Virus genome (UHGV): UHGV-1558260
Reading direction: 5' to 3' (one strand)
DNA: 10,168 nucleotides
DNA from: a virus
Shown: positions 1 through 10,168 of the stretch, one piece after another
Layout: each line of letters opens with the position of its first letter
How positions within the stretch are numbered: position 1 is the first letter of the stretch
Made by a program: the position numbers and the translations under genes
Notes under the pieces: model-generated
Databases searched by the model: none
What the model saw: only the letters and a program-made list of their open reading frames with translations
Told to the model about the DNA's origin: nothing

Positions 1-657
1 TATACCATCCAGCGCGATTCGCAGTGCCTGAATTGTGGTAATGCTATCGTTTGGGGCTATTCCATATCGCTCGAATACAGCGATATGACCGCGCATAATC
101 TCAGGCGTAAGCTCTTTGTAAGCATAAGCAAGAGACTCTGATGCATTATCCGGCACTACTGGCGATGGCTGTTTAGCTTCTAAATCAGCAATTCTGTCAA
201 CCACGGCATCGACAGCATCTGAAAAGCCGAACCAGTTGCTCCACTCAGGCCTATCCCCGGTTGCTGCAAAATACATATCAGCTAAAGCAGACTCAGCATG
301 GTCACGCTCGTTGATGAGTTGCTCTTCGCTTTTCTCCAGTTCAGCAATACGCTTACTTCCATCCGCGATTACTCCCTCGTAATACTCGCGTTGCTCGTTG
401 AGTTTTGATTTTGCTTCCTCAAGCTCAACACGCAGCTTCCCTACCGTTAGCGCAATATCCTCGTTCTCCTGGTCACGGCGTTTGATGTATTGCTGGTTTC
501 TTTCCCGTTCATCCAGAAGCGCCAGCACAATGTGTGGCGTTATTAAGGACTCAAATTCGGCAACAGCTTGCTCACCTCGCTTGTAATTCTTAATCCCACC
601 TAAATCTTTCGCGTTCTGTGCCGCCTCACGCAGTGCCTGGTAATTAATTTCGCTCAT
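1..657 (-). CDS. Ea22-like early protein, N-terminal 219 codons (C-terminus lies beyond window start)
   Basis: ATG at 657-655 preceded by AGGAGG; frame open to position 1 (translated by hand, no stops). Begins [21 protein letters not shown]...[49 protein letters not shown]; coiled-coil N-terminus resembles Ead/Ea22-like proteins of lambdoid phages as I recall them. Absent from the ORF track because it has no stop in the window. Confidence 0.6.
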
Positions 658-837
658 TGGTTGCCTCCTTTGCGCAACATCGCATTCAGATATTTGTTGT
701 CATTAACAGAACCGAAACTCTTTCTCTTAAGCAATTCCTCTCTCGATGGCATTGGCTTTACGCGTTGGCGAATAATCATTTCTGCAGGAAGAATGCCGGG
801 GTTGTATGCAAGTCATCTCATGGTAAATTCCTCTTTG

Positions 838-1164
838 TTAATTTATTCGTATGCCTGCTCTTTCTTCATCGAGTTTTTTTAGCTTGTATCGCATAGCTCT
901 TACTGAATAAATTGAGCGGCAGGTTGCAATTGCTATTTCTTCTGCGGAGAACTTACCGAAAAGTGATACTTCGGCTCTTGTCCATCGTCTTCCACGAAGT
1001 CGGCTAACAATGTCAGCGCCAATCCTTGTTGCTTTCGCCATTACTGCTTTTTCAGTCCTTTCCAGTTTTTCAGCGATAACTTCAACTGGCATTGTCGCCG
1101 CTACTTCGCGCAAGAAATCGACTTCCCATTTCTCCCATGGAGTCTTTTTCATAGGCGATACCAT
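838..1164 (-). CDS. hypothetical phage protein (108 aa)
   Basis: ORF-track ORF; its start overlaps the stop of the upstream gene (ATG at 1164-1162, TAA at 1166-1164). No clear SD; an alternative ATG lies at 1152. No recognisable family. Confidence 0.5.
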   Translation of the reverse strand: MVSPMKKTPWEKWEVDFLREVAATMPVEVIAEKLERTEKAVMAKATRIGADIVSRLRGRRWTRAEVSLFGKFSAEEIAIATCRSIYSVRAMRYKLKKLDEERAGIRIN

Positions 1165-1646
1165 TATTTGATAAGAAGTGAAGGTTTCCCAACCTTGAGT
1201 TGAGCGCCTGGGATATTTATTCCTGCTTTTAGTTGGTGCTTGATTGCCAACTTGTCGGCTTTAATTGTCGTTTCAAACTCAACGTATTCAGGAGGAAGGG
1301 CGCTTGAGTCGATGATTTCTACGGTTTCTGACGGTTTGCGGATTGTTACCTGGTGAATACCTGCTCGAATCTTTTTCTTGCCAACCATTTCAAGCGATGA
1401 CGCTATATATGATTTGATGCTGTCAATCTTATTTTGAATTACTGCTGCTCGTTCATTCAGTGACTTCGCCTCGTCCTTGAGGCGTTCAGCATAACCAGAT
1501 TCATTTTTAATAATGGCAAGAAGTTGCTCTATTTTATCGGTAAATTCTCCTTCCATGCCTTCTATTGTGTCAGCAATCATCTCTGGCTCTAAATCTGAAT
1601 CCATCAATTTTGCGTATTCATTGGCAATTTCATACAGTTTGCTCAC
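1164..1646 (-). CDS. Gp157-like phage protein (RecT-associated)
   Basis: ORF-track ORF 1164..1652 begins at a TTG with no spacer; GTG at 1646-1644 has GGAGG 6 nt upstream and is the likelier start. Coiled-coil-rich 160 aa protein; sits directly beside RecT as Gp157-family genes commonly do. Family assignment is from memory. Confidence 0.55.
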   Translation of the reverse strand: MSKLYEIANEYAKLMDSDLEPEMIADTIEGMEGEFTDKIEQLLAIIKNESGYAERLKDEAKSLNERAAVIQNKIDSIKSYIASSLEMVGKKKIRAGIHQVTIRKPSETVEIIDSSALPPEYVEFETTIKADKLAIKHQLKAGINIPGAQLKVGKPSLLIK

Positions 1647-2541
1647 TGGCAACCTCCAGTTTCGCTTTGCATTCTGCGTAAATGGCTTGTACGTTTTGCT
1701 GCAATTTCATTCCAGATGTCAGGCGATATGCTTCTGCAAAATATCTCTTCAAATCATCCATGTTTTCAGCCTGAGCCATTTCATCACAAAGAAGTTGTGC
1801 TTTATCCGTTATTTCCTGCTGGCGTTTCCGTTCATCTTCGCGGATATCTTCCTCTGATTTGTGCGGCATAACTGGTTCAGTCCATACACCTTCTTCTTCG
1901 TTTAGTACGTGAATAGCACTATCAAGACGTGATGCCTTAGGCCAATACTTGCTTGCACGCTTTACGACCGTCTTTCGCGCCATCTCATTCCAGTGATTTA
2001 CCCATGGTCCTTTATCGCTGAATGCCGCCTTGCTTGTTTTCCTTACAGCCTCAATTTCAGCCAGACTCATCTCTTCCGTTAGATAATCACCTGCTGGCGT
2101 CTTAACTGTGCAGTAAACACCAACGATATCGCCACGATCACCGAAGGCGTTGTATTTATGGGTTGGTGCTTTATCAAGTCCGTTTGACTCATAAGTATCG
2201 TTAGCATGAACAAGCTTTGCCTGACCCCATGAGATAACACCAGACTCCATTGCAATATGTAGCAATCCCATATAGCTGATATCAAGGCAAACCATGCCGT
2301 CGCGCGGAACCAGATAAGCCAGTTTGCTAGCCGGGTTTAAGGTGATACCGATCGCCGCAACATTGATGATGGCGTTCTGTGCGCTGGTTGGATTTGCCAG
2401 TGCCGTTTTAGCCAGGTAATCATTTTTCTGGAAATACTGAATTGCAAACTGGCTTTCCTTAGCCCATGTCACCGTCTGTTCAGTCAATGCTCCGCAGAAT
2501 AACTGCTCTTGCTGTTTAACGAATTCAACGATATTGCTCAT
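1630..2541 (-). CDS. recT: RecT-family single-strand annealing recombinase
   Basis: 303 aa; motif GPWVNHWNEMARKTVVKRASKYWP matches the conserved RecT motif (Rac RecT GPWVTHWEEMAKKTAIRRLFKYLP); GGAGAAG SD upstream of the ATG; ATGA overlap with the upstream gene. Confidence 0.85.
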   Translation of the reverse strand: MSNIVEFVKQQEQLFCGALTEQTVTWAKESQFAIQYFQKNDYLAKTALANPTSAQNAIINVAAIGITLNPASKLAYLVPRDGMVCLDISYMGLLHIAMESGVISWGQAKLVHANDTYESNGLDKAPTHKYNAFGDRGDIVGVYCTVKTPAGDYLTEEMSLAEIEAVRKTSKAAFSDKGPWVNHWNEMARKTVVKRASKYWPKASRLDSAIHVLNEEEGVWTEPVMPHKSEEDIREDERKRQQEITDKAQLLCDEMAQAENMDDLKRYFAEAYRLTSGMKLQQNVQAIYAECKAKLEVASEQTV

Positions 2542-2849
2542 GCTGCTTCTCCAAAAATGTGTCTGCGTTTGAATATTGCGAAGGCATATTCAGCCTTAAC
2601 TCTTTCGGTCATTGCATCCCAGAACCATTCAGCGGCTTTTTCCTGATAGTTACAGTCATCATCTTCCAGCCAGTCGATAGCGTCCTTAGTGTGTTCATCT
2701 GGTTTATATGAGCGAAGCATTTCGCTTATTGGGTCGCAACGTTTGCAGAGGCGATCAACTTCACTGTTGATTCGTTCGTAATCTTCATCAGTAAAACTTG
2801 CGATTATTTGCGATATTTCACGCTTATCATTCAGAGTCAGAATCATCAT
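2538..2849 (-). CDS. hypothetical protein (103 aa), in the position lambda gam occupies
   Basis: ORF-track ORF; tandem ATGATG start with AGGAGA SD; ATGA-coupled to recT. Acidic protein; does not resemble lambda Gam from memory. Confidence 0.55.
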   Translation of the reverse strand: MMILTLNDKREISQIIASFTDEDYERINSEVDRLCKRCDPISEMLRSYKPDEHTKDAIDWLEDDDCNYQEKAAEWFWDAMTERVKAEYAFAIFKRRHIFGEAA

Positions 2850-2934
2850 CTTTCTCCTGTTCTTTGTGCTGATTGAGCATTTTGTTCATCTGACGAATGA
2901 ATTCTTCGTCTGACCAGTTATCTGTAAAACTCAT
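2827..2934 (-). CDS. small acidic ORF (35 aa), speculative
   Basis: ATG at 2934-2932 overlaps the Kil-like stop (ATGA); encodes MSFTDNWSDEEFIRQMNKMLNQHKEQEKDDDSDSE. Too short for the ORF track; overlaps the start of the 103-aa gene. Confidence 0.25.
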   Translation of the reverse strand: MSFTDNWSDEEFIRQMNKMLNQHKEQEKDDDSDSE

Positions 2935-3083
2935 TTCCTGCGATACCACGGAAGGTTGATAGCTGATTTCATCGCTTTATTTGCTTCAAGCCACATTTTT
3001 GAATCACCAATAAATCTGGCTATTACTGCTTTGTTTTGTGCTGCACGAAGCATCTGGTGATTGATGGCTATTTCATTGCGCAT
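2931..3083 (-). CDS. kil: Kil-like host cell-division inhibitor (50 aa)
   Basis: Hand-translated MRNEIAINHQMLRAAQNKAVIARFIGDSKMWLEANKAMKSAINLPWYRRK; the FIGD.KM segment and position directly after cIII match lambda Kil as I recall it; GAGG SD 6 nt upstream. Confidence 0.55.
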   Translation of the reverse strand: MRNEIAINHQMLRAAQNKAVIARFIGDSKMWLEANKAMKSAINLPWYRRK

Positions 3084-3199
3084 AATAAGACCTCAACTCT
3101 TTTCCATCCGTCACGTAATTTACGGGTGATTCGTTCAAGTAAAGATTCATTTAGTTGGAAGGCACCCATGCGAGCGCCTCCCGCGATTGCGTAAATCAT
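3068..3199 (-). CDS. cIII: cIII-like protein (FtsH inhibitor, 43 aa)
   Basis: Hand-translated MIYAIAGGARMGAFQLNESLLERITRKLRDGWKRVEVLLCAMK; the core ESLLERITRKLRDGWKR matches lambda CIII; AAGGAA SD upstream. Confidence 0.75.
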   Translation of the reverse strand: MIYAIAGGARMGAFQLNESLLERITRKLRDGWKRVEVLLCAMK

Positions 3200-3223
3200 G
3201 GGTGGTTCCTTATGTTGGTTTTA

Positions 3224-4192
3224 TTAGTAGGTTATTTTTGTTGCGAATACTTCGCCTTTTACGATGGCTGTTATGATATTTTTAGCAACATCTTCTGATG
3301 CGCCAACCTTGATAAGGTCAGCAAGTATTTTGTTATTTACTTCTTTCCGGTGAGCTTTATCCTTTGCTCTACGCTCTTCTTCGTCCTTGATTCTTTTTTC
3401 TTCTGCTATTCTGGCTTGCTCTTTTGCTTCAGCCTCGCGACGGATTCGTTCAGCCTCCTCCTGTGCTTTTCTGCGTTCTGCTTCAATTGCTGCCTGCTTT
3501 TCTCTTTCAGCTCGTTCTGCTTCCTCTTTTGCTTCGCGCTGTGCTCGTTGCTCGGCTTCAATGCGCTCACGCTCTGCACGCTCCGCTGCGGCCTTAGCTT
3601 CTGCTTCTCGCCTTGCTGCTGCTTCAATTTCGGCTTTTGCCTTTGCTTCGGCTTCTGCTCTGGCTTTCTCTTCAGCTTCTCTTTTTAAGCGTTCTTCATG
3701 CTCTCGCTTTTCCTGCTCCGCTTTGAGTCTTGCCTCTTCTCTTTGGCGGTCAAATTCGCGATCCATCAAAATCGCTATTTCATGGTCAGACTCAATTTGC
3801 TTTGCGAGAGCTTCAGCTGCTGCCTTAGCTTCTTCTTCGGCTTTAATCCGTGCCTGTTCCTCCTCATAATCAGTAAGAGGCTGGCGAGCCTTGGCTTTCA
3901 GTTCATCAAGGCGATCGCGCACTGTCTTGCGGTTGGCATCAATTAGCTTTGGAATTTCCTTCAGTTCAGCAACAAGGTCTTTGCCAAGACCATCGAGATA
4001 TGTTTTCGTCTGCGCAACTTTATACGCCAGAGAAGCGATCTCCTTTCTGCCCTTTGCCGTTGTGATATCAGGCACAAAGGACATAACTTCACGTTCAACC
4101 TTTTGGAGAATTTCTTCAATCTGGTCTGCAGACTGAAATACAGTCATTGCATTTGCTTTTTCAATAACAACTAAGTCTGTTACTTCACTCAT
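3224..4192 (-). CDS. highly charged E/R/K/A-rich coiled-coil protein (322 aa; TolA-domain-II-like central helix)
   Basis: ORF-track ORF 3224..4246 trimmed to the ATG at 4192-4190, which has GGAGG 4 nt upstream. About 170 central residues are EAEAKAKAEIEAAARREAEAKAAAERAERERIEAEQRAQREAKEEAERAEREKQ-type repeats between globular N- and C-terminal segments. Confidence 0.7.
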   Translation of the reverse strand: MSEVTDLVVIEKANAMTVFQSADQIEEILQKVEREVMSFVPDITTAKGRKEIASLAYKVAQTKTYLDGLGKDLVAELKEIPKLIDANRKTVRDRLDELKAKARQPLTDYEEEQARIKAEEEAKAAAEALAKQIESDHEIAILMDREFDRQREEARLKAEQEKREHEERLKREAEEKARAEAEAKAKAEIEAAARREAEAKAAAERAERERIEAEQRAQREAKEEAERAEREKQAAIEAERRKAQEEAERIRREAEAKEQARIAEEKRIKDEEERRAKDKAHRKEVNNKILADLIKVGASEDVAKNIITAIVKGEVFATKITY

Positions 4193-4204
4193 ATATCCTC
4201 CATC

Positions 4205-4233
4205 AAAAAAATTGCCCTCACACTGGAGGGCAA
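4205..4233 (-). terminator. intrinsic terminator (8-bp GC-rich stem, 7-U tail) 13 bp upstream of the coiled-coil gene
   Basis: Plus strand has A7 at 4205-4211 then ttgccctc-acactg-gagggcaa (4212-4233); on the minus strand this reads hairpin followed by TTTTTTT. Confidence 0.6.
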
Positions 4234-4324
4234 AGAAGATTTCCAATAATCAGAACAAGTCGGCTCCTGTTTAGTTACGAGCGACATTGCTCACATAGCA
4301 GACTCGTAAATCTGCTATAGGCGC

Positions 4325-4483
4325 TTATTCGCATCGCATGACAACATCAAATTTTTCGAGATTACTTTGTCGCAACAATCCTTCTTCTACTCGGTCAGCT
4401 TTTCTATAATTATCAAATTCGAAATGTTTAATTACTTCTTTTGTTTCTCGCTCTATAACTTCAACGATGTATCTCTTATTCAT
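4325..4483 (-). CDS. small hypothetical protein (52 aa)
   Basis: ATG at 4483-4481 overlaps the TAA of the 89-aa gene (TAATG); encodes MNKRYIVEVIERETKEVIKHFEFDNYRKADRVEEGLLRQSNLEKFDVVMRCE. Below the ORF-track length cutoff. Confidence 0.4.
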   Translation of the reverse strand: MNKRYIVEVIERETKEVIKHFEFDNYRKADRVEEGLLRQSNLEKFDVVMRCE

Positions 4484-4752
4484 TACTCATCACCTAGGGC
4501 TTTTTTGATAGCTTCGCGAGCCTTATTAACAGCTCCATACCATTCTGGATATGTTGTCGTTGTTCTATTTTCGGCTTGCTTAAGTAATAACTGAAGTGCT
4601 TCAAGTAAATCCGGTGCAGCCATAGCCAACCTTCCATTTGCTACGGCCTCTTCTGTTTCTTTACCGGATAGGGCCATTCCCGGGTGTGAAAATAAAATTA
4701 AGCCTGCAAATTGGCTTCTCGCCAATTTTTTCCTAGTACCTTTAAATTCCAT
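4483..4752 (-). CDS. hypothetical protein (89 aa)
   Basis: ORF-track ORF; AGAGG SD about 7 nt upstream of the ATG; lies immediately downstream of the 4773-4798 hairpin. Confidence 0.55.
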   Translation of the reverse strand: MEFKGTRKKLARSQFAGLILFSHPGMALSGKETEEAVANGRLAMAAPDLLEALQLLLKQAENRTTTTYPEWYGAVNKAREAIKKALGDE

Positions 4753-4772
4753 GTTAGCCTCTGTTGTTTATG

Positions 4773-4798
4773 CCAAAAGAAGGCCGACTATGCGGCCT
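4773..4798 (-). terminator. tL1-like intrinsic terminator
   Basis: aggccg-actatg-cggcct hairpin at 4781-4798; on the minus strand it is followed by TCTTTTGG (plus 4773-4780). Confidence 0.45.
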
Positions 4799-4839
4799 GT
4801 GATGTTAGATTTACTTTCATTTTTGAACGGCAGCTACAA

Positions 4840-5103
4840 TTATGATGGAATGTACAAAACCACTTTCCAGTTCATAGAAGTGGATGATGGCATAAAATAA
4901 TCCCACGACTCGTTAGCTACTAACTCTTTATTAACTGTGGTGGCAGCAATTTCGGCACCACCTTTATTATTAAAAATGTCGTTCGAATACTGACATTTTC
5001 CATCTGCATGCACATATAAAATATCATATGTCTCTGTATCGTAATCACCACTTATGTCTCTGATAACAATTCCTGGCTTCAATGATTTAATTTTCTTGTC
5101 CAT
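4840..5103 (-). CDS. hypothetical protein (87 aa), translationally coupled to N
   Basis: ATG at 5103-5101 lies 8 nt after the N stop with a GAGGTGA SD overlapping that stop; coding sequence is visibly AT-rich. No recognisable family. Confidence 0.55.
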   Translation of the reverse strand: MDKKIKSLKPGIVIRDISGDYDTETYDILYVHADGKCQYSNDIFNNKGGAEIAATTVNKELVANESWDYFMPSSTSMNWKVVLYIPS

Positions 5104-5111
5104 ATATCACC

Positions 5112-5438
5112 TCAAATAAGTGGTTTGCAGCCTAATTTCATTTTCTGGCGACCAACACAAGTCAACCCCATTTCACTACGTGGCTTGCTGTACCATGTGC
5201 GCTGATTCTTGCGCTCAATACGTTGCAGGTTGCTTTCAATCTGTTCGTGGTATTCAGCCAGCACTGTAAGGTCTATCGGATTCAGTGCGCTTTCTACTCG
5301 TGATTTCGGTTTGCGATTCAGCGAGAGAATAGGGCGGTTAACTGGTTTTGCGCTTACCCCAACCAACAGGGGATTTGCTGCTTTCCATTGAGCCTGTTTC
5401 TCTGCGCGACGTTCGCGGCGGCGTGTTTGTGCATCCAT
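5112..5438 (-). CDS. N: antitermination protein N (lambda-like)
   Basis: From the ATG at 5438-5436 the protein reads MDAQTRRRERRAEKQAQWKAANPLLVGVSAKPVNRPILSLNRKPKSRVESALNPIDLTVLAEYH..., matching lambda N; the C-terminal ~25 aa differ. The ORF-track entry 5112..5516 is an upstream extension into the leader. Confidence 0.9.
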   Translation of the reverse strand: MDAQTRRRERRAEKQAQWKAANPLLVGVSAKPVNRPILSLNRKPKSRVESALNPIDLTVLAEYHEQIESNLQRIERKNQRTWYSKPRSEMGLTCVGRQKMKLGCKPLI

Positions 5439-5596
5439 CTGGATTCTCCTGTCAGTTAGCTTTGGTTGTGTGTGGGAGTCGTAGTCCTGAACGAAAACAC
5501 CCCGCGATTGGCACATTGGCAGCTAATCCGGATTCGCACTTCCGGCCAATGCTTCGTTTCGTATCACACACACCAAAGCCTTCTGCTTTGAATGCT

Positions 5597-5627
5597 ACCC
5601 TTCTTCAGGGCTTAATTTTTAAGAGCG
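5597..5627 (-). promoter_or_regulatory. nutL: nutL (boxA CGCTCTTAAAAATTAA and boxB GCCCTGAAGAAGGGT hairpin)
   Basis: Reverse complement of 5597-5627 gives the lambda nutL boxA and boxB elements; boxB closes with a G-U pair where I recall lambda having G-C. Confidence 0.85.
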
Positions 5628-5666
5628 TCACCTTCATGGTGGTCAGTGCGTCCTGCTGATGTGCTT

Positions 5667-5729
5667 AGTATCACCGCCAGTGGTATTTATGTCAACACCG
5701 CCAGAGATAATTTATCACCGCAGATGGTT
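5667..5729 (-). promoter_or_regulatory. pL promoter with operators OL1, OL2, OL3
   Basis: TATCACCGCCAGTGGTA (5669-5685), CAACACCGCCAGAGATA (5693-5709), TATCACCGCAGATGGTT (5713-5729); minus-strand -35 TTGACA and -10 GATACT with 17-bp spacing. Confidence 0.9.
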
Positions 5730-5879
5730 ATCTGTATGTTTTTTATATAGATTTATTTTTTGCAGGGTTGTGTGGATTGGGAAGGTGATCGAGAGATCTG
5801 AATTGCGATGTTTAGTGAGTTGTATCTATTAATTTTGAAATAAATACAATTGGTTATGCGTTTTTTGGGGGCGTTAGGC

Positions 5880-5905
5880 AAAGAAAACCCGGCGCAGATG
5901 CCGGG
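5880..5905 (-). terminator. intrinsic terminator downstream of the 301-aa gene
   Basis: cccggc-gcagat-gccggg hairpin at 5888-5905; minus strand then reads TTTTCTTT (plus 5880-5887). Sits about 13 bp past the stop at 5918. Confidence 0.6.
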
Positions 5906-5917
5906 TTGTGGTGGAGA

Positions 5918-6823
5918 TCAATGCTTATTTGGGAGTGCTGGTTTTTTTATCGACTCTAATAGCTCGGAGGCGTTACTAATCTTTTTGTTCCCAAGGTAAT
6001 TTGGCAGTTTTTCCATTGCGTAATTATCGTGTAGCCATTTTCTGAACACGCCAAGTGCCTCAATAGGATAAATCCAAGCTGTTATATGCTTATTTGCAGC
6101 TGACTGCCTGTAATTTTCGGGGAATAAATGTGGGTACTGCACCCTTTCCCCGAATTTCTCAGATAGCCCATTAGCTGTCCAATACTTTCCCCAGTGAATT
6201 CCAACACTTCCATCCAAAGATGTGGTGTCATCCATTGGGAATCCTCCTCCGATCAGGTTCATGGCAATGTCAGCTATCTCTCTGAATACTGCAAAATGAG
6301 TTGTCGGTATCTGATCGTTTAGCTTAATCCTTGCTCTATAGTTCTCGAATGAGATATCTATTGAAGCATTTGGGTTGTAATTTGACTTTTCATAAATCAT
6401 TCGCTTAAGCGTGTACTCAGCCAAGCGAACAAAATTACCTATTGCGACTGACCTATCAAAATTGGTGGCATCTAGAGCGTAGTAACGGAGGATAGCCATG
6501 CAAACATAGTCAGGATAAGCATGAGTTTCCACGTTTGAGCTATTTAAAACGCGAGTGTATAGCTTTTCGACGTTATGAAACCCTTTCTCAGCTAAATACG
6601 CAGCTACTTTTTGACCTCTGGGTTTGTTTTTCTCTGTGTTCCAGTTTGATGTGAACACCCTCAGTGGCGTGTCATCAATGCCGCATAACTTTGCGAGACC
6701 GTAGAGAGTTAGGTAAGGAGTTCCATCATTGAGAACGCCCATAGGAATATCATCAGAAACAACCTCTACTACAGGGAAAAGCTGCATTTGATGCAGGGAT
6801 TCGCTATTGCTGTTAATCGACAT
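5918..6823 (-). CDS. hypothetical protein (301 aa) in the cI-to-pL interval (rexAB position); candidate exclusion/defence gene
   Basis: ORF-track ORF; AAGGAA upstream of the ATG; 86-bp spacer after the cI stop; AT-rich relative to cI. Does not resemble RexA or RexB as I recall them; no family recognised by eye. Confidence 0.7.
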   Translation of the reverse strand: MSINSNSESLHQMQLFPVVEVVSDDIPMGVLNDGTPYLTLYGLAKLCGIDDTPLRVFTSNWNTEKNKPRGQKVAAYLAEKGFHNVEKLYTRVLNSSNVETHAYPDYVCMAILRYYALDATNFDRSVAIGNFVRLAEYTLKRMIYEKSNYNPNASIDISFENYRARIKLNDQIPTTHFAVFREIADIAMNLIGGGFPMDDTTSLDGSVGIHWGKYWTANGLSEKFGERVQYPHLFPENYRQSAANKHITAWIYPIEALGVFRKWLHDNYAMEKLPNYLGNKKISNASELLESIKKPALPNKH

Positions 6824-6909
6824 ATCTTAATGATTTCCTTATTTTTATTGTAGGGATCTTCTTTTTTATTTCCTACATCTAGATGCGTATAAAGTCTCTT
6901 GCTGCGGAC

Positions 6910-7625
<716 letters not shown>

Positions 7626-7636
7626 ACGTTAAATCT

Positions 7637-7700
7637 ATCACCGCAAGGGATAAATATCTAACACCGTGCGTGTTGACTATTTTACCTCTAGCGGTGATAA
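7637..7700. promoter_or_regulatory. OR3, OR2, OR1 operators with divergent pRM and pR promoters
   Basis: TATCACCGCAAGGGATA (7637-7653), TAACACCGTGCGTGTTG (7659-7675), TACCTCTAGCGGTGATA (7683-7699); pR -35 TTGACT and -10 GATAAT; cro SD TAAGGAGG follows. Confidence 0.9.
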
Positions 7701-7716
7701 TGGTTGCATGTACTAA

Positions 7717-7926
<210 letters not shown>

Positions 7927-7933
7927 ATAACCC

Positions 7934-7965
7934 CGCTCTTACACATTCCAGCCCTGAAAAAGGGC
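7934..7965 (+). promoter_or_regulatory. nutR: nutR (boxA CGCTCTTA, boxB GCCCTGAAAAAGGGC)
   Basis: boxA at 7934-7941 and the boxB hairpin at 7951-7965, followed by the lambda-like leader that runs up to the cII start. Confidence 0.85.
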
Positions 7966-8044
7966 ATCAAATTAAACCACACCTATGGTGTATGCATTTA
8001 TTTGCATACATTCAATCAATTGTTATCTAAGGAAATACTTACAT

Positions 8045-8323
8045 ATGCAACTTACAAGTACTCGCAAGAAAGCGAATGCAATTACAAGCAACATCCTGAA
8101 TCGAATTGCTGTACGTGGCCAGCGAAAGGTTGCCGACGCGTTAGGGATTAATGAATCGCAAATTTCGCGATGGAAAGACAGCTTCATCCCAAAAATGGGA
8201 ATGCTTCTGGCTGTTCTTGAATGGGGTGTTGAAGACGAGGAGTTGGCGGAACTGGCTAAGAAAGTAGCCAGAATGCTGACAAAAGAAAAAGCCCCGAAGA
8301 ACGGCGAATTCTTCGAGGCCTGA
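8045..8323 (+). CDS. cII: CII-like transcriptional activator (divergent from lambda CII)
   Basis: ATG at 8045 with AAGGAA SD (track ORF 7985..8323 is an upstream extension). 92 aa MQLTSTRKKANAITSNILNRIAVRGQRKVADALGINESQISRWKDSFIPKMGMLLAVLEWGVEDEEL...; the QISRWK and LLAVLEWGV motifs are shared with lambda CII. Confidence 0.8.
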   Translation: MQLTSTRKKANAITSNILNRIAVRGQRKVADALGINESQISRWKDSFIPKMGMLLAVLEWGVEDEELAELAKKVARMLTKEKAPKNGEFFEA

Positions 8324-8357
8324 TGTAGAAAGACTGGATCAATCCACAGGAGTAATT

Positions 8358-8519
8358 ATGACAAAACGTCGTAAGAAATACCAGGAAAAAGAAGAGATTC
8401 GACACCCTGATTCACCTGAGGGATTAGTGGTAGCCGCAGCAAATAACAGGGCGTTCGCAGAGCGCCTTGTTGGTGTTTACAGACTAGCCAAAGCAGGAGT
8501 GAAACATGGGCGTCGTTAA
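8358..8519 (+). CDS. small basic ORF (53 aa) between cII and the O-like gene, speculative
   Basis: ATG at 8358 with AGGAG 6 nt upstream; encodes [53 protein letters not shown]; overlaps the O-like start by 14 nt. Below the ORF-track cutoff. Confidence 0.35.
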   Translation: MTKRRKKYQEKEEIRHPDSPEGLVVAAANNRAFAERLVGVYRLAKAGVKHGRR

Positions 8520-9327
8520 GTTAGCTGATTACAGGCCTCAACTGGAGGTCGTGGAGCATCGCGTGGCAGATACCGAAGATGGTTTCATGCGCGTTGCTAA
8601 CGAGATTACCGACAGTCTGCTGATGGCTGATTTAACCGTCCGGCAGATGAAGGTGATGCTCGCTATCATGCGCAAGACATACGGATTCAATAAGCCGATG
8701 GATCGACTCACAAACACGCAGATAGCAGCCATGACAGGTATTCATCACACTCATGTTTGCGCTGCCAAGCGCCAGCTTATTGAGCGTAAATTCCTCATTG
8801 CTGATGGCGTGAAAATCGGAGTGAACAAGGTGGTTTCGCAGTGGATTAGCCAGGACAGCTTAACATTAGCTAAAACAGCTAATAAAACATTAGCCGAGTC
8901 GGCTAATGGGTATAAGCCAAGTCAGCTAAACACAAAAGACAATATACAAAAGACAATAAATACAAATACCCCCTTACCCCCTAACGGGGGCGGCGATGGG
9001 CAGGTTAAACCTGAACGTCGCAAGGCAGAACGAATCGACTACGAATCCTTCCTGAACGCCTACAACACCGAAGTCGGTGACAGACTTCCACACGCTGTTG
9101 CGGTCAACGAAAAACGCAAACGCCGCCTGAAGAAAATCATCCCGCAACTGAAAACGCCAAACGTGGACGGTTTCAGAGCGTATGTCAGGGCGTTTGTGCA
9201 TCAGGCCAAGCCGTTTTACTTCGGAGATAACGACACGGGCTGGACGGCTGATTTTGATTACCTGCTGAGGGAAGATTCGTTAACGGGAGTTCGGGAAGGG
9301 AAGTTTGCAGACAGGGGGATTGCATGA
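8506..9327 (+). CDS. replication initiator, lambda-O-like N-terminal domain with a non-lambda C-terminal domain
   Basis: 273 aa; [38 protein letters not shown] aligns with lambda O DLTKRQFKVLLAILRKTYGWNKPMDRITDSQL; AGGAG SD; the gene contains the iteron array; ATGA-coupled to the helicase gene. Confidence 0.85.
8846..8990. other. putative replication origin: four about 19-bp iterons (ATTAGC-N7-GCTAAT type), A-rich tract, then C5/G5 inverted repeat
   Basis: attagccaggacagcttaa (8846-8864), attagctaaaacagctaat (8865-8883), attagccgagtcggctaat (8889-8907), ataagccaagtcagctaaa (8912-8930); A-rich 8931-8968; ccccc...ggggg at 8969-8990. Same layout as lambda ori inside O. Confidence 0.55.
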
Positions 9328-10022
9328 GACAGGATATCGAAGCGAGCGTTATCGGTGGCCTGCTGATTGGTGGATTAACACCAACTGCCAGTGACGTTCT
9401 GGCAACGCTTGAGCCGGAAGCGTTTTCAATTCCGCTCTACCGGAAAGCCTTCGAGGTTATCCGGAAGCAGGCGCGAAACAGAAACCTAATCGACGCGCTG
9501 ATGGTTGCCGAGGCGTGCGGAGAGGAGCATTTCACGTCAATCCTGATGACCAGCAAAAACTGCCCGAGTGCCGCAAACCTGAAGGGATATGCCGGAATGG
9601 TCGCGGATAACTATCACCGCCGTCTGGTGCTGGAAATCATGGATGAAATGCGTGAACCAATTCAGAGCGGAACCATCGATACATCGAGTCAGGCGATGGA
9701 CGAGCTTGTAAAGCGTCTTTCAGCCATCAGAAAGCCCCGTGACGAGGTTAAACCTGTACGGTTAGGGGAAATCATCACTGACTACACTGACACGCTTGAC
9801 AGGCGTCTGAGGAACGGAGAAGAGTCCGATACCCTGAAGACCGGAATCGAAGAACTTGACGCTATCACCGGAGGGATGAACGCGGAAGACCTGGTAATTA
9901 TCGCCGCTCGTCCTGGTATGGGGAAAACCGAACTGGCGCTGAAGATTGCCGAAGGTGTTGCAAGCCGCGTTATTCCTGGTTCTGACGTCCGGAGCGGAGT
10001 ATTGATTTTCTCATGGAAATGA
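9324..10022 (+). CDS. DnaB-family replicative helicase (N-terminal domain plus Walker A); frame closes prematurely
   Basis: 232-aa ORF ending ...[24 protein letters not shown]...GVLIFSWK then stop. Walker A GMGKT present. DnaB-like peptides continue downstream in other frames (EMSA; [12 protein letters not shown]; [21 protein letters not shown] to the window end). Confidence 0.7.
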
Positions 10023-10168
10023 GCGCATGCAGATTGCAGAGCGAAGCATTGCCAACGCCGGGGAGGATGTCAGTTAGCGTGCTGCGAAAATCCTGCATCG
10101 ATGGATGACGAAGGCTGGGCGCGTGTTGCTAACGGCATGAGTCAGCTTGCAGATTTGGATGTGTGGGT

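Follow-up and report, generated by a model that had tools for sequence, protein, structure and literature searches.

The 103-aa ORF p103, which heads the recombination block of the UHGV-1558260 virus genome, is a probable third Gam-type host-nuclease inhibitor. This candidate assignment, made from sequence comparison, is given a probability of roughly 0.55. An earlier, sequence-only reading of the same DNA had put the protein forward as a Gam analogue. That proposal is supported by the position of p103 at the head of the block, its replacement by Gam or GamL in the same slot in phages L017 and HK639, its size and charge, a weak similarity to GamS that stands above the null, and its co-occurrence with a Mog homologue, and it is from these that we infer the function. 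The arrangement of the block is already known as the HK140 type. The new part is the evidence on p103.

Arrangement of the recombination block

The window, defined here as the whole stretch of 10,168 nucleotides that was analyzed, contains the recombination and anti-nuclease genes that a lambdoid/P22-like E. coli phage carries in its early-left (PL) operon. The gene order on the minus strand after kil is a 35-aa ORF (orf35), p103, RecT, Sipho_Gp157, and a 104/108-aa HTH protein, which form an overlapping chain. The features are listed in Table 1. An ATGA holds both the stop of p103 and the start of recT, recT and gp157 overlap by 17 nucleotides, and the stop of gp157 shares a TAATG with the ORF that follows. 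The ORFs of the block are read as a single translationally coupled chain.

Table 1. Features of the early-left operon within the window, with family matches
Feature	Position	Strand	Match
Agt/Mog homologue, 322 aa, coiled-coil	3224..4192	-	phi80 agt/Mog, 51% full length; phrog_1376
cIII	3068..3199	-	PF02061, E 4e-15; phrog_550
Kil	2931..3083	-	PF06301, E 1.7e-20; phrog_2055
orf35, 35 aa, acidic, between kil and p103	2827..2934	-	phrog_17766, E 7.6e-16
p103, 103 aa, acidic, predicted all-helical	2538..2849	-	phrog_3486
RecT, single-strand annealing protein, 303 aa	1630..2541	-	PF03837, E 2.7e-32; phrog_148, E 1.8e-92; NCBIfam RecT
Sipho_Gp157 protein, 160 aa, GTG start	1164..1646	-	PF05565, E 3.9e-38; phrog_253, E 6.3e-54
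Basic 108-aa protein (104 aa from ATG at 1152), tandem HTH-like repeats	838..1164	-	phrog_323, E 5.5e-21

The sequence-only reading had described a RecT, a Gp157-like protein, and an acidic 103-aa protein of unknown function in place of exo, bet, and gam, with tight coupling on both sides of recT and with kil and cIII upstream. The positions and the Pfam and PHROG matches in Table 1, together with the ATGA junction and the 17-nucleotide overlap, agree with this description. The block as drawn there was incomplete, as it left out orf35, the fourth coupled gene downstream of gp157, and the Agt/Mog homologue.

The block shares 98% identity with HK140, mEpX1, Kapi1, and Gally. With the HK140/mEpX1 module the nucleotide identity is 97.6–98%, and the genes and their order agree. 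One difference is the Mog homologue, which is present in the window and absent from mEpX1. This recT is found in 270 of 5426 complete E. coli genomes, and p103 is directly upstream of it in 264 of the 270, or about 5% of the complete genomes. The ORFs are taken as genes and not as chance reading frames because of the 98% identity across sequenced phages, the linkage of p103 to recT, and the existence of p103 relatives down to 24% identity.

Single-strand annealing in the block is the function of RecT. The protein scores 112.4 bits on PF03837 (cut-off 24) and 82.4 bits on TIGR00616 (cut-off 52.65), and is 68% identical to the RecT of HK639 and 59% identical to that of phi80. A Pfam scan found no exonuclease domain downstream in the window or in the scanned left-arm ORFs of mEpX1 and vB_EcoP-683R2. 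The downstream ORFs of all three match Ead/Ea22, DUF2737, DUF5405, DUF7446, DUF551, or no family. The complete mEpX1 genome, which contains the same block, has zero annotated exonucleases. The sequence-only reading had seen no exonuclease partner and had named an exonuclease just beyond the window, with a match of the 103-aa protein to an unrelated function, as the finding that would speak against it; the annotation of the complete mEpX1 genome does not bear this out. The block does not qualify as a two-component recombinase of the Red or RecET type, as neither these scans nor the mEpX1 annotation show an adjacent 5’-3’ exonuclease of the lambda Exo/YqaJ or RecE/DUF3799 type. No 5’-3’ exonuclease is supplied by the phage.

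A published survey catalogs HK140 as having a RecT-type annealing protein and MuGam without a nuclease (Zheng, Casjens et al., Genome Res 2025, PMC12315714). The Rec module of the HK140/mEpX1 type is given in that catalog as a RecT-type ‘SAP-4’ with MuGam, no nuclease, and no SSB. The main text of the survey does not mention the p103 gene, and the anti-RecBCD function is placed there on the MuGam-type gene only.

Gp157 aligns with PF05565 at 131.5 bits over profile positions 1–162 of 162. Its start was set at GTG 1646 and not at TTG 1652 because its homologues are 160 aa in length. In the AlphaFold model, a small beta domain comes after a long helix. Its PHROG, phrog_253, is annotated ‘Mu Gam-like end protection’, and another Gp157 protein has an HHpred match of 99.4% to the Gam structure 2P2U (PMC10530707). 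Between the Gp157 of the window and Mu Gam (PF07352, phrog_491) there is no Pfam or PDB sequence match. An hhalign comparison of the two (118 versus 53 sequences) is collinear with a score of 15.9, which is contained in the shuffle null of 13.3 ± 2.4, and Foldseek with the Gp157 model returned no Gam from PDB or BFVD. ‘Mu Gam-like’ is therefore used here as an annotation of Gp157 made by others. The anti-RecBCD gene of HK140 named ‘MuGam’ in the survey is presumably its Gp157 homologue (PMC12315714). By that catalog entry and the phrog_253 annotation, an anti-nuclease role has already been assigned to another gene of the block.

The predicted order of elements in Gp157 (helix, three strands, helix, strand) resembles that of PD-(D/E)XK proteins, and a few of its BFVD matches are annotated as nucleases. 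A cryptic PD-(D/E)XK nuclease was considered and set aside, as no conserved D...(D/E)xK motif was seen on reading the invariant residues.

The 108-aa protein has a pI of 10.0. Its PHROG, phrog_323, is also matched by P22 Abc1 and Mu gp9. The direct similarity is to Mu gp9 (E8; BLASTP E 5e-6) and not to P22 Abc1, for which there is no direct BLASTP match, so ‘Abc1-like’ is valid at the PHROG level only. The record of phage Gally names the homologue of this protein ‘Anti-RecBCD protein 1’. Of 80 Mu-type loci, 51 have a gp9-like ORF immediately before gam. Mu and the window are thus alike in that a phrog_323 HTH protein adjoins a Gam-type end-protection gene, and differ in that the gene order is reversed and the end-protection genes belong to PHROG 491 (Mu Gam) and PHROG 253 (Gp157).

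The p103 family and the gene slot it occupies

The p103 protein has a pI of 4.65 and a net charge of −9, in line with its earlier description as acidic. These are also the medians of its family, and those of GamS are 4.78 and −10; the proteins of both families are about 100 aa in length. No Pfam or NCBIfam family matches p103, and its PHROG, phrog_3486, carries no function name. A profile search among 1.84 billion representatives returned 54 proteins at E ≤ 0.001, roughly 35 of which are full-length, reaching down to 24% identity. The AlphaFold model, built on a 5-sequence alignment, is all-helical with five predicted helices and a pLDDT of 68. A protein of 103 aa that is acidic, all-helical in the model, and encoded between kil and the annealing gene has the characteristics of the lambda Gam type.

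The same operon in lambda has gam, bet, and exo in the same order after cIII and kil, and p103 occupies the gam slot. The window differs from lambda Red in having RecT instead of Bet and in lacking Exo. In L017, the slot before the same RecT-Gp157 core holds a true lambda GamS homologue, and in HK639 it holds GamL, so that the GamL-RecT-Gp157 block of HK639 has the same architecture as the block described here.

In the window and in 14 of 14 other contexts (24–97% identity), p103 comes first in the recombination block, and cIII or kil precedes it. Its neighbor is RecT in nine contexts and an exonuclease in five. The downstream partners include several RecT types, a Bet-like protein, and exonucleases of the RecE type, the YqaJ type, and phrog_2489. 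This indifference to partners is the behavior expected of a factor aimed at the host.

In other phages, the slot is also filled by genes such as P22 arf, which counts against the reading of p103 as a Gam. P22 (kil-arf-erf-abc1-abc2) and the window have in common the lack of a phage exonuclease, a small acidic ORF that follows kil and whose N-terminus carries ‘SDEEFI’, and a phrog_323 gene after the annealing protein. They differ in that the window has RecT and not Erf and has no Abc2, and in that P22 has no Gp157. The small acidic ORF of the window is orf35, which has a pI of 4.27 and is present in 74 of 80 related viral loci. The kil stop and the orf35 start overlap in an ATGA, residues 1–20 of orf35 match phrog_2123, and its ‘SDEEFI’ stretch recurs in the N-terminus of P22 Arf (E 0.007).

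It is against this background that p103 could be seen as an accessory recombination factor that acts on phage proteins or SSB, as suggested for P22 Arf, and that does not inhibit a host nuclease. The position of p103 immediately before the annealing protein or the exonuclease is that of arf in P22, and both the translational coupling to the next gene and a C-terminal E-[AV]-A are conserved. This C-terminal sequence is encoded where the ribosome-binding site and the ATGA start of the next gene lie. The downstream partners vary widely, which argues against a specific protein partner of p103. There is no similarity between p103 and Arf, and the Arf-like N-terminus sits on the separate orf35. As the Gam similarity and the slot replacement favor a Gam-type inhibitor, an Arf-like role is considered unlikely.

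The layout of P22 also raises the question of Abc2, which has been proposed to hijack RecBCD for work with Erf. An Abc2-like p103 would modify RecBCD and not block it, and RecBCD would then serve as the exonuclease and load RecT. The block of the window is without an exonuclease, its layout resembles that of P22 with an Abc1-family gene included, and the lengths of the two proteins are close (103 aa for p103, 97 aa for Abc2). Phages with Abc2 are without an exonuclease, and this absence is published (PMC9836394). Between p103 and Abc2 themselves there is no similarity, and their charges are opposite. Homologues of p103 also head blocks with a YqaJ/Exo or RecE-type nuclease, and hijacking would be unnecessary there because those blocks encode their own nuclease. 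The same RecT-Gp157 core, moreover, works behind a true lambda Gam. An Abc2-like modifier is accordingly given very little probability.

Comparison of p103 with Gam, GamL, and the P22 proteins

The similarity between p103 and the GamS family is local. The hhalign score is 23.0 over 28 columns with a probability of 20.6%, and 0 of 500 column shuffles reach 23.0. The alignment places p103 residues 53–80 on GamS residues 57–84. A global alignment of p103 and GamS has no significance. Cross-family HMM matches between p103 and GamS are reciprocal and collinear with scores of 10–16.5 bits, a result reached by composition-preserving shuffles at a rate of about 4e-4. Of 2760 control ORFs, those of p103 alone rank next after true Gam.

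The aligned region contains the most conserved positions of p103. T54, A57, D65, Y/F68, Q69, and E/D70 of p103 align with the GamS invariants S58, A61, D69, F72, Q73, and E74, respectively. The motif [ST]K.AI....D.D..[FY]Q[ED] is common to p103 and the C-terminal half of GamS. Lambda Gam (PF06064, phrog_259) and p103 are alike in size, charge, helical character, and a C-terminal-half motif, and on this comparison the two may be very distantly related.

The two are kept apart by the established models. Lambda Gam is in phrog_259 and p103 in phrog_3486, and none of 32 p103 family members matches the Pfam Gam model PF06064, even at E ≤ 10. A PDB profile search with p103 did not recover a Gam chain, and Foldseek of the low-confidence p103 model against PDB gave nothing below E 1.7 and no Gam. 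PDB sequence and profile searches with p103 and Gp157 returned coiled-coil or repeat noise only. The structure and profile searches that had been recommended for the 103-aa and Gp157 proteins gave a weak, local GamS similarity for p103, and neither the PDB profile search nor Foldseek recovered Gam.

Other known proteins were also compared. GamL (NF033500, phrog_1050) was rejected as the identity of p103, as p103 has no NCBIfam match and hhalign against the GamL of phi80 and HK639 is not significant; phi80 GamL scores 148.6 bits on NF033500. P22 Abc2 (phrog_656) was rejected on a BLASTP E of 3.3, an hhalign probability of 0.7%, and pI values of 4.65 and 8.95. None of P22 Abc1, Abc2, and Arf showed similarity to p103.

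The p103 gene might have no part in recombination. It would then be an early accessory gene, for example in counter-defense or host takeover, and its Gam similarity would be a product of composition or chance. Lambdoid early-left operons are rich in small accessory genes, the p103 family is named in no library, and the Gam similarity covers 28 columns only at an hhalign probability of 20.6%. The Gam match is not reproduced by composition-preserving shuffles, p103 heads a recombination block in 15 of 15 contexts down to 24% identity, and sister phages hold Gam or GamL in the slot. A gene unrelated to recombination is, on this evidence, quite improbable.

The Mog homologue, a proposed mechanism, and implications

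The Mog homologue of the window matches phi80 agt/Mog over 322 aa with an E of 2e-64, and both are in phrog_1376. In the phi80 GenBank record, agt is described as ‘anti-toxin for Gam’ and gamL as ‘toxic without Mog’. The ORF extends to 4246 from a TTG, and its likely start is the ATG at 4192 (MSEVTDL). It is 59% identical to a protein of Erwinia phage Midgardsormr38, which is also located before cIII and a p103 homologue. Coiled-coil proteins of the Agt/Mog type are frequently mis-annotated as TolA.

In three divergent lineages, a Mog homologue is found ahead of cIII and p103; among closely related p103-bearing viral loci it is present in only 3 of 76. The link between Mog and p103 is sporadic, given these 3 loci and the occurrence of GamL without a Mog homologue in HK639. 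The same count rules out a strict partnership of Mog and p103. The window has the same RecT type as phi80/Lula and HK639. The differences are that phi80 has Exo, that p103 is not a GamL by sequence, and that in the window the slot gene is separated from Mog by cIII, kil, and orf35.

The lambda Gam dimer binds RecBCD and blocks its DNA-binding site, and RecBCD is shut off completely. As a Gam-type inhibitor, the small, acidic, helical p103 would bind and block host RecBCD in the same manner. Gp157 would cap the ends of double-stranded DNA as a Mu-Gam/Ku-like protein, and the Mu gp9/Abc1-like protein would be an accessory factor. With RecBCD neutralized and ends protected, RecT could anneal single-stranded DNA from replication forks or from other host nucleases. 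By analogy with the phi80 record on GamL, the upstream Mog homologue may make the inhibitor less toxic. If Gp157 protects ends, a second inhibitor may seem redundant, yet in L017 and HK639 a Gam-type gene occurs together with Gp157.

A broader proposal, held tentatively and at slightly less than even odds, is that phrog_3486 is an unrecognized third class of Gam-type RecBCD inhibitors and distant kin of lambda Gam. This class would head RecT/RecE-type blocks in phages of Escherichia, Salmonella, Cronobacter, and Erwinia. A Mog homologue would in some cases soften the toxicity of the class, which together with Gp157 would free RecT from the need for a phage nuclease.

Several abortive-infection systems are triggered by phage proteins that inhibit RecBCD, a hub of bacterial immunity. 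If the assignment is true, p103 is a candidate trigger or evader of the defenses that guard RecBCD, retron Ec48 and P2 Old among them. RecBCD inhibitors are also helpers that enable recombineering with linear DNA, and p103 would be a reagent to try in hosts in which lambda Gam performs poorly. The published catalog of lambdoid recombination modules would be refined by a third Gam-type family, and p103 might explain some of the lambdoid Rec modules now scored as without an anti-RecBCD gene; Edno5 is one of the phages that the survey scores in this way. The natural variants, in which RecT-Gp157 is found with p103, lambda Gam, or GamL and p103 is found with or without an exonuclease, are suited to asking how RecT recombination proceeds without a dedicated nuclease.

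Gene order and distribution of the block

The window derives from a lambdoid/P22-like E. coli phage and spans its immunity and early region. Its right side carries cI, cro, cII, O, and a DnaB-like gene, and its minus strand carries N and the early-left operon. The early-left ORFs from cIII to the Ead/Ea22-like gene form a chain of overlapping or abutting genes on the minus strand. The acidic 103-aa ORF is referred to here as p103 and the 35-aa ORF between kil and p103 as orf35.

Early-left features and one further ORF (window positions)
Feature	Position	Strand	Remarks
301-aa ORF	5918-6823	-	between N and the cI repressor gene
Mog homologue, 322 aa, coiled-coil	3224-4192	-	51% identity, full length, to phi80 Agt/Mog
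cIII	3068-3199	-	strong Pfam and PHROG assignment
kil	2931-3083	-	strong Pfam and PHROG assignment
orf35, 35-aa acidic ORF	2827-2934	-	
p103, 103-aa ORF	2538-2849	-	
recT	1630-2541	-	strong Pfam and PHROG assignment
Sipho_Gp157 gene	1164-1646	-	GTG start; homologues 160 aa; strong Pfam and PHROG assignment
Basic 104/108-aa ORF	838-1164	-	
Ead/Ea22-like gene	past the 108-aa gene, continues beyond window edge	-	

The p103 stop and recT start share ATGA, recT and gp157 overlap by 17 nucleotides, and the gp157 stop and the following start share TAATG. Together with the strong family assignments for RecT and Gp157, this coupling confirms the arrangement of RecT, Gp157-like, and 103-aa genes described in the sequence-only reading, which missed orf35, the 108-aa gene, and the upstream Mog homologue. 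The position of the 301-aa ORF is often the site of exclusion genes in lambdoid phages.

Positions 838-3300 are present with 97.6-98.4% identity over 85-100% of their length in vB_EcoP-683R2, Louie, Kapi1, mEpX1, HK140, and Gally. The recT of the window is present in 270 of 5426 complete E. coli genomes, 264 of which have p103 immediately upstream. Throughout the related phage and genome records, p103 is labeled a hypothetical protein.

The arrangement is an ordinary variant of the lambdoid recombination module and has been catalogued before. HK140 is cited in a 2025 survey as a phage whose RecT-type annealing protein (“SAP-4”) functions with neither a phage nuclease nor an SSB (PMC12315714). 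Its anti-RecBCD protein is given there as “MuGam”, one of four anti-RecBCD types (Gam, GamL, Abc2, and MuGam), and p103 is absent from the main text of the survey (PMC12315714). Phage Louie carries an HNH endonuclease gene (PF13392; locus L005, positions 3806-4273) between recT and gp157 in a block that is otherwise 98% identical. This gene looks like a homing-endonuclease insertion.

Absence of an exonuclease and the Gp157 protein

The four-gene block of the window also occurs in mEpX1, which is available as a complete genome. No 5’-3’ exonuclease is annotated in it, only NinB, RusA, and HNH genes, and Pfam identified no nuclease domain in the scanned downstream left-arm ORFs of mEpX1, vB_EcoP-683R2, and the window. 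The earlier observation that RecT has no exonuclease partner is upheld by these results, which also rule out an exonuclease just outside the window. The phage exonuclease is absent.

Gp157 matches PF05565 across the whole profile and also matches phrog_253, labeled “Mu Gam-like end protection” in PHROGs. Another Sipho_Gp157 protein matches the Gam structure 2P2U with an HHpred probability of 99.4% (PMC10530707), and Mu-gam, gp157, DUF1351, and DUF2483 genes share a slot beside erf or sak4 in Firmicutes phages (PMC8093625). The AlphaFold model of Gp157 (pLDDT 77) is composed of a long helix followed by a small beta domain, and Gam was not among its Foldseek matches in PDB and BFVD. Alignment with 53 Mu Gam sequences (hhalign) is collinear with a score of 15.9, which is within the column-shuffle null of 13.3 ± 2.4. 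Since neither Foldseek nor hhalign reproduced the link to Mu Gam, “Mu Gam-like” is used here as the annotation of others.

The BFVD matches of the Gp157 model (m326969f5e1db) are mainly Gp157-family or uncharacterized proteins. A few longer matches are annotated as PD-(D/E)XK domain protein, exonuclease, or COG5377 endonuclease (E 6e-3 to 0.6). These could reflect a common domain, a domain fusion, or just the helix-plus-sheet shape.

The p103 family and its slot

No Pfam or NCBIfam family was matched by p103, and its PHROG is one of unknown function. When 1.84 billion representative proteins were searched with a profile, 54 matched at E ≤ 0.001, of which about 35 are full-length at about 100 aa. 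The family is acidic, with a median pI of 4.65 and a net charge of −9.

The neighborhoods of 14 further members (24-97% identity) were inspected. The 3’ genes are RecT-Gp157 (P0014 and P0156), RecT-YqaJ or a Bet-like protein with YqaJ (P0165, P0174, and P0172), RecT-exonuclease (Cronobacter ENT47670 and Erwinia Midgardsormr38), RecT (P0190), a RecE-type (DUF3799) exonuclease (SEN22, P0181, P0185, and P0187), or a phrog_2489 exonuclease of another type followed by Gp157 (P0175). The p103 homologue opens the recombination block in all 14 contexts, abuts or overlaps the following gene, and is preceded by cIII or kil wherever upstream genes are visible. This is the gam slot of lambda. This constant place at the head of the block speaks against p103 being an unrelated accessory gene, and the diversity of its partners argues against an Arf-like recombinase cofactor. 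Because p103 is indifferent to its 3’ partners, a host-directed factor fits better than a specific RecT cofactor.

The C-terminal E-[AV]-A of the family is kept even at 24% identity. At window positions 2538-2552 (minus strand), the p103 end codons GGA GAA GCA GCA TGA double as the recT Shine-Dalgarno sequence and ATGA start, so this conservation may represent translational coupling rather than protein function.

The orf35 ORF appears to straddle a mosaic junction. HK633, Sf101, IME10, and N7 share 99.5% nucleotide identity over cIII, kil, and the start of orf35, ending at about position 2885. Its first 20 residues match another PHROG, phrog_2123 (“recombinase”), and its SDEEFI sequence recalls the N-terminus of P22 Arf. 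Protein P0025 looks like the product of a natural deletion in which orf35 is fused, at a short DDD-coding repeat, to the C-terminal half of p103. In two blocks with p103 and the RecE-type (DUF3799) gene (Salmonella phage SEN22, L004 3315-3884; L178 4639-5193), the next gene encodes a protein of about 185 aa in phrog_11517, a PHROG of unknown function, without a Pfam family. It occupies the expected position of the annealing protein and could be an unrecognized one.

Among 80 viral contigs with nearly identical gp157, p103 precedes recT in 76. In one (L017), a full-length homologue of lambda GamS takes the place of p103, and the RecT, Gp157, and 104-aa genes after it are the same. HK639 has GamL in this slot, before RecT (68% identity to that of the window) and Gp157 (62%). 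One RecT-Gp157 core therefore pairs with lambda Gam, GamL, or p103, and the slot of p103 is equivalent to that of Gam and GamL. Because a Gam-type inhibitor and Gp157 coexist in L017 and HK639, Gp157 does not render a second anti-nuclease gene superfluous.

The 108-aa protein belongs to phrog_323, along with P22 Abc1 and Mu gp9. Direct similarity is seen to Mu gp9 (E 5e-6) but not to P22 Abc1. In Mu, gp9 immediately precedes gam, and a gp9-like ORF is immediately upstream of gam in 51 of 80 Mu-type loci. Two unrelated phage groups thus each pair a phrog_323 protein with a Gam-type gene. In five fetched loci (L093, L094, L178, L182, and L183), the last block position, after the recombinase, exonuclease, or Gp157 gene, holds a phrog_323 (Abc1/Mu gp9-like) gene or a protein of 109-150 aa from phrog_1680, a PHROG of unknown function labeled “regulator” in HK639. 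The two appear to be a further pair of genes that substitute for each other in a single slot.

Similarity to lambda Gam and the putative role of p103

Profile-profile comparison of 32 p103 and 16 GamS sequences gives a single local match, p103 residues 53-80 to GamS 57-84, with a score of 23.0, E of 1e-3, and probability of 20.6%. None of 500 column-shuffled controls reached 23.0 (maximum 22.4, mean 11.3, SD 2.3). Aligned globally, the two families show no significant match. Gam sequences scored with the p103 HMM have a median of 11.6 bits (maximum 16.5), and only 9 of 20,000 shuffled Gam sequences reached that median. With the Gam HMM, close relatives of the window p103 score about 9-12 bits and P0190, which has diverged most, scores 14.3 bits; 10 bits was reached by only 7 of 20,000 shuffled p103 sequences. 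The cross-family alignments are collinear. When the Gam HMM was run on 2760 real ORFs of the fetched loci, true Gam came first, and the ORFs ranked next were exclusively p103. The best-conserved p103 residues (T54, A57, D65, Y/F68, Q69, and E/D70) coincide with the GamS invariants S58, A61, D69, F72, Q73, and E74. No member matches Pfam Gam, and no PDB Gam chain was recovered by the p103 profile search or by Foldseek with a low-confidence p103 model. The similarity is judged likely to be real but weak, and insufficient alone to carry the argument.

The p103-GamS overlap is restricted to the C-terminal helix-loop-helix region, and GamL and GamS have only the N-terminal 26 residues in common (hhalign probability 91.6%). 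The three may be mosaics of one ancestor.

Slot equivalence and this weak similarity favor the earlier suggestion of a Gam analogue, from which we infer that p103 would block RecBCD in a Gam-like manner. Gp157 would cap the DNA ends, and RecT would then anneal single-stranded DNA exposed at replication forks or generated by other host nucleases. A hijacker of RecBCD like Abc2 is attractive for a block without a nuclease, but is contradicted by the opposite charge of p103, its lack of similarity to Abc2, its occurrence with phage nucleases, and the L017 variant.

Six Chi octamers (GCTGGTGG) are present in mEpX1 (L087), every one of them on the same strand. There are none in the 10-kb window and none in P22. 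The 2025 survey ties Chi density to the lack of a RecBCD inhibitor (PMC12315714), so Chi counts in phages that carry p103 might be telling.

Toxicity of a Gam-like p103 may be tempered by Mog. In the phi80 record, the entry for agt reads “anti-toxin for Gam; modifier of Gam” and that for gamL “toxic without Mog”. In two more lineages, L179 (p103 identity 26%) and Erwinia phage Midgardsormr38 (39%), a Mog homologue likewise lies upstream of cIII and a relative of p103. A Mog homologue is present in only 3 of 76 closely related p103-bearing viral loci, and HK639 has GamL without it. The link between p103 and Mog is sporadic. Related phage records label the Mog homologue “TolA protein” or “cell envelope biogenesis protein”; these names look like mis-annotations driven by the Ala/Glu/Lys-rich coiled coil.

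Overall, p103 makes a good candidate for a third family of the Gam type. The new point is that the unnamed first gene of the block is a Gam-type candidate that can be tested cheaply.

Follow-up and report, generated by a model that had tools for sequence, protein, structure and literature searches.

The rexAB slot of a lambda-type immunity region carries the bstA(Ec) abortive-infection locus and a candidate aba(Ec) element bounded by direct repeats

The window, the whole stretch of 10,168 nucleotides analyzed here from the virus genome UHGV-1558260, contains a lambda-type immunity region in which a single ORF of 301 amino acids lies in the slot of rexA and rexB, between cI and pL (Table 1). 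The flanks are lambda-like, as the original prediction had it: the proteins Cro (7726-7926) and N are of the lambda type, as is the C-terminal part of cI (173 residues), and a Timm-like terminator (hairpin plus T-tract, 5907-5886), pL, and oL1-3 were located beyond the end of the ORF. The terminator is common to rexB-type cassettes, and the homology of lambda itself ends inside it, at 5907, where lambda has rexB. Farther along the pL operon, three small ORFs of 52, 89, and 87 aa (4325-5103, minus strand) sit between N and a Glu/Lys/Ala-rich 340-aa protein (3224-4246). They match PHROGs 6949, 1273, and 33140, which are profiles with unassigned function, and may be further morons.

Table 1. Features of the immunity region and of the bstA(Ec) locus in the window.
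Feature	Position	Strand	Basis and remarks
pL, TTGACA-17-GATACT	5695-5667	minus	-35 at 5695-5690, -10 at 5672-5667; promoter scan
oL1-oL3	5669-5729		coordinates taken over from the CL707 annotation by alignment
1052-bp segment, cloned bstA(Ec) fragment	5858-6909	minus	exact match to the NCTC10963 contig
Rho-independent terminator, lambda Timm-like, AACCCGGC-ATCTGC-GCCGGGTT then T-tract	5876-5907	minus	terminator scan; Timm annotated in CL707
bstA(Ec) ORF, 301 aa	5918-6823	minus	ORF list; BstA profile matches; exact protein in NCTC10963
Candidate aba(Ec), ~65 bp	6858-6792	minus	direct repeat straddling ATG 6823; putative function
cI-bstA spacer, 86 bp, 32.6% GC	6824-6909	minus	between the cI stop (6912-6910) and the ATG
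cI repressor gene, lambda-type	6910-7625	minus	two +1 insertions, at 7448 and 7548; CL707 annotation
pRM	~7632-7660	minus	just upstream of cI; CL707 annotation
pR	7673-7701	plus	promoter scan

The start codon of the ORF is well defined, as an in-frame TAA two codons upstream of the ATG makes a longer start impossible. The gene had been credited with a Shine-Dalgarno sequence of its own, and an SD-like AAGGA is indeed present at 6840-6836, although its distance of 12 nt from the ATG is long. The claim that the gene is noticeably AT-rich compared with cI is right in direction: the GC content is 41.9% in the ORF, 45.7% in cI, and 45.0% in the window, an AT bias that is real but modest. No promoter-like site was found on the minus strand of the spacer between cI and bstA, and a separate bstA promoter was rejected on this ground. 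Because the spacer lacks such a site and a single terminator follows bstA, we infer read-through from pRM, and cI and bstA would be cotranscribed from pRM to the Timm-like terminator in keeping with the operon architecture of lambda.

The original prediction could not place the 301-aa protein in any family, a view that the profile searches it had proposed overturned by identifying the BstA defense family. The protein gives full-length matches to PHROG 6287 (“BstA abortive infection system, replication inhibitor”; E=6e-133, residues 5-301 of 301) and to the PADLOC BstA model (E=1.3e-105). In tblastn comparisons, it is 42.5% identical to BstA(BTP1) (st313-td) over 99% of the length and 100% identical to CL70704 of phage CL707; the published identity between BstA(Ec) and BstA(BTP1) is 41.7% (Owen et al. 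2021, PMC8585504). RefSeq lists the same protein as WP_000026554.1 under the name “BstA C-terminal domain-containing protein.” In precomputed annotations, PF26567 (BstA_C) is assigned to the identical protein in 10 contigs and to 115 of 116 homologs. Local Pfam-A and NCBIfam scans of the protein returned zero matches, a result that is uninformative because PF26567 is visible only in the precomputed annotations and the Pfam-A copy probably lacks this recent entry; a Pfam KilA-N domain was likewise not found on the protein at the sequence level. By its profile matches, the protein is assigned to the BstA family (PHROG 6287, PADLOC BstA, PF26567). The gene order of cI followed by bstA on the same strand recurs in BTP1, RCIP0114, S137, D14H, and PseuP_222 and spans BTP1, phages of Klebsiella, Salmonella, and Pseudomonas, and 10 E. 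coli contigs.

The locus is identical to an allele that has already been characterized. Three BstA proteins were studied by Owen et al. 2021 (PMC8585504), one of which is BstA(Ec) from E. coli NCTC10963. The primers used to clone bstA(Ec) terminate in GTCCGCAGCAAGAGACTTTATACG and GCGTTTTTTGGGGGCGTTAGGC; what was moved into P22 is the 1052-bp stretch at 1520919-1521970 of the NCTC10963 contig (Owen et al. 2021, PMC8585504). Each primer core occurs once in the window, at 6886-6909 (minus) and 5858-5879 (plus), and their positions therefore delimit exactly 1052 bp. This segment is also present as an exact match in three other E. coli assemblies, and NCTC10963 has a gene for the identical 301-aa protein (E4V89_RS07420) at the published position of bstA(Ec). 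Since the 1052-bp locus and the protein are identical, the experiments of Owen et al. apply to the window sequence.

NCTC10963 shares with the window the spacer and terminator within the 1052 bp as well as the imm-lambda flanks cI, cro, and cII. The other prophage modules differ, and indels are present in the cI and helicase genes of the window. The wild imm-lambda phage CL707 (EF120459) is identical in DNA over 5868-6951 and carries the gene in the same slot, between cI and Timm/oL/pL; it differs from the window to the left of N, where it harbors an IS10. This context of CL707 is that given by the GenBank annotation of EF120459 and by the citation of the phage in Owen et al. 2021 (PMC8585504). 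The 2007 record labels CL70704 a hypothetical protein (Degnan et al. 2007, record EF120459) because it predates the description of BstA.

Induction of BstA(Ec) in Salmonella LT2 protects the cells from several Salmonella phages to about the extent seen with BstA(BTP1); it additionally blocks BTP1 itself, and its effect on coliphages is somewhat smaller (Owen et al. 2021, PMC8585504). When P22 is given the bstA(Ec) locus, it is immune to BstA(Ec) only and not to the other BstA variants (PMC8585504). The literature of 2021 already covers the family of bstA(Ec), its role in defense, its self-immunity, and its place in the rexAB slot, with work on identical DNA. The proposal of a horizontally acquired, repressor-linked defense or exclusion gene, made from synteny only, had rightly picked out a real defense gene.

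The mechanism is described mostly from BstA(BTP1). The protein is made constitutively in the lysogen, moves to the phage DNA upon infection by a sensitive heterologous phage, and blocks phage DNA replication, so that the cell dies without progeny in an abortive infection; lysogenic development is unaffected by BstA, and the defense is protein-mediated (Owen et al. 2021, PMC8585504). Against its own BstA, the prophage is protected by aba, which in BTP1 is a 63-bp DNA element extending from -29 to +34 of bstA with terminal CCCGCC direct repeats, each of which is essential (Owen et al. 2021, PMC8585504). aba(BTP1) acts as DNA, in trans, and only at high copy, and it gives no protection from BstA(Ec) (Owen et al. 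2021, PMC8585504).

With high confidence, the locus in the window is read as the bstA(Ec)-aba(Ec) abortive-infection system of a prophage in the rexAB slot of lambda. In the lysogen, bstA(Ec) would be transcribed together with cI from pRM up to the Timm-like hairpin. Upon infection by a sensitive phage, BstA would go to the phage DNA, replication would fail, and the cell would die. The candidate aba(Ec) would spare its own prophage; like aba(BTP1), it would act as DNA once replication of the prophage has amplified it. A single-gene defense had been predicted, and the gene is indeed a defense gene with a product identical to BstA(Ec). The system, however, is not strictly single-gene because a cis DNA element, aba, overlaps the start of the gene and belongs to it.

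It is improbable that the intact bstA merely sits in a decaying or cryptic prophage with a broken repressor, as a silent or misexpressed remnant. This explanation draws on the single-nucleotide insertions at 7448 and 7548 that break cI into three frames relative to CL707, ECO3183, NCTC10963, and E. coli B27 (NZ_AP027424.1), the last being the closest backbone (97.5% over 75% of the window). It also draws on the DnaB-type helicase gene (start at 9324), which differs from B27 by four single-base indels at 10013, 10028, 10060, and 10087 that cut the ORF off at 10022. If the cI insertions were real, the prophage would be without a functional repressor. Loss of CI, however, derepresses pL and pR in a lambdoid prophage and is normally lethal. 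All six indels are single-base changes; four of them lie in homopolymer runs, including both in cI (A4 for A3 and A8 for A7 on the coding strand), and the other two fall within the same 75-bp stretch that holds all helicase indels. They cluster in two short stretches, with none in 653-4292, where the alignment to B27 is gap-free. Since the indels are single-base, mostly homopolymeric, and clustered, local sequencing or assembly error fits them: the cI insertions are probably such errors, and the helicase cluster resembles a short region of poor sequence quality. Across the bstA fragment, the window does not differ from the functional allele.

The predicted structure bears on a second explanation. 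The AlphaFold model built from an alignment of 85 sequences reaches a pLDDT of 85; a single-sequence model with a pLDDT of 41 was set aside. The model takes on two helical/beta domains, the N-terminal of which gives weak fold matches to winged-helix, APSES, KilA-N, Bro-N, and antirepressor folds. When PDB sequences were searched with a profile, the best match was a beta-galactosidase (E=0.71), and Foldseek found no match in the PDB at E<=0.001, as a result of which the C-terminal BstA_C domain has no solved relative; in this it differs from the KilA-N, Bro-N, and APSES domains, to which only the N-terminal domain bears a weak likeness. The structure search that had been proposed as a check thus yields a model that weakly suggests an N-terminal KilA-N-like DNA-binding domain followed by BstA_C.

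On this basis, the main role of the protein could be that of a KilA-N/Bro-N regulator or antirepressor of the lysis-lysogeny switch or of host genes, with defense as a secondary effect; one version of this idea is the virulence or antivirulence role once proposed for Salmonella st313-td (bstA). The viral fold matches are to KilA-N, Bro-N, antirepressor, and repressor-domain proteins, and earlier reports, as cited in Owen et al. 2021 (PMC8585504), tie st313-td to virulence phenotypes. The matches are nevertheless weak (E from 5e-4 to 0.3, TM <0.35) and confined to the predicted DNA-binding N-terminal domain. The published absence of an effect on lysogenic development and the protein-mediated defense also speak against such a role, and the identical locus gave both defense and cognate immunity (PMC8585504), which leaves a primarily regulatory function very unlikely.

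A RexAB-like exclusion system that depolarizes the membrane would share the position, strand, flanks, and terminator found here, but its chance of being correct is negligible and a Rex-like function is rejected on sequence grounds: there is one ORF instead of two, similarity to RexA or RexB is absent, as had been noted from the start, with profile searches returning only BstA and a marginal HTH model (E=0.0015), the structural model consists of two helical/beta domains with a DNA-binding-like N terminus, and the published BstA mechanism is the inhibition of phage DNA replication (PMC8585504).

bstA(Ec)-aba(Ec) and RexAB occupy the same slot, on the same strand, with the same flanks and terminator and presumably in the same pRM operon, and both are abortive-infection systems expressed in the lysogen. 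RexAB consists of two genes, for a sensor and a membrane protein, whereas BstA is one gene with a DNA element, and the proteins are unrelated. Rex is reported to depolarize the membrane, in contrast to BstA, which acts by blocking the replication of phage DNA (Owen et al. 2021, PMC8585504).

The comparison of cargo between cI and pL shows how the slot is used in E. coli. Its flanks occur in 1,197 of 5,426 complete genomes, and 33 of the 1,197 carry bstA cargo over at least 80% of 5600-7000; in an assembly collection, the 301-aa protein is indexed in 1,445 blocks. In B27, the flanks that enclose bstA in the window surround rexA and rexB instead, and the homology of B27 to the window breaks at 5907 and 6903, at the Timm-like terminator and the cI stop. 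E. coli PK12 (CP074031) encodes an identical BstA(Ec) twice, in two prophages, and each copy sits behind a 231-aa non-lambda repressor with a different cro. If their aba sites are equal, each of the two prophages would be immune to the BstA of the other. The exchange seen against B27 and the PK12 copies behind non-lambda repressors together argue that the bstA cassette moves between immunity regions. Such movement at this “hotspot” was already pointed out in Owen et al. 2021 (PMC8585504), also with reference to Degnan et al. 2007.

The self-immunity element of this locus is where the analysis extends the published work. Repeats were described for aba(BTP1) only, and aba(Ec) and aba(Kp) are unmapped in Owen et al. 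2021 (PMC8585504). Two ATCCCT cores lie at 6857-6852 and 6800-6795, which corresponds to -34 and +23 relative to the ATG and a spacing of 57 bp. They extend to GATCCCTaCA (6858-6849) and aATCCCTgCA (6801-6792). In BTP1, the CCCGCCA copies are found at -28 and +28, with a spacing of 56 bp. From this parallel, we infer that aba(Ec) is bounded by the ATCCCT direct repeats; the candidate takes in the ribosome-binding region together with codons 1-10 of bstA. The BTP1 locus belongs to the same family and shares the position after the repressor and the start-straddling direct repeat at 56-57 bp. It differs in the repeat itself (CCCGCC instead of ATCCCT) and in the flanking immunity region, and because the repeat sequences differ, no cross-immunity would be expected between aba(BTP1) and BstA(Ec).

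The same architecture was sought in 80 further bstA loci gathered from viral contigs and anchored on the conserved MGV(L)NDG motif. A repeat was counted when it was exact, at least 6 nt long, and spaced by 56 or 57 bp, with the upstream copy ~115 nt before the anchor. Such a repeat is carried in register by 22 of 53 dereplicated loci, a count that does not represent independent events, as bstA loci are phylogenetically related. Control spacings from 20 to 99 (other than 56/57) gave a mean of 0.24 loci and a maximum of 2, and shuffling of the upstream block gave a mean of 0.65 loci and a maximum of 4. A repeat was present in 41.5% of block pairs from the same locus versus 7% of pairs combined across loci. 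One copy lies in the untranslated leader and the other in approximately codons 6-11, and the two copies covary between lineages.

The cores are lineage-specific, and at least 14 distinct ones were found, among them ATCCCT, GATCCC, GATCGC, TGGTCA(C)C, GAGCAGC, GCAGCACCCC, CCACCA, CCCGCCA, CCGCCAG, and TGGTCACC. This diversity shows repeated covariation of the two copies despite the relatedness of the loci. Within the GATC group of enterobacterial loci, the coding copy has a serine codon (TCC/TCG) that usually matches the base of the noncoding copy, and in close variants of the window fragment both cores are unchanged. Among distant loci, that of Erythrobacter carries TTGGTCACC at -38 and +18 and that of Lysobacter carries GAGCAGC at -41 and +15. 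Of the four additional distant loci, two lack an in-register repeat: none was found in the Orbus locus, and the one in Aggregatibacter is out of register. The architecture is hence common but not universal. The core TGGTCACC is common to the Erythrobacter locus and four Klebsiella-type loci, and because loci this distant share it, the specificity classes of aba may be few and recur across taxa.

Some further features of the region were observed. The upstream copy in the window contains a GATC (Dam site) at 6858-6855, and in many enterobacterial relatives both copies read GATCCC or GATCGC; in some of these relatives, the upstream copy lies inside a short GC-rich inverted repeat. The terminator scan flagged a hairpin, CTGCA-TCAAA-TGCAG followed by CTTTTCC (6796-6782, minus), that immediately follows the downstream repeat copy and lies within codons 10-14 of bstA.

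On balance, these comparisons favor an anti-BstA site that is a bipartite element of the whole family, with a lineage-specific motif pair at 56-57 bp, instead of a peculiarity of BTP1, and they place aba(Ec) at the position given in Table 1. Because the spacing is fixed, the architecture suggests that two DNA-binding domains of BstA read the two half-sites. A family-wide repeat rule is not stated in Owen et al. 2021 (PMC8585504), nor in the later papers searched that refer to anti-BstA, whose titles and single mentions point to a subject other than aba itself. The candidate aba(Ec) and the 56-57-bp rule represent a modest, testable extension of a known system. A conserved repeat architecture would make the neutralization of BstA by aba directly testable, and, if the rule is true, the specificity of aba would become predictable from sequence and could be re-engineered.

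Follow-up and report, generated by a model that had tools for sequence, protein, structure and literature searches.

Probable homopolymer miscalls behind a broken DnaB-type helicase frame at the end of a lambdoid phage contig

The helicase gene at the contig end

The window, i.e. the whole stretch of 10,168 nucleotides that was analyzed, corresponds to one SPAdes-style metagenome contig, ERZ504722 NODE_2104 (10168 b), as shown by an exact search of the gene index with the 232-aa product described below. The full record name, ena:ERZ504722:NODE_2104_length_10168_cov_3.275570, gives a k-mer coverage of ~3.3x. The contig comes without host flank, which leaves the label 'prophage' given to this DNA in an earlier note unsupported. 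At its 3' end, the contig carries the first part of a replicative helicase gene with the following features:

9324..10168, + strand: DnaB-type replicative helicase gene, 5' part (845 b), lambdoid phage type (HK97 gp55 / HK544 gp47), running off the contig end
9324..10022, + strand: truncated 232-aa ORF ending in ...GVLIFSWK, with a TGA stop at 10020-10022
9906..9929, + strand: intact Walker A motif (P-loop) ARPGMGKT, from the translation and the alignment to AARPSMGKT of E. coli DnaB

The gene starts in a 4-b ATGA overlap with the upstream O-like replication gene (8506-9327), and the contig ends after 281 of its 458 codons; intact relatives encode 458-459 aa. In the Pfam analysis of the window ORF, the DnaB N-terminal domain is present (PF00772, residues 3-95, 51.3 bits vs. 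a cut-off of 23), and the match to DnaB_C (PF03796) is confined to profile positions 2-56 of 255. The Walker A motif agrees with the consensus GxxGxGK(T/S). As written, however, the window does not encode a complete RecA-like C-terminal domain with Walker A, FS(L/M)EM, Walker B and arginine finger in one frame. The ORF ends 30 residues past the lysine-threonine of Walker A, within the FS(L/M)EM motif.

The earlier note had reported that the ORF closes at 10022 with ...GVLIFSWK where an FSLEM-type motif is expected, and that helicase-like sequence continues in other frames before the original frame is resumed. Translation confirms the former, as E. coli DnaB reads VLIFSLEM at this place. The latter is borne out by a three-frame reading: downstream of the stop, frame +2 encodes MEMSA, frame +1 encodes 11 residues, and the original frame then encodes 25 residues up to the last base.

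The 845 b share 97-98% nucleotide identity with the helicase genes of HK97-like lambdoid phages (HK97 gp55 'P', HK544 gp47; prophage proteins WP_001248394.1 and WP_001248388.1). In these phages, an O-like initiator and a phage-owned DnaB homolog replace lambda P. HK97, HK544 and many E. coli prophages share the gene order cI, cro, cII, small ORF, O-like initiator and helicase, the last joined by the ATGA overlap. The helicase frame is continuous in E. coli ZH063 and in the IMG/VR phage contig IMGVR_UViG_3300045988_041964 (39.7 kb; here L068), both of which were translated, as well as in E. coli B27 and phage HK544, where complete helicase genes are annotated. The window copy differs from the HK97/HK544 type by four private single-base homopolymer indels and by the cut at the contig end.

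Alignment of an intact relative to E. coli DnaB (PDB 6bbm and others) runs end to end, over residues 5-428 (230 bits, E = 4e-67), and includes Walker A and VLIFS(L/M)EM; in relation to E. coli DnaB, the intact phage helicase is a phage-encoded paralog. The intact helicase of L068 (L068:5244-6617) covers positions 2-247 of 255 of DnaB_C with 265 bits and passes the thresholds of both Pfam domains. Its scores do not reach the curated cut-offs of the NCBIfam equivalogs, with 339.4 vs. 385.25 for TIGR00665 and 316 vs. 498.65 for TIGR03600 (phage_DnaB). This widespread prophage helicase clade is a member of the DnaB family outside the TIGR00665 and TIGR03600 models.

Four single-base indels and their absence from relatives

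To locate the indels, the window was aligned at the nucleotide level to E. coli ZH063, E. coli B27 and phage HK544, and then to L068. At least three indels within about 90 bp had been implied by the earlier reading; the alignments set the number at exactly four, each of a single base and all within 78 bp. Every one alters the length of a homopolymer run:

10013, + strand: indel 1, A vs. AA in relatives (CTCAATGG); -1 shift that creates the TGA at 10020-10022
10028, + strand: indel 2, T vs. TT in relatives (GCATTGCAG); second -1 shift
10060-10063, + strand: indel 3, GGGG vs. GGG in relatives; +1 shift
10087-10090, + strand: indel 4, AAAA vs. AAA in relatives; +1 shift

The four shifts sum to zero, so that translation is back in the original frame beyond 10090. 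All four lie 78-156 b from the 3' end of the contig. No indels are found in the remaining 689 b of the helicase gene on the contig, nor in the O, cII, cro, BstA_C-domain and N genes.

The distribution of the indels was followed in public sequence collections. Among 5426 complete E. coli genomes, 698 contain a 'replicative DNA helicase' gene that the 845-b query matches with up to 97.9% identity and equal query and subject length; in 668 E. coli genomes, the match extends over 80% of the query or more. Further relatives were taken from an IMG/VR scan with the intact 24-mer, which hit at least 120 phage contigs in viral_contigs and served as positive control for the deletion searches. Indels 1 and 4 are absent from all 105 relatives that span the full 845 b, and indels 2 and 3 are each absent from 104 of them. 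The single exception for indel 2 is a relative whose alignment shows an inserted C two bases upstream. The combination of indels seen in the window occurs in none of the 105 aligned relatives. Exact searches with a 23-mer carrying the first deletion gave no match in genome_contigs, metagenome_contigs or viral_contigs, and a 34-mer carrying the first two deletions gave none in viral_contigs. For the last 184 b, the best match among the 5426 complete E. coli genomes reaches 96.2%, the difference being four gaps and three substitutions. With this ceiling, the version in the window lacks a match among the complete E. coli genomes, although the sharing of a single indel is not thereby excluded.

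The substitutions behave differently from the indels. Each substitution in the window is common to at least one of the 105 relatives, and almost all are frequent natural polymorphisms. Four rare alleles, found in 1-2 of the 105 relatives, are located at 9896 (A), 9993 (A), 10072 (A) and 10163 (G). L068 carries the same four alleles, which are therefore real lineage markers and not errors. The allele at 9993 replaces the usual Arg by Ser in VR(R/S)GVLIF.

Comparison with an intact relative and the cI gene

L068 is like the window in its module of N, BstA_C-domain gene, cI, cro, cII, O and helicase 5' part, which is free of substitutions between the two. Over window positions 4631-10168 (5538 b), the only differences are six single-base changes of homopolymer length, four of them in the helicase gene and two in cI; this alignment places them at 7448, 7548, 10012, 10027, 10060 and 10087. 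In the helicase region, the comparison yields 0 mismatches and 4 gaps. L068 lacks all six changes and encodes an intact helicase of 458 aa and an intact cI of 237 aa. When the four bases are repaired in the window, the helicase frame becomes continuous to the contig end, and 9324-10168 is then base-identical to L068:5244-6088. Since the repaired stretch is identical to an intact gene, the resemblance of the shifted frames to a helicase is not due to chance. The earlier note had named a corrected sequence with one continuous helicase frame as evidence against a real break, and L068 supplies it.

The cI gene of the window is broken in a similar manner:

6910..7625, - strand: lambda-type cI repressor gene, frame-broken by two homopolymer insertions
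7448-7451: cI insertion, TTTT vs. TTT in relatives (an A-run on the coding strand)
7548-7555: cI insertion, T8 vs. T7 in relatives (an A-run on the coding strand)

Deletion of both extra T's restores a 237-aa cI protein identical to that of L068. The cI disruption is very probably an artifact of the same class as the helicase indels, located at what would be a second thin spot. The broken cI had been cited earlier as corroboration of decay; with two extra T's in T-runs as its cause, it loses this role.

To the left of the shared module, the two contigs part. Window 4193-4630 aligns to L068:114-550 with 13 substitutions and several indels, and no match is left of 4193. E. coli B27 matches window 653-4292 at 97.7% identity without gaps. 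Such a junction is typical of module exchange in lambdoid phages. The divergence left of 4631 and the missing match left of 4193 indicate that L068 and the window represent independent mosaic phages sharing one module, not the same molecule assembled twice.

Between the N/PL region and cI, an intact 301-aa ORF (5918-6823, - strand) with a Pfam match to BstA_C (PF26567) is encoded identically in the window and L068. The same position is occupied by rexA and an ExbB-like gene in B27 and by two other ORFs in HK544. The ORF has the appearance of an accessory module exchanged at the rexAB position, possibly with an anti-phage role.

Sequence error and its alternatives

The break in the helicase gene is very probably a base-calling or assembly error and not gene decay. 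As originally flagged, the feature has no biological reality. Low coverage, clustering of the changes, indels restricted to homopolymers without any substitutions, and the intact gene of L068 together make error the best explanation. Of the two readings offered earlier, a degenerating prophage or a locally poor sequence, only the latter is supported; the former is at odds with the 3.3x contig, the exclusively homopolymeric indels and the substitution-free but intact L068.

The clustering is pronounced, with the four helicase events packed together at the contig end and the two cI events within 100 b of each other. If six events were placed uniformly, at least four would fall within 76 b with a probability of 1.3e-4, and for such a cluster to lie also in the last 160 b the probability is ~3e-6. 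A random 1-b indel in this sequence would alter the length of a homopolymer in about 43-48% of cases, which for six of six gives ~0.008. Homopolymer miscalls are known to cause false frameshifts in 454, Ion Torrent and nanopore data and in low-quality read tails. The window resembles this known artifact in its six 1-b changes of run length, their clustering, one cluster at the contig end, a coverage of 3.3x and 0 substitutions.

On this explanation, the four frame-shifting differences would be errors of homopolymer length in the consensus sequence of a metagenome contig with very low coverage. Assemblers usually have the fewest supporting reads near a contig end, and the 3' end here is probably backed by one or two read tails of low quality. 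Read depth would be lowest at the two indel clusters, and the sequencing chemistry or the read quality may have been prone to homopolymer miscalls. Four errors per 160 b (2.5%) would be expected of a single homopolymer-prone raw read or of a poor read tail.

Some points stand against an artifact. The main one concerns the sequencing platform. Most SPAdes assemblies are built from Illumina reads, which seldom contain indel errors, and a total of six within 10 kb would be unusually many unless the reads were of very poor quality or came from Ion Torrent or 454 instruments. A literature search for papers mentioning ERZ504722, in which the platform was sought, returned none. Another concerns the opposite contig end, where an ORF at 1-657 (- strand) is open without visible frameshift, the gene running off the left end; proximity to a contig end is therefore insufficient on its own. 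Window 1-700 gave only partial, ungapped matches of 88-97% identity to the fetched loci, with no close relative among them.

The foremost alternative is that the indels are real and that a defective lambdoid phage or prophage is losing its helicase and cI, for example in a mismatch-repair-deficient host with frequent slippage. We consider this very unlikely. The changes do fall in two key genes, replication slippage likewise yields homopolymer indels, and a single consensus sequence is compatible with a true variant in the sampled population. Spontaneous mutation in E. coli and other enterobacteria, however, produces about ten base substitutions per small indel, and natural decay as well as mutator backgrounds both yield more substitutions than indels. 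Decay should leave substitutions first, and six indels with 0 substitutions relative to L068 over 5538 b are not such a pattern. The location is also hard to reconcile with real mutations, as four of the indels adjoin the contig end within 78 b on a contig of 3.3x coverage. With 1-3 b in five of six cases, the affected runs are short and do not represent slippage hot spots. Three other 7-base runs in 4631-10168 are unaltered. The first deletion is absent from the three public collections searched, and the 105 relatives offer hardly any precedent for the individual indels, with indels 1 and 4 in none of them and indels 2 and 3 each missing from 104. A pseudogene would be recognized by inactivating changes that are reproducible in the lineage and by substitutions at the neutral rate; neither was found here.

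In its strictest form, with all six indels real, this alternative describes a lambdoid prophage with very recent loss of repressor and helicase purely by slippage, which we regard as highly improbable. If it were true, a strongly mismatch-repair-deficient host or the targeted inactivation of a resident prophage would be indicated.

A functional break, be it a natural domain boundary or split helicase, or programmed frameshifting or transcriptional slippage that gives a full-length helicase, has a practically negligible probability in spite of the zero net length change and the return of the original frame after 10090: the stop falls at DnaB_C position 56 of 255, within FS(L/M)EM and not between domains, ZH063, L068, B27 and HK544 encode the helicase in one continuous frame, none of the 105 relatives shares the indel combination, four successive shifts would be needed, and no site is a known slippery heptamer. 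L068, which is free of substitutions and differs only by being in frame, effectively refutes this reading already. The natural domain boundary in homologs, raised in the earlier note, was dismissed in view of a stop that interrupts a conserved motif within the RecA-like domain. Programmed frameshifting was rejected because the examined relatives are in frame; a shifted arrangement conserved among homologs, as programmed frameshifting would leave, was not observed. A strain-mixture chimera was also rejected, as mixed natural alleles would add substitutions and not private homopolymer indels.

With sequence error as the preferred explanation, the consequences are mainly practical. Where frameshifts consist solely of altered homopolymer lengths, error should be assumed before pseudogenization is considered, especially if they cluster near the end of a contig with ~3x coverage. 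In the gene index, the truncated 232-aa product is encoded on one contig only, as a singleton, so that a false 'protein' has already been absorbed by gene callers and protein databases. The biological significance of the break itself is small, and its supposed corroboration by cI is removed. The source phage would carry a normal, continuous DnaB-type helicase gene of the HK97/HK544 type after its O-like initiator gene. This gene is the ordinary DnaB-type helicase of HK97-like lambdoid phages and nothing new.
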